Shown here: one piece after another, positions 1 through 64,000 of the stretch | Numbering within the stretch: position 1 is the stretch's first letter | How the letters are laid out: each line of letters begins with the position of its first letter | Assembly: GCF_003334255.1 (NCBI RefSeq) | Contig: NZ_QOWU01000011.1 | Length of the DNA: 64,000 bases | From: Escherichia coli | GTDB taxonomy: Bacteria; Pseudomonadota; Gammaproteobacteria; Enterobacterales; Enterobacteriaceae | Strand: one strand, 5' to 3' | Translations under genes and position numbers: made by a program | The notes under the pieces: generated by a model | Told to the model about the DNA's origin: nothing | Seen by the model: only the letters and a program-made list of their open reading frames with translations | Databases searched by the model: none

Positions 1-249
1 CTCCAAATTCAGTATCGTGGACGCCAAATTGACAGAGAAAAACTGCTGCGTTACCTGGTCTCATTCCGTCATCACAACGAGTTCCACGAACAGTGCGTGG
101 AACGCATCTTTAATGACCTGTTACGCTTCTGCCAGCCAGAAAAATTGAGCGTTTACGCACGTTATACCCGTCGTGGCGGTCTGGACATTAACCCGTGGCG
201 CAGTAATAGCGATTTTGTCCCATCGACCACAAGACTGGTTCGGCAATAA
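1..249 (+). CDS. queF: 3' fragment of NADPH-dependent 7-cyano-7-deazaguanine reductase QueF; ORF enters from upstream of the window
   Basis: Frame 1 is open from nt 1 to TAA at 247-249 (tail ...[29 protein letters not shown]). Position directly upstream of ppnN fits E. coli gene order. Confidence 0.55.
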
Positions 250-360
250 ATTTTTTCTCAATTTTGCGTGCTGGATTCACGCAGAAGGTTGTGAAAGGTC
301 ATCAGGCAGGGCTATTGTAATCAAAGGGAATGACGATATTCGTCCCATAAGGAGTTTTTC

Positions 361-1725
361 TTGATTACACATATTAGCCCGCTTGGCTCCATGGATATGT
401 TGTCGCAGCTGGAAGTGGATATGCTTAAACGCACCGCCAGCAGCGACCTCTATCAACTGTTTCGCAACTGTTCACTTGCCGTACTGAACTCCGGTAGTTT
501 GACCGATAACAGCAAAGAATTGCTGTCTCGTTTTGAAAATTTCGATATTAACGTCTTGCGCCGTGAACGCGGCGTAAAGCTGGAACTGATTAATCCCCCG
601 GAAGAGGCTTTTGTCGATGGGCGAATTATTCGCGCTTTGCAGGCCAACTTGTTCGCGGTCCTGCGTGACATTCTCTTCGTTTACGGGCAAATCCATAACA
701 CCGTTCGTTTTCCCAACCTGAATCTCGACAACTCCGTCCACATCACTAACCTGGTCTTTTCCATCTTGCGTAACGCTCGCGCGCTGCATGTGGGTGAAGC
801 GCCAAATATGGTGGTCTGCTGGGGCGGTCACTCAATTAACGAAAACGAGTATTTGTATGCCCGTCGCGTCGGAAACCAGCTGGGCCTGCGTGAGCTGAAT
901 ATCTGCACCGGCTGTGGTCCGGGAGCGATGGAAGCGCCGATGAAAGGTGCTGCGGTCGGACACGCGCAGCAGCGTTACAAAGACAGTCGTTTTATTGGTA
1001 TGACAGAGCCGTCGATTATCGCCGCTGAACCGCCTAACCCGCTGGTCAACGAATTGATCATCATGCCAGATATCGAAAAACGTCTGGAAGCGTTTGTCCG
1101 TATCGCTCACGGTATCATTATCTTCCCTGGCGGTGTGGGTACGGCAGAAGAGTTGCTCTATTTGCTGGGAATTTTAATGAACCCGGCCAACAAAGATCAG
1201 GTTTTACCATTGATCCTCACCGGCCCGAAAGAGAGCGCCGACTACTTCCGCGTACTGGACGAGTTTGTCGTGCATACGCTGGGTGAAAACGCGCGCCGCC
1301 ATTACCGCATCATCATTGATGACGCCGCTGAAGTCGCTCGTCAGATGAAAAAATCGATGCCGCTGGTGAAAGAAAATCGCCGTGATACAGGCGATGCCTA
1401 CAGCTTTAACTGGTCAATGCGCATTGCGCCAGATTTGCAAATGCCGTTTGAGCCGTCTCACGAGAATATGGCTAATCTGAAGCTTTACCCGGATCAACCT
1501 GTTGAAGTGCTGGCTGCCGACCTGCGCCGTGCGTTCTCCGGTATTGTGGCGGGTAACGTAAAAGAAGTCGGTATTCGCGCCATTGAAGAGTTTGGTCCTT
1601 ACAAAATCAACGGCGATAAAGAGATTATGCGTCGTATGGACGACCTGCTACAGGGTTTTGTTGCCCAGCATCGTATGAAGTTGCCAGGCTCAGCCTACAT
1701 CCCTTGCTACGAAATCTGCACGTAA
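361..1725 (+). CDS. ppnN: Pyrimidine/purine nucleotide 5'-monophosphate nucleosidase (LOG-family)
   Basis: 454-aa ORF with TTG start and AAGGAG at 351-356; translation recognised as E. coli YgdH/PpnN. Confidence 0.9.
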
Positions 1726-2281
1726 TCTCCGCTCCCCCGGTGACGTTTGTTGCCGGGTTTTCTCGTTTTTGGTCACTTACTCATCAACTCATTTCATTTG
1801 TTATATGAATGTTTCTTACCACCCTCACGCGACAAATATCATCACAGTTAATATGTCATACAATTTATGTTGCAACGCAAACGTTTCCCTATTTTCATAA
1901 ACCGTATTTTATCGCTATGAAAAAGAAATTATCGCCATGATTAACTAAAAGTATTGATTTTTTCAGTTCAACCTACATATATTGCGCGCCCCGGAAGAAG
2001 TCAGATGTCGTTTAATGGGCAAATATTGCCCTTAAATTCTCTTTTACTTTTGATTTACAGAGTAAAGCGTTGGGATAATCTATCTTCCAAGTAGATTATT
2101 GTATTTGAGATCAAGATCACTGATAGATACATAACTTGTGTGTATCTTTCCGCCCTCAAATTATTACGGCGGTAAATGATTAAGCCATCGCCGATAGACA
2201 GATTTCATTTTTACGGTCAGGCACCTTCCCGGGCTGAACTGGCTAAAAGCTGAATTATTTGCATTCCTCCAGGAGAAATAG

Positions 2282-3571
2282 ATGGAAACGACTCAAACCA
2301 GCACGATTGCGTCGAAAGACTCTCGTAGTGCCTGGCGCAAGACAGACACCATGTGGATGCTGGGCCTTTACGGCACGGCAATCGGCGCGGGCGTGCTGTT
2401 CCTGCCAATCAACGCCGGTGTTGGCGGTATGATCCCGCTGATCATCATGGCTATCCTTGCGTTCCCGATGACGTTTTTTGCTCACCGCGGCCTGACTCGC
2501 TTCGTACTGTCTGGTAAAAACCCGGGCGAAGACATCACCGAGGTTGTAGAAGAACACTTTGGTATTGGCGCAGGTAAACTGATTACCCTGCTCTACTTCT
2601 TCGCTATCTACCCGATCCTGCTGGTTTATAGCGTGGCAATCACCAATACCGTTGAAAGCTTCATGTCTCACCAGCTGGGTATGACGCCACCGCCGCGTGC
2701 GATTCTGTCGCTGATCCTGATCGTGGGTATGATGACCATCGTTCGCTTCGGTGAGCAGATGATCGTTAAAGCGATGAGTATTCTGGTATTCCCGTTTGTT
2801 GGCGTACTGATGCTGCTGGCTCTGTACCTGATCCCGCAGTGGAACGGCGCTGCACTGGAAACGCTGTCTCTGGACACTGCATCTGCAACCGGAAACGGTC
2901 TGTGGATGACCCTGTGGCTGGCAATTCCGGTAATGGTGTTCTCGTTCAACCACTCTCCGATCATCTCTTCTTTCGCCGTTGCGAAGCGTGAAGAGTACGG
3001 CGATATGGCAGAACAGAAATGCTCGAAGATCCTGGCATTCGCACACATCATGATGGTGCTGACCGTAATGTTCTTCGTCTTCAGCTGTGTACTGAGCCTG
3101 ACTCCGGCAGACCTGGCTGCGGCTAAAGAGCAGAACATCTCGATTCTGTCTTACCTGGCTAACCACTTTAACGCACCGGTTATCGCGTGGATGGCTCCGA
3201 TTATCGCGATTATCGCTATCACCAAATCCTTCCTCGGTCACTACCTGGGCGCACGTGAAGGCTTCAACGGTATGGTGATTAAATCTCTGCGTGGTAAAGG
3301 TAAGTCTATCGAAATCAACAAGCTGAACCGTATCACTGCGCTGTTCATGCTGGTAACGACCTGGATTGTTGCCACCCTGAACCCGAGCATCCTGGGTATG
3401 ATTGAAACCCTGGGCGGTCCAATCATCGCGATGATCCTGTTCCTGATGCCGATGTACGCAATTCAGAAAGTACCGGCAATGCGTAAGTACAGCGGTCACA
3501 TCAGCAACGTATTCGTTGTCGTGATGGGTCTGATTGCAATCTCCGCAATCTTCTACTCTCTGTTCAGCTAA
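2282..3571 (+). CDS. sdaC: Serine:H+ symporter (HAAAP family)
   Basis: 429-aa polytopic membrane ORF with GGAG RBS; recognised as SdaC; followed by sdaB. Confidence 0.95.
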
Positions 3572-3628
3572 GTCCTTTCGCGCCGCTTTCGGGCGGCGCT
3601 TCCTCCGTTTTAACGCGATGTATTTCCT

Positions 3629-4996
3629 ATGATTAGCGTATTCGATATTTTCAAAATCGGCATTGGCCCTTCCAGTTCTCATACCGTTGGACCAATGAAA
3701 GCGGGTAAACAATTTACCGACGATCTGATTGCCCGTAACCTGCTTAAAGACGTGACCCGCGTGGTGGTTGACGTGTACGGCTCGCTCTCTCTGACCGGTA
3801 AAGGCCACCACACTGATATCGCCATTATTATGGGCCTGGCGGGTAACCTGCCGGATACCGTGGATATCGATTCCATCCCCAGTTTTATTCAGGATGTGAA
3901 TACTCATGGTCGCCTGATGCTGGCAAACGGTCAGCATGAAGTGGAGTTCCCGGTTGATCAGTGCATGAACTTCCACGCCGACAACCTTTCTCTGCATGAA
4001 AACGGTATGCGCATTACCGCGCTGGCGGGCGATAAAGTCGTTTACAGCCAGACTTACTACTCTATTGGCGGTGGCTTTATCGTTGATGAAGAGCATTTTG
4101 GCCAGCAGGATAGCGCACCGGTTGAAGTTCCTTATCCGTACAGTTCAGCAGCCGATCTGCAAAAACATTGTCAGGAAACCGGGCTGTCACTCTCTGGCCT
4201 GATGATGAAAAACGAGCTGGCGCTGCACAGCAAAGAAGAGCTGGAACAGCACCTGGCGAACGTCTGGGAAGTCATGCGCGGCGGTATTGAGCGCGGTATT
4301 TCCACCGAAGGCGTGTTGCCTGGCAAACTGCGCGTTCCACGCCGTGCTGCGGCACTACGCCGGATGCTGGTCAGCCAGGATAAAACCACCACTGACCCGA
4401 TGGCGGTTGTTGACTGGATCAACATGTTTGCACTGGCAGTGAACGAAGAGAACGCTGCTGGCGGTCGCGTGGTGACTGCGCCGACTAACGGTGCGTGCGG
4501 GATTATCCCGGCAGTTCTGGCGTACTACGACAAGTTTATCCGCGAAGTGAACGCTAACTCACTGGCTCGTTACCTGCTGGTAGCCAGCGCCATTGGTTCT
4601 CTTTATAAGATGAACGCGTCGATTTCTGGTGCTGAAGTGGGTTGCCAGGGTGAAGTTGGCGTGGCGTGCTCAATGGCGGCGGCTGGTCTGGCAGAACTAT
4701 TAGGCGCAAGCCCGGCGCAGGTGTGCATCGCGGCGGAAATCGCCATGGAGCACAACCTCGGTCTGACGTGTGACCCGGTCGCCGGACAGGTACAGGTGCC
4801 ATGCATCGAGCGTAACGCCATTGCGGCAGTAAAAGCGGTGAACGCCGCACGTATGGCGCTGCGCCGTACCAGCGAGCCGCGCGTCTGCCTCGATAAAGTT
4901 ATCGAAACCATGTACGAAACAGGTAAAGATATGAACGCCAAGTACCGCGAAACCTCTCGCGGCGGCCTGGCAATGAAGATCGTTGCCTGCGATTAA
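3629..4996 (+). CDS. sdaB: L-serine dehydratase 2 (Fe-S)
   Basis: 455-aa ORF recognised as SdaB; sdaCB operon arrangement. Confidence 0.95.
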   Translation: MISVFDIFKIGIGPSSSHTVGPMKAGKQFTDDLIARNLLKDVTRVVVDVYGSLSLTGKGHHTDIAIIMGLAGNLPDTVDIDSIPSFIQDVNTHGRLMLANGQHEVEFPVDQCMNFHADNLSLHENGMRITALAGDKVVYSQTYYSIGGGFIVDEEHFGQQDSAPVEVPYPYSSAADLQKHCQETGLSLSGLMMKNELALHSKEELEQHLANVWEVMRGGIERGISTEGVLPGKLRVPRRAAALRRMLVSQDKTTTDPMAVVDWINMFALAVNEENAAGGRVVTAPTNGACGIIPAVLAYYDKFIREVNANSLARYLLVASAIGSLYKMNASISGAEVGCQGEVGVACSMAAAGLAELLGASPAQVCIAAEIAMEHNLGLTCDPVAGQVQVPCIERNAIAAVKAVNAARMALRRTSEPRVCLDKVIETMYETGKDMNAKYRETSRGGLAMKIVACD

Positions 4997-5863
<867 letters not shown>

Positions 5864-5869
5864 CGGCGA

Positions 5870-5899
5870 GCCGGATACGCCGCAAACGTCGTATCCGGC
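5870..5899. repeat. REP-like palindrome between convergent xni and fucO (likely bidirectional terminator)
   Basis: gccggatacg ... cgtatccggc inverted repeat with 10-bp arms. Confidence 0.45.
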
Positions 5900-5917
5900 A
5901 TTATCACATCAGCGCAT

Positions 5918-7069
5918 TTACCAGGCGGTATGGTAAAGCTCTACAATATCCTCAAGCGTTGCTTCACGCGGGTTGCCACCGGTACAAACATCATCCAGTG
6001 CCGCCTGCGCCAGTGCCGGAATGTCTTCCTTGCGTACACCAACATCACGCAAATGTGGCGGAATACCGACATCACGGTTGAGAGCAAACACCGCTTCAAC
6101 AGCGGCATTACGCGCCTCTTCCAGGCTCATACCTTCCACTTTCACGCCCATAACGCGCGCGATATCGCGGTACTTCTCACCGGTAAAGTCAGCGTTATAA
6201 CGCATGACATGCGGTAACAGGATGGCGTTCGCAACACCGTGTGGAGTGTTATAAAACGCGCCCAGTGGATGCGCCATACCATGCACCAACCCTAACCCAA
6301 CATTCGAGAAGCCCATACCCGCAACATACTGCCCGAGCGCCATTTCTTCTCCGGCATCCTTATCACCAGCAACCGATCCTCGCAGCGCCCCAGCAATGAT
6401 TTCAATCGCTTTAATGTGCAGTGCATCGGTTAGCGCCCACGCGCCACGGGTAATATACCCCTCAATAGCATGAGTGAGCGCATCGACACCCGTCGCAGCT
6501 TTCAGCGCTGGAGGCATACCATCCATCATGTCAGCGTCAATAAACGCCACCTGCGGGATATCATGCGGATCAACGCAAACAAACTTGCGCCGTTTCTCTT
6601 CGTCAGTGATCACGTAGTTAATGGTCACTTCTGCCGCAGTACCTGCTGTGGTAGGAATTGCCAGAATCGGTACACTGGGTTTATTGGTCGGGGAAAGCCC
6701 TTCCAGGCTACGCACATCGGCAAACTCCGGGTTGTTGCTGATAATGCCAATCGCTTTACAAGTATCCTGTGGAGAACCACCACCAATAGCGATCAGGTAA
6801 TCCGCGCCGCTATTCTGGAATACACCGAGCCCTTCTTTGACGACAGTAATTGTTGGGTTGGGCACTACGCCGTCGTAAATCGCCCATGCCAGCCCTGCAG
6901 CATCCATCTTATCGGTCACTTTCGCCACCACGCCGCATTGCACCAGCGTTTTATCGGTGACGATCAGCGCCTTCTGATAACCACGGCGTTTCACCTCATC
7001 GGTTAAAGCCCCAACAGCACCCCGACCAAACCATGCCGTTTCGTTCAGAATCATTCTGTTAGCCATCAT
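5918..7069 (-). CDS. fucO: L-1,2-propanediol oxidoreductase (lactaldehyde reductase), Fe-dependent alcohol dehydrogenase
   Basis: 382/383-aa ORF recognised as FucO. Two adjacent ATGs (7069 or 7066), both behind AAGGAG; start ambiguous by one codon. Confidence 0.9.
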   Translation of the reverse strand: MMANRMILNETAWFGRGAVGALTDEVKRRGYQKALIVTDKTLVQCGVVAKVTDKMDAAGLAWAIYDGVVPNPTITVVKEGLGVFQNSGADYLIAIGGGSPQDTCKAIGIISNNPEFADVRSLEGLSPTNKPSVPILAIPTTAGTAAEVTINYVITDEEKRRKFVCVDPHDIPQVAFIDADMMDGMPPALKAATGVDALTHAIEGYITRGAWALTDALHIKAIEIIAGALRGSVAGDKDAGEEMALGQYVAGMGFSNVGLGLVHGMAHPLGAFYNTPHGVANAILLPHVMRYNADFTGEKYRDIARVMGVKVEGMSLEEARNAAVEAVFALNRDVGIPPHLRDVGVRKEDIPALAQAALDDVCTGGNPREATLEDIVELYHTAW

Positions 7070-7093
7070 CCTTCTCCTTGTTGCTTTACGAAA

Positions 7094-7741
7094 TTACTCT
7101 TCAATTCGTAACCCATAGGTTTTGAATTTCTCCAGCACTACGGCAATCTCTTCATCGCTCAGCACTGGCACCGGGTCCGTAATCGCCAGGGTCGTCAGGT
7201 AAAGTTGCGCCAGCACTTCAACTTCATGCGCCAGCCATAACGCTTTTTCCAGATTCACCTCACAAGCGATAAGCCCATGATGTTGTAACAAAGTTGCCTT
7301 ACGATTTTTGAGAGCCAGCGCAACATGTTCAGAAAGTTCGCGTGTTCCAAAGGTCGCATAAGGCGCGCAAGGAATAGAATTACCGCCAGCCGCCGCAATC
7401 ATGTAGTGAATAGCGGGGATCGATCGGTTAAGAATGGAAACTGCCGTGCAATGAACGGCATGATTGTGAACAACCGCGTTGGCATCCGGTCTGCTTTGAT
7501 AGGCTGCCATATGGAAACGCCATTCGCTTGAGGGGAGCTTTCCTTCCTCATGTTTACCGTTGCCATCAATAAAGACAATATGCGACTCCGTCAGTTTTTC
7601 ATATGGAATGCCTGTAGGCGTAATCAGCATCCCATCCTGATAACGTACACTGACGTTCCCCGCTGTCCCCTGGTTCAGTCCCAGGCGGGTCATTTCCAGG
7701 CAAGTGTCAATAATCTGACGAGCAAGTTTATTTCGTTCCAT
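7094..7741 (-). CDS. fucA: L-fuculose-1-phosphate aldolase
   Basis: 215-aa ORF recognised as FucA; fucAO operon divergent from fucPIKUR. Confidence 0.95.
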   Translation of the reverse strand: MERNKLARQIIDTCLEMTRLGLNQGTAGNVSVRYQDGMLITPTGIPYEKLTESHIVFIDGNGKHEEGKLPSSEWRFHMAAYQSRPDANAVVHNHAVHCTAVSILNRSIPAIHYMIAAAGGNSIPCAPYATFGTRELSEHVALALKNRKATLLQHHGLIACEVNLEKALWLAHEVEVLAQLYLTTLAITDPVPVLSDEEIAVVLEKFKTYGLRIEE

Positions 7742-7929
7742 TAGCTACCTCTCTCTGATTCAAAACAGGGCAATAATGTTGTTCCTTTCACACTATTGAA
7801 TTAGCCGTTTAATTACCCACCATCTTCTTCCTGATTAACAAGAAAGAAATTCACAAGCTTATATTTTGTGACCTGGTTCAACTAATCACAGTAAATAACT
7901 GCAAGTTCTCTTTTTATAACCCCATTAAA

Positions 7930-8025
7930 AATGACCGCTCTTAAAAATATTTATCAAAACGGTCATTTTTCTATTCCTCCAAGCCCGGAATGACCGTTTT
8001 CGGCACAAACAATTAATACGGTCAT
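7930..8025. promoter_or_regulatory. Two tandem 34-bp inverted-repeat units (AATGACCG-N22-CGGTCATT) in the fucA-fucP divergent control region; candidate FucR operators
   Basis: tgaccg at 7932-7937 pairs with cggtca at 7960-7965; tgaccg at 7991-7996 pairs with cggtca at 8019-8024. Units are 59 bp apart. Confidence 0.4.
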
Positions 8026-8083
8026 CTGATTTGTGTTTTTTATGATTTATTTTCTGAAACGGGCATGAAATTTCGATTATTAA

Positions 8084-8139
8084 AGTGATGGTAGTCACAT
8101 AAAGTCACCTTCTAGCTAATAAGTGTGACCGCCGTCATA
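8084..8139. promoter_or_regulatory. Two CRP-like sites (TGTGA-N6-TCACA pattern) upstream of fucP
   Basis: aGTGAtggtagTCACA at 8084-8099 and TGTGAccgccgTCAtA at 8124-8139, each one mismatch from the core consensus. Confidence 0.4.
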
Positions 8140-8287
8140 TTACAGAGCGTTTTTTATTTGAAAATGAATCCATGAGTTCATTTCAGACAGGCAAATATTC
8201 ACTGATATGAAGCCCGAACTCGCTGGTTTTGCACTTTTGAAAACATAACCGATTACGTGCTTAAGCTTCTGAACCTAAGAGGATGCT

Positions 8288-9604
8288 ATGGGAAACACAT
8301 CAATACAAACGCAGAGTTACCGTGCGGTAGATAAAGATGCAGGGCAAAGCAGAAGTTACATTATTCCATTCGCGCTGCTGTGCTCACTGTTTTTTCTTTG
8401 GGCGGTAGCCAATAACCTTAACGACATTTTATTACCTCAATTCCAGCAGGCTTTTACGCTGACAAATTTCCAGGCTGGCCTGATCCAATCGGCCTTTTAC
8501 TTTGGTTATTTCATTATCCCAATCCCTGCTGGAATATTGATGAAAAAACTCAGTTATAAAGCAGGGATTATTACCGGGTTATTTTTATATGCCTTGGGTG
8601 CTGCATTATTCTGGCCCGCCGCAGAAATAATGAACTACACCTTATTTTTAGTTGGCCTATTTATTATTGCAGCCGGATTAGGTTGTCTGGAAACTGCCGC
8701 AAACCCTTTTGTTACGGTATTAGGGCCGGAAAGTAGTGGTCACTTCCGCTTAAATCTTGCGCAAACATTTAACTCGTTTGGCGCAATTATCGCGGTTGTC
8801 TTTGGGCAAAGTCTTATTTTGTCTAACGTGCCACATCAATCGCAAGACGTTCTCGATAAAATGTCTCCAGAGCAATTGAGTGCGTATAAACACAGCCTGG
8901 TATTATCGGTACAGACACCTTATATGATCATCGTGGCTATCGTGTTACTGGTCGCCCTGCTGATCATGCTGACGAAATTCCCGGCATTGCAGAGTGATAA
9001 TCACAGTGACGCCAAACAAGGATCGTTCTCCGCATCGCTTTCTCGCCTGGCGCGTATTCGCCACTGGCGCTGGGCGGTATTAGCGCAATTCTGCTATGTC
9101 GGCGCACAAACGGCCTGCTGGAGCTATTTGATTCGCTACGCTGTAGAAGAAATTCCAGGTATGACTGCAGGCTTTGCCGCTAACTATTTAACCGGAACCA
9201 TGGTGTGCTTCTTTATTGGTCGTTTCACCGGTACCTGGCTCATCAGTCGCTTCGCACCACACAAAGTCCTGGCCGCCTACGCATTAATCGCTATGGCACT
9301 GTGCCTGATCTCAGCCTTCGCTGGCGGTCATGTGGGCTTAATAGCCCTGACTTTATGCAGCGCCTTTATGTCGATTCAGTACCCAACAATCTTCTCGCTG
9401 GGCATTAAGAATCTCGGCCAGGACACCAAATATGGTTCGTCCTTCATCGTTATGACCATTATTGGCGGCGGTATTGTCACTCCGGTCATGGGTTTTGTCA
9501 GTGACGCGGCGGGCAACATCCCCACTGCTGAACTGATCCCCGCACTCTGCTTCGCGGTCATCTTTATCTTTGCCCGTTTCCGTTCTCAAACGGCAACTAA
9601 CTGA
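8288..9604 (+). CDS. fucP: L-fucose:H+ symporter (MFS)
   Basis: 438-aa membrane ORF recognised as FucP. Confidence 0.95.
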   Translation: MGNTSIQTQSYRAVDKDAGQSRSYIIPFALLCSLFFLWAVANNLNDILLPQFQQAFTLTNFQAGLIQSAFYFGYFIIPIPAGILMKKLSYKAGIITGLFLYALGAALFWPAAEIMNYTLFLVGLFIIAAGLGCLETAANPFVTVLGPESSGHFRLNLAQTFNSFGAIIAVVFGQSLILSNVPHQSQDVLDKMSPEQLSAYKHSLVLSVQTPYMIIVAIVLLVALLIMLTKFPALQSDNHSDAKQGSFSASLSRLARIRHWRWAVLAQFCYVGAQTACWSYLIRYAVEEIPGMTAGFAANYLTGTMVCFFIGRFTGTWLISRFAPHKVLAAYALIAMALCLISAFAGGHVGLIALTLCSAFMSIQYPTIFSLGIKNLGQDTKYGSSFIVMTIIGGGIVTPVMGFVSDAAGNIPTAELIPALCFAVIFIFARFRSQTATN

Positions 9605-9636
9605 ACATATTTTCCGAATAAAGTGAGGAATCTGTA

Positions 9637-11412
9637 ATGAAAAAAATCAGCTTACCGAAAATTGGTATCCGCCCGGTTATTGACGGTCGTCGCATGGGTG
9701 TTCGTGAGTCGCTTGAAGAACAAACAATGAATATGGCGAAAGCTACGGCCGCACTGCTGACCGAGAAACTGCGCCATGCCTGCGGAGCTGCCGTCGAGTG
9801 TGTCATTTCCGATACCTGTATCGCGGGTATGGCTGAAGCCGCTGCTTGCGAAGAAAAATTCAGCAGTCAGAATGTAGGCCTCACCATTACGGTAACGCCT
9901 TGCTGGTGCTATGGCAGTGAAACCATCGACATGGATCCAACCCGCCCGAAGGCCATTTGGGGCTTTAACGGCACTGAACGCCCCGGCGCTGTTTACCTGG
10001 CAGCGGCTCTGGCAGCTCACAGCCAGAAAGGCATCCCAGCATTCTCCATTTACGGTCATGACGTTCAGGATGCCGATGACACATCGATTCCTGCCGATGT
10101 TGAAGAAAAACTGCTGCGCTTTGCCCGCGCCGGTTTGGCCGTCGCCAGCATGAAAGGTAAAAGCTATCTGTCGCTGGGCGGCGTTTCGATGGGTATCGCC
10201 GGTTCCATTGTTGATCACAACTTCTTTGAATCCTGGCTGGGAATGAAAGTCCAGGCGGTGGATATGACCGAACTGCGTCGCCGTATCGATCAGAAGATTT
10301 ACGACGAAGCCGAATTGGAAATGGCACTGGCCTGGGCTGATAAAAACTTCCGCTATGGCGAAGATGAAAATAACAAACAGTATCAACGTAATGCCGAGCA
10401 AAGCCGCGCAGTTCTGCGCGAAAGTTTACTGATGGCGATGTGTATCCGCGACATGATGCAAGGCAACAGCAAACTGGCCGATATTGGTCGCGTGGAAGAA
10501 TCACTTGGCTACAACGCCATCGCTGCGGGCTTCCAGGGGCAACGTCACTGGACCGATCAATATCCCAATGGTGACACCGCCGAAGCGATCCTCAACAGTT
10601 CATTTGACTGGAATGGCGTGCGCGAACCCTTTGTCGTGGCGACCGAAAACGACAGTCTTAACGGCGTGGCAATGCTAATGGGTCACCAGCTCACCGGCAC
10701 CGCTCAGGTATTTGCCGATGTGCGTACCTACTGGTCACCAGAAGCAATTGAGCGTGTAACGGGGCATAAACTGGATGGACTGGCAGAACACGGCATCATC
10801 CATTTGATCAACTCCGGTTCTGCTGCGCTGGACGGTTCCTGTAAACAACGCGACAGCGAAGGTAACCCGACGATGAAGCCACACTGGGAAATCTCTCAGC
10901 AAGAGGCTGACGCTTGCCTCGCCGCTACCGAATGGTGCCCGGCGATCCACGAATACTTCCGTGGCGGCGGTTACTCTTCCCGCTTCCTTACCGAAGGCGG
11001 CGTCCCGTTCACCATGACTCGTGTCAACATCATCAAAGGCCTGGGACCGGTACTGCAAATCGCGGAAGGCTGGAGCGTGGAATTGCCGAAGGATGTGCAT
11101 GACATCCTCAACAAACGCACCAACTCAACCTGGCCAACCACCTGGTTTGCACCGCGCCTCACCGGTAAAGGGCCGTTTACGGATGTGTACTCGGTAATGG
11201 CGAACTGGGGCGCTAACCATGGGGTTCTGACCATCGGCCACGTTGGCGCAGACTTTATCACTCTCGCCTCCATGCTGCGTATCCCGGTATGTATGCACAA
11301 CGTTGAAGAGACCAAAGTGTATCGTCCTTCTGCCTGGGCTGCGCACGGCATGGATATTGAAGGCCAGGATTACCGCGCTTGCCAGAACTACGGTCCGTTG
11401 TACAAGCGTTAA
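9637..11412 (+). CDS. fucI: L-fucose isomerase
   Basis: 591-aa ORF recognised as FucI. Confidence 0.95.
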
Positions 11413-11433
11413 TACATTACTCCCTGATGTGAT

Positions 11434-11502
11434 GCCCGGTCGCTCCGGCTACCGGGCCTGAACAAGCAAGAGTGGTTAGCCGGATAAGCAATGTTATCCG
11501 GC
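11434..11502. repeat. REP-like palindromes between fucI and fucK
   Basis: gcccggtcgctccggctaccgggc (11434-11457) and gccggataagcaatgttatccggc (11479-11502). Confidence 0.5.
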
Positions 11503-11520
11503 TATATTGCAGGAGCGATT

Positions 11521-12939
11521 ATGAAACAAGAAGTTATCCTGGTACTCGACTGTGGCGCGACCAATGTCAGGGCCATCGCGGTTAATCGGCAGGGCAAAAT
11601 TGTTGCCCGCGCCTCAACGCCTAATGCCAGCGATATCGCGATGGAAAACAACACCTGGCACCAGTGGTCTTTAGACGCCATTTTGCAACGCTTTGCTGAT
11701 TGCTGTCGGCAAATCAATAGTGAACTGACTGAATGCCACATCCGCGGTATCGCCGTCACCACCTTTGGTGTGGATGGCGCTCTGGTAGATAAGCAAGGCA
11801 ATCTGCTCTATCCGATTATTAGCTGGAAATGTCCGCGAACAGCAGCGGTTATGGACAATATTGAACGGTTAATCTCCGCACAGCGGTTGCAGGCTATTTC
11901 TGGCGTCGGAGCCTTTAGTTTCAATACGTTATATAAGTTGGTGTGGTTGAAAGAAAATCATCCACAACTGCTGGAACGCGCGCACGCCTGGCTCTTTATT
12001 TCGTCGCTGATTAACCACCGTTTAACCGGCGAATTCACTACTGATATCACGATGGCCGGAACCAGCCAGATGCTGGATATCCAGCAACGCGATTTCAGTC
12101 CGCAAATTTTACAAGCCACCGGTATTCCACGCCGACTCTTCCCTCGTCTGGTGGAAGCGGGTGAACAGATTGGTACGCTACAGAACAGCGCCGCAGCAAT
12201 GCTCGGCTTACCCGTTGGCATACCGGTGATTTCCGCAGGTCACGATACCCAGTTCGCCCTTTTTGGCGCTGGTGCTGAACAAAATGAACCCGTGCTCTCT
12301 TCCGGTACATGGGAAATTTTAATGGTTCGCAGCGCCCAGGTTGATACTTCGCTGTTAAGTCAGTACGCCGGTTCCACCTGCGAACTGGATAGCCAGGCAG
12401 GGTTGTATAACCCAGGTATGCAATGGCTGGCATCCGGCGTGCTGGAATGGGTGAGAAAACTGTTCTGGACGGCTGAAACACCCTGGCAAATGTTGATTGA
12501 AGAAGCTCGTCTGATCGCGCCTGGCGCGGATGGCGTAAAAATGCAGTGTGATTTATTGTCGTGTCAGAACGCTGGCTGGCAAGGAGTGACGCTTAATACC
12601 ACGCGGGGGCATTTCTATCGCGCGGCGCTGGAAGGGTTAACTGCGCAATTACAGCGCAATCTACAGATGCTGGAAAAAATCGGGCACTTTAAGGCCTCTG
12701 AATTATTGTTAGTCGGTGGAGGAAGTCGCAACACATTGTGGAATCAGATTAAAGCCAATATGCTTGATATTCCGGTAAAAGTTCTCGACGACGCCGAAAC
12801 GACCGTCGCAGGAGCTGCGCTGTTCGGTTGGTATGGCGTAGGGGAATTTAACAGCCCGGAAGAAGCCCGCGCACAGATTCATTATCAGTACCGTTATTTC
12901 TACCCGCAAACTGAACCTGAATTTATAGAGGAAGTGTGA
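11521..12939 (+). CDS. fucK: L-fuculokinase
   Basis: ORF-track start 11491 lies inside the REP palindrome; ATG at 11521 behind AGGAG gives the 472-aa FucK ([15 protein letters not shown]...). Confidence 0.9.
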
Positions 12940-12940
12940 A

Positions 12941-13363
12941 ATGCTGAAAACAATTTCGCCGTTAATTTCTCCCGAACTATTGAAAGTGCTGGCAGAGATG
13001 GGACATGGAGATGAAATTATTTTTTCCGATGCTCACTTTCCCGCCCATTCGATGGGACCGCAGGTGATCCGCGCTGATGGCCTGTTGGTGAGCGACTTGC
13101 TCCAGGCGATTATCCCGTTATTTGAACTGGACAGTTATGCACCGCCGCTGGTGATGATGGCGGCGGTAGAAGGTGACACTCTCGATCCTGAAGTAGAACG
13201 ACGTTACCGTAATGCGCTTTCACTACAAGCCCCGTGTCCTGACATCATCCGCATCAATCGTTTTGCGTTTTATGAACGGGCGCAAAAAGCCTTTGCGATC
13301 GTTATCACAGGCGAACGAGCGAAGTACGGGAATATTCTTTTAAAAAAAGGGGTAACACCGTAA
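12941..13363 (+). CDS. fucU: L-fucose mutarotase
   Basis: 140-aa ORF recognised as FucU; start 2 nt after fucK stop. Confidence 0.9.
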
Positions 13364-13420
13364 TCTCATACCGGTACGCCCGCATGACGCGGGCGGTTAT
13401 CGAATGATGGGGTGAAAAAT

Positions 13421-14152
13421 ATGAAAGCGGCACGCCAGCAAGCGATAGTCGACCTGCTGCTGAACCATACCAGCCTGACCACGGAAGCTCTCTCTGAACA
13501 GCTAAAGGTCAGTAAAGAAACCATTCGTCGCGATCTCAATGAATTACAGACGCAGGGTAAAATTCTGCGCAATCATGGACGCGCTAAATATATCCACCGT
13601 CAAAATCAAGACAGTGGCGATCCCTTTCACATCAGGCTGAAAAGCCATTATGCGCATAAAGCAGATATCGCGCGCGAGGCGCTCGCGTGGATTGAAGAAG
13701 GGATGGTGATAGCCTTAGACGCCAGTTCAACTTGCTGGTATCTGGCACGCCAGTTGCCTGACATCAACATTCAGGTCTTCACCAATAGCCATCCGATTTG
13801 CCATGAACTCGGTAAACGCGAACGCATTCAACTGATCAGTTCCGGCGGCACACTTGAGCGCAAATATGGCTGTTACGTCAATCCCTCGCTGATTTCCCAA
13901 CTTAAATCGCTGGAAATCGATCTGTTTATTTTTTCTTGTGAAGGGATCGATAGCAGCGGCGCACTGTGGGACTCCAATGCGATCAACGCTGATTACAAAT
14001 CGATGCTATTAAAACGTGCCGCGCAATCGTTGTTATTGATTGATAAAAGTAAATTTAATCGTTCAGGGGAAGCCCGCATCGGGCATCTGGATGAGGTAAC
14101 GCACATTATTTCTGATGAGCGCCAGGTTGCAACTTCTTTGGTAACAGCCTGA
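13421..14152 (+). CDS. fucR: DeoR-family activator of the fuc regulon
   Basis: 243-aa ORF from ATG 13421 (track uses GTG 13412); N-terminal HTH, C-terminal DeoR sugar-phosphate domain; recognised as FucR. Confidence 0.85.
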   Translation: MKAARQQAIVDLLLNHTSLTTEALSEQLKVSKETIRRDLNELQTQGKILRNHGRAKYIHRQNQDSGDPFHIRLKSHYAHKADIAREALAWIEEGMVIALDASSTCWYLARQLPDINIQVFTNSHPICHELGKRERIQLISSGGTLERKYGCYVNPSLISQLKSLEIDLFIFSCEGIDSSGALWDSNAINADYKSMLLKRAAQSLLLIDKSKFNRSGEARIGHLDEVTHIISDERQVATSLVTA

Positions 14153-14195
14153 CGGAAAGGGTAGCAGGCCGGAGACGACGCCCCGGCCTTGCCTG

Positions 14196-15296
14196 TTATC
14201 GCTCGTCGCGACGACCACCCACCGCAGCCCAGATGCGGCGGACGTGCACCGTCACTTCTTCGCGATCGTGATACAACTGCCGCGCCTGAATCTGAGCATT
14301 TATGCCATGTTCATCAAGCTGTGCCTGAATATACGCCAGATTGTGTGACACTTCTTCGTAGCGTTTTTTCATCGGCAGTTTGAGGTTGAAAATGGTTTCA
14401 CGGCACCAGCCATTAACCAGCCACTGCGCCATCAATGCCGCAACTTTCGCCGGTTTTTCAACCATATCGCATACCATCCAGGAGATATTGCTGCGCGTCG
14501 GACGGAATTTGAAACCGTCTTCCCGCAGCCACGTCACCTGTCCGGTATCCATCAGACTTTGCGCCATCGGGCCGTTGTCGACGGAATAAACCCACATGTT
14601 GCGCTTCACCAGTTGGTAGGTCCAGCCGCCAGGGCAAGCGCCTAAATCCACCGCCCACATCCCGTTCGCCAGGCGTTCATCCCACTCATCCGCAGGAATA
14701 AACACATGAAATGCCTCTTCCAGTTTGAGCGTGGAACGACTCGGCGCATCTGCCGGAAATTTCAGGCGCGGAATGCCCATATAGAACGGCGAATTATTGT
14801 TGCTGTATGAGTAACCGGTATAGCAGCAGCCTGGTGCAATAAAGAATACATGCACAACCGGACGCTTCGGCGTTTCATAGTTCGCCAGCACCCCGGCATC
14901 GCGCAAGGCAGCGCGTAGCGGAACAGTAAATTTACGGCAGAATTTCAGTAACTCTTTGCTTTCGTTGGTATCGGCAACTTCAACACGCAGTTCACCGCCC
15001 TTCTCTACTACGCCCTGTAACATGCCGACAATGGGGGTAATACGATCTTCTGGCGGCAAATGCTGCAGGAGTTCCCCCACCACAAACCACTGGCGGGCAA
15101 AAATTAATGAACTGAACGGCAGCTCACGGATTAACTTATCGCCATCATCAGGTTGATAACATTCATAAATGACATAACCCGCATTCTCTTTCACGCGGGC
15201 AAAACCGAAAATTTCCCGCTGGCCGGCTTTATCGGTAATTTCTGCGGCGCACTCTTTTTCAAAGCCCGGACGGCACAGCAATACAACCTTATTCAT
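14196..15296 (-). CDS. rlmM: 23S rRNA 2'-O-ribose C2498 methyltransferase
   Basis: 366-aa ORF recognised as RlmM (YgdE). Confidence 0.9.
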
Positions 15297-15684
15297 GACT
15301 TACGCCCTTGCGCTTTAAACGGATAGCACCAACTAACATTAACGCCCAGCCCGCGAGGAAGCTCACGCCGCCAACCGGAGTGACAAACGCCCACAAACGC
15401 AGATGGGACAGCGCCAGGCAATAAAGGCTGCCGCTGAACAACACCGTGCCTAACGCGAGGAAAACGCTACTCCAGTAAAACCAGATACTGATGCGACGCT
15501 GCATTGCCACCGCCAGACCTAAGATCGCCAGCGTATGAAACGCCTGGTATTCGAGGCCGGTCTGGATCCAGCCCATCTCAACGGCCCCCATGGTTTTACT
15601 TAACACATGCGCGCCAAAAGCGCCCAGAGCCACAAAAATGAAGCCGCTAATGGCGGCGAAAATCAGCATAAAACGGCTGGTCAT
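15289..15684 (-). CDS. ygdD: DUF423 inner-membrane protein
   Basis: 131-aa hydrophobic ORF; stop overlaps rlmM start by 8 nt. Confidence 0.85.
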
Positions 15685-15702
15685 GGTCGTACCCTACGTA
15701 AA

Positions 15703-16620
15703 TTATTGTTCATAACGAAAGCGGAATTTTTCTTGTTCAGCAGCGGCTTTCGCCAGGATCCATTGGCGAAAGGCGGCTATTTTACCCAGTTCTGCCTGAC
15801 TGTCATGACAAACCAGATAAAAAGCATTTTTACTGACCAGAACATCATTAAACGGGCAAACAAGACGTCCGGCCTCGATTTCAGATTGCGCCATCACGTT
15901 ATTTGCCAGCGCCACTCCCTGCCCGTGGATAGCCGCTTGCAGCACCATGGCGCTATGGCTAAAAATTGGCCCTTGCTGAACGTTGATATGATTTAACCCC
16001 AACTGTCGGGTATATGTCTGCCAGTCACGGCGCGAAGCATCATGTAATAACGTATGTTTAGCCAGATCTTCCGGTGTCTTCAAGGGTTTTTCGCCAGTCA
16101 GCAGTAGCGGCGAACACACCGGCAATAAATATTCGGCGTACAGTTTTTCCACCCGTAGCCCCGGCCAGTTGCCCCGACCATAAAATATCGCCACATCAAC
16201 ATCATCCGCCAGCTTATCTTCCTGACGATCAACCGCCTGGATTCGAACGTCAATTCCCGGATAAGCTGAATTAAAGCTGGAAAGTCGCGGAACCAACCAA
16301 TGAATGGCGAAACTGGGGAGTAAACTGACCGTCAACGCCCCCTTGGCGCTACGGGCCTGGAGTTTACGCGTCGCTTCGGTTAATTGCGAAAATATCTCTT
16401 TGATATCGAGGAAATAGCTTTGCCCTTCCTCGGTCAGCAGGAGTGAACGATTACGGCGGCGGAACAGTTTTAGCCCCAAAAAATCCTCAAGAGACTTGAT
16501 TTGATGACTTACTGCGGCTTGGGTCACAAAAAGCTCTTCTGCTGCGCGAGTGAAACTTAAATGGCGTGCTGCGGCATCAAAAACTCGTAAGGCATTTAGC
16601 GGTGGTAATCGTTTAGACAT
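15703..16620 (-). CDS. gcvA: LysR-family regulator of the glycine cleavage system
   Basis: 305-aa ORF with N-terminal LysR HTH; recognised as GcvA; divergent from gcvB. Confidence 0.95.
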   Translation of the reverse strand: MSKRLPPLNALRVFDAAARHLSFTRAAEELFVTQAAVSHQIKSLEDFLGLKLFRRRNRSLLLTEEGQSYFLDIKEIFSQLTEATRKLQARSAKGALTVSLLPSFAIHWLVPRLSSFNSAYPGIDVRIQAVDRQEDKLADDVDVAIFYGRGNWPGLRVEKLYAEYLLPVCSPLLLTGEKPLKTPEDLAKHTLLHDASRRDWQTYTRQLGLNHINVQQGPIFSHSAMVLQAAIHGQGVALANNVMAQSEIEAGRLVCPFNDVLVSKNAFYLVCHDSQAELGKIAAFRQWILAKAAAEQEKFRFRYEQ

Positions 16621-16748
16621 GGCTATTAAACTTTGATGTTAAATGAATTTAACAATTAGATCACACTATGTAACCTATTAGTTTTTTTAATCTGAGCCAT
16701 TATAAATTGTCCGTTGAGCTTCTACCAGCAAATACCTATAGTGGCGGC

Positions 16749-16954
16749 ACTTCCTGAGCCGGAACGAAAAGTTTTATCGGAATGCGTGTTCTGGTGAACT
16801 TTTGGCTTACGGTTGTGATGTTGTGTTGTTGTGTTTGCAATTGGTCTGCGATTCAGACCATGGTAGCAAAGCTACCTTTTTTCACTTCCTGTACATTTAC
16901 CCTGTCTGTCCATAGTGATTAATGTAGCACCGCCTAATTGCGGTGCTTTTTTTT
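16749..16954 (+). ncRNA. gcvB: GcvB small regulatory RNA (Hfq-dependent)
   Basis: ACTTCCTGAGCCGGAACGAAAAG... matches remembered GcvB; TATAGT -10 at 16737-16742; GU-rich seed at about 16812-16845; internal and terminal hairpin plus U-tract terminators. Confidence 0.85.
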
Positions 16955-16970
16955 ACCTTGCGATCGCGAA

Positions 16971-17198
16971 TTACTGATCCAGTTCGACCATCTCTTTCAC
17001 GTCAGTACGGTTGATCTGCTGTTTGTTGCCATTAGCGTCTTTATACGAAATCATACCGGTATCGTTATCAGTCTGTGGTTTGCCGTCAGAGACGATGGTA
17101 CGTCCGTCATTGGTGTGCATCACATAGTTCGAACCGGAACAGGCGCTCAGGGCAAAAGTCAGCATACAGGCAGAAATAATTGCGGCAGTCTTTTTCAT
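16971..17198 (-). CDS. ygdI: DUF903 family lipoprotein
   Basis: 75-aa ORF with lipobox (LSAC); AAGGAG 6 nt upstream of the ATG at 17198. Confidence 0.8.
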
Positions 17199-17389
17199 CA
17201 TCTTCTCCTTAAAGCGATTAATAAATCTTAATAGTATTGATTAACAGGCTAAAATTAACGCCTAACACTATTCAGCATATGTTACTTACGCGGCTTCGCC
17301 AGGATATCCAGATAATTCTGATGGTTAGCACTCTCCTTGTATCAAAGTGAATTTTGCGTCACGATCGGTGCATCAAGCCGAGGAGTACC

Positions 17390-18595
17390 ATGAACGTTTT
17401 TAATCCCGCGCAGTTTCGCGCCCAGTTTCCCGCACTACAGGATGCGGGCGTCTATCTCGACAGCGCCGCGACCGCGCTTAAACCTGAAGCCGTGGTTGAA
17501 GCCACCCAACAGTTTTACAGTCTGAGCGCCGGAAACGTCCATCGCAGCCAGTTTGCCGAAGCCCAACGCCTGACCGCGCGTTATGAAGCTGCACGAGAGA
17601 AAGTGGCGCAATTACTGAATGCACCGGATGATAAAACTATCGTCTGGACGCGCGGCACCACTGAATCCATCAACATGGTGGCACAATGCTATGCGCGTCC
17701 GCGTCTGCAACCGGGCGATGAGATTATTGTCAGCGTGGCAGAACACCACGCCAACCTCGTCCCCTGGCTGATGGTCGCCCAACAAACTGGAGCCAAAGTG
17801 GTGAAATTGCCGCTTAATGCGCAGCGACTGCCGGATGTCGATTTGTTGCCAGAACTGATTACTCCCCGTAGTCGGATTCTGGCGTTGGGTCAGATGTCGA
17901 ACGTTACTGGCGGTTGCCCGGATCTGGCGCGAGCGATTACCTTTGCTCATTCAGCCGGGATGGTGGTGATGGTTGATGGTGCTCAGGGGGCAGTGCATTT
18001 CCCCGCGGATGTTCAGCAACTGGATATTGATTTCTATGCTTTTTCAGGTCACAAACTGTATGGCCCGACAGGTATCGGCGTGCTGTATGGTAAATCAGAA
18101 CTGCTGGAGGCGATGTCGCCCTGGCTGGGCGGCGGCAAAATGGTTCACGAAGTGAGTTTTGACGGCTTCACGACTCAATCTGCGCCGTGGAAACTGGAAG
18201 CTGGAACGCCAAATGTCGCTGGTGTCATAGGATTAAGCGCGGCGCTGGAATGGCTGGCAGATTACGATATCAACCAGGCCGAAAGCTGGAGCCGTAGCTT
18301 AGCAACGCTGGCGGAAGATGCGCTGGCGAAACGTCCCGGCTTTCGTTCATTCCGCTGCCAGGATTCCAGCCTGCTGGCCTTTGATTTTGCTGGCGTTCAT
18401 CATAGCGATATGGTGACGCTGCTGGCGGAGTACGGTATTGCCCTGCGGGCCGGGCAGCATTGCGCTCAGCCGCTACTGGCAGAATTAGGCGTAACCGGCA
18501 CACTGCGCGCCTCTTTTGCGCCATATAATACAAAGAGTGATGTGGATGCGCTGGTGAATGCCGTTGACCGCGCGCTGGAATTATTGGTGGATTAA
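17390..18595 (+). CDS. csdA: Cysteine desulfurase / cysteine sulfinate desulfinase (PLP-dependent)
   Basis: 401-aa ORF from ATG 17390 behind AGGAG (track start 17354 is upstream in frame); recognised as CsdA. Confidence 0.9.
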
Positions 18596-19038
18596 TGACA
18601 AACCCGCAATTCGCCGGACATCCGTTCGGCACAACCGTAACCGCAGAAACGTTACGCAATACCTTCGCACCGTTGACGCAATGGGAAGATAAATATCGCC
18701 AGTTGATCATGCTGGGGAAACAGCTTCCGGCATTGCCAGACGAGTTAAAAGCGCAGGCTAAAGAGATTGCCGGATGCGAAAACCGCGTCTGGCTGGGATA
18801 TACAGTGGCTGAAAACGGCAAAATGCATTTCTTTGGCGACAGCGAAGGGCGCATTGTGCGCGGCCTGCTGGCGGTGTTGTTGACTGCCGTTGAGGGGAAA
18901 ACCGCCGCCGAGTTGCAGGCACAGTCACCACTGGCATTGTTTGATGAGCTGGGATTACGTGCGCAGCTTAGCGCCTCACGCAGCCAGGGGTTAAATGCGT
19001 TAAGCGAGGCGATTATCGCTGCGACGAAGCAGGTTTAA
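18595..19038 (+). CDS. csdE: Sulfur acceptor protein for CsdA (SufE-like)
   Basis: 147-aa ORF; start overlaps the csdA stop by 1 nt (TAATG). Confidence 0.9.
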
Positions 19039-19050
19039 GCACAGAACCGG

Positions 19051-19080
19051 GTCGGATAAGACGTTCGCGTCTCATCCGAC
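19051..19080. repeat. REP-like palindrome between convergent csdE and tcdA
   Basis: gtcggataagacg ... cgtctcatccgac, 13-bp arms with one mismatch. Confidence 0.4.
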
Positions 19081-19088
19081 CTGATTGT

Positions 19089-19895
19089 TTAACCCTGACG
19101 CGCCGCTTTCGCCATCATCTTCTTCAGCGCATGAGAAACCGCAACAAACCCAAAGGTGGCGGTCACCATCGTTGCCGCGCCAAATCCAGATGCACAATCC
19201 ATCCGCTTCGGCCCTTCTGCCGTGGCTTTCATCGCACACACCGTACCGTCTGACTGCGGGTACACCAGCGCTTCAGTAGAAAACACGCAATCCACGCCGA
19301 GCTTACCTTTACTGTTTTTCACTACGCCAAAATCGCTTTTCAGGCGCTCGCGCAACTTCGCCGCCAGCGGGTCCTGAATCGTTTTCGCCAGATCGGTAAC
19401 CTGAATCTGCGTCGGATCAATCTGCCCACCCGCGCCACCGGTTGTGACCAGTGGGATTTTATTGCGCCGACAATAAGCAATCAGCGCCGCTTTGGGCCGT
19501 ACACTATCAATGGCATCAATCACGTACGAATAACCCACGCTCATATACTGCGCTACGTTATCCGGCGTCACGAAATCATCCACCACCGTTACACGGCACT
19601 CCGGGTTAATCTGGCGAATACGCTCCGCCATAACTTCCGCTTTTGCCAGCCCAACGTTATCGCGCAGGGCATGAATTTGCCGATTGGTATTGGTGACGCA
19701 CACATCATCCATATCGATAAGCGTGATTGCGCCAATCCCCGTGCGCGCCAGCGCTTCCGCCGCCCAGGAACCGACACCACCGATACCAACCACACAAATA
19801 TGCGCGTCAGCAAACAGTTGCAACGCTTTTTCACCATACAGACGCGCTGTGCCACCAAAACGCTGACGCCATGCATCACTAATTACCACAGACAT
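19089..19895 (-). CDS. tcdA: tRNA threonylcarbamoyladenosine dehydratase (E1-like ThiF/MoeB fold)
   Basis: 268-aa ORF with GIGGVGS nucleotide-binding motif; recognised as TcdA (CsdL/YgdL). Confidence 0.9.
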   Translation of the reverse strand: MSVVISDAWRQRFGGTARLYGEKALQLFADAHICVVGIGGVGSWAAEALARTGIGAITLIDMDDVCVTNTNRQIHALRDNVGLAKAEVMAERIRQINPECRVTVVDDFVTPDNVAQYMSVGYSYVIDAIDSVRPKAALIAYCRRNKIPLVTTGGAGGQIDPTQIQVTDLAKTIQDPLAAKLRERLKSDFGVVKNSKGKLGVDCVFSTEALVYPQSDGTVCAMKATAEGPKRMDCASGFGAATMVTATFGFVAVSHALKKMMAKAARQG

Positions 19896-19948
19896 AGCAC
19901 CTCAGAATTAAAAAGGGCGAGGTTATCCCTCACCCTAAACGCATAAAT

Positions 19949-20046
19949 GCCTGATGCGCTACGCTTATCAGGCCTACATAACTCCTGCAATATTTTGGAT
20001 TTGCATGATTTGTAGGCCGGATAAGGCGTTCACGCCGCATCCGGCA
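19949..20046. repeat. BIME: two REP elements in the tcdA-mltA intergenic region
   Basis: gcctgatgcgctacgcttatcaggcctac (19949-19977) and gtaggccggataaggcgttcacgccgcatccggca (20012-20046), both classic REP. Confidence 0.75.
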
Positions 20047-20133
20047 TGAACAACGCGCACTTAGTCAATAATCAGGATGTGAGGTTACCCCTCACCCTGT
20101 CATATCCGTAAAAACGGCATACAGAATATCACA

Positions 20134-21231
20134 TCAGCCGCTAAAGACGTTACCTGCGCCCGGGGCGGTTTTCAGCACCCAGACACGTCCATAGTGGTTG
20201 TACCAACCTGCGCGGTGTCCGGCTTCCGGCCCGATCCCTTGATAGATATCGAAGTGTTGGCCTTTGATTGCACCACCGACATCCAGCGCCACCATCAGAC
20301 GCAGTTCGTACTGACCATTAAATTTGCCGTTATTATCCAGCAACGGCACTTCTGCCAGCAAGGTAGTACCTGGCGGAATAATGGAACGATCAGAGGCAAC
20401 TGACGCGCGACCAACCAGCGGCACCGCACTTGCCCCTTTCACCGGAGCAAAAGATTGCGGTTTAAAGAAGACGAAAGACGGGTTCTGTTCCAGCAGCTCG
20501 CGAACCTCGGCTTCACTGTGTGTTTCGCCCCAGTGACGAATCGCCTGCATCGACATATCTTCTTTTTTCACTTCGCCACGGTCGATCAGCACCTTACCAA
20601 TGCTGCGATAGGCATGACCGTTTTTCCCTGCATAGCTGAAAAAGTTAAGCGGACTGCCATCACCAAAGTCGATATACCCACTACCCTGCACATCCATAAT
20701 GAAGTTATCCATCAGGGAGTTACTGTAAGCGAGAATATATTTATCACTCAATGCCCCCGCGTAGATCTCCGCACGAGACGGCAGACGACCACGTTTTGGC
20801 GGCATACGGTAAATAGGATACTGGAACTCGCCCTGGCGGGTATGGCGCGCCTGAATTACCGGCGTGTAATAACCGGTAAACTGCACGTTACCATAGTTGT
20901 CGGCACCTTCCATCTGCCAGGCATCAATGCCGAACTGGCGCATATTGCGGGTATCACCGCCTGCGCGCAGCCACTCTTGCACCGCGTTATAAACATTACT
21001 CTGGTTGCCATACAGACGCGGTGACGAATTACGGATATGGTTAATTTGCTCGGCAAAATCACCGGCGTTAATCGGCGCGCCAACGGCATCTGGCTGGTTC
21101 ACCAGAGAGAAAGGCTGGGTAAATTTCCCGTCTTTATATTGCTGTCCGCGATCGGTTGGTTTGGAAGAGCAGGCGGCAAGCATTGCCACAACCGTGCCCA
21201 TAAGAAGGTACTTTACCCAACGTCCTTTCAT
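20134..21231 (-). CDS. mltA: Membrane-bound lytic murein transglycosylase A (lipoprotein)
   Basis: 365-aa ORF from ATG 21231 (MKGRWVKYLL... with lipobox LAAC). The 508-aa track ORF is an upstream extension through the tRNA promoter. Confidence 0.9.
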   Translation of the reverse strand: MKGRWVKYLLMGTVVAMLAACSSKPTDRGQQYKDGKFTQPFSLVNQPDAVGAPINAGDFAEQINHIRNSSPRLYGNQSNVYNAVQEWLRAGGDTRNMRQFGIDAWQMEGADNYGNVQFTGYYTPVIQARHTRQGEFQYPIYRMPPKRGRLPSRAEIYAGALSDKYILAYSNSLMDNFIMDVQGSGYIDFGDGSPLNFFSYAGKNGHAYRSIGKVLIDRGEVKKEDMSMQAIRHWGETHSEAEVRELLEQNPSFVFFKPQSFAPVKGASAVPLVGRASVASDRSIIPPGTTLLAEVPLLDNNGKFNGQYELRLMVALDVGGAIKGQHFDIYQGIGPEAGHRAGWYNHYGRVWVLKTAPGAGNVFSG

Positions 21232-21398
21232 TGTTCTCTTCTTCAGGTTAAAAAATAAGGCGCAACGAAGATAACAAACCGCCGCGTTTAATGAAATGAG
21301 CAGCCTCTCCCTGACGCAAATTTTGCACAAAAAATAGGCTTTAGTGATTTGTTTTTGTTCAAAATCATGCCAAATCCGTGATCGGGGTAAAAAAAAGG

Positions 21399-21426
21399 TT
21401 GCATGAAAACGCGAGCGGAGTATAGT
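21399..21426 (+). promoter_or_regulatory. Sigma-70 promoter for the tRNA-fMet gene
   Basis: TTGCAT (21399-21404), 16-bp spacer, TATAGT (21421-21426); tRNA begins 14 nt downstream. Confidence 0.5.
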
Positions 21427-21439
21427 GCGCATCCACGGA

Positions 21440-21516
<77 letters not shown>

Positions 21517-21523
21517 ATTATTG

Positions 21524-21547
21524 AACACCCTAACGGGTGTTTTTTTG
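21524..21547 (+). terminator. Intrinsic terminator of the tRNA transcript
   Basis: acaccc-taac-gggtgt hairpin followed by a T7 run (21541-21547). Confidence 0.7.
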
Positions 21548-21589
21548 TTTCTGGTCTCCCATAAAAAAGCGCCATTCAGCGCCTTTTTA

Positions 21590-22843
21590 TCATCCCCTTC
21601 TCGCCAGCGTCGCCCCATCGGCAAAATACGCTTTAATCCCCGCAAGAATAGACTCCGCAACTTCCTGCTGGAAAGTCGCCGTTTTCAGTTTACGCTCTTC
21701 CTCAACGTTACTGATAAACGCCGTTTCGACCAGAATGGAGGGAATATCTGGTGCCTTTAGTACGGCAAACCCGGCCTGTTCAACTTGATTTTTATGCAGC
21801 TTGTTGATTTTACCGAGCTTATTCAGTACCGCTTTACCAAACTTCAGGCTGTCGGCAATGGTCAGCGACTGTACCATATCGAACATGGTGTGGTCGACAT
21901 AGCGGTCACCGCTTTTGCTCACGCCACCAATCAAGTCCGAGGCGTTCTGGGTTTGTGCCAGATATTTTGCCGCAGTACTGGTTGCACCTTTGGTTGAGAG
22001 CGCAAACACAGAGGAACCGCTCGGCTGACGACTGGTAAAGGCGTCGGCATGGATAGAGACAAACAGGTCAGCACGCTGTTTCTGGGCTTTTGCTACGCGC
22101 ACTTGCAATGGAATGAAGATGTCTTCATTGCGCGTCATGTACACCTTCATATTGCCCTCTTTCTCGATCAGAGAGCGCAAACGGCGAGCTATTTGCAATA
22201 CCACATCTTTTTCGCGCGTTTTGTATTTCCCCACCGCACCGGAGTCTTCGCCACCGTGGCCAGGGTCAAGCATAATGACAATCGGACGATCGCGCCCTGC
22301 TTTACCCGGTTGTGGACCACTTTGCGCTGGCGGCACCTGCTTTTCGAGGTCGCCTTTGTTGTAATCCTCCAGCAGCGCCAGCAGCGGGTCCTGCATATCC
22401 TGTGCATTGGCCGGATAGAGGTCCATCACCAGACGCTCTTTAAACCCGGCGACCGGCGCAAGGGCAAACAGCTGCGGTTTTACGTTTTGCTTTAATTCAA
22501 AAACCATCCGTACGGTTTGCGGGTCAAATTGCCCGACGCGCGCCGACTTGATGAACGGGTCGTCTGCACGAATTTGTGCCGCCATCCCCTTGAGTACCGA
22601 GTTCAGGTTTACATCTTCGATATCCACCACCACGCGTTCAGGGTTACTCAACGCGAACTGCTTATATTTCAGCTGACGATTTGATTCCACCGTCACGCGG
22701 GTGTAGCTGGACGCAGGCCAGACGCGCACCGCCACGACCTGGCTGACCGCAGCCAGACTGACCTGACTTACGCTCAATAGCCACATGGCACCCGCGCCTT
22801 GCAGTAAACGACGACGGCTGATTGCAGTGTTGGATCCTGACAT
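21590..22843 (-). CDS. amiC: N-acetylmuramoyl-L-alanine amidase AmiC (Tat-exported)
   Basis: 417-aa ORF from ATG 22843 ([18 protein letters not shown]...) with twin-arginine signal; the 447-aa track ORF is an upstream extension. Confidence 0.9.
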
Positions 22844-23025
22844 GCCTCTCCCGAGCAAAAGAAATCTAAGCTGTGTAACAAGTAAACGACTAATTTGACC
22901 GGAAACTTTAGCGAAAGACGCATAATCTGTCATCTAATAAACGGTAAACATTCTTTTTATATTCACGGCATTACTGATAAAAAAGTCGCTCTCGCATAAA
23001 ATTTACACTTGCACCCTGCGAAAAA

Positions 23026-23064
23026 ACAGAATAAAAATACACTAATTTCGAATAATCATGCAAA
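23026..23064. promoter_or_regulatory. Pair of ARG-box-like sites (ArgR operators) just upstream of argA
   Basis: acAGAATaaaaATaCAct (23026-23043) and ttcGAATaatcATgCAaa (23047-23064), 18-bp elements 3 bp apart, as in known ARG-box pairs. Confidence 0.4.
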
Positions 23065-23074
23065 GAGGTGTGCC

Positions 23075-24406
23075 GTGGTAAAGGAACGTAAAACCGAGTT
23101 GGTCGAGGGATTCCGCCATTCGGTTCCCTATATCAATACCCACCGGGGAAAAACGTTTGTCATCATGCTCGGCGGTGAAGCCATTGAGCATGAGAATTTC
23201 TCCAGTATCGTTAATGATATCGGGTTGTTGCACAGCCTCGGCATCCGTCTGGTGGTGGTCTATGGCGCACGTCCGCAGATCGACGCAAATCTGGCTGCGC
23301 ATCACCACGAACCGCTGTATCACAAGAATATACGTGTGACCGACGCCAAAACACTGGAACTGGTGAAGCAGGCTGCGGGAACATTGCAACTGGATATTAC
23401 TGCTCGCCTGTCGATGAGTCTCAATAACACGCCGCTGCAGGGCGCGCATATCAACGTCGTCAGTGGCAATTTTATTATTGCCCAGCCGCTGGGCGTCGAT
23501 GACGGCGTGGATTACTGCCATAGCGGGCGTATCCGGCGGATTGATGAAGACGCGATCCATCGTCAACTGGACAGCGGTGCAATAGTGCTAATGGGGCCGG
23601 TCGCTGTTTCAGTCACTGGCGAGAGCTTTAACCTGACCTCGGAAGAGATTGCCACTCAACTGGCCATCAAACTGAAAGCTGAAAAGATGATTGGTTTTTG
23701 CTCTTCCCAGGGCGTCACTAATGACGACGGTGATATTGTCTCCGAACTTTTCCCTAACGAAGCGCAAGCGCGGGTAGAAGCCCAGGAAGAGAAAGGCGAT
23801 TACAACTCCGGTACGGTGCGCTTTTTGCGTGGCGCAGTGAAAGCCTGCCGCAGCGGCGTGCGTCGCTGTCATTTAATCAGTTATCAGGAAGATGGCGCGC
23901 TGTTGCAAGAGTTGTTCTCACGCGACGGTATCGGTACGCAGATTGTGATGGAAAGCGCCGAGCAGATTCGTCGCGCAACAATCAACGATATTGGCGGTAT
24001 TCTGGAGTTGATTCGCCCACTGGAGCAGCAAGGTATTCTGGTACGCCGTTCTCGCGAGCAGCTGGAGATGGAAATCGACAAATTCACCATTATTCAGCGC
24101 GATAACACGACTATTGCCTGCGCCGCGCTCTATCCGTTCCCGGAAGAGAAGATTGGGGAAATGGCCTGTGTGGCAGTTCACCCGGATTACCGCAGTTCAT
24201 CAAGGGGTGAAGTTCTGCTGGAACGCATTGCCGCTCAGGCGAAGCAGAGCGGCTTAAGCAAATTGTTTGTGCTGACCACGCGCAGTATTCACTGGTTCCA
24301 GGAACGTGGATTTACCCCAGTGGATATTGATTTACTGCCCGAGAGCAAAAAGCAGTTGTACAACTACCAGCGTAAATCCAAAGTGTTGATGGCGGATTTA
24401 GGGTAA
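23075..24406 (+). CDS. argA: N-acetylglutamate synthase
   Basis: 443-aa ORF from GTG 23075 ([10 protein letters not shown]...) behind AGAGG; recognised as ArgA. Confidence 0.9.
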
Positions 24407-24420
24407 GCGATGAAAATCGT

Positions 24421-24459
24421 CGGATGCGACATGCGTAACACTCGTACGTCGCATCCGGC
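24421..24459. repeat. REP-like palindrome between convergent argA and recD
   Basis: cggatgcgacatgcgtaacactcgtacgtcgcatccg. Confidence 0.5.
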
Positions 24460-24467
24460 AATTACGT

Positions 24468-26294
24468 TTATTCCCGTGAACTAAACAACGCCGCCAGACC
24501 ACTGCGCCGCTCAGTACGAGTGGCGATTGCCGCACTTAATATGCGCTCATCGGCATACAGCGACAGACGGCGACGCGCGCGGGTCACCGCGGTATAAACC
24601 AGCTCTCGCGTTACTACCGGCGTGCGTTGGCTCGGCAAAATCAACGCCGCATGGTCGAACTCCGATCCCTGCGATTTATGTACCGTCATCGCCCACGTAG
24701 TTTCGTGCTCTGGCAAGCGACTCGGTTGCACAGACTTAATATTGCCGTCCGGCATCGCAAACCAGACGCGCGTCCCCTGCCCGCGATCCAGCGCAATACC
24801 GATATCGCCATTAAACAACCCAAGCGCGCTGTCATTACGGGCAATCATCACCGGTCGACCTTCGTACCAACGAGAGTGCGGATGACGATGAATTTTGCGC
24901 TTCTGTTGCATAAACTGCTCAATTCGCTCATTCAGTCCAGCCACGCCAAACGGCCCTTCCCGCAGGGCGCACAAAAGCTGGTACTCATTGAACGCCTGAA
25001 TGATTAAATCCGGCTCGGCACGCGCTTGCAGCAGATCCAGATAACGTCCGTAACCCGCAAGAGCTTCCTCAAGCATCGCAATATAATCTTCGCCGCTCTG
25101 TAAAAGCCGTTTTTCGATATCAGTAAAATCCTGCTGAAAAACGGTTTTCACTGCCGTTTTATCACCACGGTTGATCGCCGCAGCTAACTGACCAATGCCA
25201 GAATCGCTGCCGAAACGATAGCTTTTTTGCAGCAGGCAGAGACTGTCGCGCAAAGATGCCGCTTCTGTGCCGGTTCCTGCCGGAACGTGAGTCCCCGTCA
25301 GGCGGCTTAGCTGCCTGGCACGCTCGGCGGTAAAGCCCGCGTTGGCATAAGCGCAGATATCGCCCAGCACAGCCCCAGCCTCAACCGAGGCCAGTTGATC
25401 ACGATCGCCGAGAAAGATCACTCGCGCATGATCGGGCAAGGCGTCGATCAGTCTCGACATCATAGGCAGATCGATCATTGACGCTTCATCTACCACCAGC
25501 ACATCAAGATGCAGCGGGTTACCGGCATGATGACGTAAACGCTGGCTACCCGGCTGCGCGCCCAGCAATCGGTGCAAAGTGCTGGCATCTTCCGGAATGC
25601 GTTTCTTTTGTTCATCGGTCAGCGGTAACTGTCGCAAAGCCTTGCCGAGAGATTCGGTTAAGCGCGCGGCAGCTTTACCCGTTGGTGCAGCCAGACGGAT
25701 ACGGCAGCGTTCGCCGTCGGCCATTTGAATTAACGCTGCCAGCAACTTCGCTACGGTGGTCGTTTTACCGGTGCCAGGGCCGCCGGAAATCACCGAGATC
25801 CGCCGCGTCAGCGCCACTGCCGCCGCAACTTTTTGCCAGTTAATTTCATCGCTTACTGGAAAAAGTTTGTCCAGGGTTTGCGCCAGTAGAGCTTCATCAA
25901 CCTCAATGGCATGATTCACTTCGTTGAAAAAGCGTGCCACTGTGCGCTCGTTACACCACATGCGATTCAAATAAAGACGATCGCCACAGAGGATCATCGG
26001 CGTGGGTTCATCTCCCCTGCTGACCGCTTGAGAAGCCAGCAAGCATTCTTCCCAATTTTGTAGCTCACCGATTTCACTGACACAGGTCGCCAACAGCGGA
26101 TGCGACGCCTCGTTATTTTCCAGTCGTGAAAGCGGCAAACAAACGTGTCCCTCTCCGGCATCATGACTTAACAGTGCCGCCGCGAGGGTGACGGCAGGAT
26201 GTTCATCTCCCGCCACGGTCAGGGCAAATTGCACATCCAGCGGGCGTAGCTGTTTGTGCTCCACAGCTTCCAGTAATTGCTTTTGCAATTTCAT
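24468..26294 (-). CDS. recD: Exodeoxyribonuclease V alpha subunit (5'-3' helicase)
   Basis: 608-aa ORF with Walker A GGPGTGKT; recognised as RecD. Confidence 0.95.
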
Positions 26295-29200
26295 TACGCC
26301 TCCTCCAGGGTCATACCGGCAAACATCTCATCCATCAGGGCAATCAACCCGGCGTTGGGTCGGGTTGTGTAAATCCCCTGTTGCGGATGTTCTTTATCAA
26401 CGCCACGCAGGAACAGATAAATAACGCCGCCAAAGTGGTGCTCATAGTCGTAATCAGCAATGCGATGGCGCAGATAACGATGCAGCGCCAGGGTATAAAG
26501 CTGATATTGCAGATCATAGCGGTGTGCCTGCATTGCCGCTGCCATAGCCTGTTGGGTGTAAGCCGAACTGTCTTCACCCAACCAGTTGGATTTATAGTCG
26601 AGCAGGTAATAACGCCCTTCGTGGCGGAACACCAGGTCGATAAAGCCTTTTAATATGCCACGTACCTGCATGAACTCCAGCGGCGGGCAGCCTGCGGATA
26701 GCGGGTCAAACTGGCGGATTAACGTATCAAGCTGACTGGCGATAAGCGGTTCACTAATCGGCAGATAAAACTCCATCTCCACCTGTTTATTGCGGGCGGA
26801 AAGTTGACTCAGGCTTACGCCGGTTTCATTGAGAGGTGCCTGGAGGACAGCCGTGATCCACTCGGTCAATACCGGTTCCCACTGCGATTCAAAGCCGCCG
26901 AGTTCCAGTTTTTCCCGCACCCAGTTCGGGTCAACCGGCTGGGTAAAATCCAGGTCTTCAAACAAACTGTGCAAGAACGTCCCCGGTGACGCACCGCGCG
27001 GAAACTGATGTGGTGTTAACGTCGGTTCTTCAACGACGCTGGCAACGCCTGCAGCATCGACATCCAGCCGAGGCATCAAATCCTGGGCGATACCGTGACC
27101 ACGCTGTTGCAAACCAGAGTAGCTGGTGACGCGCCAGTTATCGCCGGGCAATCGTTGTAACGTCTTCGCATTCAGCTCTGCTGTAGAAACATCATTAACC
27201 TGCCAGGGTTGGTTATCACCAGTTTGTGCCGTTTGCCAGGCAATATCATCATCGCATAACGCTTCAATACAGGTGCGAAGCCCTGCCGCATCTTGCGGTT
27301 CCCCTTTTTGCAGCAAACGCCCGAGCGCACTTTGGTGGACGTCGGTGTCACCTTTTTTATCGCCACGACGGCGCACCAGCGGTGCAACGCCGAGACTGCA
27401 ATGCCAAACCGAACGTGTCAGCGCCACGTAAAGCAAACGCAGATCTTCCGCCAGACGTTCGGCCTCCGCGAGGTCGACGCTTTCTGGCGCAGCATTAAGA
27501 TCCAGAACTGCCTCAAACGAGTGGCGATCGTGATAAAACGCCTGCTCCTGGACGCGGAAATTGGTGATAAACGGCAGCCAGACCAATGGATATTCCAGCC
27601 CTTTCGATTTGTGGATCGTGACAATCTGCACCAGATGTTTATCACTTTCGAGACGCATTTGTTGGCTGGAGGCATTACTGTCTGGCTCGAGGATATGTTG
27701 CGATAACCAGCGTACCAGCGCATGTTCACTTTCCAGCTGCGTTCCGGCTTCTTGTAGCAGTTCGCTGATATGCAAGATATCGGTAAGACGCCGCTCACCG
27801 CCTGCCGTTGCCAGCAAGTTTTCAGCAATGTTACGCGCCGACATCAGCGCCCGCAGCATCGGCATAACGCCACGTTTGCGCCAGATTTGCCGATAACCAT
27901 CGAACTCTTCGACTACCACATCCCACGCATGTTCGTCATTGTTCAGCGTTTCGATATCCAGCGCGTTCAGCCCCATCATTGACGTTGCCAGCGCACTACG
28001 CAGGGTGTTCTCACGTTCGGGCGTCATCACCGCCTGCAACAACCAAAGCATTTCCTGCGCTTCCAGAGTTTCAAAAACACTGTCGCGGTTCGAAAGGTAA
28101 ACGGAAGGGATTTCCAGCAACGTTAAGGCATCGCGCACCTGGGCGGCCTCCTGGCGGCTGCGCACCAGCACACTGATGTCCGAAGCACGCACCGGACGCG
28201 CGTCGTCGCCGTTCATCAGCAACGCTTCGCCCCGCTGTCCGGCTTGTAGCCAGTCGCGGATTTGCGCAGCACATACCTGCGCCATGGTACTTTGATAATC
28301 GCCAACGCCGCAGCTTTCGCCTTCCATCAGCCACATTTTCATCGCAGGCTGTGTTTCACCTTTAAATACAAAACGTAACGCCTGATTTTTCCCGGCTGAT
28401 TTCACTGGAATAAACGGTATTTCGCGAAACATGAACGCGTCATCAGTCTGGCTGAAAAGCTTATTCACGCTGTTCACCATTCCTGGTGCGGAACGCCAGT
28501 TGGTGTCTAAAGTGTAGTGGGCGTGAACTTCGCTACGCGCCTTCATATAAGTGAAGATATCCGCACCCCGGAATGCATATATGGCCTGCTTCGGGTCGCC
28601 AATTAGCAACAATGCGGTTTCCGGCTGATGGTGCCAGATACGGCGAAAAATTCGGTACTGCTGGGGGTCGGTATCCTGAAATTCATCGATCATTGCCACC
28701 GGGAATCGCGTACGGATCGCCGCTGCCAACACCTCACCGCTTTCGCTACGCAGCGCGGAATCGAGCCGACTTAACATGTCATCAAAACCCAATTCGCCAC
28801 GGCGGCGTTTTTCACGCGCTACTGTTTCGCGGATCTCAGCCAATGCGCGGGTGATCACCAGATCGCGGATCGACAATGGTTCTGCAAGCAGTTGATCGAT
28901 CGCCTCAAACAGTGGATGTCGCGGGGTTTCCCCCCCGGCCTTCGTGCGATCTTCTAAGAAACGCTGGGAGAATTTTTCCAGCGACTCCGGCAACTGATAA
29001 CTGTTTGTCTCTTCTTCTGCCCAGGCGCTGATCTTGTCGATCCATTTAGCCTGATTGCTACGGTTAAACTTGCGTCGATCAATACCAGAAGATTCGATCA
29101 GCGCATCCAGTTCACCCACTGCGTCGCGCCACTGCTGTTTTACCGTATCAATACGCGCCACAATTTGCGCGTGACGGGAAGCCAGCGTTTCATCATCGGG

Positions 29201-29836
29201 CGGCGGTGCTTTGATAACCGGCGCTTCGCCTTGCAGATAACGATTAATATCGCGCAGCAACGCCTGCGGCCCTTTCCAGGTTTCAAAGACGACCTGGGCT
29301 ATTTCACGCGGCAGCGGGTAGCAGTGGCGACGCCAGAAATCGGCGCAGGCCTGGTAGCGTAGCAGAGACTCATCTTCAATCAGCTGCTGCTCAAACAGCA
29401 TGCCGGATTCAAAGGCATTCAGGTTGAGCATGCGCTGGCAAAAGCCGTGAATAGTAAAGACTGCCGCTTCATCCATCTGCCGTTCGGCTAACAACAACCA
29501 CTGCGCGGCTTGCGCTTTATCGTCGATCTCTTCCAGCAGGCGTTCGTACAGTGGATTGTCGGTGGTTTCACGCAGACAGGCGATGCGCAACTCGTGGATA
29601 TTGCTACGGATACGACCGCGCAATTCTGCCGTGGCAGCCTCGGTAAAGGTGACCACCAGCAGTTCTTCAACGGTCAGCGGGCGGGGAAAGGCGGCGGAAC
29701 CGCCTAGTCCAAGTAACAGGCGCAAATAGAGCGCCGCAATCGTAAAGGTTTTGCCTGTGCCGGCAGAGGCTTCAATCAGGCGCTCACCCTGTAAGGGCAA
29801 GCGCAAAGGATCTAGTGTCTCGGCGACATCACTCAT
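26294..29836 (-). CDS. recB: Exodeoxyribonuclease V beta subunit (3'-5' helicase-nuclease)
   Basis: 1180-aa ORF from ATG 29836 ([13 protein letters not shown]...) with Walker A ASAGTGKT; stop overlaps recD start by 1 nt. Confidence 0.95.
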
Positions 29837-32717
29837 TCTTTTCACTCATCAGGGGCATTGTTTGCTGCAACGCGCTGACGTTCTCCCACACTTTCCAGCC
29901 TTCAGGGTGTACATATTCGGCTTTCCCGTTCTGGCTGCCGGAAATCTGCGACAGAATAGCCATGCCTTGCGGCTCGACCACCGCCTGATGGAAGAAATCA
30001 GCAAGTTTTTGCGGCGTCAGCAGTTTTATCTGGGCCACGATTTTATCACGCGAATCGAAGCGCATATTGCCGCGATCGAAATCTTTACTTAACTTCGATG
30101 CTTCTTCGCCGAGCGTTTGCGGTGCCTGCAGCATCTGGGTAATTACCGCCTGCTGGATTTGCGCAAACTCATCTGGCTTCATCGCTCGCAATTTTGCCTC
30201 TGCGGTTGGGAAAAACGCCTTGTAACGCTCCCACAAGAATGAAGGCTGTTTATCATTGCTTTGCAAAAGGAAGCCCATGCCCCACTGACGCCCCACGCTC
30301 ATTGGAAACGCAAACACGGCATAGCCCAATTGTTCTTCGGTACGCAACTGATTGTAGAACCACGGCTGTACGATCTGCCCCAACAGAGAGCTATAGGCTG
30401 AGCTGGTGTATTCATCGTAGCCAGTCGGTACAAATACCGCTGCCAGTGCGGAGTCGGTGCTGTTACCGGCTTTTTCAAAGATGACGGATTGTTTTTTATC
30501 GACCACTACATCTTTGTTTCGACACCACTCTGAACCATCAGCGCCCAACTGTTTTTGCACATCGCGTGCCAGCGTTGTTGCCTGGGCCTCGGTCATGTTG
30601 CCGATAACCATAAACTCTGGTCGAGCCCCTGATTTTAAGGCGTCGCGATAGGCCAGCACCTCTTTCAACGTAATGGAGGGCAAAATTTTACGCCGTTCAT
30701 CTCGCGAGAAGTACGGCACTTGCGAGAGCATCTGCGCGGGCATAATCGCCTGCTCAAACGCTTTACCCTTTTCTGCGGAATCCATCATCTGGTTATACCA
30801 GGACTTCGCCTGCTCAAGCTGATCTTCCGTAGCGGTATAGCTAAAGTACCCCTCGAGCAATGCCTGGAACAGCTGCGGCAGACGCTGGGTGTAACCATTA
30901 GCATTAACCATAAGGCCGTTGTTAGCGTTGGTGGAAAAACTTATGCCACCAACCGACGCCTGGTTGCTTAACTGATCAAGCGCCAGCCCTGCGAGATAAT
31001 CATTGAGCGCAAACATCACCTGATTGCGGGCGCTGTCCATGGCTTTCGGATTACGCAAAATCAGGCTGACATCAGCTTTGGGCTCGCTGGCAAAATAACG
31101 GCTTGGCGCATACACCACGCGCAGATTCGACTCATCAACAATCAGCTCTGGATGGTCGTATTTCTTCTCTGACTTAATCAGCGAGAAATCATCAGGAATA
31201 TAAGGGTTAAGCTCTGGCAAAGAGAGCGCAATGTCGGCGGCTTTTTTCTGCCAGTCGGCGAAAGTTTGTGCGCTGATTTTATCGACCTGATACGGCGCAT
31301 CGACAAAGTAAGCCGTTTTGTTGTGCGGCTCTTTCGGGCTGATATACCAGATACGCGCATTCTGCGGCGTCATCATCGCCAGACGTTCCTTTACTGCTTT
31401 AGCATCGTACCGATCGGCAATATTGACTGCATCCAGCGTATGCTCAACAGGAACGCGAATCATGGTATCTGCCAGCCATTCGACGTAATCCATATCACGG
31501 GTGATCGACGGATAACGGAAGTCGATATCCAGCACATTCGCCAGTTCATCGAAGTATTGTTTATCAATGCCTTTTTCACGTAACAGATTGAGATAGCTAA
31601 AAATTGCCGCCACAACCTGATCGCGATTAGCCAGGCCTTTATCGGTTAAAGACGCAGAGATCGCTAATACGCCGCTGTTGCCGTTGACGATAGGATCGGA
31701 GTTGGCGCTAATGCCCTCAACTAATCCCTGCTTTTGCAGCCAGTCAGAAAGTGTACCTGGGCTGCGATTGCCAATCAGATAGGTAATCAATTCATCGGTT
31801 TTACTACGGAACTTCGCTGAGTTGTTATCGATGCGAAACTCAACGCGCAACACTTTACGCGGCAGCGCAGGGACGTAATGAATGATAATGCCCTTTTGCG
31901 CGTCGGTGACTACCGGCACGGTGATTTCCGGTTTTTTGCTCTCTTTGTTCGGCACGCGACCAAAGGTGTCCGCCGCCATTTTTGCCAACTCCGGCAGCGG
32001 TTTATTACTGTAAATAACCGCCTTCATCAAATTGGCGGAATAGTACTTCTCGTGGAAATCTTTCAGCGCCTGCTGCACCGGATTACCAGGTTTGTCGCTT
32101 AAAGTTTCGAGGTTACCACCAGAAAACTTTGAACCGGGGTGTGCCGGGTTAATGGTTTCTGCGCTGACCTGTGCCATGCGCATCCCGTCACGCGTACGCG
32201 CCATGGTTAATTCAGCGTTCACCGCATTACGCTCACGTTCGGCATATTTCTTGTCGAGCAAAGGTTCAGCAATAGCATCGGCCAGGCGGTCTACCGCACC
32301 AGGCAAGGCGTCGTTCTCAACTTCCAGATAGAAAGCCGTGCGATACGGCGCAGTGCTGGCATTGTGACTACCGCCGTGCATTTTGAGATATTCGGCCAGA
32401 CTGTCAGCCTGCGGGTACTTTTTCGACCCCATCAGACTCATATGTTCAAGGTAATGTGCCAGCCCCTGGTACGCCTCGGGATCTTCCAGCGACCCAACGG
32501 GCACCACCAGCGCCGAGAGCGATTTAACTGCCTGCGGATCAGAAACCAGCAAGACCACCATACCGTTATCCAGACGTATAGCCTGATACTGGCGGTTATC
32601 TTTATCACTTTTACGGATGGTTTCCTGAATCGGCTGCCATCCCGTTTCTGCCTGACTTAAGGGTGCCCAAAGGGCAACTAACAACAATAATGCTTTGAAC
32701 CAGGTGCTGCGGGGCAT
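29829..32717 (-). CDS. ptrA: Protease III / pitrilysin (periplasmic M16 zinc metalloprotease)
   Basis: 962-aa ORF with signal peptide and inverted zinc motif HYLEH; stop overlaps recB start by 8 nt. Confidence 0.95.
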   Translation of the reverse strand: MPRSTWFKALLLLVALWAPLSQAETGWQPIQETIRKSDKDNRQYQAIRLDNGMVVLLVSDPQAVKSLSALVVPVGSLEDPEAYQGLAHYLEHMSLMGSKKYPQADSLAEYLKMHGGSHNASTAPYRTAFYLEVENDALPGAVDRLADAIAEPLLDKKYAERERNAVNAELTMARTRDGMRMAQVSAETINPAHPGSKFSGGNLETLSDKPGNPVQQALKDFHEKYYSANLMKAVIYSNKPLPELAKMAADTFGRVPNKESKKPEITVPVVTDAQKGIIIHYVPALPRKVLRVEFRIDNNSAKFRSKTDELITYLIGNRSPGTLSDWLQKQGLVEGISANSDPIVNGNSGVLAISASLTDKGLANRDQVVAAIFSYLNLLREKGIDKQYFDELANVLDIDFRYPSITRDMDYVEWLADTMIRVPVEHTLDAVNIADRYDAKAVKERLAMMTPQNARIWYISPKEPHNKTAYFVDAPYQVDKISAQTFADWQKKAADIALSLPELNPYIPDDFSLIKSEKKYDHPELIVDESNLRVVYAPSRYFASEPKADVSLILRNPKAMDSARNQVMFALNDYLAGLALDQLSNQASVGGISFSTNANNGLMVNANGYTQRLPQLFQALLEGYFSYTATEDQLEQAKSWYNQMMDSAEKGKAFEQAIMPAQMLSQVPYFSRDERRKILPSITLKEVLAYRDALKSGARPEFMVIGNMTEAQATTLARDVQKQLGADGSEWCRNKDVVVDKKQSVIFEKAGNSTDSALAAVFVPTGYDEYTSSAYSSLLGQIVQPWFYNQLRTEEQLGYAVFAFPMSVGRQWGMGFLLQSNDKQPSFLWERYKAFFPTAEAKLRAMKPDEFAQIQQAVITQMLQAPQTLGEEASKLSKDFDRGNMRFDSRDKIVAQIKLLTPQKLADFFHQAVVEPQGMAILSQISGSQNGKAEYVHPEGWKVWENVSALQQTMPLMSEKNE

Positions 32718-32892
32718 TCACGGACCTCATAATCAACTTAATTTTCTGTCCAGATTCAACACGTTAACGCAAATCATCTGCCAGAATTTAATCTTGTGCT
32801 GCACGAGTCAGCCTATGTTTATATAACCATCAGTCCGTGACTGGTGCGCATCATAAAGTAAGCGGATAGATTGCGCAATTTTTATACAGCAC

Positions 32893-35800
32893 TCATGACT
32901 GATTAAAGCGAAACAGCGGTAACAGGAAACGTTGCGACTGTTCAACGATGGCCTCCATTGTCTCTGGTGTTAATTGCCGCCAGAGCCTTTGATACCAGAT
33001 ATCATCACCTTCGCCACGCACCATCATGTTGCCTTCGTAAGCCTGAAGGAATTTCGTACGGGCTTTTTGCAACGTGGAATCGTCATCCAGCATGGCATCG
33101 TTTTGCGCGTCATAACAGGTTTTTAGCCACGCGCCGCCACTTTCAGGTAACACCAGCAATGGCGCGGACATTCCTTCACGATACCCCTCAATCAGTTGTG
33201 AGAGGTAATGCAAAGCCTGTTCGGCTGCAAGCGGCGGAAAACGCCACTCGCCGTCTTTGCGTAGAAAAAGGCGACTTTCACCATTACCACCGCTGGCACA
33301 GTAGACAAGGTGTTCCAGCCAAAGTTGCATTCCCTGGGCCACACTTAATAAAGAGGGACGCCAGCGCAACAGGCCATCCGGCTGCACCTGCGGCAACCAG
33401 CCAGTTATCTGCACACCGTTGCAGGCGAGATCAATTTCCATACTCTGCCCCGGCTGGCGACAGGCAATGACTCTGTCGGCAAGCTGCTGCATCTCCTGGC
33501 ACTGTGTTTCCCAGAAAATTTCACCAAAAGCGCCATACGGTAAATCCCCTGCCGCTCGGAAGCGGCGGAACAAGCGTTCGGCATCATCCTGCTCAACCAG
33601 TGCATTCAATAACTGCTGATTGATTTGATAACGGCTAAGTCCTTCCAGAATAAATGGCTCGGTGTCGGGGATTTCGCTGTCTTCAGTACGGAAGTTCACC
33701 TGCAAACGCATCTGGAAAAATGCCCGCACCGGATGTGCCCAGAATCGTTGTAGCGTTTCCAGCGGCACGGTTTCCGGTAAGGTAAACGGCAGCGGCTGAA
33801 CAAATTCAGAATGTGCTTTACCAGCCTGGCTGGCCGCAGGTAGCCATTCACGAGCATAGCTTTGTCGTTCGCCTGGCTGGTAGTTTTGTGGATCAAACGG
33901 CATCCGGGTATGGAGGCAAGTAAGATACGCTTTTACCCTTGCCTCGCTTTCATCACAGTTGAGCGCTTCATCGCCCGGTAGATAATGACTTTGCCCGATG
34001 TAGTCGATCAGTTCCTGCACCAGTACCGACGGGAAACGCTCACTGTTATCCTGAATGGAACGACCGATATAGCTGATATAGAGTTTTTGCTGCGCGGAAA
34101 TTAACGCTTCCAGGAACAGATAGCGGTCGTCATCGCGACGGCTACGGTCGCCACGCTTCGGTTTCTGGCTCATCAGGTCAAAGCCCAATGGCGCAAGCTG
34201 ACGTGGATAAACGCCGTCGTTCATTCCCAGCAGGCAAACCACTTTGAACGGAATTGAACGCATTGGCATCAGAGTACAAATGTTAACCGGTCCGGCGAGA
34301 AAACGCTGGCTGATACGTTCTTGATCCAGACGCTGTGCCAGTTCATCACGCAATAGTGACAGCGGCACCGCGTCGCCATACTGCGCACCTAAACCTTCGG
34401 CGATAATCGCCTGCCATTGTTGTTCGACCAGCGTCATCGCCGCTTCGGTTTCCGCATCCGGCAGGAAGAAGGCGTTGAGCATATCGCGACAAACCGGCAA
34501 CCACTCTTCCAGCGGACGCTCCTGTGCCAGCCCGCGACGCCAGATGTTTAGCTGCATTAGCAGTGAAGCCAGATGCCCCACCAGTTCTGCAATTAAGCCG
34601 CTCGATTCATCATAAGGTAGAACCGATTGCCACTCGCCCTGCGCGCTCTCCATCGCGTAGCCCAACAACATACGCGTCAGGCCAAATCGCCAGGTGTGTT
34701 GTCCGGTGGCGGGGAGTTCCAGCTCGCGAACGTTGTCGTCATCTATGCCCCAACGAATGCCGGATTCGTTGACCCACTGGCGTAAATAACGCAGCCCTTC
34801 TTCGGTGATGTCAAACCGCGCCGCCAGCACCGGCACATCCAGCAACGCCAGCACATCCTCTGACACAAAACGACTGTCAGGCAGTGATAACAGGCTGATA
34901 AACGCTTCCAGTACCGGATGTGACTGCCGCGCACGACGGTCGGAAATGGCGTAAGGTAGGTAACGATCCGCAGGTGCGCTACCAAACACAGCCTGAATAA
35001 ACGGACTGTAGCTGTCGATATCAGCCACCATCACGATGATGTCGCGCGGAGTAAGTGTCGGGTCTTCCTCCAGCATCGCCAGCAGGCGATCGTGTAAAAC
35101 TTCAACTTCACGCTGCGGGCTATGGCAAACGTGGAAGGTGATACTGCTATCCAGTGGATCAAGCGGGCGTTTGTTATCGCTACGGGAAAACTCTTCGATG
35201 TTCACACCAGCAACGGCGCGGTTTTCCAGTTCCAGAATGTCAGACTGAATGTTATGCAGCAGGTTATCTGGCGTGACATCGACAAAGGCGTCCAGCTCCT
35301 GGCTGCTCTCCAGGTCAGAAAGGAGATAAATGTAGTCGCGCCCAAGCTTACCCCATGAAGCCAGCAGCGGGTTGCCGACATCCTGTTCACCATCGCTGTT
35401 AAAGAGCTGCCCGGCATTTTCGCTATCACGAAATAGCGGCAATTCGCGATCTTCAAAACTGTGTCGACGCTGACGGGTCAGCAGTTTCGCCAGATAAGCA
35501 GGATCTTTAATATCGCCCCAGTAATAACGGCAAGGGTTGGTAAACAGGAGATGGATTTCAATATGTTTACCCAGCGCCTGTAGCGCCTGGAGATAAACAG
35601 GCGGTAACGCGGAAATACCGCATATAAAGACGCGCGAAGGTAACCCCGGCGGGCAGGTCGTCGCGGACTCCAGCGTTTCGATAAAGCGCTGATAGAGATT
35701 GGCGCGGTGCCAGCGCGGTTGCCCGAGTTGATGGGTATATTCCACCAGCGCCTTCCACAACGGGGCTTGCCAGGCCTGTGCTTCTCCCAGCCCTTCAACC

Positions 35801-45429: not shown

Positions 45430-46470
45430 ATGCAATATCACCGTATACCCCACAGTTCGCTGGAAGTCAGCACGCTGGGGCTTGGCACGATGACGTTTGG
45501 TGAACAGAACAGCGAAGCCGACGCCCACGCACAACTCGACTATGCCGTCGCTCAGGGCATTAACCTTATCGACGTTGCCGAAATGTACCCAGTACCTCCG
45601 CGCCCCGAAACGCAAGGGTTAACCGAAACCTACGTCGGCAACTGGCTGGCGAAACATGGCAGCCGCGAAAAGTTAATTATCGCCTCCAAAGTGAGCGGAC
45701 CGTCGCGCAATAATGACAAGGGCATCCGCCCGGATCAGGCGCTGGATCGGAAGAATATCCGCGAAGCGCTGCATGACAGCCTCAAGCGCCTACAGACTGA
45801 TTACCTCGATCTTTATCAGGTGCACTGGCCGCAGCGCCCGACCAACTGCTTCGGCAAACTCGGTTATAGCTGGACGGATTCTGCGCCTGCGGTTTCGCTG
45901 CTGGATACGCTGGACGCACTGGCAGAGTACCTACGCGCGGGAAAAATTCGTTATATCGGCGTGTCGAACGAAACTGCATTTGGCGTAATGCGCTACCTGC
46001 ATCTGGCGGACAAACACGATCTGCCGCGTATTGTCACCATTCAGAACCCTTACAGTCTGTTAAACCGCAGTTTTGAAGTAGGTCTGGCAGAAGTCAGCCA
46101 GTATGAAGGGGTCGAACTGCTGGCCTATTCGTGCCTGGGTTTCGGCACGCTGACCGGGAAATATCTCAATGGTGCAAAACCCGCTGGCGCACGTAATACG
46201 CTCTTTAGTCGGTTCACCCGCTATAGCGGTGAGCAAACGCAAAAAGCCGTCGCGGCGTATGTTGATATCGCCAGACGTCATGGCCTGGACCCTGCTCAGA
46301 TGGCGCTCGCGTTTGTACGCCGTCAACCGTTTGTTGCCAGCACTCTGCTGGGCGCAACCACGATGGATCAGCTGAAAACTAACATCGAAAGTTTGCATCT
46401 GGAGTTAAGCGAAGACGTATTAGCTGAAATTGAAGCGGTGCATCAGGTTTATACTTATCCGGCACCATAA
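45430..46470 (+). CDS. tas: NADP(H)-dependent aldo-keto reductase Tas
   Basis: 346-aa ORF recognised as Tas. Confidence 0.9.
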   Translation: MQYHRIPHSSLEVSTLGLGTMTFGEQNSEADAHAQLDYAVAQGINLIDVAEMYPVPPRPETQGLTETYVGNWLAKHGSREKLIIASKVSGPSRNNDKGIRPDQALDRKNIREALHDSLKRLQTDYLDLYQVHWPQRPTNCFGKLGYSWTDSAPAVSLLDTLDALAEYLRAGKIRYIGVSNETAFGVMRYLHLADKHDLPRIVTIQNPYSLLNRSFEVGLAEVSQYEGVELLAYSCLGFGTLTGKYLNGAKPAGARNTLFSRFTRYSGEQTQKAVAAYVDIARRHGLDPAQMALAFVRRQPFVASTLLGATTMDQLKTNIESLHLELSEDVLAEIEAVHQVYTYPAP

Positions 46471-46473
46471 GAT

Positions 46474-46498
46474 TAACGCCGGTTAAAACCGGCGTTAA
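46474..46498. terminator. Hairpin between convergent tas and lplT (taacgccggtt-aaa-aaccggcgtta)
   Basis: Perfect 11-bp inverted repeat flanked by A/T; probable bidirectional terminator. Confidence 0.5.
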
Positions 46499-46501
46499 AT
46501 A

Positions 46502-49868
<3,367 letters not shown>

Positions 49869-49933
49869 TCAGTAAAAGCGAATGGAGGGAGATTACACGA
49901 GATAAAGAACGCGAGCGACAGTAAATTAGGTGC

Positions 49934-50022
49934 GAAAAAAAACCTGCGCATCCGCGCAGGTTGGTGCAAGAGACAGGGTACGAAGAGCGTACCGAATAAT
50001 CTCACCAATCAATACCTCTGGG
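49934..50022 (-). ncRNA. omrA: OmrA small RNA (OmpR-regulated, Hfq-dependent)
   Basis: Reverse complement reads CCCAGAGGTATTGATTGGTGAGATTATTCGGTACGCTCTTCGTACCCTGTCTCTTGCACCAACCTGCGCGGATGCGCAGGTTTTTTTT, matching remembered OmrA. Confidence 0.85.
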
Positions 50023-50136
50023 ATCTTGATTGTGGTCTGCACGACGACTCTTCGCCAGCGAGAAAACGCAAAGGAATGAAGGGAAATGCAACGAGGTGTG
50101 TAAATTGTCGGTTACTGTTACAGATTGATGACCGGC

Positions 50137-50218
50137 AAAAAAAACCTGCGCATCTGCGCAGGCTGGTGTAATTCATGTGCTCAACCCGAAGTTGACTTCA
50201 CCTATCAATACCTCTGGG
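50137..50218 (-). ncRNA. omrB: OmrB small RNA (paralogue of OmrA)
   Basis: Reverse complement reads CCCAGAGGTATTGATAGGTGAAGTCAACTTCGGGTTGAGCACATGAATTACACCAGCCTGCGCAGATGCGCAGGTTTTTTTT; shares 5' and 3' ends with OmrA. Confidence 0.85.
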
Positions 50219-50401
50219 ATCACCACTTTAGCAACCTGAAGCCAAACGCCACCAGCGGTCAATCGCAACAGCGTTTCGCAAAGTGTAACCAAAGGTTTGC
50301 AATCTCTTTTTTTGTCTTACTTATTTGCGTTTGGCTCACATTCCCACGATGAAAACACGCCACCCCTTGAACCAACGGGCGTTTTCCGTAACACTGAAAG
50401 A

Positions 50402-50417
50402 ATGTAAGCGTTTACCC
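50402..50417. promoter_or_regulatory. GalR/GalS operator-like palindrome upstream of galR
   Basis: aTGTAAgCGtTTACcc resembles the gal operator consensus (GTGnAAnCGnTTnCAC); sits 15 nt before the galR start. Confidence 0.35.
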
Positions 50418-50431
50418 ACTAAGGTATTTTC

Positions 50432-51463
50432 ATGGCGACCATAAAGGATGTAGCCCGACTGGCAGGCGTTTCAGTCGCCACCGTTTCCCGCGTCATTAAT
50501 AATTCACCCAAAGCCAGCGAAGCTTCCCGGCTGGCTGTGCATAGTGCAATGGAGTCTCTTAGCTATCACCCGAACGCCAACGCCCGTGCGCTGGCGCAGC
50601 AGACCACTGAAACGGTCGGTCTGGTCGTTGGTGATGTTTCCGATCCGTTTTTCGGTGCAATGGTGAAAGCGGTCGAACAGGTGGCTTATCACACCGGTAA
50701 TTTTTTATTGATTGGCAACGGTTACCACAACGAACAAAAAGAGCGTCAGGCCATTGAGCAACTGATCCGCCATCGCTGTGCTGCGTTGGTCGTCCATGCC
50801 AAAATGATCCCGGATGCTGATTTAGCCTCATTAATGAAACAAATGCCCGGTATGGTGCTGATCAACCGTATCCTGCCTGGCTTTGAAAACCGTTGTATTG
50901 CTCTGGACGATCGTTACGGTGCCTGGCTGGCAACGCGTCATTTAATTCAGCAAGGTCATACCCGCATTGGTTATCTGTGCTCTAACCACTCTATTTCTGA
51001 CGCCGAAGATCGTCTGCAAGGGTATTACGATGCCCTTGCTGAAAGTGGTATTGCGGCCAATGACCGGCTGGTGACATTTGGCGAACCAGACGAAAGCGGC
51101 GGCGAACAGGCAATGACCGAGCTTTTGGGACGAGGAAGAAATTTCACTGCGGTAGCCTGTTATAACGATTCAATGGCGGCGGGTGCGATGGGCGTTCTCA
51201 ATGATAATGGTATTGATGTACCGGGTGAGATTTCGTTAATTGGCTTTGATGATGTGCTGGTGTCACGCTATGTGCGTCCGCGCCTGACCACCGTGCGTTA
51301 CCCAATCGTGACGATGGCGACCCAGGCTGCCGAACTGGCTTTGGCGCTGGCGGATAATCGCCCTCTCCCGGAAATCACTAATGTCTTTAGTCCGACGCTG
51401 GTACGTCGTCATTCAGTGTCAACTCCGTCGCTGGAGGCAAGTCATCATGCAACCAGCGACTAA
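50432..51463 (+). CDS. galR: Galactose operon repressor (LacI family)
   Basis: 343-aa ORF with LacI-type HTH (MATIKDVARLAGVSVATVSRVINN); recognised as GalR. Confidence 0.95.
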   Translation: MATIKDVARLAGVSVATVSRVINNSPKASEASRLAVHSAMESLSYHPNANARALAQQTTETVGLVVGDVSDPFFGAMVKAVEQVAYHTGNFLLIGNGYHNEQKERQAIEQLIRHRCAALVVHAKMIPDADLASLMKQMPGMVLINRILPGFENRCIALDDRYGAWLATRHLIQQGHTRIGYLCSNHSISDAEDRLQGYYDALAESGIAANDRLVTFGEPDESGGEQAMTELLGRGRNFTAVACYNDSMAAGAMGVLNDNGIDVPGEISLIGFDDVLVSRYVRPRLTTVRYPIVTMATQAAELALALADNRPLPEITNVFSPTLVRRHSVSTPSLEASHHATSD

Positions 51464-51469
51464 CCGCAG

Positions 51470-52732
51470 TTAAAGCAATTCCAGCGCCAGTAATTCTTCG
51501 ATGGTCTGGCGACGGCGAATCAACCGCGCCTGACCATTATCAAACAGAACTTCTGGTAACAGCGGACGGCTATTGTAGTTGGATGACATTGATGCGCCAT
51601 ATGCCCCTGTATCATGCAGTACCAGATAATCACCTGCCTTCACTTCCGGCAAGGCGCGGGTTTCAACATTTCCCCCTTCCTGCTGGGTAAAGACATCGCC
51701 CGATTCACATAACGGTCCGGCGACGACGGTTTCCACCGTTGGCGCGTGTTCCAGAGAACGACCATCAGCTGCCAGGGCACTGATATGGTGGTAACTACCG
51801 TACATTGCCGGGCGCATCAGATCGTTGAACCCGGCATCAACCAGCACAAAGTGGCGGCTCCCCATTTGTTTGACGCTCCGCACCTGAGTAATTAATACGC
51901 CAGACTGCGCTACCAGGAAGCGACCCGGTTCAATTTCCAGTTTCACAGGGTGGCCCAAATGGCGGGCGATTTGCTCACGCGCGGCATTCCACAGACCATA
52001 ATAATGTTCGGTATCAACCGCCTCTTCACCCTGTTGATAAGGAACAGAAAGCCCACCGCCCGCAGAAATAGCCTGTAAATCCTGACCGAATTCGATGACC
52101 TGACGCACCATAGCACCACACACCTGTTCCAGATGGGCATAATCAACGCCAGAACCAATGTGCATGTGAATGCCGACCAGCTGCAGATGATGACGTTGTA
52201 TCACGTCCAGTGCGGCGGGCAGATCGGTGTACCAGATACCGTGCTTGCTGTTTTCGCCACCGGTATTGGTTTTTTGGCTATGTCCGTGACCAAACCCCGG
52301 ATTAACGCGCAGCCATACCCGATGCCCTGGCGAAACCTGGCCCAGTTGGTCGAGCATATCAACAGAACCCGCATTCACCGGAATTTGCAATTCACTGACG
52401 CGTTCAAGCGTCGCCTGATCGATAACATCTGCCGTAAAAACAATATCATCGGGGTGCGTTTGCGGATTGTAACCCGCCGCCAACGCACGCTCTATTTCGC
52501 CTAACGAGACGGAATCCACTTTCACGCCCTGCTCACGCATTAAGCGCAAAATATGAATATTGGAACAGGCTTTCTGTGCAAAGCGCACCACATCAAACTG
52601 TTTCAGCGCTGCAATCTGCCGACGAATAATTTGCGCATCGTAGACCCACACCGGGCAGCCAAATTCAGCGGGCAAACGCAGCAGATTTTCGGCGGTGAGA
52701 TCGGTATCGGTGCTGAACAGTGAATGTGGCAT
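51470..52732 (-). CDS. lysA: Diaminopimelate decarboxylase
   Basis: 420-aa ORF recognised as LysA. Confidence 0.95.
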   Translation of the reverse strand: MPHSLFSTDTDLTAENLLRLPAEFGCPVWVYDAQIIRRQIAALKQFDVVRFAQKACSNIHILRLMREQGVKVDSVSLGEIERALAAGYNPQTHPDDIVFTADVIDQATLERVSELQIPVNAGSVDMLDQLGQVSPGHRVWLRVNPGFGHGHSQKTNTGGENSKHGIWYTDLPAALDVIQRHHLQLVGIHMHIGSGVDYAHLEQVCGAMVRQVIEFGQDLQAISAGGGLSVPYQQGEEAVDTEHYYGLWNAAREQIARHLGHPVKLEIEPGRFLVAQSGVLITQVRSVKQMGSRHFVLVDAGFNDLMRPAMYGSYHHISALAADGRSLEHAPTVETVVAGPLCESGDVFTQQEGGNVETRALPEVKAGDYLVLHDTGAYGASMSSNYNSRPLLPEVLFDNGQARLIRRRQTIEELLALELL

Positions 52733-52853
52733 AACAAACTCCAGATAAGTGCTTTTTTATGATTACGCCACATCATAAAAAGAATAAAAAATATCGATTT
52801 ATGTCGAGTCTATGCAAAAATGATATGGATTACCGGATTGCGAGAGAGCGCTA

Positions 52854-53789
52854 ATGGCCGCCGTTAACTTACGTCATATTGAAATTTTTCATGCGGTAAT
52901 GACCGCCGGAAGCCTGACTGAGGCGGCACACCTGCTACACACCTCACAGCCAACCGTCAGCCGCGAACTTGCGCGCTTTGAGAAGGTGATCGGGCTGAAA
53001 TTGTTTGAGCGCGTACGTGGGCGATTACATCCTACCGTGCAAGGACTGCGTCTGTTTGAAGAAGTGCAACGATCCTGGTACGGACTGGATCGCATTGTCA
53101 GCGCCGCAGAAAGTCTGCGCGAGTTTCGCCAGGGAGAACTGTCTATTGCCTGCCTGCCGGTCTTTTCGCAATCTTTTTTACCGCAGCTCCTGCAACCCTT
53201 TCTGGCACGTTATCCCGATGTCAGCTTAAATATCGTGCCCCAGGAATCACCGCTACTTGAAGAGTGGCTCTCGGCCCAGCGTCATGATTTAGGACTCACT
53301 GAAACGCTCCATACGCCTGCGGGAACAGAACGTACCGAATTACTCTCTTTAGATGAAGTGTGTGTGTTACCTCCGGGTCATCCGCTGGCGGTAAAAAAGG
53401 TATTAACGCCGGATGATTTTCAGGGTGAGAACTACATCAGCCTTTCCCGTACTGACAGCTATCGCCAGTTGCTGGATCAGCTATTTACTGAACATCAGGT
53501 TAAACGACGCATGATCGTAGAAACCCACAGCGCCGCGTCAGTCTGCGCAATGGTACGGGCGGGGGTAGGTGTTTCGGTGGTTAACCCGCTCACCGCACTA
53601 GATTATGCGGCAAGCGGTTTAGTGGTGCGGCGGTTCAGTATTGCGGTTCCGTTCACCGTCAGCCTGATCCGCCCCCTGCACCGCCCGTCATCAGCGCTGG
53701 TTCAGGCGTTTAGTGGGCATTTACAAGCGGGGTTACCGAAACTGGTCACTTCTCTTGACGCTATTTTGTCGTCAGCTACGACAGCATAA
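52854..53789 (+). CDS. lysR: LysR transcriptional activator of lysA
   Basis: 311-aa ORF with LysR-type HTH; divergent from lysA. Confidence 0.95.
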
Positions 53790-54468
53790 AAGCGACAGCA
53801 TCCTCGGCATGGATCGCCGCGGTATCAAACACAGGCAAAACACTGCGCTCTTCTGGCACCAGTAAACCAATTTCTGTGCAGCCAAAAATGACGCCCTGTG
53901 CGCCCTGTTCTGCAAGGCGAGCAATCACTTGCGCATAATAAGCGCGTGACGCTTCGGTAAATTGCCCCAGACACAGTTCTTCAAAAATAATCTGATTAAT
54001 TTTCGCCCGTTCATCCGCTTCAGGAATAAGACAATTGATGGAAAATTGTTCCGTCAGCCGCCCGCGATAAAAATCCTGTTCCATGGTGTAACGCGTACCC
54101 AGCAGCGCCACACGAGTCATTCCGGCCCCGGTAATTGCACGTCCGGTGGCATCCGCAATGTGTAAGAAAGGCAGAGTGCAACGTGACTCAATGGCATCCG
54201 CCACTTTATGCATCGTATTGGTACATAACACAATACCTTCTGCGCCCGCCCGCTGTAAGCCAAGCGCCGCCTCAGCCAGAATGTCCCCGGTTTTATCCCA
54301 TTCCCCGCGACGCTGGCACTCTTCTATTTCATGAAAATCGACGCTATGTAGCAGCACTTGCGCAGAGTGAAGCCCACCAAGCCGCTGTTTAATGCCTTCA
54401 TTTATCAAACGATAGTAAGGAATGGTGGATTCCCAGCTCATTCCTCCCAGCAAACCAATTGTTTTCAT
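53776..54468 (-). CDS. ygeA: Asp/Glu-racemase-family amino-acid racemase
   Basis: 230-aa ORF from ATG 54468 ([15 protein letters not shown]...); 3' end overlaps the lysR 3' end by 14 nt. Confidence 0.85.
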
Positions 54469-54596
54469 TCCTCTCTCCTGATGTGTGTTACCGCAACAAG
54501 GCTGAATAAGGAACGAGACAAACGCCTCAACGGCCAAGTGCCCAATCTCTATTAACGAAAAAAGGGCCGGATGTACAGCACATCCGGCCCGTGAAA

Positions 54597-56015
54597 TCAG
54601 ACGCCGATATTTCTCAACTTCTCGCCTGCCATCAGTTTGCGTTCGATATGTTCCAGCGTGACATTTTTGGTTTCCGGAATGAGCCAGAAAGTAATGCCCA
54701 CAAACGCAATGTTCAGCGCAGTGTAGAGCCAGAACGTACCGGCAGCGCCAATGCTATCAAGCAGTGTCAGGAAGGTCGCGCCGATAATCATATTCGACAC
54801 CCAGTTCGTGGTGGTCGAACAGGTAATACCGAAATCGCGGCATTTCAGCGGCTGAATTTCAGAGCACAGGATCCACACCACTGGCGCGGCGCTCATCGCA
54901 TAACCGGCAATACACATCATCGTCATGCCAACAGAGAGCCAGGACAAGCCACTGGAAGCCGTACCGTTATCAAACTGCATCAGGCAATAGCCCAGCACCA
55001 GAGTGCCTAACGCCATCACGCTGAAACCAATTTTCAGAGCCGGTTTACGCCCTGCTTTATCTACCGTAAACACCGCAATAAAGGTGGCGAACATAAAGGT
55101 CAGCCCTACGACCAGAGTCGCAATCATCTGTTGTTCTGTGGTCGTAAAGCCCGCCATTTTGAAGATACGCGGCGCGTAGTACATGATGATGTTCATACCG
55201 GTAAACTGCTGCATCGCCTGCAACAACATACCGAGAAACACAGCACGACGGACGTTACGGTTGATCTTAAACAGTGCCCAACCGCCCTGTTTTAACTTCA
55301 GGCTTTCACGAATTTCGTTGAGTTCTTCTCGCGCTTTTTCCGACGTATCGCGCAGCATACGCAATACTTCTTCCGCCTCAATATGACGCCCCTTTTCCGC
55401 CAGCCAGCGCGGGCTATTTGGCAGGAAGACTACCAGAATAATCAGCAGAACTGCTGGTAAAGCAAGAACCCCCAACATTGCGCGCCAGTTACCGCTATAA
55501 CTGAACGCTGTATCGGATAAAAACGCCAGCACGATGCCGAGTGTGACCATCAACTGGTACATACTGATCATCTTACCGCGAACGTTTTCACTTGCCATTT
55601 CAGAAAGATACAGAGGAGCGGTGTAAGACGCGATCCCGACAGCAATGCCCAGCACCACACGAGCGGCGATTAACATCTCTACGCTGGTCGCAAAAGCGGA
55701 CCCTATAGAACCGAGTACAAACAGGATGGCCCCCGCCATCAGGCTGTATTTACGCCCCAGGCGGAACGACAGCCAACCATTAAACAGCGCACCAATTGCT
55801 GCACCGAGCATCATGCTACTAACCACCCATTCCTGCAAACGACTGGTCAGCACAAAGTGATCGGTAATGAACGGCAACGCTCCGGCGATTACGCCGATAT
55901 CAAGACCAAATAACAATCCTGCGACCGCAGCAGCTACCGAAACAAACATATTCATACGCCGCGTATCCCGCAAAGAACGTGGCGTTAAAGCAGATTCCGT
56001 ATTGATAGTAACCAT
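54597..56015 (-). CDS. araE: Arabinose:H+ symporter (MFS)
   Basis: 472-aa ORF from ATG 56015 ([15 protein letters not shown]...); the 515-aa track ORF is an upstream extension. Confidence 0.9.
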
Positions 56016-56283
56016 TTTTTCCTGCCAGCAGAGAGTAAGACATAGTGAAAAAATACGTGAACAACTCACGCAGGTGTCAGGTCGGAAACAGCATAAATAT
56101 GGATTAAATTGCTGCGACATGTCGTTATGTGATGGATATTCCAATTTTCAAATTAAGTTGAATTATTGAGATTATTATTAACCACCTAATTTTACAGCAG
56201 ATAAAATTCATAAAGTTCATTAATTGATAATTAATATGGATTATTTCATAACCATGATATGGATTATGATGATCTACAGGTAT

Positions 56284-56307
56284 AAAAAACCCTGCCATGC
56301 GGCAGGG
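56284..56307 (-). terminator. Intrinsic terminator downstream of kduD
   Basis: On the minus strand: ccctgcc-gcat-ggcaggg hairpin followed by a T6 run (plus-strand A-run 56284-56289). Confidence 0.65.
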
Positions 56308-56329
56308 TCATAAAAGTAAGAAGAATGAA

Positions 56330-57091
56330 TTAACGCGCCAGCCAACCGCCATCCACGGCAATGGTATAACCATTCACATAATCTGAAGCGCTGGAGGCAA
56401 GGAACACTATCGGCCCCATCAGGTCACTCGGCAGTCCCCAACGACCAGCTGGAATGCGGTCGAGAATTTCCGCGCTACGTTGTTCATCTGCCCGTAGTTG
56501 TTGAGTATTGTTGGTCGCCATGTAACCCGGGGCTATCGCATTAACATTAATGTTGTGTTTAGCCCATTCGTTCGCCATCAATCGCGTCACACCCATCACG
56601 CCGCTTTTTGATGCGGTATAAGAAGGCACACGGATCCCGCCCTGGAAGGAGAGCATTGACGCGATATTGATAATCTTGCCGCCATTGCCTTGCGCGATAA
56701 AGTGTTTCGCCGCTGCCTGAGACATGAAGAATACGCTCTTGATATTCAGGTTCATGACATCGTCCCAGTCCTTTTCGCTGAACTCGAGAGCATCTTCGCG
56801 GCGAATCAATCCGGCGTTATTCACCAGGATATCAATATGACCAAACTCCGCTACCGCGCGATCCAGCAGTGCTGGAATACCATCAATCTTTCGCAGATCG
56901 GCGGTCAGGCTTAAAAAACGACGCCCCAGCGCTGTGACCTGCTCGATGGTTTCAGTCGGTTCAACGATGTTAATGCCAACAATGTCACAGCCCGCTTGCG
57001 CCAGCCCCAACGCCATCCCCTGACCCAGTCCAGTATCACAACCAGTGACGACCGCAACTTTACCTTCGAGAGAAAATGCACTTAAAATCAT
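56330..57091 (-). CDS. kduD: 2-dehydro-3-deoxy-D-gluconate 5-dehydrogenase (SDR)
   Basis: 253-aa ORF with SDR glycine motif (VTGCDTGLG); recognised as KduD. Confidence 0.95.
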   Translation of the reverse strand: MILSAFSLEGKVAVVTGCDTGLGQGMALGLAQAGCDIVGINIVEPTETIEQVTALGRRFLSLTADLRKIDGIPALLDRAVAEFGHIDILVNNAGLIRREDALEFSEKDWDDVMNLNIKSVFFMSQAAAKHFIAQGNGGKIINIASMLSFQGGIRVPSYTASKSGVMGVTRLMANEWAKHNINVNAIAPGYMATNNTQQLRADEQRSAEILDRIPAGRWGLPSDLMGPIVFLASSASDYVNGYTIAVDGGWLAR

Positions 57092-57120
57092 AACAATACC
57101 TTATTCGTTTATGCCCACAA

Positions 57121-57957
57121 CTAGCGCAAATCTTTAACGGCCACATGGTCCATATCATCAAAGACCTGGTTTTCACCGACCATGCCCCAGATAAAGGTAT
57201 AAGCTTTGGTTCCGACACCGGAATGGATCGACCAGCTCGGGGAGATCACCGCCTGCTCGTTATGCATCACAATATGACGCGTTTCTTGCGGCTGCCCCAT
57301 CATGTGGAAAACGCAGGCGTCATCATCCATATTGAAATAGAAATAAACTTCCATCCGGCGCTCGTGGGTGTGACACGGCATGGTGTTCCACAAGTTACCC
57401 GGAGCCAGCTCCGTCAGCCCCATACTCAATTGGCAGGTTTCCAGTACATCCGGGACAAAATATTTGTTAATCGTGCGACGGTTACTGGTGAGGTTATCGC
57501 CTAACGTGACTGGAGATACTTCGTCCGGTGTGACTTTTTTGGTGGGATACGTCGTATGCGCGGGTGCGCAATTGTAATAAAACTTCGCCGGAGTGCCGGT
57601 ATCAATACTGGCAAAGACAACTTCTTTTGCACCTTTACCAACATACAGGGCGTCGCGGTGACCGATTTCATAGCATTGGCCATCGACAGTAATCGTACCG
57701 GCACCGCCAATATTGATAACACCTAACTCGCGACGTTCAAGGAAATAGCTTACGCCGAGTTGTTTACCAACTTCCCCGCCAACGGAAACCGTTTTAGTTA
57801 TCGGCATAATGCCGCCAACAATAATTCGGTCAATGTGGCTGTAAACCATGGTGTACTCATCGGCGACAAATACCTTTTCAACCAAAAATTCATTGCGCAG
57901 CCCTTGGGTATCCAGCGTTTTTGCGTGCGCACTGTGGATGCTCTGTCTTACGTCCAC
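57121..57957 (-). CDS. kduI: 5-dehydro-4-deoxy-D-glucuronate isomerase (cupin)
   Basis: 278-aa ORF recognised as KduI. Confidence 0.95.
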
Positions 57958-58002
57958 ATCAACCTCCGATAATCAGTGAAGCGTGAAAATAGAAAACGAT
58001 AG

Positions 58003-58088
58003 TGAAACACTGTTTCGTTTTCTCTATAAAGGGATGATATGCCCATGGGCTAGGGTTTTCAATTAAAAATAAAACAATGTTTCATTTT
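58003..58088. promoter_or_regulatory. Two KdgR-operator-like palindromes upstream of kduI
   Basis: tGAAACActGTTTCg (58003-58017) and ataAAACAaTGTTTcatttt (58069-58088); resemble the KdgR box AAATGAAACAnTGTTTCATTT. Confidence 0.5.
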
Positions 58089-58243
58089 TAAGTTAAGGAT
58101 TAAAAAAAGTGCAGTGTCGATCACGAATATGTCATGAGAATGGAAAAATGAGGGAGCCCAGAAAATGTATGTCGACTTGCCAGCCATCATTATTCAACAG
58201 ATTAATGACGGCAGATATTTATCGGTAAGGAGGAAATGCAGAG

Positions 58244-59425
58244 CTATTCGTCACGTTCAATGGTCAATGCCACACCCTGGCCCCCGCCGATACAAAGCGT
58301 TGCCAGTCCTTTGCGGGCATTACGTTTCACCATTTCATGAACCAGAGAAACCAGGATTCGGCAACCGGAAGCGCCTATCGGGTGACCGAGTGCGATCGCG
58401 CCACCATTGACATTGACCCGACGCTCATCCCACTCAAGCATCTTGCCAACCGAAAGCGCCTGTGCAGCAAACGCTTCATTAGCCTCGATAAGATCGACTT
58501 CAGCCAACTGCCAGCCTACACGCTCCAGGCAACGGCGGGTCGCATACACCGGCGCAATTCCCATCAATGCCGGATCTACACCAACGCTGGCAAATGCGCG
58601 AATGCGGGCCAGCACGGGTAAATTCAACGCTCGTGCTTTGGCTTCGCTCATCATCATTACCGCAGCTGCGCCATCGTTTATGGATGATGCATTACCCGCT
58701 GTCACAGAACCGAGACTATCAAATGAAGGATTTAAACGGGCTAAGCCTTCTGCGCTGGCGTCAGTGCGTGGCTGTTCATCGGTATCAACAACCAACGTCT
58801 GCCCGTTACTTTGGGTCATTACCGGGACGATCTCATCTTTAAATCGTCCGGCGTCAATCGCCGCTCGCGCTTTTTGTTGCGAGCTAAGTGCGTAAGCATC
58901 CTGCAACTGACGGCTGATGCCATATTCGCGAGCCAGATTTTCGGCGGTGACACCAATATGATAATCATTGAAGGCATCCCACAACCCATCATGCACAAGA
59001 CTGTCAACCAACTGGCTATTGCCAAGCTGTGCACCGGTGCGGCTATCAGTCAGAACATGTGGTGCGCGGCTCATGTTTTCCTGGCCACCGGTGATGACAA
59101 TATCAGCCTCGCCACACTGTATCGCCTGAGTAGCCAGATGCAGTGCTTTAAGCCCGGAACCGCAAACGTCATTAATAGTGATTGCAGAAACGCTATTAGG
59201 CAGACCACCTTTAATAGCCGATTGCCTTGCCGGATTCTGCCCTGCCCCTGCAGTCAACACCTGACCAAGAATTACTTCATCCACCGCATATGCAGGAACG
59301 CCGGTACGTTCTATTAACGCTTTCACGACCAGACTACCAAGTTCCACGGCGGAATGACCCGCTAACGCACCACGAAAGCAGCCGATAGGTGTCCGTAACG
59401 CCCCGACAATCACAACGTCTTTCAT
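58244..59425 (-). CDS. yqeF: Thiolase-family acetyl-CoA acetyltransferase homologue
   Basis: 393-aa ORF from ATG 59425 (MKDVVIVGALRTPIG...); thiolase catalytic Cys motifs present. Confidence 0.85.
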   Translation of the reverse strand: MKDVVIVGALRTPIGCFRGALAGHSAVELGSLVVKALIERTGVPAYAVDEVILGQVLTAGAGQNPARQSAIKGGLPNSVSAITINDVCGSGLKALHLATQAIQCGEADIVITGGQENMSRAPHVLTDSRTGAQLGNSQLVDSLVHDGLWDAFNDYHIGVTAENLAREYGISRQLQDAYALSSQQKARAAIDAGRFKDEIVPVMTQSNGQTLVVDTDEQPRTDASAEGLARLNPSFDSLGSVTAGNASSINDGAAAVMMMSEAKARALNLPVLARIRAFASVGVDPALMGIAPVYATRRCLERVGWQLAEVDLIEANEAFAAQALSVGKMLEWDERRVNVNGGAIALGHPIGASGCRILVSLVHEMVKRNARKGLATLCIGGGQGVALTIERDE

Positions 59426-59679
59426 CACAACCTCGCACCAATTAACAGTGCAATAGTAAATGATTGTTAATTACAGTTATCTTAATTGTTTAAAAAAAGT
59501 GATTTTTATCACAAAGGAAATATGCCTGAGCAGCAGTCAGAGACATAACTGGCACGTAAGGTTTGCAACCACTAACCCACCAATAGAGGGGTAGATAGGG
59601 CGTTAATCTCCCATACTTAACCTGGTTTATGGTAAATTGCCCTCCATTTTGTTTAATTTGTAGATGATACGTTCAGATA

Positions 59680-64000: not shown

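What the first reader, a model, noticed from the sequence alone, without database searches (positions are those of the whole stretch)
7930..8025. Two tandem 34-bp inverted-repeat units in the fucA-fucP divergent promoter region
The motif AATGACCG-N22-CGGTCATT occurs twice (7930-7967 and 7989-8025), 59 bp apart. Such long-spaced inverted repeats, duplicated in tandem, are unusual for random sequence and typical of operator sites for an oligomeric regulator. The DeoR-family activator FucR, encoded in this cluster, is the obvious candidate. I do not recall the FucR operator well enough to confirm.
Basis: seen in the sequence. Interest (0 to 1): 0.45.

Follow-up and report, generated by a model that had tools for sequence, protein, structure and literature searches.

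The report
FucR operator boxes, fuc divergent promoter
The two inverted repeats are real and are binding boxes for FucR, the fucose activator, in the E. coli K-12 fucA-fucP control region; two of the four arms are already validated in print, so the finding is correct but essentially known.

Summary
The window holds the E. coli fuc regulon, and its fucA-fucP intergenic region is identical to K-12 MG1655. AATGACCG-N22-CGGTCATT is exact at 7930-7967. A second copy at 7989-8026 ends in C, so its arms match 7 of 8. Shuffles predict 0.03 such matches.

The two left arms are the published FucR sites OFucR3 and OFucR2 (PMC11011485). Mutating OFucR3 lowers fucose-induced PfucAO activity more than 50-fold; mutating OFucR2 lowers it about 30%. 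The right arms match the quoted DAP-seq FucR consensus as well or better: 7953-7967 fits 15 of 15 positions.

A fifth box, CGGGCATG, lies at 8060-8067. A 2025 paper mentions four known FucR sites, two of them "putative" for fucPIK, but gives no coordinates in the text.

In 47 Enterobacterales fucA-fucP regions, all five cores are phylogenetic footprints:
- The spacer inside a pair is always 22 or 23 bp.
- The distance between units varies from 40 to 82 bp.
- 89 of 91 such pairs in 524 kb lie upstream of fucA.
- The arms do not covary, which rules out a hairpin.

Verdict: observation confirmed, interpretation supported, already known. The fixed-spacer pairing and the fifth box are small refinements.

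The parts
7930..7944 (-). FucR box A, the left arm of unit 1. It equals published OFucR3/OR3 (ttaagagCGGtCAtt on the fucA-sense strand); core TGACCG at 7932-7937.
   Evidence: Exact match to the published site. Mutating it lowers fucose-induced PfucAO activity more than 50-fold (PMC11011485). The core columns are invariant in alignment A1.
7953..7967 (+). FucR box B, the right arm of unit 1 (atcaaaaCGGTCATT); core CGGTCA at 7960-7965. It points towards fucP.
   Evidence: Zero mismatches to the quoted DAP-seq consensus RYSMRHWCGGKCAWB. AA-CGG-CA is invariant in 17 genomes. It lies 22-23 bp from box A wherever the pair is found. No mutational test was found in the papers read.
7989..8003 (-). 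FucR box C, the left arm of unit 2. It equals published OFucR2/OR2 (ccgaaaaCGGtCAtt); core TGACCG at 7991-7996.
   Evidence: Exact match. The site was proposed from DAP-seq, and mutating it lowers induced PfucAO activity by about 30%. TG-CCGTTT is invariant.
8012..8026 (+). FucR box D, the right arm of unit 2 (attaataCGGTCATC); core CGGTCA at 8019-8024. It points towards fucP.
   Evidence: One mismatch to the consensus. TAA--CGG-CA is invariant. It lies outside the -270 fragment that keeps full PfucAO activity, so it is not needed for fucAO.
8053..8067 (+). FucR-type box E (tctgaaaCGGGCATg); core CGGGCA at 8060-8065. It is a direct repeat of D, 41 bp further towards fucP and just upstream of OCrp1.
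   Evidence: It fits the consensus core CGG[T/G]CA. C-AA-CGG-CAT is invariant in A1. A plus-strand box lies 40-43 bp after D in 39 of 47 loci.
8032..8041 (.). Conserved block X (TGTGTTTTTT; TGTGGGTTTT in most relatives) at the position where an N22 partner of box E would sit. Its function is unresolved.
   Evidence: GTG and TTT are invariant in A1. Photorhabdus has a canonical ATGACCG at this position.
7864..7885 (-). CRP site OCrp2, essential for PfucAO and centred about -70.5 from the fucA transcription start at 7804.
   Evidence: Sequence quoted in PMC11011485 and located in the window.
8082..8103 (+). CRP site OCrp1 (aaaGTGAtggtagTCACAtaaa) of the fucPIK promoter.
   Evidence: The position follows from the IS5 target CTAG at 8112-8115, which lies between OCrp0 and OCrp1. 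GTGA...TCACA is invariant in A1.
8120..8141 (+). CRP site OCrp0 (aagTGTGAccgccgTCATAtta). It contains a TGACCG that is part of the CRP half-site, not a FucR box.
   Evidence: A T insertion at -146 from fucP (window 8142) is described as 'immediately downstream of OCrp0'; sequence.
13421..14152 (+). fucR, the DeoR-family L-fucose operon activator that reads the boxes.
   Evidence: NCBIfam NF007720 equivalog, 508 bits against a cutoff of 259; residues 4-246 of the ORF cover the whole 243-position profile.

Best explanation
The repeat arms are recognition boxes for FucR, the DeoR-family activator that works with bound fuculose-1-phosphate. Each box is about 12-15 bp and asymmetric: an A-rich tail followed by CGGnCAT. 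The fucA-fucP control region carries five. A and C lie on the minus strand and B, D and E on the plus strand. They form two tail-to-tail dyads, A.B and C.D, each with a 22-bp spacer, plus a direct repeat E 41 bp beyond D. When fucose is metabolised, FucR occupies the boxes and, together with CRP-cAMP bound between the boxes and each promoter, switches on the two weak divergent promoters. Box A (strongly) and box C (weakly) drive PfucAO; this is shown by published mutagenesis. I infer that B, D and E, which read towards fucP, serve PfucPIK. I also infer that each dyad is occupied as a unit by two subunits of a FucR oligomer spanning about 28-29 bp of AT-rich, bendable DNA. Because the boxes lie 105-220 bp upstream of the starts, activation probably works by helping CRP bind or by remodelling a repressed AT-rich region. 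Direct contact with RNA polymerase is less likely. This last point is the published authors' proposal and has not been demonstrated.
For: Shown here or in print:
- The window is the E. coli fuc regulon, and its intergenic region is identical to K-12.
- The left arms equal the published OFucR3 and OFucR2. Mutating them costs more than 50-fold and about 30% of fucose-induced PfucAO activity.
- All arms and box E fit the FucR DAP-seq consensus quoted: B has 0 mismatches, C and D have 1, A and E have 3.
- In a 17-genome alignment the invariant columns fall on the five cores and on OCrp1. The middle base of CGGnCA varies exactly where the DAP-seq motif is degenerate.
- In 47 fucA-fucP regions there are 246 CGGNCA boxes against 24 expected. 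There are 84 divergent N22/23 pairs against 0.01 expected. Every region has at least one pair and 37 have two.
- The only divergent spacers below 56 bp are 22 (73 times) and 23 (11 times), while the unit-to-unit distance ranges from 40 to 82 bp.
- In 524 kb of fetched loci, 89 of 91 pairs lie upstream of fucA.
- Serratia sp. DD3 has a fucAO that is not divergent from fucP yet keeps a complete perfect dyad.
- PMC11894529 speaks of four known FucR sites, with OR0 and OR1 putative for PfucPIKR.
Against: - Published 5' truncations argue against an obligate dyad for fucAO. The -270 fragment (window up to 8011, lacking D and E) keeps full induced activity. The -206 fragment (up to 7947, keeping box A only) keeps about 70%.
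- No footprint, EMSA or mutation for boxes B, D or E was found in the papers I could read.
- A fucose biosensor study fitted a Hill coefficient of 1, which gives no sign of strong cooperativity.
- The core-to-core distance of 28-29 bp is about 2.7 helical turns, so the two arms do not face the same side of straight DNA.
- The loci compared are phylogenetically related, so counts of loci overstate the number of independent observations. The fully diverged spacers and flanks mitigate this.
Confidence: 0.85

Rival explanations
1. The boxes are independent single FucR sites and are not read as dyad units. Boxes reading towards fucA (A, C) serve PfucAO, and boxes reading towards fucP (B, D, E) serve PfucPIK. 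The inverted-repeat appearance is then a by-product of packing two oppositely oriented sets into one divergent region.
For: Box A alone supports about 70% of induced PfucAO activity, and losing D and E costs nothing. The DAP-seq motif is a single asymmetric 15-mer. Each box's CAT end points towards one promoter. The biosensor Hill coefficient was 1.
Against: If the two sets were independent, the A-C and B-D distances should be conserved and the A-B distance free. The opposite is seen: A-B and C-D are fixed at N22/23, while unit-to-unit distance varies from 40 to 82 bp. A non-divergent fucAO in Serratia sp. DD3 still carries a complete dyad.
Confidence: 0.25
2. Only the two published left arms are functional FucR sites. 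The right arms are non-functional look-alikes.
For: Only the left arms have been mutated and shown to matter. The right arms are dispensable for PfucAO.
Against: The right arms are as invariant as the validated left arms across genera whose spacers have fully diverged. Box B is the best consensus match in the region. Chance gives 0.01 such pairs against 84 observed. PMC11894529 lists two further putative FucR operators for fucPIK.
Confidence: 0.05
3. The inverted repeats act through nucleic-acid secondary structure (a cruciform or an RNA hairpin), or they are sites for a factor other than FucR such as CRP.
For: Single-stranded DNA from 7920-8035 folds better than shuffles (z = -3.6), pairing the arms. 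A TGACCG also occurs inside the CRP site OCrp0.
Against: - The region lies between two divergent transcription starts (fucA at 7804, reading leftwards; fucP to the right of OCrp0), so it is not normally transcribed.
- The stems are 7-11 bp with 22-nt loops.
- The degenerate core base does not covary between arms: 43 pairs are the same and 41 differ. Flanking bases are not complementary beyond chance.
- No Rfam family, terminator or promoter consensus was found.
- The CRP consensus TGTGA-N6-TCACA is not present in the arms.
Confidence: 0.02

Closest known systems
Published E. coli FucR operators OFucR2/OFucR3 (Zhang et al. 2024, PMC11011485) and OR0-OR3 (Zhou et al. 2025, PMC11894529)
   Same: This is the same locus and the same sequence. 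The left arms are exactly OFucR3 (7930-7944) and OFucR2 (7989-8003). The 2025 paper counts four FucR sites, all on the fucA side of the IS5 target at 8112-8115.
   Different: In the text I could read, the papers treat the sites as single 15-mers. They do not describe the inverted pairing, the fixed 22-bp spacer or its conservation. Coordinates of OR0 and OR1 appear only in a figure that is not held, so I cannot say which of B, D and E they are. Five boxes are visible here, so at least one is apparently not in the published list.
FucR DAP-seq motif (Baumgart et al. 2021, Nat Methods; seen only as quoted in PMC11011485)
   Same: The pooled half-site profile from 108 arms in relatives is aAAaCGGnCAtt. 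This is the same motif, with the same degenerate position.
   Different: The motif is a single asymmetric box. Motif finders do not report long-spaced dyads. The original paper could not be read.
Operators of other DeoR-family regulators (DeoR, GlpR, AgaR, UlaR); from general knowledge
   Same: They also have several operator copies spread over a sugar-operon control region, read by an oligomeric regulator that responds to a sugar phosphate.
   Different: Those proteins are repressors whose operators overlap or flank promoters, and DeoR acts by looping between distant palindromes. FucR is an activator. Its boxes are far upstream, pair tail-to-tail across 22 bp, and act with CRP. None of this was tested here for those proteins.
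MelR/CRP at melAB and RhaS/RhaR/CRP at the rha operons (activator plus CRP arrays at sugar promoters); from general knowledge
   Same: The working logic is shared: a sugar-specific activator binds several sites, some as inverted pairs, upstream of a CRP site, and both are needed to fire a weak promoter. The rha and ara systems also have divergent layouts.
   Different: Those activators belong to the AraC family, which is unrelated to DeoR. Site lengths and geometry differ. This is a functional analogy only.

Membership tests
FucR operator (E. coli fuc regulon) | Match to the FucR recognition motif [GA][CT][CG][AC][AG][ATC][AT]CGG[TG]CA[TA][TCG] | tested here: met
   Box B has 0 mismatches, C and D have 1, and A and E have 3, all in the degenerate tail. 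The core CGG[T/G]CA is intact in all five. The motif is as quoted in PMC11011485.
FucR operator (E. coli fuc regulon) | Location in the control region of FucR-dependent operons, next to a fucR gene | tested here: met
   The boxes lie between fucA and fucP, with fucR in the same cluster. The intergenic sequence is identical to K-12.
FucR operator (E. coli fuc regulon) | Loss of fucose/FucR-dependent activation when the site is mutated | not testable with these tools
   This is published for the left arms only: OFucR3 more than 50-fold and OFucR2 about 30%. No data were found for the right arms or for box E.
FucR operator (E. coli fuc regulon) | Direct binding by FucR protein at these coordinates | not testable with these tools
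   DAP-seq is reported to have identified OFucR2. The source paper is not held. No footprint or EMSA was found.
FucR operator (E. coli fuc regulon) | Conservation with the regulon across species (phylogenetic footprint) | tested here: met
   All five cores are invariant in 17 genomes. Pairs are present in 47 of 47 fucA-fucP regions, and 89 of 91 pairs lie upstream of fucA.
Dyad operator read as one unit by an oligomer | Fixed spacing between the two arms, independent of the surrounding sequence | tested here: met
   The spacer is 22 (73 times) or 23 (11 times) and never anything else below 56 bp. Inter-unit spacing is 40-82 bp.
Dyad operator read as one unit by an oligomer | Both arms required for function or for cooperative binding | tested here: inconclusive
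   Published truncations keep about 70% of PfucAO activity with box A alone, which argues against a strict requirement at that promoter. No data exist for PfucPIK or for binding affinity.
Structured DNA/RNA element (hairpin or cruciform) | Compensatory changes that preserve arm complementarity | tested here: not met
   The degenerate core base is the same in 43 pairs and different in 41. Flanks are not complementary. There is no Rfam match.

The most novel reading that the evidence does not exclude
FucR does not read isolated 15-mers. It reads tail-to-tail dyads with an invariant 22-bp spacer: A.B, C.D and perhaps a third, degenerate X.E. One shared FucR-CRP array would then activate both divergent fuc promoters. 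Box B (7953-7967), the best consensus match, and/or box E may be missing from the published set of four sites. This would give a DeoR-family activator an unusually wide half-site separation of about 28-29 bp, implying an extended oligomer or wrapped AT-rich DNA.
Probability: 0.5. Interest if true: 0.3.

Novelty: already known. Interest (0 to 1): 0.15.

Why it matters
This is the textbook fucose regulon of E. coli K-12. FucR binding at these sequences has been reported and partly validated since 2021-2025, so the finding adds little.

The small gain is architectural. Comparison of 47 Enterobacterales loci shows that the boxes form fixed-spacer inverted pairs, with a fifth direct-repeat box. It also shows that the untested right arms are as constrained as the validated left arms. 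This gives precise, cheap targets for the fucPIK promoter, whose FucR sites are still called "putative": mutate B, D and E, and alter the spacer.

It also bears on how DeoR-family proteins can act as activators. And it could help people who build fucose biosensors from this promoter region.

Tried and rejected
- **Hairpin or cruciform:** the arms fold in silico, but they do not covary and the region is untranscribed. Rejected.
- **Known RNA family, terminator or consensus promoter in 7600-8400:** none found.
- **Recent tandem duplication:** the two 22-bp spacers share no similarity, and only the arms are conserved. Rejected.
- **Extra FucR pair at 8124-8138 (GTGACCGCCGTCATA):** this is the CRP site OCrp0. 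Rejected.
- **Degenerate 15-mer consensus with 3 mismatches:** 636 hits against 660 expected, so it is uninformative at that stringency. Only the matches with 0 or 1 mismatch are useful.
- **AACGGNCAT alone:** not enriched in the window, 5 against 2.6 expected. The signal lies in the clustering and pairing.
- **FucR against solved structures:** no hit at E <= 1e-3, so no structural template was available to judge whether a dimer can span 28-29 bp.
- **Literature not reached:** Baumgart 2021 and Podolny 1999 are not held. The coordinates of OR0 and OR1 could not be recovered from the text or supplements of PMC11894529. No later paper on PfucPIK operators was found. A search for DeoR-family operator geometry gave nothing directly comparable.

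Full report
**What the window is.** ORFs around the finding match curated NCBIfam equivalogs:
- L-fuculose-phosphate aldolase FucA (7094-7741, minus strand)
- lactaldehyde reductase FucO (5918-7069, minus strand)
- the fucose:H+ symporter FucP (8288-9604, plus strand)
- FucI, FucK and FucU
- the "L-fucose operon activator" FucR (13421-14152, plus strand; 508 bits against a cutoff of 259)

The 546-bp fucA-fucP intergenic region occurs in 5025 of 5426 complete E. coli genomes. It is identical, base for base, to that of K-12 MG1655. [quoted passage not shown] It recurs at 7989-8026 with one mismatch, because the last base is C. Shuffles give 0.03 matches. The 34-bp core form TGNCCG-N22-CGGNCA is found only at 7932-7965 and 7991-8024 in the 64 kb, against 0.08 expected. 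The arms of unit 1 extend to a perfect 11 bp (7927-7937 and 7960-7970). The two spacers are unrelated, so this is not a recent duplication.

**What is already published.**
- Zhang et al. 2024 (PMC11011485) quote the FucR motif that Baumgart et al. 2021 derived by DAP-seq: [GA][CT][CG][AC][AG][ATC][AT]CGG[TG]CA[TA][TCG], with CGG and CA the most conserved positions.
- They define two sites on the fucA-sense strand, OFucR2 = ccgaaaaCGGtCAtt and OFucR3 = ttaagagCGGtCAtt. These are the reverse complements of window 7989-8003 and 7930-7944, which are the left arms of unit 2 and unit 1.
- Mutating OFucR3 lowered fucose-induced PfucAO activity more than 50-fold. Mutating OFucR2 lowered it by about 30%. 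Neither mutation mattered without fucose.
- The fucA transcription start was mapped 63 nt upstream of the start codon (window 7804). The essential CRP site OCrp2 (7864-7885) lies between the start and box A.
- Zhou et al. [quoted passage not shown] They also state that "all four known binding sites" lie on the fucA side of the IS5 target CTAG, here 8112-8115.
- The coordinates of OR0 and OR1 are given only in a figure that is not held.

FucR binding in this stretch is therefore known.

**The right arms and a fifth box.** Scored against the quoted consensus, box B (7953-7967) has no mismatch. C and D (8012-8026) have one each. The validated box A has three, as does a fifth box E (8053-8067, tctgaaaCGGGCATg). 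Orientations along the plus strand are A left, B right, C left, D right, E right. Core start positions are 7932, 7960, 7991, 8019 and 8060.

**Comparative test.** A scan of one genome per species with FucA returned 80 loci. Of these, 46 have fucP divergent from fucA at more than 75% identity. Together with the window this gives 47 intergenic regions, from Escherichia to Yersinia and Photorhabdus.
- In a 17-genome alignment with 69% mean column identity, the invariant columns fall on the five cores and on the CRP site OCrp1. The cores read AAA-TG-CCG-T, AA-CGG-CA, TG-CCGTTT, TAA--CGG-CA and C-AA-CGG-CAT.
- One further short block is also invariant. It is described under "An unresolved detail" below.
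- The middle base of CGGnCA varies among T, G and A, just where the DAP-seq motif is degenerate. The untested boxes B, D and E are thus as constrained as the validated A and C.
- Across the 47 regions there are 246 CGGNCA boxes against 24 ± 5 in dinucleotide shuffles. There are 84 divergent pairs with a 22- or 23-bp spacer against 0.01 expected.
- Every region has at least one pair, and 37 have two.
- The only divergent spacers shorter than 56 bp are 22 (73 cases) and 23 (11 cases).
- The distance between unit centres varies: 40 in Photorhabdus, 53.5-59 in most Enterobacteriaceae and 66-82 in Yersinia.
- A plus-strand box lies 40-43 bp beyond D in 39 of 47 regions.
- In all 524 kb fetched, 89 of 91 such pairs are upstream of fucA. 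These include Edwardsiella, which has only a distant FucP relative. They also include Serratia sp. DD3, where fucAO follows a co-directional gene yet keeps one perfect dyad, AAATGCCCGTTT-N16-AAACGGGCATTT.
- The pooled half-site profile is aAAaCGGnCAtt, and the spacers are AT-rich.

**Rivals examined.**
- *Hairpin or cruciform.* The arms pair in a single-strand fold. However, the stretch lies between two divergent starts and is not normally transcribed. The degenerate core base is the same in 43 pairs and different in 41, and the flanks are not complementary. Rfam, terminator and promoter scans are empty. This reading is rejected.
- *The TGACCG at 8125-8130.* It belongs to the CRP site OCrp0.
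- *"One arm per promoter", with no pairing.* This predicts conserved A-C and B-D spacing and a free A-B spacing. The opposite is observed, and the non-divergent Serratia sp. DD3 locus keeps a full dyad.
- *Evidence on the other side.* Published 5' truncations show that a fragment ending at -270 (window 8011, lacking D and E) has full induced PfucAO activity. A fragment ending at -206 (window 7947, box A only) keeps about 70%. The partner arm is therefore not strictly needed at PfucAO when FucR is plentiful. A biosensor study fitted a Hill coefficient of 1.

**How it most likely works.**
- *Shown:* fuculose-1-phosphate-activated FucR acts through boxes A and C, together with CRP at OCrp2, to fire PfucAO.
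- *Inferred from motif identity, conservation and orientation:* B, D and E are FucR boxes too, and they serve PfucPIK together with CRP at OCrp1 and OCrp0.
- *Inferred from the invariant spacer:* each dyad is occupied by two subunits of one FucR oligomer across about 28-29 bp. That is about 2.7 helical turns, so flexible winged-helix tethers or bending of the AT-rich spacer would be needed. D and E, 41-42 bp apart (about 4 turns), lie on one face of the helix.
- *Proposed by the published authors, not demonstrated:* because the boxes are 105-220 bp upstream of the starts, FucR probably acts by promoting CRP binding or by opening a repressed AT-rich region, not by touching RNA polymerase.

**An unresolved detail.** A conserved block at 8032-8041 sits exactly where an N22 partner of box E would lie. 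It reads TGTGTTTTTT in E. coli and TGTGGGTTTT in most relatives. In Photorhabdus that position carries a canonical ATGACCG. It lacks the CC of TGnCCG. It may be a degenerate third dyad or the site of another factor.

**Verdict.** The core of this is already in the literature, so I rate it "already known" with low interest (0.15). The refinements made here are modest but directly testable:
- fixed N22 dyads conserved across Enterobacterales
- right arms as constrained as the validated left arms
- a fifth box E, and possibly a sixth position X

Noticed in passing
window 8032-8041: A conserved block (TGTGTTTTTT; TGTGGGTTTT in most Enterobacteriaceae) lies exactly 22 bp left of FucR-type box E, where a dyad partner would sit. 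Photorhabdus has a canonical ATGACCG there. It may be a degenerate third dyad or the site of another factor.
   Followed up: partly
A box at this spacing is found in 39 of 47 related loci.
   Followed up: yes
window 7832-7856 (fucA -91 to -115): PMC11011485 prints the PfucAO -35 element as TTGtgA at -96 to -91. The K-12/window sequence there is TAATCA, and TTGTGA lies at -115 to -110, which is 36 bp from the stated -10. The printed coordinates or the hexamer appear to be in error.
   Followed up: partly
window 8221-8229; locus L082 (E. coli EC25, NZ_CM169476.1): A human-gut isolate carries an IS1 insertion in the fucP leader with a 9-bp target duplication, CGCTGGTTT. This is a different element and a different site from the well-known IS5 insertion at 8112-8115.
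   Followed up: partly
window 7742-8287: 401 of 5426 complete E. coli genomes have no match to the fuc intergenic region. Strain TW10598 keeps only its first 67 bp, which suggests that deletions or replacements of the fuc control region or cluster occur in natural strains.
   Followed up: no
L056 2809-2848 (Serratia sp. DD3): Here fucAO follows a co-directional 332-aa gene instead of being divergent from fucP. It still has a single perfect dyad, AAATGCCCGTTT-N16-AAACGGGCATTT, about 160 bp upstream of fucA.
   Followed up: partly
L029 (labelled Martelella alba) and L010 (labelled Serratia marcescens): Both records carry Enterobacteriaceae-type fuc loci: FucA 88-92% and FucP 86-91% identical to E. 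coli, with the same five-box layout. For an alphaproteobacterium in particular, this looks like contamination or mislabelling of the assembly.
   Followed up: no
L031-L067 (about 30 loci, e.g. Citrobacter, Atlantibacter, Buttiauxella): FucA homologues at 82-87% identity have no adjacent fucP and no FucR-type dyad upstream. They are probably paralogous aldolase genes in other sugar clusters under different regulators.
   Followed up: no

Follow-up and report, generated by a model that had tools for sequence, protein, structure and literature searches.

The two CRP-like motifs located upstream of fucP in the Escherichia coli window (the whole 64-kb stretch of DNA analyzed here) are, with high confidence, the known cAMP-CRP operators OCrp1, centered at -80.5, and OCrp0, centered at -40.5, of the sigma-70 fucPIKUR promoter. 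Both sites are already known, and there is nothing new in the finding itself. The window contains the E. coli fuc regulon, with fucO and fucA on the minus strand and fucPIKUR on the plus strand. Gene names were taken from a RefSeq E. coli record in which the intergenic region is 100% identical, and in that annotation fucR is described as the 'L-fucose operon activator'. The spacer between fucA and fucP (7742-8287, 546 bp, 36% G+C) is present in 5,025 of 5,426 complete E. coli genomes. The genes and the two CRP sites are arranged as follows.

5918-7069, minus strand: fucO, named from the RefSeq annotation of the matching E. coli record.
7094-7741, minus strand: fucA, named from the same annotation.
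8081-8102 (core 8084-8099), no strand: OCrp1, the upstream CRP site of fucPIKUR, with the 22-mer TAAAGTGATGGTAGTCACATAA and its center at -80.5.
8121-8142 (core 8124-8139), no strand: OCrp0, the promoter-proximal CRP site, with the 22-mer AAGTGTGACCGCCGTCATATTA and its center at -40.5, a Class II position.
8288-9604, plus strand: fucP, encoding the L-fucose:H+ symporter, first gene of the regulated operon, with its ATG at 8288.
3' of fucP, plus strand: fucI, fucK, fucU and fucR, named from the RefSeq annotation.

A preliminary description of this DNA had reported the 16-mers AGTGATGGTAGTCACA (8084-8099) and TGTGACCGCCGTCATA (8124-8139) as tandem CRP-like sites, each with one mismatch to TGTGA-N6-TCACA, placed about 150-200 bp upstream of the fucP start, and had related them to cAMP-CRP dependence of fucose utilization. 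As reference for CRP, the two-fold symmetric core TGTGA-N6-TCACA and the 22-bp consensus aaaTGTGAtctagaTCACAttt were used. Sequences and coordinates proved exact, each core does carry a single mismatch, and the two cores lie 204-189 bp (OCrp1) and 164-149 bp (OCrp0) before the ATG, with their centers 40 bp apart. The functional part of that description is supported by the RegulonDB table and by the work of Zhang and Saier. In the RegulonDB table reproduced by Shimada 2011 (Table S4), both sequences appear among the entries for fucPIKUR, at -80.5 and -40.5, as sites from which CRP activates; our sites and the RegulonDB/EcoCyc ones are the same in sequence, position and operon, without any difference. 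Zhang/Saier 2024 and 2025 named the sites OCrp1 and OCrp0, and consider them important for the Crp activation of fucPIK. Moreover, OCrp0 is printed in PMC11894529 as taaTaTGAcggcggTCACActt, which is the exact reverse complement of window positions 8121-8142.

Experimental evidence is available for the region as well. Five clones selected by cAMP-CRP in genomic SELEX derived from the fucA/fucP spacer, where a SELEX-chip peak naming AGTGATGGTAGTCACA was also obtained (Shimada 2011), and mutation of OCrp0 or deletion of crp abolished the activity of an IS5 fusion promoter (PMC11894529). This reported mutagenesis of OCrp0 concerns the IS5 fusion promoter, while OCrp1 and the fucP transcription start site (TSS) rest on the curated table and on secondary citations. 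A literature search combining fucP, CRP and ChIP-exo returned no ChIP support for CRP at fucP, and the text supplements of the Crp ChIP-exo paper, for which cells were probably not grown on fucose, mention neither fucP nor fucA; 'fucPp', searched for in the literature as a promoter name, gave no match.

The preliminary description had also proposed a position-weight-matrix scan for CRP as a check. To that end, a matrix was built from 61 other CRP cores of RegulonDB, leaving out the fuc sites (Shimada 2011, Table S4 part 1). OCrp1 scored 10.24 bits and OCrp0 9.23 bits, against a training median of 7.82, ranking 9th and 19th, respectively, among the 63,985 positions of the window; these scores are rough, as the source list includes weak and predicted sites and seven cores that looked out of register were dropped.

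Conservation of the two sites was then examined in other Enterobacterales. A FucP scan of species-representative genomes yielded 43 full-length loci from other species, thus 44 sequences with that of E. coli, covering Escherichia, Salmonella, Citrobacter, Klebsiella, Raoultella, Kluyvera, Enterobacter, Kosakonia, Mangrovibacter, Yokenella, Buttiauxella, Hafnia, Rahnella, Yersinia, Photorhabdus and others. fucA is divergent from fucP in all 43 of the other loci, and both CRP sites are found in all 44 sequences, OCrp1 as [AG]GTGA-N6-TCACA and OCrp0 as TGTGA-N6-TCA[TA][AT]. The half-sites are nearly invariant and the six-base spacers are free to vary, which is the pattern of an operator bound by a dimeric helix-turn-helix protein. 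The distance between the centers of OCrp1 and OCrp0 is 40 bp in 28 species and 39 bp in 16. The deviations from the consensus are themselves conserved (OCrp1 begins with A or G where the consensus has T, and OCrp0 has TCATA in place of TCACA), which suggests, as far as comparison of sequences can tell, that the strengths of the two sites have been tuned rather than maximized.

Regarding the start of transcription, the promoter elements deduced for fucP are the following.

8172, plus strand: fucP TSS, derived from the RegulonDB numbering of -40.5 and -80.5; an A on the plus strand and a T on the fucA strand, leaving a 5' UTR of 116 nt.
8160-8165 (-12 to -7), plus strand: inferred -10 hexamer GAAAAT, placed by the RegulonDB numbering and by its conserved spacing from OCrp0.

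In the legend of Fig. 7C of PMC11894529, the fucP TSS is a bold 'T' within a fucA-oriented sequence, less than 100 bp from the IS5 site, and an A at 8172 on the plus strand would appear as a T in that orientation. The mapping was checked on the divergent gene: the fucA TSS was published as a 'C' 63 nt before the fucA ATG, and position 7804, to which this corresponds, is indeed a C on the minus strand. For CRP action the relevant distance is that to the TSS at 8172, and not the 150-200 bp to the ATG. The transcription start is compatible with Class I/II spacing, a point on which the preliminary description had made its interpretation depend: OCrp0, at -40.5, occupies a Class II position, and OCrp1, at -80.5, would lie one helical-turn series further upstream. 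With the TSS taken from the curated table, OCrp0 overlaps the -35 position as a Class II site does, and in RegulonDB functional Class II sites range from -40.5 to -42.5 (Shimada 2011 table). Productive upstream CRP positions are -61.5, -71.5, -82.5 and -92.5, and OCrp1, at -80.5, deviates by 1-2 bp from -82.5, the canonical value given in the literature. The -35 position itself (8137-8142) reads ATATTA, with no recognizable -35 element, and a consensus scan of 7700-8320 detected neither a sigma-70 promoter nor a terminator. Lack of a consensus sigma-70 promoter fits an activator-dependent promoter, and is not evidence against a promoter at this position.

Comparison of the 44 sequences is in agreement with this architecture. 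The center of OCrp0 is 28.5 bp from the -10 element without an indel in any of the 44, and a -10-type hexamer (GAAAAT, GAGAAT, TATAAA, AAAAAT or similar) is present at the same ungapped distance in most of them, whereas the distance from OCrp0 to the ATG varies between 85 and 287 bp, so that the length of the 5' UTR differs widely. It was also observed that an imperfect palindrome, ATGAGTTCAT, occupies 8172-8181, that is, exactly the fucP TSS, from +1 to +10. Yersinia and Hafnia do not share this palindrome, which is kept in the clade of Escherichia, Salmonella, Citrobacter, Klebsiella and Raoultella and may be an operator or an element of the initial transcript.

The spacer also contains boxes resembling the FucR operator and the CRP sites of the divergent promoter. 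The published FucR core is CGG-N-CA, which lies within a 15-bp FucR motif, and exact matches to ACGGKCAT are concentrated here, with four of the nine found in the 64-kb window falling in the fucA/fucP spacer. The features concerned are listed below.

7867-7882, no strand: OCrp2, CRP site of the divergent fucAO promoter, at -70.5 from the fucA TSS at 7804, and the reverse complement of the published ttagtTGAaccaggTCACAaaa.
7959-7966, plus strand: FucR-type box ACGGTCAT, centered at -209.5, recognized by conservation and by an exact motif match.
8018-8025, plus strand: FucR-type box ACGGTCAT, centered at -150.5, recognized by the published core and by conservation.
8059-8066, plus strand: FucR-type box ACGGGCAT, centered at -109.5, matching the published core CGG-N-CA and conserved; likely a FucR operator for fucPIKUR.

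Altogether, five FucR-type boxes are found at 7931-8066, three of them oriented towards fucP (at 7959, 8018 and 8059) and two towards fucA (7931-7938, which is OFucR3, and 7990-7997, which is OFucR2), all conserved across genera; in the literature, those oriented towards fucP appear only as 'putative' OR0/OR1 (PMC11894529). Between the boxes at 8018-8025 and 8059-8066, a TGTG(G/T)nTTT block is found at 8032-8041, with the TGTG conserved in at least 90% across the 44 sequences, and it is accounted for by none of the published operators that we found for the spacer.

Three other readings of the two motifs were considered. That they are chance matches in an AT-rich spacer, devoid of function, might be argued from the fact that the motif specifies only 10 bases, and from the whole window, where five sites with at most one mismatch were counted against 1.73 expected; five or more were reached in 8 of 100 shuffles, so that this excess is not significant on its own and carries no weight in our argument. 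Within the spacer, however, two or more one-mismatch sites occurred in only 3 of 20,000 dinucleotide-preserving shuffles (P ~1.5e-4), and the four sites with at most two mismatches (at 7777, 7867, 8084 and 8124) were equaled in none of the 20,000. It is thus this local clustering, together with the conservation of both sites in 44 of 44 sequences, in a pattern typical of a protein-binding site, that argues against coincidence. As the sites are also entries of a curated database, genomic SELEX yielded clones of the spacer, and OCrp0 has been validated by mutation, the chance reading is effectively refuted by conservation and published mutagenesis, and its probability is negligible.

Since the spacer is common to two divergent CRP-dependent operons (PMC11011485), the sites could instead serve mainly the fucAO promoter, and OCrp0 does drive transcription towards fucAO in IS5 mutants (PMC11894529). 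This is nevertheless very unlikely to be their principal role in the native arrangement. The 5' truncations PfucAO.V2-V5, which lack OCrp0 and OCrp1, retain full fucAO activity, and the same work describes both sites as dispensable for PfucAO and as activating fucPIK (PMC11011485). Both are located approximately 290-330 bp upstream of the fucA TSS at 7804, and PfucAO makes use of OCrp2 (-70.5), which has been functionally validated (PMC11011485), and of OCrp3 (+19.5). The two promoters are alike in their regulator, their spacer and their co-dependence on FucR, but in PfucAO one CRP site occupies a Class I position and the other is downstream of the start, and both OCrp2 and OCrp3 are weaker matches, with two mismatches each. 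A further possibility is that OCrp0 serves FucR in addition to CRP, as a composite operator, since the minus strand of 8124-8139, TATGACGGCGGTCACA, contains CGGTCA, which fits the core CGG-N-CA. Here the CGG falls in the CRP spacer, which is unconserved, whereas the upstream ACGG(T/G)CAT boxes are conserved in the cross-species alignment. In Salmonella, Klebsiella, Citrobacter and Yersinia, the OCrp0 spacer reads CCACCA, CCGTTA, TTCAGC and the like, so that the CGG is destroyed; the core thus occurs by chance in E. coli and is lost in most other genera. As, in addition, the IS5 fusion promoter carrying OCrp0 has been published not to respond to FucR, a composite OCrp0 is highly improbable.

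Two candidate assignments of the motifs were also rejected. CytR-CRP operators, such as those of deoP2 and cdd, have CytR half-sites flanked by two CRP sites in tandem, at about 52-53 bp from each other, and the distance of 39-40 bp between centers found in every species does not agree with such an arrangement. Binding of FNR was rejected on both sequence and spacing.

Having retained the identification of the motifs as the CRP operators of fucPIKUR, we then focused on how they may act. With OCrp0 placed over the -35 position and no usable -35 element, the position of the site suggests that CRP bound to it would contact RNA polymerase directly and activate transcription in the Class II manner. 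Evidence on the remaining elements comes from IS5 insertion, the target of which is the following.

8112-8115, no strand: CTAG, the IS5 target of propanediol-positive mutants, between OCrp1 and OCrp0.

The published coordinates of this target, counted from the fucA ATG, are -374 to -371, 'between OCrp0 and OCrp1' (PMC11894529), and they map to 8112-8115, where the window indeed reads CTAG. When IS5 is inserted between the CRP sites, fucPIK is silent (PMC11894529), indicating that OCrp0 alone is insufficient and that a simple Class II picture is incomplete. The fucPIKUR promoter is best described as Class III-like, with two CRP dimers and FucR, the contacts among them being ones that we infer. 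In such a promoter, the OCrp1 dimer, 40 bp upstream, and the FucR boxes at about -110 and -150 would supply the remaining activation needed, with FucR, activated by fuculose-1-phosphate, acting on the ACGG(T/G)CAT boxes; how the work is shared between OCrp1 and FucR is likewise a proposal. CRP at OCrp1 may contact the alpha-CTD, or may exert its effect by way of FucR or of DNA bending. Such an operon would fire only when glucose is absent, and cAMP is high, and fucose is present. Insertion of IS5 at the CTAG would leave OCrp0 with the core promoter but isolate them from the elements further upstream, OCrp1 and the FucR boxes, thereby silencing fucPIK. In the IS5 fusion promoter OCrp0 sits at -61.5 (PMC11894529), and after insertion it would act from this Class I position on the transposase promoter of IS5, which is directed towards fucAO.

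A natural insertion in the same spacer was found in E. coli EC25 (NZ_CM169476.1), a human-gut isolate carrying IS1A in the fucP 5' UTR with a 9-bp target duplication. The insertion corresponds to window positions 8221-8229 (+50 to +58), so that the TSS and the two CRP sites all lie upstream of it, and differs from the classical IS5 hotspot.

The exact spacing of OCrp0 deserves additional consideration. A published Fuc+ suppressor of the IS5 mutant carries one extra T at -146 relative to the ATG, a position that corresponds to 8142 in the window, between OCrp0 and the -10 element. Taken together with the spacing from OCrp0 to the -10 element, which is free of indels in 44 species, the position of this suppressor raises the possibility that the spacing of the native promoter is, by design, one base short. 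We tentatively propose, as a possibility that we hold to be rather doubtful at present, that the native -40.5, 1 bp short of the canonical -41.5, may have been selected because it keeps the promoter dependent on OCrp1 and FucR, and hence inducible by fucose, and that the suppressor with the additional T restores -41.5. Reportedly, the CRP suppressor of Podolny (1999) is K52N, a change in AR3, which is specific to Class II.

The fucP promoter can be compared with other CRP-dependent promoters. As in galP1, a Class II promoter with CRP at -41.5 (RegulonDB lists the galETKM site at this position; Shimada 2011 table), the CRP site of fucP overlaps the -35 region, no usable -35 is found and a -10 element is present. 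The fucP site differs in being at -40.5, one bp closer to the -10 element, and, while the gal site alone is enough, fucP also needs the upstream OCrp1 and FucR, as shown by IS5 silencing. Promoters of the araBAD/malK-type Class III resemble fucP in that two CRP dimers and a sugar-specific activator, here FucR, integrate their signals at one promoter; the partner in the case of fucP is FucR with its asymmetric ACGG(T/G)CAT boxes.

Beyond the spacer, the scan of the window returned additional CRP-like sites. TGCGATCGTTATCACA, at 13294-13309, has the second-best CRP matrix score of the whole window (12.14 bits), and is located inside the 3' end of fucU, with the annotated start of fucR (13421) following after approximately 112 bp. 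Neither the RegulonDB nor the SELEX tables searched contain this site, which, judging from its sequence, might serve CRP binding at an internal promoter of fucR; expression of fucR has been reported to come only partly from PfucPIK (PMC11011485). In addition, three top-scoring sites are SELEX-chip sites of Shimada 2011, namely AGTGATTTTTATCACA at 59498-59513 (kduI/yqeF-yqeG), CGTGACCCAGGTCACA at 43121-43136 (ptsP/ygdT region) and TTTGTTTTTGTTCAAA at 21348-21363 (mltA/metZWV).

Overall, the two CRP sites of fucPIKUR are curated entries going back decades, and new studies of them appeared in 2024-2025; the finding carries little weight as a discovery. It does illustrate that a first reading made from sequence only can recover true regulatory sites from raw DNA. 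As a by-product, the comparison across species establishes that the order of FucR boxes, CRP site at -80.5, CRP site at -40.5 and -10 element is fixed from Escherichia to Yersinia and Photorhabdus.

Follow-up and report, generated by a model that had tools for sequence, protein, structure and literature searches.

The paralogous lipoprotein genes ygdI and ygdR of Escherichia coli and their relatives on small plasmids

The analysed window, a 64-kb stretch of chromosomal DNA of Escherichia coli, carries two genes for small lipoproteins. The gene ygdI is located on the minus strand at 16971..17198 and codes for 75 amino acids plus stop; its assignment is based on RefSeq, the NCBIfam model NF033216, the Pfam family DUF903 (PF06004), and a conserved start codon. 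The gene ygdR is located on the plus strand at 45104..45322 and codes for 72 amino acids plus stop; it is assigned by RefSeq ("lipoprotein YgdR"), NF033216, and sequence identity to PDB entries. Both genes had been named in a first-pass annotation, which placed ygdI at 16971-17198. RefSeq uses both names at exactly these positions, and its CDS for ygdI has the same coordinates. The two peptide strings quoted in that annotation were recovered exactly in the two open reading frames (ORFs), and the described arrangement, 28 kb apart on opposite strands, agrees with a measured distance of 27.9 kb (ygdI on the minus, ygdR on the plus strand). We have hardly any doubt that the pair consists of ygdI and ygdR.

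The annotated 75-aa ygdI is enclosed in a slightly longer minus-strand ORF (16971..17201, 76 aa, MMKK...) which starts at the first of two adjacent ATG codons. When the locus is aligned with four others from Enterobacterales, this first ATG is AAG in the other genera. Thus, conservation supports the second ATG (17198) as the start, and the 75-aa form is the correct one. Both genes are mirrored by antisense ORFs (16938-17231, plus strand, 97 aa; 45038-45325, minus strand, 95 aa), which are without support as genes.

The two proteins had been described as evidently similar members of the DUF903 lipoprotein family, with pairwise alignment proposed as a check. Their similarity is highly significant: BLASTP aligned them with 43 identities over 72 residues (60%), 75% positives, and a single 1-residue gap (E = 1e-31). 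Both match the NCBIfam model lipo_YgdI_YgdR (NF033216, curated cut-off 42 bits) over positions 1-71 of 71, with 113.2 bits for YgdI and 105.9 bits for YgdR. The match of YgdI to Pfam DUF903 spans the entire model (positions 1-49 of 49, 8.7e-24); the Pfam scan covered YgdI, and YgdR is placed in the same family by its 60% identity to YgdI. A tblastn search with either protein revealed no third copy in the 64-kb window (next match, E = 0.69). The earlier statement that the function is unknown also holds: in the excerpts of the literature that mention ygdI or ygdR, the genes occur only in omics tables or YgdI serves as model cargo, and neither is named in the title or abstract of the papers retrieved for ygdI, ygdR, or DUF903. 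Public databases already contain the two genes along with their family, paralogy, and structures, so that the pair as stated adds no novelty. What goes beyond the first-pass annotation is that the fold is solved, that the duplication is ancient and its products are differently regulated, and that the family also occurs on small plasmids.

A region of 1.4 kb around ygdI, with the gene order gcvA / ygdI / csdA, is 100% identical to K-12 MG1655 and to many other strains. ygdR is annotated between ygdQ (TerC family) and tas. All 5426 complete E. coli genomes contain ygdI, and 5424 of them contain ygdR. The interval between the two genes is 220 bp shorter than in MG1655, because tRNA-Met (CAT) is encoded once in the window (21440-21516) but by three tandem copies in MG1655; the strain thus differs from the MG1655 record. 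The gene lgt (38995-39870, minus strand), which is responsible for the first step of lipoprotein maturation, is located between ygdI and ygdR, and lplT-aas (46502-49847, minus strand) is found just downstream of ygdR-tas. lplT-aas recycles the lysophospholipid by-product of lipoprotein N-acylation. As the ygdR neighbourhood differs in Rouxiella, the proximity of lgt and lplT-aas to lipoprotein genes is probably a coincidence. Another duplicated pair in the same window is formed by the paralogous sRNAs OmrA and OmrB (RF00079, 96.6 and 86.1 bits), which are arranged in tandem between aas and galR (49935-50022 and 50137-50218, minus strand). In the tcdA-mltA region, Rfam reports a match to the sRNA ES036 (CssrF) at 19970-20012 (minus strand; 46.5 bits, gathering score 37.6).

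On its 3' side, ygdI converges with the sRNA gene gcvB (16749..16954, plus strand, located by a match to GcvB), the 3' end of which is separated from the stop codon of ygdI (16971) by only 16 nt. GcvB and the regulator GcvA belong to glycine and one-carbon metabolism. A terminator scan detected a GC-rich hairpin common to both genes (16926..16947). For GcvB, it constitutes a strong intrinsic terminator; in the direction of ygdI, it comes after an A-run and has only a weak U-tail. The minus-strand RNA of the hairpin folds with -16.2 kcal/mol (z = -3.4). Four other loci of Enterobacterales have the hairpin unchanged, and it looks like a terminator shared by the two genes or working in both directions. 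On the 5' side, an alignment of the ygdI-csdA intergenic region from E. coli to Erwiniaceae contains a sole invariant block of hexamer size, TATGCT (17274..17279, minus strand). This candidate -10 element has C at -8, as in sigma-S promoters, and would imply a 5' UTR of about 70 nt. Judged from the sequence, it is a plausible sigma-S type -10 element of ygdI. A sigma-70 promoter scan upstream of ygdI and ygdR gave nothing convincing on the coding strands.

Directly 3' of the ygdR stop codon, the terminator scan detected a terminator-like hairpin with a T-rich tail (45327..45351, plus strand), which fits a monocistronic transcript of ygdR. On the 5' side, TAAGATTTTCCTG at ~45022-45034 resembles an RcsAB box but was rejected as such; its spacer is one base too short, and it is absent upstream of ygdR from Rouxiella. 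The motif TAAGA-N4-TCCTR has no match anywhere in the 64-kb window, and there is thus no canonical RcsAB box upstream of ygdR. Similar motifs flank the gene on both sides, TTAAGATTTTCCTG upstream (45021-45034) and TTAAGATTTTTCTC downstream (45345-45358).

At the nucleotide level, ygdI and ygdR are 59% identical over the aligned codons, and only 26 of 72 third positions agree (36%). Their likeness is thus at the protein level and is old. Synonymous differences are saturated (pS = 0.81). The synteny around ygdI, with mltA-tcdA-csdE-csdA, the divergently oriented ygdI, and gcvA-ygdD-rlmM, is kept out to the Erwiniaceae, and a YgdR-type gene follows mutH in Rouxiella (Yersiniaceae). Saturated synonymous sites together with conserved synteny indicate that the duplication is older than the split between these families of Enterobacterales. 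Both genes are ancient paralogues of the E. coli core genome, and ygdI is under strong purifying selection (dN/dS 0.075-0.12). The conserved enterobacterial neighbours (gcvA/gcvB, csdA, mutH) are separate transcripts with unrelated functions and do not provide a guilt-by-association signal.

A neighbour-joining tree of the family resolved three clades, one with YgdI, one with YgdR, and a third one termed A; resolution is weak because the sequences are so short. The A clade has no member in the 64-kb window. It includes a third chromosomal DUF903 paralogue of 77 aa in Enterobacter, which is located just downstream of carB (3001-3234 in the compared loci). More distant homologues of about 70-75 aa were found as stand-alone genes in the betaproteobacterium Niveibacterium, in Halopseudomonas, and on a seawater-metagenome contig. 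Their gene neighbourhoods are unrelated to each other and give no functional clue. Three proteins of 591-791 aa, each with 5-6 matching stretches, were considered as multidomain relatives and none was accepted as a family member; in two of them, repetitive D/G/T-rich segments are found at the start, one of these being a tandem repeat.

Both precursors have a basic N-terminus which is followed by a hydrophobic stretch and a lipobox with Cys20 and Ser at +2. As read from the sequence, the lipobox is L17-S18-A19-C20 (LSAC) in YgdI (17139..17150, minus strand) and V17-S18-G19-C20 (VSGC) in YgdR (45152..45163, plus strand). A lipobox is also present in most full-length representatives of the family. 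The predicted mature proteins extend from Cys20 to Gln75 (YgdI, 56 aa) and from Cys20 to Arg72 (YgdR, 53 aa). The Lol sorting +2 rule for E. coli lipoproteins is well established. Under this rule, Ser at +2 predicts an outer-membrane destination for both proteins, and none of 62 diverse family members has Asp at this position.

Three-dimensional structures are available for both branches. Residues 21-72 of YgdR are identical to PDB entries 2jn0/3fif, and YgdI is closely similar to the Salmonella and Klebsiella entries 2ra2 (E 2.5e-29) and 5cai (E 1.3e-27); solved structures of close YgdI orthologues are 2ra2, 5cai, and 3bdu. The PDB crystal entries hold 2 to 8 chains, counts which say nothing on biological assemblies. 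The family has the Sm-like/SH3-like small beta-barrel fold, and the barrel is a single domain of roughly 50 residues. A confident AlphaFold2 model of mature YgdI (pLDDT 88.9) has six short strands, the first of which begins at mature residue 5, which leaves almost no tether between barrel and lipid anchor. Among 62 diverse members, conserved turn residues are D12-G13, G20-K21-P22 (the GKP motif), D25, T28-G29, D35, and G38, and further conserved positions are T10, Y33, I43-N44, and V48. No conserved His, Cys, or Ser that could form a catalytic set was found among these 62 members. We also considered "DTG"/DxDxG as the signature of an aspartic protease or a calcium loop and dismissed it, as the Thr-Gly is only ~73% conserved and is located in a beta-turn of the Sm-like barrel. 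The domains are acidic, the net charge being -3 in mature YgdI and -6 in mature YgdR, with a family median of -2.

The fold invites the idea that YgdI and YgdR form extracytoplasmic Hfq/Sm-like rings which bind nucleic acid, for example in vesicles or in the biofilm matrix. However, their negative net charge argues against RNA binding, their identity to Hfq chains is just 6-12%, and a Pfam search with YgdI at E <= 10 returned DUF903 and a Pirin match (0.2), but neither LSM nor Hfq. Small beta-barrels of this type recur in unrelated functions and even among de novo designs. We consider nucleic-acid binding by such rings to be highly improbable.

Data on expression and location come from published studies. 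In Salmonella, YgdI is listed as an RpoS-dependent small protein (PMC5437024), and in a cpxRA mutant of Citrobacter rodentium ygdI is down; the authors cite its activation by RpoS (PMC6153362). Upon treatment with a LolCDE inhibitor, ygdI is up 25-53 fold and ygdR 8-12 fold, and the respective table marks ygdR as Rcs-induced on peptidoglycan damage (PMC5105897). Data sets on a cathelicidin peptide and on acid shift report both genes as up. Both proteins are included in the results of O157 membrane proteomics. Tagged YgdI was detected in fractions of outer membrane and vesicles and behaves as an outer-membrane lipoprotein cargo that is enriched in vesicles after peroxide (PMC8284480), and one gene table refers to YgdI as a "verified lipoprotein" (PMC8767339).

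Two phenotypic data sets include ygdI. In a TraDIS study, transposon insertions in ygdI confer a growth advantage under trimethoprim and sulfamethoxazole, and hfq insertions were scored in the same screen (PMC8767339). The ygdI effect may be due to polarity or read-through on gcvB/gcvA rather than to the loss of YgdI. Such a neighbour effect is possible given the convergent gcvB at a distance of 16 nt, the common hairpin, the nearby gcvA, and the co-scoring of hfq. In the other data set, 11 genes including ygdI were overexpressed in a study on tolerance to 3-hydroxypropionate (3-HP), and only ynaI is named with a significant gain in the passage considered.

The family is not restricted to chromosomes. 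A tblastn search of PLSDB with mature YgdI returned 381 plasmid records, 278 of which are typed as mobilizable. About 200 of the 381 are ColE1-like plasmids of 2.5 kb, mostly from Enterobacter hormaechei. In the one examined (NZ_CP032846.1), annotation is limited to rop, one short hypothetical ORF, and a YgdI/YgdR lipoprotein gene (506-733), which we refer to as B type. About 45 further plasmids of ~4.0-4.4 kb (one of 8.3 kb) carry a tandem of an A-type gene (77 aa) and a B-type gene (75 aa), for example at 25-507 of the 4.1-kb ColE1-type plasmid NZ_CP029125.1. The tandem gene products are 41% identical to each other. Hosts of the family-carrying ColE1-type plasmids are Enterobacter, Klebsiella, Salmonella, and Serratia. 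The same A-B tandem, with ~73% nucleotide identity, adjoins a gene of the ymgB/ariR family on Pantoea megaplasmids, and a tandem DUF903 pair is also found in Halopseudomonas. A further sequence compared in this context has family genes at 4959-5436. Purifying selection also acts on the B gene of the plasmids (dN/dS 0.06-0.075). "Two YgdI/YgdR family lipoproteins" on Col440I plasmids are mentioned in a 2023 preprint, without interpretation.

The recurrence of pairs and the status as sole cargo suggest two other explanations. One is that YgdI and YgdR act jointly, either in a hetero-oligomer or by each contributing half of a single function. Divergent DUF903 pairs do recur side by side on ColE1-type plasmids, on Pantoea megaplasmids, and in Halopseudomonas. 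However, about 200 plasmids of 2.5 kb have the B-type gene alone, distant homologues are also found singly, and the E. coli genes are 28 kb apart, monocistronic, and under different reported regulators. Joint action thus seems unlikely to us.

The other explanation is that DUF903 lipoproteins might be exclusion or protection factors located beneath the outer membrane, where they would block or neutralise incoming agents such as phages, colicins, type VI effectors, lysozyme, or cationic peptides. Exclusion factors of this kind include the phage lipoproteins Llp and Cor and the plasmid protein TraT. Apart from rop and the replicon, about 200 tiny multicopy plasmids carry no cargo other than a B-type homologue, and its low dN/dS there indicates that it is maintained by selection. 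The acidic domains (median net charge -2, YgdR -6) point in the same direction, as do the reports that ygdI and ygdR respond to cathelicidin and to Rcs-type damage and that a DUF903 cluster correlates with T6SS presence in the Serratia pangenome (PMC12165300). On the other hand, PADLOC gave no match, and PHROG matched YgdI only, weakly (best 8.6e-05) and always from residue 1, so that the matches overlap the signal peptide. A tblastn search identified no annotated phage gene; five "phage" records proved to be unannotated fragments of 2-3 kb or bacterial contigs. In E. coli, moreover, both genes belong to the universal core and are under stationary-phase control, a character more in line with housekeeping in stress physiology than with an arms race. 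Exclusion or protection as the role of these lipoproteins is therefore quite unlikely. As primary explanations, both are weakened by the single-gene plasmids, the negative results with PADLOC, PHROG, and phages, and the core, stationary-phase character of the E. coli genes.

An extended version would regard DUF903 as a selectable, transferable module for envelope protection or exclusion, with the chromosomal ygdI and ygdR as a domesticated, stress-regulated version of this two-component module, possibly acting from the periplasmic side on an outer-membrane protein. We regard this version as rather unlikely. If true, a single B-type gene or an A-B tandem would suffice to keep multicopy ColE1-type plasmids of 2.5-4.4 kb in clinical Enterobacter, Klebsiella, Salmonella, and Serratia. 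The plasmid cargo is the only element of this analysis that is perhaps worth an experiment, and the sole gene of a 2.5-kb plasmid is easier to test than a redundant chromosomal pair.

We consider YgdI and YgdR to be best explained as an ancient, differently wired pair of stress-induced, non-enzymatic binding modules of the outer membrane, and we assign a probability of about 55% to this explanation as a whole. Both precursors would be processed by Sec, Lgt, and LspA, the mature part being a single acidic Sm-like beta-barrel. With only ~4 residues between the lipidated Cys and the barrel, the barrel would be kept close to the outer membrane's inner leaflet and face the periplasm. The proteins may then serve as small non-enzymatic modules that bind a protein or another ligand of the envelope, "binding module" being the default in view of the lack of conserved catalytic residues. 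According to the published data, both are made under envelope stress and rise when lipoprotein trafficking fails. ygdI answers to the general stress sigma factor RpoS and to Cpx, and ygdR to Rcs, a regulatory split which is based on transcriptomics in different species. The retention of two copies through different stress circuits would probably represent regulatory subfunctionalisation. The mechanistic part (binding modules, regulatory retention) is proposed only tentatively, with odds that we place below even. The 3-HP result and the advantage of ygdI insertions fit this explanation poorly, and the latter clashes with a simple protective role. The lack of a canonical RcsAB box in the window also counts against it. 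The pair retains some interest as a small, clean case: its genes occur throughout E. coli, are strongly constrained by purifying selection and strongly induced by envelope stress, and their products are of known structure.

Among known systems, Hfq/Sm/LSm barrels and the Sm-like Rho inhibitor Rof/YaeO resemble YgdI and YgdR in fold only. As compared to Hfq/Sm/LSm proteins, YgdI and YgdR are exported, lipid-anchored, and acidic, and they are devoid of Sm sequence motifs (6-12% identity). Because they combine an export signal, a lipid anchor, and acidic charge with the lack of an Sm signature, a classification as Sm proteins would be inappropriate. In their general logic, namely a short lipoprotein controlled by RpoS or Rcs, they correspond to Slp, OsmB, OsmE, YbaY, and MliC, which are listed together with ygdI and ygdR in data on the LolCDE inhibitor (PMC5105897) and on membrane proteomics. 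However, the folds and families of these proteins are unrelated to YgdI and YgdR, and MliC has a defined target (lysozyme). As for described exclusion or defence families, PADLOC holds no homologue, and PHROG is represented by the weak matches to YgdI only.

The closest system is the YgdI/YgdR family itself (NF033216; DUF903, PF06004). The two window genes are its name-giving members, do not differ from it, and match the HMMs over their full length; its structural-genomics entries are 2jn0/3fif (E. coli YgdR), 2ra2, 5cai, 3bdu, 2rd1, 2rb6, and 2k57. The plasmid homologues WP_001036746.1 and WP_000719360.1 (Col440I/ColRNAI) and WP_021243043.1 (2.5-kb plasmids) belong to the same family and have the same domain plan. 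The A type, which represents the third clade without a member in E. coli K-12, is 50-52% identical to both YgdI and YgdR, and the B type shares 54% identity with YgdI. The plasmid genes differ from ygdI and ygdR in being mobile, multicopy, and often arranged in tandem, and the B type has Thr at +2.

Follow-up and report, generated by a model that had tools for sequence, protein, structure and literature searches.

Why is a pair of inverted REP elements in the tcdA-mltA intergenic spacer of Escherichia coli bracketed by two nearly identical 18-mers? The locus lies within a 64-kb (64,000-nucleotide) stretch of E. coli DNA that we analysed as a whole, hereafter "the window". An earlier note, made from the sequence alone, had pointed out the 18-bp near-perfect direct repeat around this BIME and proposed that it was either a composite repeat or the footprint of an insertion or duplication event, since REP/BIME elements are not known to generate target duplications. 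Its observation proved correct: GAGGTTAYCCCTCACCCT is present at both places that the note gave, as GAGGTTATCCCTCACCCT on the left and GAGGTTACCCCTCACCCT on the right, the two copies match at 17 of 18 positions in direct orientation and start 162 bp apart, and the two REPs lie between them where the note placed them. Allowing up to three mismatches, these are the only two matches on either strand of the window, whereas 0.03 matches are expected by chance and 0 of 100 shuffles gave two.

We next asked how far the repeat extends and what it is. Both copies share the preceding G and a polymorphic Y, which makes the repeat 20 bp, and if a 2-nt indel is allowed the whole 23-nt hairpin AGGGYGAGG-TTAYC-CCTCACCCT is repeated. 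The repeat is itself a stem-loop. Read on the minus strand, which is the transcribed strand of both flanking genes, the left (tcdA-proximal) copy is AGGGTGAGG-GATAA-CCTCGCCCT followed by TTTTAATT, giving a 9-bp stem, a 5-nt loop and a T-run (TTTT AATT), and a terminator scan identified it as the predicted intrinsic terminator of mltA. RNA folding gives the right (mltA-proximal) copy the same stem with a 2-nt AU bulge, but this copy has no T-run. The 18-mer is therefore most of a terminator stem-loop that is present twice. The tcdA start codon lies only about 19 nt downstream of this terminator and no promoter-like site was found in 19700-20300, suggesting that tcdA expression may depend on read-through of the terminator or on a promoter inside mltA, in which case alleles with and without the element could differ in tcdA expression.

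Table 1. Features of the tcdA-mltA spacer and its surroundings, in window coordinates.
Feature	Position	Strand	Description	Basis
tcdA coding sequence	19089..19895	-	ATG at 19895-19893; Shine-Dalgarno GAGG at 19903-19900	ORF list; RefSeq annotation of identical DNA
T-run of the mltA intrinsic terminator	19910..19913	-	AAAA on the + strand	Terminator scan; sequence
Direct-repeat copy 1	19914..19936	-	Complete terminator hairpin, -17.2 kcal/mol; contains the 18-mer at 19919-19936	Sequence; terminator scan; RNA folding
BIME-1 element	19937..20073		137 bp, between the two hairpin copies	Profile search
Left outer motif of BIME-1	19937..19948	+	AAACGCATAAAT	nhmmer profile built from 7 full-length copies
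Y-type REP	19949..19978	+	Ends in CTAC(A)	Sequence; profile
L linker of BIME-1	19979..20010	+	32 nt	Sequence; profile
Z1-type REP	20011..20046	+	GTAG on its 5' side	Sequence; profile
Right outer motif of BIME-1	20047..20073	+	TGAACAACGCGCACTTAGTCAATAATC	Sequence comparison; profile
Direct-repeat copy 2	20074..20098	-	Same hairpin with a 2-nt AT bulge (20077-20078), -14.7 kcal/mol; contains the 18-mer at 20081-20098	Sequence; RNA folding
Small 4-bp hairpin	20106..20117	-	CCGTTTTTACGG on the minus strand, between the mltA stop codon and copy 2; present in both long and short alleles	RNA folding; allele comparison
mltA coding sequence	20134..21231	-	TGA stop at 20136-20134	ORF list; RefSeq annotation of identical DNA
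Rfam matches	19970-20012 (-), 20015-20051 (+), 19050-19094 (+)		ES036/CssrF match across the L linker (first interval); sub-threshold naRNA4 matches on REPs	Rfam scan
Lone REP-like palindrome	~19046-19083		GGTCGGATAAGACGTTCGCGTCTCATCCGACC, between the convergent genes csdE and tcdA	Sequence
tRNA-Met (CAT) gene	21440-21516	+	Only one copy between mltA and amiC	Rfam scan; sequence

The DNA between the two hairpins is a single, extragenic BIME-1 element at the 3' end of the mltA transcription unit, with one Y and one Z1 REP in inverted orientation. The flanking stretches that are not REP also belong to the repeated element: the right-hand stretch recurs beside the same kind of REP pair at other loci at 87-93% identity, and since it is a conserved outer motif of the family, we rejected the idea that a separate donor locus had supplied this 33-bp non-REP stretch. 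A profile built from seven full-length copies at other loci defines a 152-nt unit, 5'-GAGAMTGATGRC AAACGCAAAAYT [Y REP] L [Z1 REP] TGAACAACGCGCACTTTGTCAACAATCTG-3', and matches the window over profile positions 13-150 (E = 5e-43); the terminal 12 nt of the family consensus (GAGAMTGATGRC) are thus missing from the left end at this locus. The ends of the family consensus, GAGAATGATGACAAA and, in reverse complement, CAGATTGTTGACAAA, agree at 12 of 15 positions as imperfect inverted repeats, although the window's copy lacks the left one. The 32-nt linker aligns with the L linker of other copies, and by eye we did not find in it a clean match to the IHF consensus. In the predicted fold of the 3' untranslated region the two REPs pair with each other, and the whole region folds with z = -5.6. 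Searching the window for further BIME-1 copies returned none. Rfam gave only REP-derived sRNA families and one tRNA, none of which explains the repeat; the ES036/CssrF match scores above its gathering threshold (46.5 against 37.6 bits), and these sRNA families appear to be models of REP/BIME sequence.

To test whether the element and the repeat are present or absent together, we compared the spacer across 5426 complete E. coli genomes. Of these, 2755 carry the full 651-bp query region, and every other chromosomal locus listed spans 489 bp (a few 488 bp), exactly 162 bp less. The short alleles read ...AATTAAAAAGGG[T/C]GAGGTTA[C/T]CCCTCACCCTGTC..., which is one intact hairpin with its T-run. About half of E. 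coli genomes therefore lack the BIME together with exactly one repeat copy, the result expected of an insertion footprint. Neither condition that the note had set against its own idea was fulfilled: a 32-mer that covers the hairpin occurs at one place per genome (median 1, maximum 2), and strains without the BIME carry one copy, not two. Of the note's two readings, the footprint of an insertion or duplication event is thus supported, while a composite repeat is rejected because the 18-mer is specific to this locus and is not part of the dispersed element. The note had not seen that the repeat is the mltA terminator hairpin, that the non-REP stretches on both sides belong to the element, or that the pattern recurs at other BIME-1 sites.

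We then asked which state came first. Salmonella enterica has one homologous hairpin, AGGGGTGAGGAATAACCTC[G/A]CC followed by a T-run, directly upstream of tcdA. E. albertii has the BIME-1 at the same left junction, shares the motif variants AAACGCATAAAT and GCGCACTTAG, and has a diverged second hairpin, AGCGAGATTATTTCTCACTCT. In one E. coli strain (locus L017 of our collection; L numbers denote collected loci or contigs) both copies are identical over 20 bp, GTGAGGTTATCCCTCACCCT, and Escherichia sp. MOD1-EC7003 has at least 7 tandem units of period 162 at this locus (L046 and L040). Another contig with a 97%-identical TcdA (L056) was uninformative, as it offered only 70 bp upstream, with a REP and no hairpin. 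These data indicate that insertion with duplication predates the coli/albertii split and that the E. coli short alleles are later losses. The losses recurred: short alleles carry three hairpin variants (T..C, T..T and C..T), the flanking haplotypes of short and long alleles are interleaved, and the MLI106K3 short allele differs from the TUM13867 long allele at only 9+2 flank sites and carries exactly that allele's left-copy variant. At the tkt locus of E. whittamii (L028, 4560-4760) and in E. albertii (L014, 3430-3452), compensatory changes keep both duplicated hairpins paired (GAGCCGC/GCGGCTC against GGGCCGC/GCGGCCC, and GCGAGA/TCTCAC against GTGAGG/CCTCAC), which hints at selection on the structure of both copies.

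To determine whether the pattern is general, we scanned species-representative genomes with a 20-nt BIME-1 motif, which returned Escherichia loci, and added the best hits at other loci from BLAST searches of E. coli. Among 26 independent BIME-1 loci or arrays, 14 are flanked by locus-specific direct repeats of 14-29 bp with unrelated hairpin sequences. The left copy lies within 2 nt of the element end at 11 of the 14 loci and the right copy at 13 of the 14, in at least seven loci the repeat spans exactly the predicted hairpin, and the repeats usually begin with A or AA and end with T or TT. For the first 21 loci we compared 40-nt left and right flanks in direct orientation with a cross-locus null (mean score 5.9, maximum 15): observed scores reach 22, 12 of the 21 exceed the 99th percentile, and the Mann-Whitney p is 5e-8. 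The five E. coli loci added afterwards served as a small validation set, of which two were positive (mog-satP and ydgA-uidC) and three negative (obgE-dacB, dppA and entD-fepA). At most loci the loop sequences agree in direct orientation, so an inverted duplication of the hairpin is rejected. One exception to simple duplication followed by point mutation is L045 (3985-4134), where the flanking repeats have identical stems (AAGCGGC...GCCGCTT) but unrelated 7-nt loops (ATTGTTA against CAGGACA). At L038 (5230-5440), a perfect 10-bp direct repeat, TCAGGAGAAT, lies outside a structure of hairpin, BIME-1 and a different hairpin, and may be a nested or different kind of event.

Empty alleles with a single hairpin were found at three further loci. 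At tkt/prohibitin, the occupied allele is 621 bp (1365 genomes) and the empty allele 448 bp, 173 bp shorter, with a single AAAAAAAGGGCCGCTTTCGCGGCCCTT; a two-unit allele of 795 bp, 174 bp longer, has the order hairpin, BIME, hairpin, BIME, hairpin in E. coli GF4-3 (L053), showing that amplification through the flanking repeats is not confined to MOD1-EC7003. At mog-satP, the occupied allele is 382 bp (467 genomes) and the empty allele 212 bp, 170 bp shorter, with a single AAAAAAATCCCCCCGAGCGGGGGGAT; here the occupied allele is the minority state, which suggests a gain within E. coli. At ydgA-uidC, the occupied allele has a 29-bp repeat (1751 genomes) and the empty allele a single AAAACGCCGGAGATTTTTCTCTCCGGCGTT followed by a T-run. 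No other states were seen at mog-satP or ydgA-uidC. At all four loci, counting tcdA-mltA, occupied and empty alleles differ by the element plus one hairpin copy. The yhaJ locus of Escherichia sp. E1V33 has a perfect 22-bp repeat, but typical E. coli has a different downstream gene and terminator there, so it did not give a clean empty-site comparison.

The explanation that best accounts for these data, to which we assign a probability of roughly three in four, is that a BIME-1 element inserted at the intrinsic terminator of mltA in an ancestor of E. coli and E. albertii and duplicated the whole 20-23-bp stem-loop, leaving one copy on each side. Because the duplication length varies and follows the hairpin, rather than a fixed spacing set by an enzyme, we infer that the two strands were broken at the two feet of the hairpin, possibly while it was extruded as a cruciform, in which the feet lie next to each other, and that gap filling of these breaks, staggered by the length of the hairpin, made the target-site duplication. 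In this view, the copy next to tcdA keeps the T-run, so mltA would still terminate and the insertion would do little harm, and at convergent gene pairs each gene would keep a hairpin with its own A-run or T-run. Direct repeats flanking a long palindrome would also make the 162-bp unit unstable, with slippage or unequal exchange either removing it cleanly or amplifying it into tandem arrays. Several observations sit less easily with this model. Twelve of the 26 loci show no flanking repeat, and several of these have a terminator hairpin abutting one end only (obgE-dacB, dppA and L048), so duplication is not obligatory or has decayed; the imprecise left end of the window's copy fits a copying mechanism better than a clean cut; the only enzyme linked to REPs belongs to a family reported to leave no target repeats; and the boundary between duplication and element is uncertain by about 2 nt because the targets are flanked by A and T runs. 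The analysis itself establishes the duplication, its polarity, the states with zero, one and many units, and the recurrence at other loci, whereas how the strands are broken and by which enzyme is inferred, with no transposase known that would recognize the outer ends and no insertion event observed; transcription termination at the hairpins is likewise inferred from sequence, and IHF binding by the linker or action of a RAYT on the element could be inferred only by analogy with the respective families.

The strongest alternative, which we consider unlikely but cannot exclude, is copy-choice insertion, in which a replication fork stalled at the terminator hairpin, the nascent strand switched to a BIME-1 template elsewhere or to an excised single-stranded copy, and then switched back upstream of the hairpin and copied it a second time, making the duplication a by-product of template switching. 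Hairpins and long palindromes are known to stall replication, the element at this locus is truncated by 12 nt at exactly the hairpin boundary in all species examined, only about half of the loci carry a duplication, and junction positions vary by 1-6 nt. On the other hand, most copies end at the same nucleotides, 5'-GAGAMTG...CAATCTG-3', which argues for defined cleavage, no donor-flank sequence is carried along at any of the loci read, and the repeats abut the element ends within 2 nt at most positive loci. Much less likely is the reverse polarity within E. coli, with the short allele as the retained ancestral state and the long allele spreading by recombination: both alleles are common (about 51% and 49%), E. 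coli recombines freely and the flanking haplotypes are mosaic, but because E. albertii and MOD1-EC7003 share the insertion with the same junction and motif variants, this would require a polymorphism maintained across speciation, and the three short-allele hairpin variants, one of which matches the left copy of its nearest long haplotype, also argue against it. Finally, although terminator hairpins are G+C-rich palindromes that can resemble one another and the cross-locus null reaches a score of 15, a chance resemblance, an older tandem duplication of the terminator into which the BIME later landed, or a dispersed composite repeat is contradicted by the two copies in the window against 0.03 expected, the single place per genome, loops identical apart from one polymorphic base, the single copy in Salmonella and all empty alleles, and the same architecture at 14 loci.

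Several known systems share parts of this behavior. The element has the organization of BIME-1, also called RIP or RIB (Gilson, Bachellier, Hofnung; Boccard and Prentki; Oppenheim and Rudd), and BIME-1 elements are known to be present or absent among isolates (Bachellier 1997, as cited in PMC1187871). None of the texts that we could read, which did not extend to Gilson et al, 1991, Calcutt et al, 1999, or Bachellier et al, 1997 (Genetics 145:551), the paper most likely to have seen the pattern, mentions defined outer ends with imperfect terminal inverted repeats or a duplicated terminator hairpin, and literature searches for BIME or REPIN together with direct repeats, target duplication or terminators found no description of it. 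As in the REPIN-RAYT system (Nunvar 2010; Bertels and Rainey 2011; Ton-Hoang 2012), the inverted REP doublet with GTAG/CTAC forms a long predicted hairpin of the kind regarded as a non-autonomous mobile unit, and tandem REPIN clusters with repeated flanks have been noted in Pseudomonas. However, RAYT (TnpA-REP), the only enzyme linked to REPs, belongs to the IS200/IS605-type Y1 family, which is reported to act on single strands and to leave no target repeats, and in vitro it cuts at CTAC inside the BIME and not at the outer ends, whereas here the mobile unit is about 152 bp, extends 24-30 nt beyond each REP and carries a 14-29-bp duplication. Bacterial MITEs are likewise short and non-coding, with flanking direct repeats, and are present or absent among strains; their terminal inverted repeats are matched only imperfectly by the ends of the BIME-1 family consensus, one of which the window's copy lacks, and their duplications are short and of fixed length, while those described here are long, vary in length, coincide with hairpins and are missing from about half of the copies. 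The closest match in behavior is IS1630 of Mycoplasma fermentans (IS30 family; Calcutt, Lavrrar and Wise 1999), which is reported to duplicate inverted repeats of 16-26 bp on insertion, so that the length of the target duplication is set by a palindrome in the target. IS1630 is an autonomous IS that encodes a DDE transposase, while BIME-1, at 137-152 bp, is too short to encode one, and has an unrelated sequence and a different host. Finally, Tn10 and Tn5 undergo transposase-independent precise excision by slippage between target duplications, stimulated by their inverted repeats, and loss of the element plus one repeat copy restores the original site, matching the 162-bp, 173-bp and 170-bp deletions seen here; with repeats of 18-29 bp rather than 9 bp, loss should be more frequent.

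More tentatively, and on odds slightly below even, BIME-1 elements, the E. coli REPINs, may integrate specifically at intrinsic terminator hairpins and duplicate the whole stem-loop, so that each flanking gene would keep a working terminator. The hairpin-length duplication would then be the first sequence signature of the long-unknown REP/BIME insertion step, would be hard to reconcile with simple single-strand Y1 transposition, and would also explain the clean gain, loss and tandem amplification of these elements, including arrays in one Escherichia lineage in which 152-nt BIME-1 units alternate with captured terminator hairpins. REP/BIME elements make up a noticeable share of E. coli non-coding DNA, and how they reach new sites is still described as unknown in a 2026 preprint. 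A reproducible footprint makes that question accessible to experiment, as it specifies the target (the hairpin feet), predicts the break geometry, and provides pairs of occupied and empty alleles, with single-hairpin empty sites in thousands of genomes. It also suggests why the elements are tolerated: insertion would regenerate a complete terminator beside each neighboring gene, and the flanking repeats would allow clean reversal, so that the elements behave as reversible modules in 3' untranslated regions. For annotation, a second terminator-like hairpin just upstream of a BIME-1 should be read as a duplicate and not as an independent signal.

Some of the collected contigs show further arrangements. 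In MOD1-EC7003, contigs L036, L039 (693-1956), L041, L042-L044 and L047 carry tandem arrays of full 152-nt BIME-1 units separated by 8-26-nt hairpin spacers, and the same spacers (AGGCCGrGTTCGGCCT, AGCCTCCAAAAGGAGGCT, GAACGCCACGATCTGTGGCGTT and AGCCGCCT) recur in arrays on different contigs, suggesting that units of BIME plus hairpin move or recombine between loci, unless the assembly has collapsed repeats. On another contig, L037 (oriented 3056-4463), twelve BIME units are fused head to tail with a 5-nt overlap (AACGC), a period of about 114 nt and no outer motifs, and the whole array is flanked by a 23-bp hairpin repeat, AAYGGAGCCTTTCGGCTCCGTTA. Two tiny contigs in Bacillota assemblies, from Alkalicoccobacillus porphyridii (L025, 264 bp) and Bacillus coahuilensis (L031, 807 bp), carry an Escherichia-type BIME-1 with identical right flanks, probably reflecting E. 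coli contamination of those assemblies. K-12 MG1655 has three tandem tRNA-Met genes (metZ, metW and metV) where the window has one, so the source strain may carry a contracted tRNA array. At the rsmS-mscK locus of E. coli RM9975 (L006), the BIME-1 is cut off at profile position 50, next to IS110-family and IS3-family transposase fragments, which fits the known targeting of REPs by IS elements.

Follow-up and report, generated by a model that had tools for sequence, protein, structure and literature searches.

The window analyzed here, a stretch of 64,000 nucleotides of Escherichia coli DNA, contains the intergenic region between amiC, which lies on the minus strand, and argA, which lies on the plus strand. 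The argA product, N-acetylglutamate synthase, catalyzes the first committed step of arginine synthesis. Directly upstream of argA, two elements resembling the ARG box occupy a total of 39 bp (23026–23064) and lie over a conserved AAAAAT positioned 18 bp after a conserved TTGC. The features of the region are collected in Table 1.

The first-pass annotation had described two 18-bp ARG-box-like elements with two to three mismatches each, separated by exactly 3 bp and ending about 10 bp before the argA GTG, and our measurements agree with this description. Box 1 and box 2 each differ from the consensus tnTGAATwwwwATTCAnw at three positions, two of which fall in the upper-case core (positions 3 and 14); the spacer reads AAT, and the gap between the end of box 2 (23064) and the GTG (23075) is exactly 10 bp. 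The last two bases of box 2 overlap the argA Shine-Dalgarno sequence.

The locus is the same as that of the E. coli K-12 argA operator. A 1,001-bp segment of MG1655 around the argA start (2,948,700–2,949,700) is present identically in the window, with no difference at the operator, and the local conversion (MG1655 coordinate = window coordinate + 2,926,167) places the boxes at MG1655 2,949,193–2,949,231. The RefSeq argA start, MG1655 2,949,242, corresponds to window position 23075, where the protein begins MVKERK from a GTG; this codon is also described as the native argA start (PMC8674398). More broadly, the 901 bp around the boxes had a match of at least 95% identity in every one of the 5,426 complete E. 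coli genomes, with the flanking genes annotated as amiC and argA. A 465-aa open reading frame beginning at TTG 23009 was discarded as an ORF-calling artefact, the RefSeq start being 23075. The stretch upstream of 23075 is non-coding, since the gap between box 2 and the start codon differs among species, from about 10 to 14 nt and not in threes.

Table 1. Elements of the argA upstream region and their window coordinates
Feature	Position	Strand	Sequence and remarks
A/T tract	22998..23005	+	AAAATTTA; just upstream of the -35; conserved
Predicted argA -35 hexamer	23009..23014	+	TTGCAC; TTGC (23009-23012) invariant in 81 sequences
Alternative argA -10 hexamer	23032-23037	+	TAAAAA; 17-bp spacer to the -35
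Predicted argA -10 hexamer	23033..23038	+	AAAAAT; inside box 1; invariant in 81 sequences
ARG box 1	23026-23043	.	ACAGAATAAAAATACACT; overlaps the predicted -10 hexamer
3-bp spacer	23044-23046	.	AAT; box centres 21 bp apart; read from sequence
ARG box 2	23047-23064	.	TTCGAATAATCATGCAAA; predicted to cover +1 to about +20
argA Shine-Dalgarno sequence	23063..23068	+	AAGAGG; read from sequence
argA CDS	23075..24406	+	N-acetylglutamate synthase; GTG start; RefSeq

Two further observations were made in the surroundings. Between mltA and amiC the window holds one initiator tRNA-Met gene (21440–21516, within the region 21150–21600), where MG1655 has three tandem copies, metZ, metW, and metV, and the offset between window and MG1655 coordinates shifts by 220 bp across the tRNA site. 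The source is thus K-12-like around argA with a collapsed tRNA array, reflecting either a copy-number polymorphism or an assembly collapse. In addition, a second conserved island lies on the amiC side of the intergenic region (22905–22951). It contains a promoter-like site on the minus strand, with ATGACA (22933..22928) and TAAAGT (22910..22905) separated by 17 bp, and neither hexamer shows more than slight variation across the 81 aligned sequences described below; the amiC promoter probably lies at this site (22905–22933). A conserved block immediately upstream of it, AAACGGTAAACAT (22939–22951), contains GTAAA and might be the site of a regulator, conceivably a CpxR-type box.

Box pairing measured against chance

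With up to three mismatches allowed, the 64-kb window contained 14 single-box strand-matches, compared with 9.8 ± 3.5 expected. A lone box of such quality is no more than chance would provide, and a consensus scan by itself is uninformative. The signal resides instead in the pairing of the boxes. The argA pair was the only one in the 64 kb with a centre-to-centre distance of 20–22 bp, and none of 300 dinucleotide-preserving shuffles of the window contained such a pair.

Scoring was then based on a symmetrised matrix constructed from 18 boxes of nine other ArgR-controlled MG1655 promoters (argI, argF, argE/CBH, argD, argG, argR, carA, artJ, and artP), with argA left out. In this matrix scan, which the first-pass annotation had proposed as a check, box 1 ranked 1st (15.0 bits) and box 2 ranked 5th (13.0 bits) of the 63,983 18-mers in the window. 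Taken together, the pair reached 27.9 bits, against 17.2 bits for the runner-up pair, and this value falls inside the range of the training operators (26.6–40.2 bits), near its low end. The largest pair score in each of 200 first-order Markov simulations of 64 kb averaged 11.4 ± 3.0 bits, and the highest of these maxima was 21.8 bits.

Resemblance to the ARG box could in principle be a by-product of AT-rich sequence in a block that is conserved only as the -10 region, transcription start, leader, and ribosome-binding region of argA. Such an account would agree with the chance-level frequency of single boxes at up to three mismatches and with the weak pair scores that AT-rich intergenic DNA yields elsewhere, for example, at 43066; nevertheless, the argA pair score exceeds all 200 null maxima.

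The runner-up pair just mentioned (43066–43103) has a 2-bp spacer and lies in the AT-rich rppH-ygdT intergenic region. Its 17.2 bits fall within the null maxima, and we rejected it as an operator, as it is probably a chance match. A lone box of 8.1 bits at 22950 was likewise set aside, as it is not conserved. No third ARG box was found in helical register with the argA pair (positions 22984, 23005, 23068, and 23089), where every score was below -19 bits.

Conservation of the boxes and of the predicted argA promoter

A scan of one genome per species recovered 80 argA loci from Enterobacteriaceae and Erwinia-like genera, with 89–99% protein identity, which together with the window gave 81 sequences. 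In all 80 species the homologous pair outscored every other pair in the 260 bp upstream of argA, reaching 22.7–33.0 bits. The mean majority-base frequency in the alignment was 0.90 for each box, compared with 0.68 for the upstream intergenic DNA, and reached 0.91 in the first argA codons. The spacer was 3 bp long in 81 of 81 sequences while its sequence drifted (aat, aaa, tat, att, ttt, and tta), a combination that argues against conservation as a core promoter alone.

The distribution of conserved positions within the boxes followed the motif. Twelve of the 18 positions of box 1 are invariant in the 81 sequences, including the core GAATAAAAATACA, and so are ten of the 18 positions of box 2 (3–8, 12–13, and 15–16). 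Positions 4, 7, 12, 15, and 16 show no variation in either box; the most variable positions in both, 2 and 17, are also the least informative in the matrix. Positions that carry more information in the argA-free matrix tended to be more conserved (Spearman rho 0.52, p 0.001), and among the registers scanned across 22990–23074 the proposed one gave the best correlation, the next best being 0.34. As read from the alignment, this conservation pattern is the one expected for ArgR recognition.

A putative promoter could be assigned from the same alignment. Of the 81 sequences, 79 have TTGC[A/G][C/T] as the -35 hexamer and two have TTGCAA. The spacing from the TTGC hexamer to AAAAAT is 18 bp in 79 of 81, across a spacer whose sequence is freely variable. 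Because these conserved hexamers hold a fixed distance across a variable spacer, they likely represent a real -35/-10 pair, and the argA hexamers in Table 1 were assigned on this basis. With only 3 of 6 -35 consensus bases matched by TTGCAC, a simple promoter scan missed the site. The sigma-70 scan site CTGATA-17-TAAAAT on the plus strand (22974–23002) was rejected, as neither its -35 hexamer nor its spacing is conserved.

Either choice of -10 hexamer predicts a transcription start near 23044–23046 and a leader of approximately 30 nt. No argA transcription-start entry was found in the available portions of the supplements of PMC4782308 and PMC3415461. Relative to the predicted +1, box 1 would extend from roughly -19 to -2 and box 2 from roughly +3 to +20. 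Upstream of the -35, the majority-base frequency is 0.8–0.9 across 22999–23003 between poorly conserved flanks, and the A/T tract at this location is possibly UP-element-like. The start-codon column of the alignment contains GTG in 59 and ATG in 19 of the 81 sequences, and the other species retain GAGG or AGGG ahead of argA.

The only plausible conserved -10 hexamer sits within box 1, which speaks for the account based on core-promoter conservation. Conservation of AAAAAT is inseparable from that of box 1, and the -10 element, instead of ArgR, could account for a share of the box 1 invariance. Box 2, however, has no role as a promoter hexamer, yet its invariance falls exactly on the ArgR-informative positions, and the proposed register gives the best fit between conservation and matrix. 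Occupancy upstream of argA moreover vanishes upon deletion of argR (PMC8282354). Considering these points, we regard conservation of the block as a core promoter alone as very improbable.

Since the leader is short, at about 30 nt, the boxes lie close to the GTG, and this closeness implies no separate translational mechanism. A structured 5' UTR element extending from box 2 through the Shine-Dalgarno sequence might still be imagined to control argA translation, for instance in the stimulation of ArgA synthesis that polyamines are reported to exert: box 2 lies in the predicted 5' UTR and touches the Shine-Dalgarno sequence, and ArgA has been cited as belonging to the polyamine modulon and its weak GTG start has been noted (PMC8674398). 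Folding of the leader and early coding RNA (23045–23110) revealed no structure beyond chance among 200 shuffles, as its -7.6 kcal/mol corresponds to z = +1.57 and 195 of the 200 shuffles folded at least as well. The conserved positions are those of a palindromic DNA motif and form no paired RNA columns, and the same pattern appears in box 1, which is mostly upstream of +1. Translational control by such an element is therefore scarcely credible here.

Departures from the consensus and natural variants

Both boxes depart from the consensus in a conserved manner. At position 3 (window 23028 and 23049), none of the 81 sequences carries the consensus T in either box; box 1 has A or C there in 80 of 81, and box 2 has C without exception. 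Box 1 also has A at position 14 throughout. Taken singly, the boxes match the consensus weakly, and the matrix score of the argA pair is the second lowest. The in vivo repressor constant of argA is nonetheless the second tightest of eight arg promoters (PMC3658269, Table 1), and the published repression is tighter than the matrix score would predict.

These data raise the idea that selection holds the argA boxes in a non-consensus state, either through a sub-optimal affinity combined with their position over the -10 and +1 or through a second role of the invariant C. Under tuned affinity, the strength of repression would come from the position over the -10 and +1, whereas the alternative role of the invariant C in box 2 could lie in the initial transcribed sequence. 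We put this explanation forward tentatively and consider it unlikely on present evidence.

Another possibility is that a second regulator, for instance a global binder of AT-rich DNA such as Lrp, shares the ArgR operator or competes for it. Competitive repression by ArgR and Lrp is reported for another ARG-box promoter, artPIQM (PMC6640053), and the conserved departure at position 3 of both boxes, together with the invariant C of box 2, hints at an extra constraint. The same departures are equally explicable by affinity tuning or by constraints on the initial transcribed sequence, though, and the alignment of 81 sequences contained no further conserved motif between the -35 and box 1. The literature that we found names no second factor at argA, and joint control of this kind appears improbable.

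Variation of the operator within E. coli was also recorded. A common O157-type allele carries three polymorphisms: one affects position 17 of box 1, one the spacer, and one position 11 of box 2, the last of which changes C to A and gives a better match to the ARG box. The weakest operator of the 81 sequences (22.7 bits) belongs to E. coli SCPM-O-B-8794, a divergent representative of the E. coli lineage, with a C at position 10 of box 2 and a -35 that reads TTGCGC. In a single genome of the 5,426 (Z0117EC0098, NZ_CP098195.1), the argA operator is rearranged and longer by a net 8 bp, with an apparent 10-bp duplication of TTCGAATAAT and single-base deletions in the A-run of box 1 and in the spacer. 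As judged from its sequence, this change would disrupt box 1 and the spacing; it reflects either natural mutation of the operator or an error in long-read assembly.

Relation to other ArgR operators and repression of argA

Canonical ArgR operators consist of two 18-bp imperfect palindromes with a 2–3 bp spacer, 39 bp in total (PMC6245113, PMC4381063), and the argA pair, with its 3-bp spacer, 21 bp between centres, and 39-bp length, conforms to this spacing. The operators of carAB P2, argECBH, argI, and argF share with argA the two 18-bp palindromes and the 3-bp spacer, and they overlap their promoters, as is predicted for argA (PMC6245113). Resemblance extends to the sequences of some boxes: box 2 of argECBH has a 15-mer, GAATAAAAATACACT, in common with argA box 1, and carA box 1 (TGTGAATTAATATGCAAA) resembles argA box 2. 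Like the argA operator, that of carA P2 stops 10 bp short of the start codon.

Differences were found in strength and position. The carAB P2, argECBH, argI, and argF operators score 32.8–40.2 bits, compared with the weaker 27.9 bits of argA, and in contrast to them both argA boxes are without the consensus T at position 3. The boxes of carAB P2 partly overlap the -35 (PMC6245113), while those of argA appear to lie over the -10 and +1. The autoregulatory operator of argR likewise has paired ARG boxes and a similar score (26.6 bits); its spacer is 2 bp rather than 3 bp, and its in vivo repressor dissociation constant is approximately 25-fold weaker than that of argA (PMC3658269, Table 1).

Published experiments on argA itself are consistent with binding of ArgR at this site. 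The known ArgR sites upstream of argA showed strong protein occupancy by IPOD-HR, which weakened in arginine-poor conditions and was gone on deletion of argR (PMC8282354). The activity of an argA promoter-GFP fusion responds to ArgR and arginine (PMC3658269), PargA-gfp is given as the reporter plasmid of a study that measured an ArgR-regulated promoter (PMC6345581), and argA transcription is repressed by ArgR (PMC8674398, PMC1413537). The arrangement canonical for the ArgR hexamer, as proposed in the first-pass annotation, thus finds support in the argA-free matrix, the 80-species footprinting, the overlap with the predicted promoter, and the literature. In view of this evidence, we conclude that 23026–23064 is the ArgR operator of the E. 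coli argA promoter, a reading to which we assign a probability of about 95%. The placement of the footprint at exactly these coordinates rests on the sequence evidence together with published occupancy of lower resolution. The argA operator is already known, and the pair is not a new member or variant. Classical ARG-box compilations and regulatory databases include the ArgR sites of argA, and the published compilations presumably give exactly these two 18-mers.

The mechanism by which this operator would act can be taken from the literature, where it was worked out at other arg operators. There, one ArgR hexamer carrying arginine binds both boxes cooperatively on one face of the helix and bends the DNA (PMC6245113, PMC4381063), and ArgR and RNA polymerase bind arg promoters in a mutually exclusive manner at overlapping sites (PMC3658269, PMC1413537). 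By analogy, a single arginine-loaded hexamer would bind cooperatively to both argA boxes, whose centres are 21 bp or two helical turns apart, a distance that puts the two on a single face of the DNA. Box 1 would then cover the -10 region, and box 2 the transcription start and about the first 20 transcribed bases. ArgR and RNA polymerase would exclude each other at argA, which would be repressed when arginine is plentiful.

As a discovery, the present finding carries little weight, since repression of argA by ArgR through paired ARG boxes is textbook regulation. It illustrates that combining a leave-one-out matrix with phylogenetic footprinting suffices to tell a real operator from the many chance matches to single boxes, and that a real operator was recognizable to a first-stage reader from the raw sequence. 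Tuned affinity of the argA boxes, if true, would be a refinement of the known ArgR system and not a new one.

Follow-up and report, generated by a model that had tools for sequence, protein, structure and literature searches.

What occupies the intergenic region between aas and galR in this Escherichia coli genome? From the letters alone, the original prediction saw a tandem pair of paralogous sRNA genes here, OmrA and OmrB, both on the minus strand. We followed this up in the window (the whole 64-kb stretch of DNA that was analysed) and in related genomes. We conclude, with a probability of about 98%, that the locus carries the paralogous, Hfq-dependent, trans-acting sRNAs OmrA and OmrB, each as an independent minus-strand transcription unit. 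OmrA and OmrB are a textbook case of sibling sRNAs: they reshape the outer membrane, alter motility, biofilm formation and iron uptake, and exert feedback on EnvZ-OmpR. The pair is already known, fully characterised and annotated, and the window adds no new biology to it.

Identity and boundaries of the two genes

The entire window was scanned with the Rfam 15 covariance models. Two elements between aas and galR match RF00079 (OmrA-B), for which the gathering score is 40, with 96.6 bits (OmrA, E = 6.4e-18) and 86.1 bits (OmrB, E = 2.3e-15). Both matches are full length and untruncated, covering model positions 1-87 of 87, so the interpretation survives the Rfam comparison that had been proposed as its check. 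The same scan found no envelope-related Rfam family other than RF00079 at the locus.

Comparison with E. coli K-12 MG1655 settles which copy is which. The locus (minus strand, 49700-50500 region) is 100% identical to MG1655 across 801 bp. This 801-bp omr region is also 100% identical in many complete E. coli genomes, including C600, and was found in 5424 of 5426 complete E. coli genomes. The curated MG1655 record NC_000913.3 lists the ncRNA features omrA (b4444, 2976102-2976189) and omrB (b4445, 2976304-2976385), both on the minus strand and both between aas (b2836) and galR (b2837). A single offset of 2,926,167 places the aas start (49847), the two sRNAs and the galR start (50432) exactly on NC_000913.3 features, and this constant-offset mapping identifies the 88-nt copy by aas as OmrA and the 82-nt copy by galR as OmrB (Table 1). 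In sequence, lengths, strand, spacing, flanks and promoter motifs the locus is identical to K-12 OmrA/OmrB (RF00079; formerly RygA/RygB, SraE); relative to MG1655, the window differs only elsewhere, where it has one tRNA-fMet gene rather than three.

The prediction of two minus-strand sRNA genes placed between aas and galR thus holds, as both copies match RF00079 over its full length, coincide with b4444 and b4445, and lie between these genes by gene coordinates as well as by the NC_000913.3 features. The predicted span of 49934-50218 is correct at its end but one base too low at its start: position 49934 is a C lying just past the U-tail, and the first base of the span is 49935.

Table 1. Features of the omr locus, with positions numbered along the window and promoter positions (in parentheses) numbered from the annotated 5' ends
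Feature	Position	Strand	Description
aas	47688..49847	-	Downstream of omrA, same strand
omrA gene	49935..50022	-	88-nt sRNA OmrA; copy adjoining aas; maps to b4444
OmrA Rho-independent terminator	49935..49962	-	9-pair stem, GGAU loop, U8 tail (terminator scan)
OmrA 5' seed, nt 1-21 CCCAGAGGUAUUGAUUGGUGA	50002..50022	-	Target-pairing region; nt 1-16 single-stranded in predicted fold
omrA -10 element CACAAT (-12..-7)	50029..50034	-	C at -12 and -13; sigma-S-type signature
Conserved omrA promoter boxes, whole span	50062..50123	-	16-species alignment
omrA box TTCATTCCTTTGCGTTTTC (-58..-40)	50062-50080	-	16-species alignment
omrA box TTTACACACCTCGTTGCATTT (-82..-62)	50084-50104	-	16-species alignment
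omrA box CTGTAACAG (-101..-93)	50115-50123	-	16-species alignment
omrB gene	50137..50218	-	82-nt sRNA OmrB; copy adjoining galR; maps to b4445
OmrB Rho-independent terminator	50137..50164	-	9-pair stem, AGAU loop, U8 tail (terminator scan)
OmrB 5' seed, nt 1-21 CCCAGAGGUAUUGAUAGGUGA	50198..50218	-	Same evidence as OmrA seed
omrB -10 element TAAAGT (-12..-7)	50225..50230	-	Sigma-70-type T at -12
Second omrB box GCTGTTGCGATTG (-54..-42)	50260..50272	-	Conserved in cross-species alignment
omrB box AACCTTTGGTTACACTTTGCG (-79..-59)	50277..50297	-	'Box B2' of the literature, OmpR/RstA-type; contains T-75 and A-68
galR	50432..51463	+	Divergent from omrB; 213 bp from omrB transcription start

Shared ends, divergent centres and RNA fold

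The two sRNAs share their ends and differ in between, as had been noticed from the letters. Their 5' ends are identical over the first 15 nt (15/15) and nearly so over the first 21 (20/21), and 31 of the last 34 nt are the same, whereas the central segments (33 nt in OmrA, 27 nt in OmrB) are unrelated in sequence. An exact copy of the shared 15-mer CCCAGAGGTATTGAT stands at each of the two 5' ends (50008-50022 and 50204-50218) and nowhere else in the window; about 0.11 matches would be expected by chance even with two mismatches permitted. The conserved 5' sequence of RF00079, CCCAGAGGUAUUGAU, is present without change in both copies. From the OmrA 5' end to the OmrB 3' end the gap measures 114 bp, close to the 'about 115 bp' of the original prediction.

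Both terminators have a G+C-rich 9-pair stem and a 4-nt loop, in the form CCTGCGC-NNNN-GCGCAGG followed by eight T. Judged from sequence, this hairpin with its U8 tail is the architecture expected for Hfq binding. The other features of RF00079, an outer GGUG/CACC helix and a central hairpin, are likewise found in both copies along with the CCUGCGC-NNNN-GCGCAGG terminator and U-run. Folding energies are low relative to dinucleotide shuffles (minimum free energy -29.5 kcal/mol, z = -2.68 for OmrA; -26.6 kcal/mol, z = -2.91 for OmrB). The family architecture, as given by the Rfam consensus and by the OmrA minimum free energy fold, runs from an unpaired 5' end through the outer helix and the central hairpin to the terminator. 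In the Rfam consensus the shared 5' end of either copy is free of pairing, as it is in the OmrA fold; in the minimum free energy fold of OmrB, part of it is weakly paired.

Conservation and synteny across Enterobacterales

How widely is this arrangement kept? The 15-mer was scanned against one genome per species (298 Gb of contigs). Because so short a key was searched against 298 Gb, most matches are chance occurrences in unrelated phyla, and only the Enterobacterales loci (~32) were retained, from which ~50 Omr-like genes of 75-110 nt were taken. In the resulting 31-sequence alignment nt 1-15 are the search key, invariant by construction, and are not independent evidence. Outside the key, positions 17-20 and the CACC of the outer helix are invariant in all 31 sequences, and the five positions that follow the 15-mer are nearly invariant across the Enterobacterales set. 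The terminator stem shows three compensatory double changes in these 31 sequences (U-A to C-G, G-C to A-U and C-G to U-A), and none of its eight core pairs is broken. The OmrA-type central hairpin is conserved as GUAC/GUAC, and the OmrB central hairpin is kept, with differing stem sequences, in 10 of 10 orthologues folded singly. RNAalifold returned no OmrB central helix, an artefact of the MAFFT alignment of mixed OmrA and OmrB types, in which the variable centres are misaligned; single folds show the hairpin.

In roughly 30 Enterobacterales loci the pair, or only one omr gene, is found, and the gene order is galR, omr, aas. Searches by tblastn with the Aas and GalR of the window recovered the full order galR (divergent), omrB, omrA, aas in E. 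albertii, Citrobacter, Enterobacter, Kosakonia, Pluralibacter and Edwardsiella. OmrA is 88 nt long in E. coli, 87 nt in Citrobacter and 86 nt in Enterobacter. Several species have a single Omr copy (loci L027, L028, L037, L068 and L080). The single or chimeric OmrAB sRNAs of other Enterobacterales (Erwinia amylovora OmrAB, Yersinia OmrA) have the same 5' seed, GGUG/CACC helix, terminator and aas-adjacent position. They differ in being present as one copy (or as two ~2 kb apart in Pantoea) and in having other central hairpins, whereas the window has the canonical tandem arrangement of Enterobacteriaceae.

Some of these loci have features of their own. In Pantoea, two Omr-family genes are non-adjacent and ~2 kb apart (at 2747 and 4789 in L030, and at 647 and 2680 in L059); a 579-aa ORF (2936-4675) that by eye resembles a penicillin-binding protein or FtsI-type transpeptidase lies between them in L030. 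The lone Omr gene of Enterobacter sp. BIGb0383 (L027, 8853, minus strand) looks chimeric, with A at nt 16 as in OmrB and an OmrA-type GGUACG...CGUACC hairpin, and it fits the 'chimera' class described in the literature (PMC13425233). Some 2.9 kb separate it from aas, a stretch that includes two inserted ORFs of 277 aa and 437 aa.

Promoters and regulation

Promoter positions were numbered from the annotated 5' ends (50022 for omrA, 50218 for omrB), and the -10 elements were read by position and checked against the literature. Of the 16 species aligned, 14 keep CCACAATCAA, the sequence around the omrA -10 element. The difference between C at -12 in omrA and T at -12 in omrB is the published basis of the sigma-S dependence of omrA and the sigma-S independence of omrB (PMC12692685). 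Scanning 49600-50600 for generic sigma-70 promoters gave none upstream of omrA or omrB, as expected because the omr promoters are weak and activator-dependent and have poor -35 elements.

Further upstream, each promoter has conserved boxes of its own, as seen in alignments of 15-16 species. The OmpR boxes, whose inspection the original prediction had recommended, were compared with published mutational positions only. At omrB, TTACA(C/G/T)TTTGC within AACCTTTGGTTACACTTTGCG is nearly invariant in 15 species, and T-75 and A-68 are located in the GGTTACA of this promoter in the window. Mutation of T-75/A-68 abolishes activation by RstAB and lowers activation by OmpR from 81-fold to 3.3-fold (PMC13425233). 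Box B1 is also required at the omrB promoter (PMC13425233), and we infer that it is the same as the conserved GCTGTTGCGATTG. At omrA, conserved sequence is found upstream of -60. In vitro, OmpR-P activates both promoters from templates spanning -114..+50, but an omrA promoter truncated at -60 is not activated (PMC5175337), and the part that responds to OmpR is thereby assigned to the conserved boxes upstream of -60.

Do other regulators act here? The idea that conserved boxes beyond those for OmpR, sigma-S and RstA bind further regulators, giving the siblings separate inputs, is already in the literature; we regard it as possible, if rather doubtful. The main candidates, all conserved across species, are GCTGTTGCGATTG at omrB and the omrA boxes at 50062-50080 and 50115-50123.

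Target pairing and proposed mechanism

Duplexes between nt 1-24 of each sRNA and the ompR leader, taken from NC_000913.3, were computed and compared with those formed by shuffled seeds. In both sRNAs nt 1-9 (CCCAGAGGU) pair with ompR -19..-11 (ACCUUUGGG), overlapping the Shine-Dalgarno sequence, and this is the published pairing. The OmrA-ompR duplex has an energy of -19.4 kcal/mol against a shuffled mean of -11.4 (fraction of shuffles at least as good, 0.008), and the OmrB-ompR duplex -19.0 kcal/mol against -11.0 (0.002). In published experiments OmrA and OmrB both bind Hfq, cirA is no longer regulated when hfq is mutated, RNase E is required for the ompT and cirA mRNAs to decay, and no tested target, ompR among them, is still controlled once the shared 5' end carries a mutation (PMC2588501).

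A mechanism can be proposed along these lines. OmpR-P, together with sigma-S for omrA and RstA for omrB, would switch on the two independent transcription units. With the assistance of Hfq, for which the terminator hairpin and U-tail would be the binding module, the shared 5' end (nt 1 to ~21) would pair with target mRNAs in or close to the ribosome-binding site. As a result, mRNAs for envelope, iron-uptake, curli and flagellar functions would be blocked in translation and undergo RNase E-dependent decay; published targets include cirA, ompT, fecA, fepA, csgD, flhDC, flgM, dgcM and ompR. The divergent central hairpins would give each copy targets of its own, for example btuB for OmrA, and repression of ompR-envZ would close a negative feedback loop on OmrA/OmrB synthesis. 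None of the known OmrA/OmrB target genes is within the 64-kb window.

Other Hfq sRNAs that are activated by OmpR or remodel the envelope (MicF, MicC, RybB) and other sets of sibling sRNAs (Qrr1-4, the RyhB paralogues) work by a like principle: a 5' seed, Hfq, a U-tailed terminator, silencing of mRNAs for outer-membrane proteins, and duplicated genes whose distinct promoters integrate different signals. To our knowledge, none of these sRNAs has a sequence or structural family relationship to OmrA/OmrB.

Alternative explanations

So, could the two elements be something other than a pair of working sRNA genes? The region is intergenic and both 3' ends are textbook terminators, as they would be if the elements were mere duplicated Rho-independent terminators, or an intergenic repeat, without sRNA function. 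But the covariance-model matches are full length and extend beyond the terminator, a strongly conserved 5' module lies upstream of it and outside it, and each copy has a conserved promoter with a positioned -10 element; moreover, there is no upstream minus-strand gene to terminate, galR being divergent. We give this explanation practically no weight, and no more to the proposal that the region encodes small proteins. ORFs of 30-55 aa do occur across it, among them two minus-strand ones of 38 aa (49926-50042) and 55 aa (50009-50176), but indels of 1 and 2 nt among close relatives inside the transcribed region would break any frame, and the conservation is of the RNA type, with invariant ends, covarying stems and a freely varying centre.

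A slightly less improbable, though still very unlikely, alternative accepts the sRNA identity and questions the independence of the copies: one would be functional and the other a decaying duplicate, or both would be carried on one dicistronic transcript from the omrB promoter. Several species hold one copy only, so one can suffice, and the genes are co-oriented and 114 bp apart. Yet in more than 14 species both copies keep the seed, an intact terminator and distinct conserved promoter boxes of their own, and the strong OmrB terminator stands upstream of the omrA promoter. The literature describes individual units under differential control, by RpoS for omrA and RstA for omrB (PMC13425233, PMC12692685), and published northern blots and promoter fusions contradict a decaying copy or a joint transcript. 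Taken together, these rival explanations share only the very small remainder of probability beside that given to OmrA and OmrB as two independent sRNA genes.

Other RNA features of the window

The window also encodes GcvB (16749-16954, plus strand), with a full-length RF00022 match of 199 bits; this is gcvB (b4443), adjoining gcvA. It maps to NC_000913.3 with a different offset because of a 220-bp difference at a tRNA locus. There, between mltA and amiC, the window has one initiator tRNA-Met(CAU) gene (21440-21516, plus strand), whereas MG1655 (NC_000913.3) has three in tandem, metZ-metW-metV, with a period of 110 bp, and the window is 220 bp shorter than MG1655 at this place. An identical single-copy arrangement occurs in the complete genomes of the laboratory K-12 derivatives J53, ME8067, C3026 and 'MG1655p' and of some wild isolates; two copies are present in many other strains. 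The single copy could be a real polymorphism that arose by unequal recombination, or a repeat collapsed in assembly.

A match to RF02751 (ES036 / CssrF sRNA) at 19970-20012 on the minus strand scores 46.5 bits against a gathering score of 37.6. The offset puts it between tcdA and mltA, in the intergenic region immediately downstream of mltA and on the strand of that gene; the element may be derived from a 3'-UTR or a terminator.

Significance for annotation

The identity, boundaries, structure, conservation and synteny of the genes, their promoter motifs and their complementarity to ompR are established in the present analysis; expression, the dependence on Hfq and RNase E, and control by OmpR, RpoS and RstA are taken from the literature on OmrA/OmrB. 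The PGAP-annotated K-12 record NZ_CP032667.1 lists only aas and galR in this region and leaves omrA and omrB out, whereas the curated NC_000913.3 lists both. Their omission from NZ_CP032667.1 is an annotation gap and not evidence that the genes are absent. More generally, PGAP-style annotations can omit omrA and omrB, and an unlisted gene should not be read as a missing one. Correct annotation is the sole importance of the result: it keeps the intergenic region between aas and galR from being treated as unexplained.

Follow-up and report, generated by a model that had tools for sequence, protein, structure and literature searches.

The two genes examined here, lysR and ygeA, meet tail-to-tail in a 64,000-nt stretch of Escherichia coli DNA (contig NZ_QOWU01000011.1), referred to below as the window. 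The local gene order, galR> <lysA lysR> <ygeA <araE <kduD, is that of the E. coli K-12-type region, and the region differs from MG1655 at 3 of 7001 bases. Positions in the MG1655 record (NC_000913.3) were converted to window positions by subtracting 2926167. The features discussed in the text are collected in Table 1.

Table 1. Features at and around the lysR/ygeA junction, in window coordinates
Feature	Position	Strand	Description	Basis
lysR CDS	52854..53789	+	311 aa LysR-type regulator of lysA; stop TAA at 53787-53789	ORF list, RefSeq and MG1655 annotation, orthologues
ygeA CDS	53776..54468	-	230 aa PLP-independent amino-acid racemase; stop TAG, complement of 53778-53776	ORF list, annotation, PDB matches
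Stretch shared by lysR and ygeA	53776..53789	both	14 nt	Direct reading
LysR tail SSATTA	53769..53786	+	Six unconserved codons after ...LDAIL	Junction and C-terminal comparisons
YgeA Phe227-Met228 codons	53785..53790	-	TTTATG; complement CATAAA gives the lysR TAA	
Untranslated lysR read-through	53790..53923	+	Antisense to the 3' part of ygeA	Composition, PMC7815308, coordinate mapping
Hairpin inside lysR	53586..53617	-	13-bp perfect hairpin without a U tract	Sliding-window folding
araE intrinsic terminator	54554..54590	-	Strong; 12-pair stem and T run, upstream of ygeA	Scan, sequence

The lysR/ygeA overlap in E. coli

Read directly, lysR ends in ...GCT ATT TTG TCG TCA GCT ACG ACA GCA TAA (AILSSATTA*) and ygeA, on the minus strand, in ...GAT GCT GTC GCT TTT ATG CTG TCG TAG (DAVAFMLS*), and the positions of these stops on facing strands therefore leave 14 nt common to both coding sequences. 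On the plus strand the shared stretch holds two nucleotides of LysR A308 followed by T309, T310, A311 and the stop, and on the minus strand it holds the YgeA stop, S230, L229, M228 and two nucleotides of F227, with ygeA codon positions 1, 3 and 2 facing lysR positions 1, 2 and 3. The lysR TAA itself is the complement of the last two bases of the Phe227 codon and the first base of the Met228 codon. With opposite strands, facing 3' ends and 14 nt in common, where at least 1 nt defines such a pair, lysR and ygeA are a convergent overlapping pair.

Identical ends are annotated in MG1655 (lysR 2979021..2979956, ygeA 2979943..2980635) and in a RefSeq PGAP record that is 100% identical to the query stretch (lysR 2555..3490, ygeA 3477..4169). 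Both ORFs are genuine by these annotations and at the protein level: crystallised chains (5HQT, 5HRA, 5HRC, 5ELL and 5ELM) match YgeA over residues 1-230, down to the final residue (...AFMLS), and LysR aligns at full length, over 1-311 or 1-306, with its orthologues. The first-pass annotation had reported a 14-bp convergent overlap that corrected stop positions might abolish; on re-examination both stops were confirmed and the overlap stands. The idea that one stop is wrong, or that one ORF is no real gene end, was rejected as having almost no probability, given that the reading frames of two well-supported proteins fix both stops, that the curated MG1655 record, PGAP, the crystallised chains and the LysR orthologues all agree with them, and that the junction is near-invariant across 5424 genomes. 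The overlap was also already known, as it stands in the MG1655 reference annotation.

When complete E. coli genomes were compared, the 76-nt junction was found in 5424 of 5426, with at least 99% identity in 4331, and two sampled junction variants retained the 14-nt overlap. A non-overlapping variant within the species was considered and rejected: the junction type of E. albertii and of a divergent Escherichia lineage (L003, described below) had no megablast match in the 5426 genomes, a search that a single-base TCG>TAG change on an E. coli background could escape.

Individual strains depart from this picture. In E. coli strain 1428 (L084:1228-1262), a 14-nt tandem duplication, CGACAGCATAAAAG, sits precisely on the junction, between 9-nt direct repeats (CGACAGCAT, window 53779-87 and 53793-801); this strain's LysR is unaltered, its ygeA is annotated as 711 nt with a changed C-terminus, and its overlap is 18 nt. 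We treated the direct repeat as chance rather than as a signal, as 9-mers recurring no more than 30 nt away begin at 17 positions in the window and the CGACAGCAT repeat is not conserved outside E. coli. Strain M160133 (L002:2555-5605) has IS4 inside ygeA and a lysR annotated as frameshifted; loss of both is therefore possible in a clinical isolate.

The pair is the sole overlap among the 10 convergent junctions of the window (gaps of 54, 43, 16, 50, 73, 61, 31, 6, -14 and 32 nt), and 58 convergent overlaps have been counted genome-wide in E. coli (PMC2174442), so that this overlap is uncommon but not exceptional.

Drift of the stop codons across the Enterobacteriaceae

To place the junction in its family, we used a YgeA scan of one genome per species, which gave 80 loci; in 29 of these the gene converging on ygeA encodes a LysR orthologue (80-95% identity), the species set of this comparison being one without Salmonella, Shigella and E. 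fergusonii. The genes overlap in 20 of the 29 loci, by 4 nt in seven (TTAA or TTAG), 6 nt in two, 14 nt in six, 23 nt in one, 27 nt in one, 29 nt in two and 38 nt in one. Another three loci have a gap of 2-4 nt, and the remaining six have an insertion of 62, 110, 500 or about 1372 nt between the genes. The stops thus shift from taxon to taxon, with 23 of the 29 junctions ranging from a 4-nt gap to a 38-nt overlap, which is the pattern expected under stop-codon drift. The comparison shows lysR and ygeA to be essentially spacer-less across much of the Enterobacteriaceae, with exact ends that drift. Among the loci with insertions, those of Cedecea and Enterobacter sp. Ag1 (L018, L020 and L021) have about 1.37 kb between ygeA and lysR (about 3700-5070), presumably containing an extra gene.

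The two proteins behave differently at their ends. The YgeA terminus, ...DAVxFMLS, is conserved among the compared loci, whereas LysR is conserved to ...PL(E/D)A(I/V)L and the residues beyond differ in both sequence and length. The same GCATAAA backstop that closes lysR in E. coli also does so in Citrobacter, Kluyvera, Pluralibacter, Superficieibacter and others. In E. albertii and in L003 (from a record labelled E. coli), codon 306 is TAG in place of the E. coli TCG (53769-71), so that LysR ends after ...AIL and the genes lie 4 nt apart, the downstream TAA being kept in frame as a reserve stop. A single substitution, in one direction or the other, is therefore enough to switch the junction between a 4-nt gap and a 14-nt overlap. 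Both this substitution and the variable ends of the 23 loci point to an origin by shifting stops.

A simple course of events accounts for the E. coli junction. In the reading we favour, two real protein-coding genes have lain tail-to-tail with essentially no spacer since early in the Enterobacteriaceae; without a spacer each ORF stops at the first in-frame stop inside its partner, so that single-base gains and losses of stops move the ends. E. coli lysR, having no stop after ...LDAIL, runs through six extra codons across the last four codons and the stop of ygeA. The TAA at which it ends is held where it is by the conserved YgeA Phe-Met codons, whose complement it forms. The sequence comparisons show each step of this read-through of the tail to a pinned TAA.

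The overlap belongs to a well-described class and is ordinary within it. Like the prokaryotic convergent overlapping pairs surveyed by Lillo and Krakauer (2007, PMC2174442), it joins real genes of opposite strands by a short overlap in phase 1:1, 2:3, 3:2, the commonest phase for convergent overlaps of at least 5 nt; convergent overlaps were attributed in that study to stop-codon mutation, and here too the ends shift by gain and loss of stops, the classic 4-nt TTAA/TTAG form being present in seven related taxa. There is no material difference from that class, the detail peculiar to this pair being the lysR stop pinned by the complement of the YgeA Phe-Met codons.

Search for terminators at the junction

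The overlap had also been said to leave no room for a terminator between lysR and ygeA. This is trivially true, and consensus scans of both strands likewise gave no intrinsic terminator in the junction or for about 100 nt around it; the sole site over that distance is a weak 5-pair match (53904..53890) located in ygeA, upstream of its stop. Over longer distances, the scans gave no terminator-like site at 53789-54800 on the plus strand or at 53776-52733 on the minus strand, and the same scans recovered the strong terminators of araE, kduD, omrA and omrB nearby. Sliding-window folding showed no hairpin followed by a U tract. A hidden intrinsic or bidirectional terminator within the coding ends was rejected, as both scans and folding were blank near the junction. 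Bidirectional intrinsic terminators share with this junction the task of ending two converging transcription units, but they do so with a GC-rich hairpin between an A tract and a U tract, and scans and folding showed none at or near the lysR/ygeA junction, which lacks any intergenic DNA. A known RNA family was rejected as well: Rfam at E <= 1 gave no match at the junction, and two sub-threshold chance hits elsewhere.

Other structures in the neighbourhood were considered individually. On RNA of the ygeA strand, the 13-bp hairpin inside lysR (plus-strand arms CCGCTCACCGCAC...GTGCGGCAAGCGG), the only strong one that folding gave, comes roughly 160-190 nt after the ygeA stop; it is not a canonical terminator, and could pause polymerase or protect a 3' end. 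In Pseudocitrobacter, where the genes are separated by 62 or 110 nt, the spacer was rejected as a terminator, since one locus (L013) has no site and the other (L015) has one weak site inside the end of ygeA. The araE terminator is one-directional, as its hairpin is followed by GTGAAATCAG on the plus strand and has no U tract there. The sole curated Term-seq 3' end in the neighbourhood, 2980766 (-), corresponds to window 54599, the first base of the araE stop codon; it lies 9 nt upstream of the araE hairpin (54590..54564) rather than after its U tract, where the curated Term-seq data list no 3' end.

Rho termination of lysR read-through inside ygeA

An ending for the plus-strand transcript is available from published data. 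Adams et al. (2021) ran DirectRNA-seq in the presence and absence of bicyclomycin and compared coverage over 800-nt windows (PMC7815308); their supplementary file 2 places a Rho termination region, antisense to ygeA, at 2980090 (+) (score 3.79, p = 1.8e-6), across which coverage changes from 73 upstream to 17 downstream without bicyclomycin and from 146 to 129 with it. This coordinate maps to window 53923, 134 nt past the lysR stop, and is coarse because it was drawn from 800-nt windows. The curated Term-seq lists of the same study assign no discrete 3' end to lysR or ygeA, and neither gene is mentioned in the SMRT-Cappable-seq supplements.

The RNA that follows the lysR stop is C-rich and G-poor, with C/G of 1.28-1.73 in 78-nt windows starting 1-79 nt past the stop (~156 nt in total), a signal that is modest and not specific. 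Rho loads on untranslated RNA, and the excess of C over G fits such loading, the composition being rut-like; in the plus-strand scan and the folding, no intrinsic terminator explains the 3' end. By the published bicyclomycin data, lysR transcription does not end at the junction but continues as untranslated, C-rich RNA antisense to ygeA, which Rho ends roughly 130 nt downstream, and the rut-like composition agrees with this. In consequence, the 3' ends of the two mRNAs should overlap.

The locus resembles other cases of Rho-ended antisense read-through in having a bicyclomycin-sensitive drop of plus-strand coverage inside the partner gene and C-rich, G-poor RNA past the stop, with the position at lysR/ygeA being coarse. 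Equivalent Rho regions for galR into lysA and tas into lplT stand in the same table (PMC7815308), which makes ending by Rho the norm for transcripts of this kind around the locus. The galR region (2978071 (+), antisense to lysA, score 7.27; PMC7815308) maps to window 51904. The galR> <lysA pair is itself convergent, with 6 nt between the genes (stops at 51463-51470) and no terminator-like site. Since galR/lysA and lysR/ygeA are both terminator-less, the divergent lysA-lysR pair is flanked on both sides by junctions of this kind.

Read-through antisense, as the first-pass annotation had proposed, is thus backed for the lysR strand by a published, bicyclomycin-sensitive Rho region inside ygeA (PMC7815308). 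Its further step, from the missing intergenic terminator to transcriptional interference, does not follow, because Rho ends transcription inside the partner gene. We put the probability at roughly 85% that the junction is an ordinary convergent overlap produced by stop-codon drift, from which lysR transcripts run on and are ended by Rho inside ygeA.

Possible regulatory coupling of lysR and ygeA

Overlapping transcripts of convergent neighbours are what the excludon concept of Lasa and Toledo-Arana describes, and lysR-ygeA is named among 165 convergent excludons found in at least 50% of 58 RNA-seq sets (ExcludonFinder 2025, PMC12288877, Table 1), as is galR-lysA in the same convergent list. 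Because the coding regions already overlap, this call is nearly automatic and adds little. The listing says nothing on reciprocal regulation of lysR and ygeA: functionally, the concept turns on mutually exclusive expression and on processing by RNase III, and in these respects lysR-ygeA is an unvalidated entry. As a class, excludon pairs show raised synteny, and the p19 dsRNA comparison is given in aggregate only (PMC12288877). Considering this synteny together with the tight junction in 23 of 29 loci, the arrangement may be selected rather than neutral.

If the pair worked as a functional convergent excludon, a gene of the pair would, when transcribed, repress the other by head-on polymerase collision, by RNase III cleavage of the 3'-end duplex or by both, most strongly when arabinose drives araE read-through into ygeA and on into lysR antisense, and arabinose would thereby be coupled to the control of LysR and lysA. 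Besides the published listing and the tightness of the junction, this reading can draw on a minus strand free of intrinsic terminators from the ygeA stop to the lysR promoter region, and on the account of Stringer et al. (2014) as cited in PMC8341724, according to which ygeA is about 50% co-transcribed with araE via partial terminator read-through and is induced 7-fold with arabinose in Salmonella. If both the co-transcription and the induction hold, transcription heading for the 3' end of lysR would rise strongly with arabinose. Our literature search for lysR-ygeA, however, found no reciprocal-expression, dsRNA or RNase III data, and the bicyclomycin study has neither a minus-strand Rho region nor a 3' end antisense to lysR, with read counts as low as 73 per 800 nt (PMC7815308). 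Moreover, insertions of 62 to about 1373 nt are tolerated in six lineages, small gaps occur in three, and strain M160133 has its ygeA interrupted and its lysR frameshifted. The low counts, the tolerated insertions and this strain therefore make a dedicated regulatory role unlikely. Any effect of polymerase collision or of RNase III cleavage of the duplex would, we infer, probably be small under standard conditions, given the weak expression of both genes.

A more specific version of this idea, in which arabinose-induced araE-ygeA read-through antisense crosses lysR and possibly enters lysA, lowering LysR or altering lysA, with the zero-spacer architecture selected for that coupling, strikes us as still more improbable. 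If true, it would wire arabinose availability to lysine/diaminopimelate control.

Less probable again, and very doubtful in our estimation, is a noncontiguous operon ygeA-(lysR)-lysA, in which ygeA transcripts would cross all of lysR antisense and enter lysA. The two outer genes do lie on one strand, enclosing lysR on the opposite one, and the minus strand is free of terminator-like sites over the whole interval scanned. Against this, lysA is driven by its own LysR-dependent promoter, and a C-rich, G-poor stretch lying 130-210 nt past the ygeA stop, with C/G up to 1.8, would favour Rho. The pair is also absent from the three noncontiguous operons reported for E. coli (PMC12288877).

Significance of the junction

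The preferred reading, an ordinary overlap drifted into place and followed by Rho-ended read-through of lysR, assigns the feature to two known types, the convergent overlapping pair and Rho-ended antisense read-through; as a bidirectional terminator it fails. The overlap class, the excludon listing and the Rho region inside ygeA have all been published previously. With a known annotation, a surveyed class and a mapped Rho region, its importance is small, and only a demonstrated arabinose-driven regulatory coupling from ygeA to lysR would raise it. Its modest value is that of a clean textbook case, in which an unconserved protein tail enters the conserved end of a neighbouring gene until it reaches a stop that the neighbour imposes, and it also illustrates how having no room for a terminator is solved by Rho acting inside the partner gene.

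Follow-up and report, generated by a model that had tools for sequence, protein, structure and literature searches.

Conserved distal TCCATA boxes upstream of araE in Escherichia coli are candidate auxiliary AraC half-sites

The intergenic region upstream of araE in Escherichia coli contains two direct repeats, here named D1 and D2, which we lean towards interpreting as auxiliary, low-affinity AraC half-sites that consist of a B-box alone and that would together form a distal araE operator, probably looping to the activating half-site I1. This best explanation draws on sequence comparison: the two boxes have the sequence and orientation of AraC B-boxes, obtain scores from an AraC matrix, are deeply conserved across genera and keep their spacing to I1. 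The repeats were found in a 64,000-nucleotide stretch of an E. coli contig (NZ_QOWU01000011.1), referred to below as the window, whose araE upstream DNA (55900-56500) is 100% identical to several complete E. coli genomes.

Organization of the araE control region

The elements discussed here are listed by window coordinates:

54597-56015, minus strand: araE coding sequence (arabinose:H+ symporter), the regulated gene; ATG at 56015-56013, from translation and RefSeq annotation
56050-56080, minus strand: inferred araE core promoter; -35 CTGACA at 56080-56075, -10 TATTTT at 56055-56050
56077-56093, minus strand: I2, promoter-proximal AraC half-site, TGCTGTTTCCGACCTGA, 4 bp after I1 and overlapping the -35
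56098-56114, minus strand: I1, canonical AraC half-site of the araE promoter, CAGCAATTTAATCCATA, containing a third, 10/11 copy of the repeat
56128-56143, minus strand: CRP-like site, TGGAATATCCATCACA in araE sense; cross-genus consensus TGtAAtgTCCATCACA
56144-56234, minus strand: A+T-rich spacer from D2 to the CRP site, conserved in length, mostly not in sequence
56234-56267, plus strand: interval of the original prediction, two ATATGGATTAT units and the 12 bp between them
56235-56251, minus strand: D2, second distal half-site (predicted), TTATGAAATAATCCATA in araE sense
56258-56274, minus strand: D1, distal AraC-type half-site (predicted), GATCATCATAATCCATA in araE sense
56288-56309, minus strand: intrinsic terminator hairpin of kduD, the upstream edge of the araE control region
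56330-57091, minus strand: kduD, upstream of araE and on the same strand

Two exact copies of ATATGGATTAT are present on the plus strand at 56234-56244 and 56257-56267, 23 bp apart from start to start, just as the original prediction had described them, and both fall within the 314-bp kduD-araE intergenic region. In araE sense, which is the opposite strand, both units read ATAATCCATAT. The TCCATA B-box of D1 (56263-56258) begins at -248 from the ATG and lies 160 bp upstream of the I1 B-box, while that of D2 (56240-56235), 23 bp downstream of D1 in araE sense, begins at -225 and lies 137 bp upstream of the I1 B-box; this agrees with the earlier placement of the repeats 220-250 bp upstream of the araE start. 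On its upstream side, the D1 17-mer starts 14 bp past the stem of the kduD terminator and 8 bp past its T-run. A repeat finder returned a third copy of ATATGGATTAT that had been overlooked, matching at 10 of 11 positions (56097-56107) and 137 bp from the nearer repeat, and this copy forms the B-box of I1, the canonical AraC half-site. In total, the window contains eight matches to ATATGGATTAT with at most one mismatch, compared with 1.0 expected, and three of these are within the kduD-araE intergenic region. One-mismatch copies also occur at 19704, 31485, 52823 and 57322. Directly after the TCCATAT of D2, at window position 56233, the K-12-type sequence has a T (TCCATATTAAT) and all seven other Escherichia sequences compared have a C (TCCATATCAAT).

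Control of araE by AraC through a promoter-proximal site is textbook knowledge. The activating, mapped AraC site of araE is I1-I2 (56077-56114), beside the -35, and the repeats are therefore something further upstream. The 17+4+17 layout of araE I1-I2 is identical to that of araBAD I1-I2 (TAGCATTTTTATCCATA-AGAT-TAGCGGATCCTACCTGA), and the I2 half-sites of both promoters (araBAD, TAGCGGATCCTACCTGA) share the ending ...CCTGAC, which is kept across genera; the TAnnnT and CTGAC of the araE core promoter are also kept in the alignment described below. I1 retains both its A-box AGC and its TCCAT in the 64 regions selected for comparison, where the selection pattern fixed AG and CCAT and left the C (63/64) and the first T (64/64) free to vary. 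The CRP site, a strongly conserved block, is located directly upstream of I1, as in araBAD (PMC2893085), and the usual depiction of PE shows no more than this site and I1-I2 (PMC2893085).

Two further features of this proximal region were observed. A terminator-like hairpin with a T-run (TGCGTGAGTTGTTCACGTA TTTTTT; 56054-56072, minus strand) lies between the araE -35 and -10 elements and overlaps the -10; its stem is not obviously conserved in the alignment with other genera, and it probably arises merely from the T-richness around the -10. Within the CRP site, the 6-bp spacer (56131-56136, minus strand) is almost invariant across genera (..AATgTCCATCACA), and such a spacer is not normally specified by CRP. 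The result is a TCCATC that resembles a B-box and lies 33 bp upstream of that of I1; it could be a further weak AraC contact or reflect a constraint of another kind.

D1 and D2 resemble O2-type AraC half-sites

A 17-bp half-site matrix was constructed from nine non-araE half-sites (araBAD I1, I2, O1L, O1R and O2, two from araFGH and two from ytfQ), whose sequences were checked against MG1655. When the window was scanned with this matrix, a check that the original prediction had itself proposed, araE I1 ranked first of 127,968 positions (16.4 bits), D1 ranked fifth (13.1 bits) and D2 ranked 91st (6.7 bits). The reference values are 13.7 bits for araO2 and 8.4 bits for araBAD I2, both of which belong to the training set. 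The sole other exact copy of ATATGGATTAT in the window (61868-61878, minus strand) is within the coding sequence of yqeH, annotated as a helix-turn-helix transcriptional regulator; the matrix gave no hit above 9 bits at this copy, which is best regarded as a chance occurrence.

D1 and D2 both carry the exact B-box TCCATA, followed in each case by a T, as in araO2 and araE I1. All four araE half-sites (D1, D2, I1 and I2) are direct repeats in one orientation on the araE-sense strand, and the TCCATA boxes of araBAD O2 and I1 (-299 and -88) are likewise both on the araB-sense strand. D1 fits exactly the sequence common to araI1 and araO2, xAxxxxxxxxxTCCATA (PMC11983282). The A-box TAGC, 7 bp upstream of the B-box, is absent from both distal sites, with GATC in D1 and TTAT in D2, and araO2 likewise has no TAGC A-box. 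A partner half-site at the canonical 21 bp (4-bp gap) is also absent, as D1 and D2 are 23 bp apart (6-bp gap). Given the missing A-box and the spacing of 23 rather than 21 bp, D1 and D2 would therefore be O2-type half-sites and not a canonical dimer site.

The suggested likeness of the repeats to AraC half-sites thus stands in several respects, namely the TCCATA B-box, its I1/I2 orientation, a D1 score like that of araO2 and conservation across Enterobacteriaceae, with the qualifications that the repeats have no A-box, are not spaced canonically and are not the activating site. It had also been supposed that known araE AraC sites mapping elsewhere would dispose of the idea. The mapped site does lie elsewhere (56077-56114), yet the idea survives because araBAD also has a distal O2 besides I1-I2.

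The distal boxes are conserved across Enterobacteriaceae

To place these sites in an evolutionary context, 80 araE loci from Enterobacteriaceae and near relatives were collected, with one genome per species, and 64 distinct araE upstream regions were chosen for a TCCAT 148-164 bp upstream of I1. Across these selected regions, D1 reads TCCATA in 62 and TCCATG in two; its next base is T in 59/64, the base at -1 is a purine in 64/64 and the base at -10 is A in 52/64, with no conserved G or C in the A-box position of D1. D2 is an exact TCCATA in approximately 50 of the 64 and TCCATG in five more. TCCATA in araE sense is found at about -248, -225 and -88 in Escherichia, Salmonella, Enterobacter, Kosakonia, Lelliottia, Leclercia, Siccibacter, Pseudescherichia and others, and at -240, -217 and -88 in Klebsiella and Raoultella. 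Citrobacter keeps both distal boxes and has TCCATG at I1. D1 is an exact TCCATA in Kluyvera, Buttiauxella, Mangrovibacter and Cedecea and TCCATG in Franconibacter, while D2 is TCCATG in most Kluyvera loci and absent from Buttiauxella, Mangrovibacter, Cedecea and Franconibacter.

When 28 genera were aligned with MAFFT, conservation upstream of the core promoter was confined to islands at D1, D2, the CRP site and I1-I2, and these footprint islands are also seen in Klebsiella and Phytobacter araE loci. A motif-free k-mer count across the 184 bp upstream of the CRP site identified TCCATA as the most widely shared 6-mer (21/28 genera); the largest value in 200 shuffles was 13 genera, and the reverse complement of TCCATA was present in two genera only. 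Conservation is also evident at shorter evolutionary range. Among eight Escherichia sequences, 64 of the 314 intergenic columns vary (20%), including columns immediately flanking the boxes and between them, and none of the 34 positions of the D1 and D2 17-mers does (hypergeometric P = 2.6e-4).

The upstream neighbour of araE is kduD in 55 of 76 loci. D1 is nevertheless kept, as TCCATA or TCCATG, next to a non-kduD neighbour in Phytobacter, Cedecea, Buttiauxella, Mangrovibacter and Franconibacter, which indicates that the element belongs to araE; an element of kduD or of its terminator was rejected because D1 and D2 persist with a different upstream neighbour. In Salmonella enterica subsp. arizonae (L003), the distance between the end of kduD and araE exceeds that of E. 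coli by ~156 bp, with extra sequence between kduD and D1, and the D1-D2-CRP-I1 geometry is unchanged.

Spacing to I1 is conserved while the intervening sequence drifts

D1 and D2 are 23 bp apart in every genome with both boxes except for one Raoultella MAG (L018), in which a 10-bp insertion between them, ~129-162 bp upstream of I1, extends the distance to 33 bp and shifts D1 from 152 to 162 bp from I1, which is one helical turn. Most genera have D1 160-162 bp from I1, and the distance is 150-154 bp in Klebsiella, Raoultella, Kluyvera, Phytobacter, Cedecea, Buttiauxella, Mangrovibacter and Franconibacter. These two length classes, which differ by about one helical turn, for the most part track clades and may thus have arisen from a small number of independent indels.

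Most of this distance is occupied by the A+T-rich spacer between D2 and the CRP site. The stretch that was measured is 85-87 bp long in 18 genera of the 160-162 class and 75-79 bp long in the shorter class. It is 75% A+T and has a mean ungapped pairwise identity of 0.40, compared with 0.32 expected from composition. The length of the spacer is therefore held while its sequence drifts, as predicted for sites that interact physically. In the middle of the spacer is a weakly conserved IHF-like element (56178-56193, minus strand; AAAATTAGGTGGTTAA) with the consensus AAAT.A....aTTAA. The IHF consensus WATCAANNNNTTR occurs exactly and at the same relative position in four loci (L004, L006, L008 and L025), and the E. 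coli element matches 7/9 of its specified positions. The AA/TT autocorrelation of the spacer peaks at lag 10, which is only a hint because the sequences are phylogenetically related. Together, the IHF-like element and the lag-10 peak hint at a loop that is bent or bendable.

Helical phase was also considered. At 10.5 bp per turn, D2 is 13.05-13.24 turns from I1, or 12.1-12.3 in the shorter class, and at 11.1 bp per turn, the value that Lee and Schleif (1989) reportedly obtained in vivo for the ara loop, it is 12.3-12.5 turns away. D1 is 15.2-15.4 turns from I1 at 10.5 bp per turn and 14.4-14.6 at 11.1, integral at neither, and the O2-I1 distance is integral at both. D2 is thus close to integral at 10.5 bp per turn, whereas at 11.1 each of the two boxes is out of phase with I1 by roughly half a turn. 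Helical phase thus gives no clear answer and was not used as support for looping.

Comparison with araO2 and other AraC operators

As a control, the araC-araB intergenic region of seven other genera was fetched via their AraC proteins. The TCCATAT of araO2 is kept in all eight genera in the same orientation as I1, at 211-212 bp from I1 or, in Shimwellia, at 200 bp, one turn less. By this measure D1 evolves like the AraC half-site that is known for looping. The resemblance includes the architecture of the sites: like araO2, D1 and D2 have a B-box only, with no TAGC (and, for D1, an A at -10), they share the orientation of I1 and they lie far upstream of I1-I2, with a CRP site inside the would-be loop. 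They are also like araO2 in their deep conservation and in a tightly kept distance to I1, from which a variant class departs by being about one turn shorter. In contrast to the single araO2 box of araBAD, araE has two boxes 23 bp apart, and these are closer to I1 (137 and 160 bp, compared with 211 bp). The araE boxes also differ in that they are not within the leader of a divergent gene and are not clearly in integral phase with I1, and in that their binding, looping and repression are predicted from sequence.

Other operators of the arabinose regulon provide partial parallels. As a direct-repeat pair of AraC half-sites upstream of a CRP/I1/I2 block, D1-D2 is like araO1 (O1L-O1R). However, the O1 half-sites are 21 bp apart, have partial A-boxes and overlap and repress the divergent araC promoter, whereas the araE pair is spaced at 23 bp and has no divergent promoter, with the 3' end of kduD converging on it instead. 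Auxiliary upstream AraC sites were reportedly described at araFGH and araJ by Hendrickson, Stoner and Schleif in 1990, and araE would be like these promoters in having AraC sites beyond the one that contacts RNA polymerase. The araFGH region contains two separated TATGGA-containing sites. Unlike D1 and D2, with their B-box only, the upstream araFGH site looks like a full site of two half-sites with an A-box (CAGCAGATTAATCCATA then TAGCCTGGAAATCCTTG) and is opposite in orientation to transcription.

Outside the AraC regulon, short repression loops occur at lac (O1-O3, 92 bp) and at gal (OE-OI, 113 bp, with HU). The upstream sites of MelR are a further case of an auxiliary distal operator (PMC2377442). 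At lac, gal and MelR, as proposed here for araE, a distal auxiliary operator raises occupancy of the proximal site by looping over ~90-200 bp; the proteins and motifs differ, and the likeness is in mechanism only. The gal loop needs an architectural protein, and the araE spacer similarly has its IHF-like conserved element.

A proposed distal AraC operator at araE

Looping of AraC from D1/D2 to I1 would operate as follows. Without arabinose, one subunit of an AraC dimer would occupy the strong I1 half-site and the other would reach back to D2 or D1, closing a DNA loop of ~140-160 bp that encloses the CRP site and the bendable A+T-rich spacer. Such a loop would hold AraC pre-loaded at the promoter but off I2, giving no activation and a low basal level of AraE. 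Arabinose, aided by CRP, would then bring the distal subunit over to I2, a site overlapping the -35, and so start transcription. The presence of two boxes at a 23-bp spacing may mean that either one can serve as the loop partner, or that a second dimer binds them in cis. We infer AraC occupancy of D1 and D2, formation of the loop and an effect on the basal level or on induction speed.

As in an O2-type operator, the distal half-sites are upstream of I1 and on the same strand in an AraC-regulated promoter, and their distance to I1 is constrained, though the length classes follow clades and so represent few independent events. The lack of a TAGC A-box, the score of just 6.7 bits for D2, the spacing of 23 and not 21 bp and the ambiguous helical phase were counted against AraC looping. 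Also against it, AraC is not reported to have repressed the transport promoters in early genetic studies, and an auxiliary upstream AraC site at araFGH reportedly had little measurable effect. An AraC ChIP/qPCR signal has been reported at araE without arabinose, at region-level resolution (PMC3738151); this signal is compatible with pre-bound apo-AraC, and its resolution cannot place AraC on D1 or D2. A published ParaE reporter used the complete intergenic region and hence included D1 and D2, and no D-site mutant was made (PMC2893085). Full-text searches of the accessible literature, which covered neither the key araE papers nor the regulatory databases RegulonDB and RegPrecise, returned no description of distal araE sites or their sequences; within that scope, a distal araE AraC operator would be previously undescribed.

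The textbook example of DNA looping comes from the ara system, although to our knowledge looping there has been described only for araCBAD. A conserved distal operator at araE, if confirmed, would constitute a second natural loop, which is shorter, has two distal boxes and holds a CRP site inside it. In single cells, both the delay and the heterogeneity of induction by arabinose are set by how many AraE transporters are present at the basal level (PMC3935871), and a loop that tunes the basal activity of PE would consequently have a visible phenotype. This leads to a broader and more tentative proposal, which we consider plausible without favouring it, that araE is also under the control of an AraC loop, in which the two-box distal operator would bridge to I1 over ~140-160 bp, possibly helped by IHF, and would set basal AraE and, through it, both the threshold and the delay of the all-or-none switch for arabinose. 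Such a loop would be relevant to users of PBAD expression systems and to araE engineering, and the hypothesis could be tested cheaply by point mutations in the two hexamers.

Alternative explanations for the repeats

The same boxes might be bound by an AraC dimer on D1 and D2 in cis, as at araO1, with no loop to I1 and a local action; the dimer might, for instance, form a roadblock or insulator that stops read-through of the kduD terminator, counteract silencing by the A+T-rich spacer or simply be a local reservoir of AraC. Joint reading of the boxes is suggested by their arrangement as direct repeats at a fixed 23 bp (33 bp once), distances that correspond to 2.07 and 2.97 turns at 11.1 bp per turn, and the boxes sit directly after the kduD terminator, 14 bp from it; their phasing to I1, which is not clearly integral, also fits a local role. 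However, D1 occurs without D2, at an unchanged distance from I1, in the deeper lineages Buttiauxella, Mangrovibacter and Cedecea, so the pair is not required, and it is this distance that is conserved, rather than the distance or identity of the upstream gene. Moreover, the spacing is 23 and not 21 bp and neither half-site has an A-box, so a cis dimer should bind weakly, and we regard this arrangement as unlikely. Recognition of the TCCATAT boxes by a protein other than AraC, whether another regulator or a nucleoid protein, would account for their lack of an A-box, and the weakly conserved IHF-like element in the spacer indicates that other proteins may act here. Yet within this one promoter the conserved core is identical to the B-box that AraC recognizes in I1, down to the flanking T, and shares its orientation; D1 is fifth in the window on an independent AraC matrix and its conservation pattern mirrors that of araO2. 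No other E. coli regulator is known to us that recognizes direct repeats of TCCATAT, and an unrelated protein seems distinctly improbable.

A short repeat of 11 bp in an A+T-rich intergenic region could in principle arise by chance or by neutral local duplication and have no function, and the further exact copy in the yqeH coding sequence illustrates this. The conservation data effectively refute such an origin, which we consider barely credible: position, strand and spacing are kept over more than 20 genera in which the flanks have diverged, and the boxes are invariant within Escherichia (P = 2.6e-4).

Several other candidates were rejected in the course of the analysis. A 57-aa ORF covering the repeats (56125-56298, minus strand) begins inside the terminator hairpin, and conservation takes the form of 6-7-nt islands in diverged flanks and not of a reading frame. 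A second AraC-activated promoter served by D1-D2 was dismissed, as no conserved -10 is present at the required distance downstream of D2 and a promoter scan found nothing there on the araE strand. An Rfam scan of 55800-56500 returned sub-threshold noise only and no known RNA.

Finally, two E. coli genomes were found in which the araE control region is disrupted. In strain PEC240 (NZ_CM168014.1), an IS1A somewhere between kduD and araE splits the match to 55900-56500, and in strain EC6 (NZ_CP182398.1) the kduD-proximal half of this region alone matches in one place. These natural disruptions could serve as ready-made mutants.

Follow-up and report, generated by a model that had tools for sequence, protein, structure and literature searches.

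Known KdgR operators, such as those of pel, ogl, kdgT and kduI in Dickeya dadantii and of kdgK, kdgT and eda in E. coli, share with the kduI boxes studied here the same A/T-rich palindrome of 21 bp with GAAAC/GTTTC half-sites. They belong to the regulon of 2-keto-3-deoxygluconate (KDG) and pectinolysis and serve the same pathway, from uronate to KDG, and their repression is relieved in kdgR mutants. A 21-bp consensus, AAATGAAACAnTGTTTCATTT, has been published for KdgR (Rodionov 2000/2004, as quoted in PMC5559549), and the same article (PMC5559549) names KDG as the KdgR inducer in Dickeya. In E. coli, eda, kdgT, kdgK and kduD have been called 'known targets of KdgR' (Shimada 2019, PMC6958661). 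KdgR operators of kduI-kduD are thus already known; according to citing papers, they were predicted two decades ago by comparative genomics. The number of boxes differs among the E. coli genes: kdgK has one box and kdgT has one strong box with a weak neighbour 22 bp away, whereas kduI has two full-strength boxes that bracket its promoter. Nothing in the kduI boxes is essentially different from the known KdgR operators.

The kduI boxes were analysed in a 64-kb window of the E. coli genome (64,000 nucleotides of contig NZ_QOWU01000011.1), in which araE, kduD, kduI and yqeF, all on the minus strand, are followed by yqeG on the plus strand. The regulated gene, kduI (57121-57957, minus strand, with a GTG start at 57957, from the list of open reading frames and the RefSeq annotation of the identical K-12 sequence), encodes 5-dehydro-4-deoxy-D-glucuronate isomerase. 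The gene co-regulated with it, kduD, begins 29 bp downstream (56330-57091, minus strand, from the same list and annotation) and encodes 2-dehydro-3-deoxy-D-gluconate 5-dehydrogenase. A Shine-Dalgarno sequence, GGAGG, precedes kduI at 57963-57967 (minus strand), and its alignment columns are near-invariant, in at least 95% of the sequences. The spacer between kduI and the stop codon of yqeF is 286 bp long (57958-58243). A stretch of 401 bases around the boxes has the same sequence as K-12 MG1655 (100% identity), and 5419 of 5426 complete E. coli genomes contain the box region. Several open reading frames of 21 to 43 codons are also present in the K-12 kduI-yqeF spacer (57958-58243), and for E. 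coli 536 a microprotein of 23 amino acids encoded beside kduI has been predicted, together with its binding to KduI by AlphaFold-Multimer (2024 preprint, PMC11188072).

Two palindromes in this spacer had been proposed as KdgR-type operators in the initial annotation, and both were read in the sequence at the positions given there: tGAAACActGTTTCg at 58003-58017 and ataAAACAaTGTTTcatttt at 58069-58088. Since kduI is on the minus strand, both lie upstream of it. As 21-bp KdgR boxes they extend from 58000 to 58020 (the proximal box, with the core GAAACAcTGTTTC at 58004-58016 and its centre at 58010) and from 58067 to 58087 (the distal box, with the core AAAACAaTGTTTC at 58071-58083 and its centre at 58077). 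The proximal core is a perfect 6-1-6 palindrome, GAAACA-c-TGTTTC, and the distal core reads AAAACA-a-TGTTTC within long A/T flanks. The palindromic nature of the proximal site was recognised correctly from the start, but the 2-nt centre first assigned to it gives way to a better parse, 6-1-6 with a 1-nt centre. Likewise, the distance between the sites, first put at about 65 bp, is corrected to 67 bp from centre to centre (58010 to 58077). The box centres are 53 bp (proximal) and 120 bp (distal) upstream of the kduI start codon. No further full or tandem KdgR-like box was found in the kduI-yqeF spacer, and none lies within 19-22 bp of either box.

The likeness to the KdgR box, which had been noticed by eye, was borne out by motif searches. 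When the 64-kb window was searched with the consensus AAATGAAACANTGTTTCATTT at up to 3 mismatches, the only matches were the two boxes, against 0.00 expected. The distal box has 1 mismatch and agrees with the published consensus at 19 of its 20 specified positions, and the proximal box has 3 mismatches and agrees at 17 of 20. A search of the same 64 kb with the core pattern GAAACANTGTTTC at up to 1 mismatch gave 3 matches versus 0.12 expected, a number that none of 100 shuffled sequences reached. The scan with a KdgR matrix that had been suggested as a check was also carried out, using a symmetric weight matrix derived exclusively from non-Escherichia genomes (81 distinct orthologous boxes; maximum score 29.9 bits). 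Both boxes were the top-scoring sites of the window, the distal one at 28.5 bits and the proximal one at 26.2 bits. The maximum in 200 shuffles averaged 11.7 +/- 2.6 bits and the highest single value was 20.1 bits, which leaves both boxes more than 6 bits above it. The literal sequences of the boxes gave no match in a full-text literature search.

Could the boxes be functionless palindromes that arose by chance in A/T-rich DNA? The spacer is indeed A/T-rich, and the third core match, AAAACAATGTTTC at 36646-36658, is an unrelated one in a coding region. However, 2-3 matches were observed where 0.00-0.12 were expected, the matrix scores of both boxes exceed the best of 200 shuffles by more than 6 bits, and in about 80 species the boxes have been kept amid a diverged spacer. 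The consensus search, the conservation and the matrix scores together exclude a chance origin, to which we give a negligible probability. The match at 36646-36658 was itself treated as chance rather than as a KdgR site, given its coding location (which we take to be the ppdC-ygdB-ppdB area), its flanks, which do not follow the consensus, and its score of 7.5 bits. The next-best window score was 14.0 bits (AATCGCAACAGCGTTTCGCAA, 50261-50281) and falls inside the range of shuffled sequence.

The same non-Escherichia matrix was applied to other operators. The E. coli KdgR-regulon operators of kdgT and kdgK score 26.9 and 20.5 bits, respectively. Because these two operators score highly, the kduI boxes share a motif class with the KDG-regulon operators. 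For eda only a weak candidate with 3 mismatches was found, and this gene was omitted from the operator comparison.

A promoter scan placed a sigma-70 promoter between the two boxes. Its -35 hexamer, TTGAAA (58057-58062, minus strand), is identical in 80 of 81 orthologous upstream regions. In the -10 hexamer, TATCAT (58034-58039, minus strand), at least 95% of the 81 sequences keep the T, A, A and T of TAnnAT, with variation at the two middle positions. The -35/-10 spacer is 17 bp long in 81/81, and the distance from the centre of the distal box to the -35 hexamer is 15 bp, again in 81/81. A peak of RNA polymerase sigma-70 in the kduI-yqeF spacer, obtained by gSELEX (an in-vitro selection of genomic fragments), was assigned to the same promoter (Shimada 2014, PMC3946193). 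From the position of the -10 hexamer, transcription is predicted to start at an A 7 nt after it (58027, minus strand), with a kduI 5' UTR of about 70 nt; no experimental kduI start site was found, the supplements of Kim 2012 included. Relative to the predicted start, the distal box would be centred at about -50, span -60 to -40 and end 5 bp upstream of the -35 hexamer, and the proximal box would be centred at about +18 and span +8 to +28. The two boxes thus bracket the conserved sigma-70 promoter of kduI-kduD, a uronate/KDG pathway operon. The kdgK and kdgT promoters gave no match in the consensus promoter scan.

Farther upstream, 40-41 bp from the distal box, a conserved CRP-like site, CGTGATCGACACTGCA, is located at 58110-58125 on the minus strand, with its centre about -90.5 from the predicted start. 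Its CGTGATC and the downstream CA are kept in at least 95% of the 81 sequences, and in many genera the block reads CGTGA-N6-TTACA. The E. coli copy has a weak right half and fails TGTGA-N6-TCACA at up to 2 mismatches, and CRP-like consensus matches in the 64-kb window are at chance level. Expression of kduI is lowered in a crp deletion (PMC8846999). It is because of the conservation and the crp-deletion data, not the consensus, that 58110-58125 may be called a probable CRP site upstream of the kduI promoter.

The conservation was followed in 80 loci from a KduI genome scan (Escherichia, Citrobacter, Enterobacter, Kluyvera, Kosakonia, Lelliottia, Trabulsiella and other genera) and in an alignment of the 230 bp upstream of kduI from 81 Enterobacteriaceae sequences. 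The alignment consists of near-invariant islands amid an otherwise diverged spacer. Across genera, the distal box reads AAAAnTGAAACnnnGTTTTAnnT, with the half-sites TGAAAC and GTTTTA kept in 79-81 of the 81 sequences; the proximal box reads AAAaCG(G/A)AACnnnGTTTc, with the half-sites CG(G/A)AAC and GTTTC kept in 76-80 of the 81. The central 3 nt of both boxes are degenerate across the 81 sequences. Fixed half-sites around a free central trinucleotide are the mark of a site for a dimeric helix-turn-helix protein and not of an RNA stem.

The same data bear on the proposal that the palindromes act in RNA, either the proximal one as a hairpin in the 5' UTR that affects translation or stability, or the two as a terminator of yqeF. 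In the predicted 70-nt leader, a hairpin with the arms AGAAAACGA and UCGUUUUCU does enclose the proximal box, at -16.7 kcal/mol. However, the fold is not significant (z = -1.7, with 12 of 200 shuffles folding as well); beyond Escherichia, its 3' arm (the one downstream of the proximal box) shows little conservation, in contrast to the box half-sites. A 6-bp stem with a 1-nt loop cannot form, and the distal box, being upstream of the promoter, would not be transcribed from it. No terminator was predicted for yqeF by the scan, and no Rfam match was found. An RNA-level role is therefore highly improbable. A second inverted repeat, of 9 bp, is formed by AGAAAACGA and TCGTTTTCT at 57991-58023; its centre is shifted by 3 bp from that of the proximal box, which it overlaps. 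This repeat could give a hairpin in the 5' UTR, although such a fold is not significant either (z = -1.7) and the 3' arm is again little conserved beyond Escherichia.

Every divergent E. coli strain examined has an unchanged distal box. In NRG 857C (O83:H1; L088) and the river isolate AVS0947 (L089), three G-to-A changes occur at the equivalent of 57998-58005, and two of them turn the left half of the proximal box from AGTGAAAC into AATAAAAC. The latter half-site is already present in the distal box and in kdgT, and therefore the proximal box of these two strains is still within the consensus. In E. coli D53-1, an IS1 element (L090:2738-3435) has inserted into the yqeF-kduI spacer at about 58139, just upstream of the CRP-like site, leaving both KdgR boxes and the promoter intact. 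One outlier came from a metagenome-assembled genome labelled 'Deltaproteobacteria' (L002:541-1476), in which 936 bp are 99% identical to E. coli kduI. This match starts 20 bp upstream of the start codon, at the ribosome-binding site, and has unrelated flanks; the probable explanation is chimeric assembly or contamination, or else an engineered cassette.

Published expression data agree with repression of the operon by KdgR. Derepression in a kdgR mutant, whose failure would have spoken against the operators, has been reported three times. First, the level of kduD mRNA goes up in a kdgR deletion, as seen by Northern blot (Shimada 2019, PMC6958661). Second, kduI and kduD were over-expressed, by RNA-seq, in an evolved strain with a 39-gene deletion that removes kdgR, and direct repression was predicted by the authors (Sastry 2019, PMC6892915). 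Third, kduD is likewise up in Klebsiella isolates with a natural loss of kdgR (PMC8612250). Moreover, glucuronate or galacturonate, both of which are catabolised to KDG, raised the activity of a kduI promoter-luciferase fusion 7- to 11-fold under aerobic and 19- to 54-fold under anaerobic conditions (Rothe 2013, PMC3578941). The primers of that study map to 57925-58281, so the fused fragment carries both boxes, the promoter and the CRP-like site. Motif, conservation, published kdgR-loss data and hexuronate induction thus all support the original proposal of KdgR-type operators repressing kduI-kduD. The searchable literature yielded no footprinting, gel-shift or ChIP experiment with E. coli KdgR on the kduI spacer.

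Taken together, the two palindromes are very probably operators of KdgR, the IclR-family regulator of the 2-keto-3-deoxygluconate regulon, that bracket the sigma-70 promoter of kduI-kduD and act in the following way. Without inducer, one KdgR dimer would bind to each box. On the distal box it would occupy the DNA on which the alpha C-terminal domain of RNA polymerase docks (the UP-element zone) and would stand in the path of a signal from the CRP site near -90; on the proximal box, centred at about +18, it would block the initially transcribed region. Jointly, the two boxes would hold the promoter in the off state. Once KDG is formed by catabolism of galacturonate, glucuronate or pectin/uronate fragments, KdgR would leave the DNA and the promoter would fire, probably aided by cAMP-CRP. 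This amounts to a base-resolution confirmation of a textbook-style module, the KdgR control of the kduI-kduD branch of uronate catabolism, which matters for gut- and plant-associated growth on sugars derived from pectin and glycosaminoglycans. The additions made here are modest: a promoter-bracketing layout that is strictly conserved in Enterobacteriaceae, a probable CRP site, and a sharper picture of the boxes, which look KdgR-like rather than PlaR-like.

The last point concerns PlaR (YiaJ), a paralogous IclR-family repressor, of which the boxes might primarily be the operators, with the effects of KdgR secondary or indirect. A number of observations are consistent with this possibility. PlaR gave a gSELEX peak upstream of kduI, gel shifts were reported in vitro for all ten high-affinity PlaR target probes, and kduD mRNA was up in the plaR mutant (Shimada 2019, PMC6958661). 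The reported PlaR box, ATnTGAAACnnnGTTCAnTT, is a palindrome nearly equal to the KdgR box and to the kduI boxes, and its recogniser is the paralogous repressor. Each repressor also affects the other, with kdgR mRNA up in a plaR deletion and plaR mRNA up in a kdgR deletion (PMC6958661). The recognition helices are alike (KSTVYRFLQ in KdgR versus KSTVHRLLQ in PlaR) and the overall identity is 34%, which makes cross-recognition between the two proteins plausible.

On the other side, the kduI boxes score like the operators of kdgT and kdgK (20-27 bits), whereas the yiaK operator, the cognate target of PlaR, reaches 11.3 bits on the kduI-box matrix. The gel shifts with PlaR needed 1-5 uM protein (PMC6958661). 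The YiaJ i-modulon (an i-modulon being an independent co-regulated gene set), examined by RNA-seq of a yiaJ knockout, comprises 10 genes with a precision of 1.0 against the YiaJ ChIP-exo regulon, and kduI and kduD were reported with the kdgR-removing deletion and not with this i-modulon (PMC6892915). The regulon defined by in-vivo RNA-seq of the yiaJ knockout is limited to the yiaK operon. Finally, deletion of kdgR alone is enough to derepress kduD (PMC6958661; a similar effect is seen in Klebsiella, PMC8612250). We consider it quite unlikely that PlaR is the main occupant. Since PlaR binds the spacer in vitro and a plaR mutant has raised kduD mRNA, occupancy may nevertheless be shared; we take KdgR to be the principal repressor, with PlaR as a possible second occupant.

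A further question is whether the two KdgR-bound boxes co-operate, as the initial annotation had suggested. In one model they would contact each other, through a tetramer or by dimer-dimer interaction, and loop out the intervening 67 bp, in which the promoter lies. The arrangement has a functional analogy with the gal operators OE/OI (GalR) and the lac operators O1/O3, in which there are also an operator upstream of the -35 hexamer, an operator in the early transcribed region and an upstream CRP site, although the gal and lac repressors belong to a different family from KdgR. The inter-operator distance is 113 bp in gal and 92 bp in lac, compared with 67-68 bp at kduI. In favour of looping, two strong operators bracket the promoter without auxiliary tandem sites, and the boxes are conserved together, their spacing being 65-69 bp in the 81 sequences and 67 or 68 bp in 76 of them (67 bp in 54, 68 bp in 22 and 65, 66 or 69 bp in 5). 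Much of this narrow range is due to the fixed promoter that sits between the boxes. Tetramers are also known for IclR-family proteins, which can occupy several palindromic sites at one promoter, as at kduI (PMC8222616).

However, the cooperative tandem sites of this family are typically 18-22 bp apart, whereas the kduI boxes are 67 bp apart (PMC8222616). A spacing of 67-68 bp corresponds to about 6.4-6.5 turns at 10.5 bp/turn and is not obviously in phase, and it drifts by up to 4 bp between genera, with all of the variation located between the -10 hexamer and the proximal box. Looping is thus possible but doubtful, and repression by each KdgR-bound box on its own is the simpler reading.

A more elaborate scheme, a 'promoter clamp', was suggested by the fixed geometry, that is, the 15 bp between the distal box and the -35 hexamer in 81/81, the CRP-like site 40-41 bp farther upstream and the second box at ~+18. 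Here the distal operator would be an anti-activator that cuts the link from CRP to the alpha C-terminal domain, and KdgR (responding to KDG) and PlaR (responding to ascorbate/galacturonate) would share the boxes or compete for them. This scheme is speculative and in our judgement unlikely; if it were true, the kduI promoter would integrate two plant-derived signals.

Repression at the two boxes may not account for the whole induction of the operon. Within the coding sequence of kduI lies 57048-57496, a fragment reported as a distinct kduD promoter that responds to hexuronates (Rothe 2013, PMC3578941). No KdgR-like box was found in 57048-57496, where the best matrix score is 2.2 bits. This fragment is inducible yet has no KdgR box, and part of the kduD induction is therefore unexplained by the two operators.

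In many non-Escherichia genomes, a third strong KdgR-like box, TATCAAAACAnnGTTTCAtt, is present further upstream of kduI; in E. coli this box is absent and the spacer is shorter. In Enterobacter cloacae (L026:~1250-1270) it is located ~60 bp upstream of a divergent gene of 391 amino acids, identified by eye as a putative oligogalacturonate lyase gene (ogl). In Citrobacter werkmanii (L019:~1139-1159) it lies at -340 to -390 within a longer spacer, with yqeF as the upstream neighbour.
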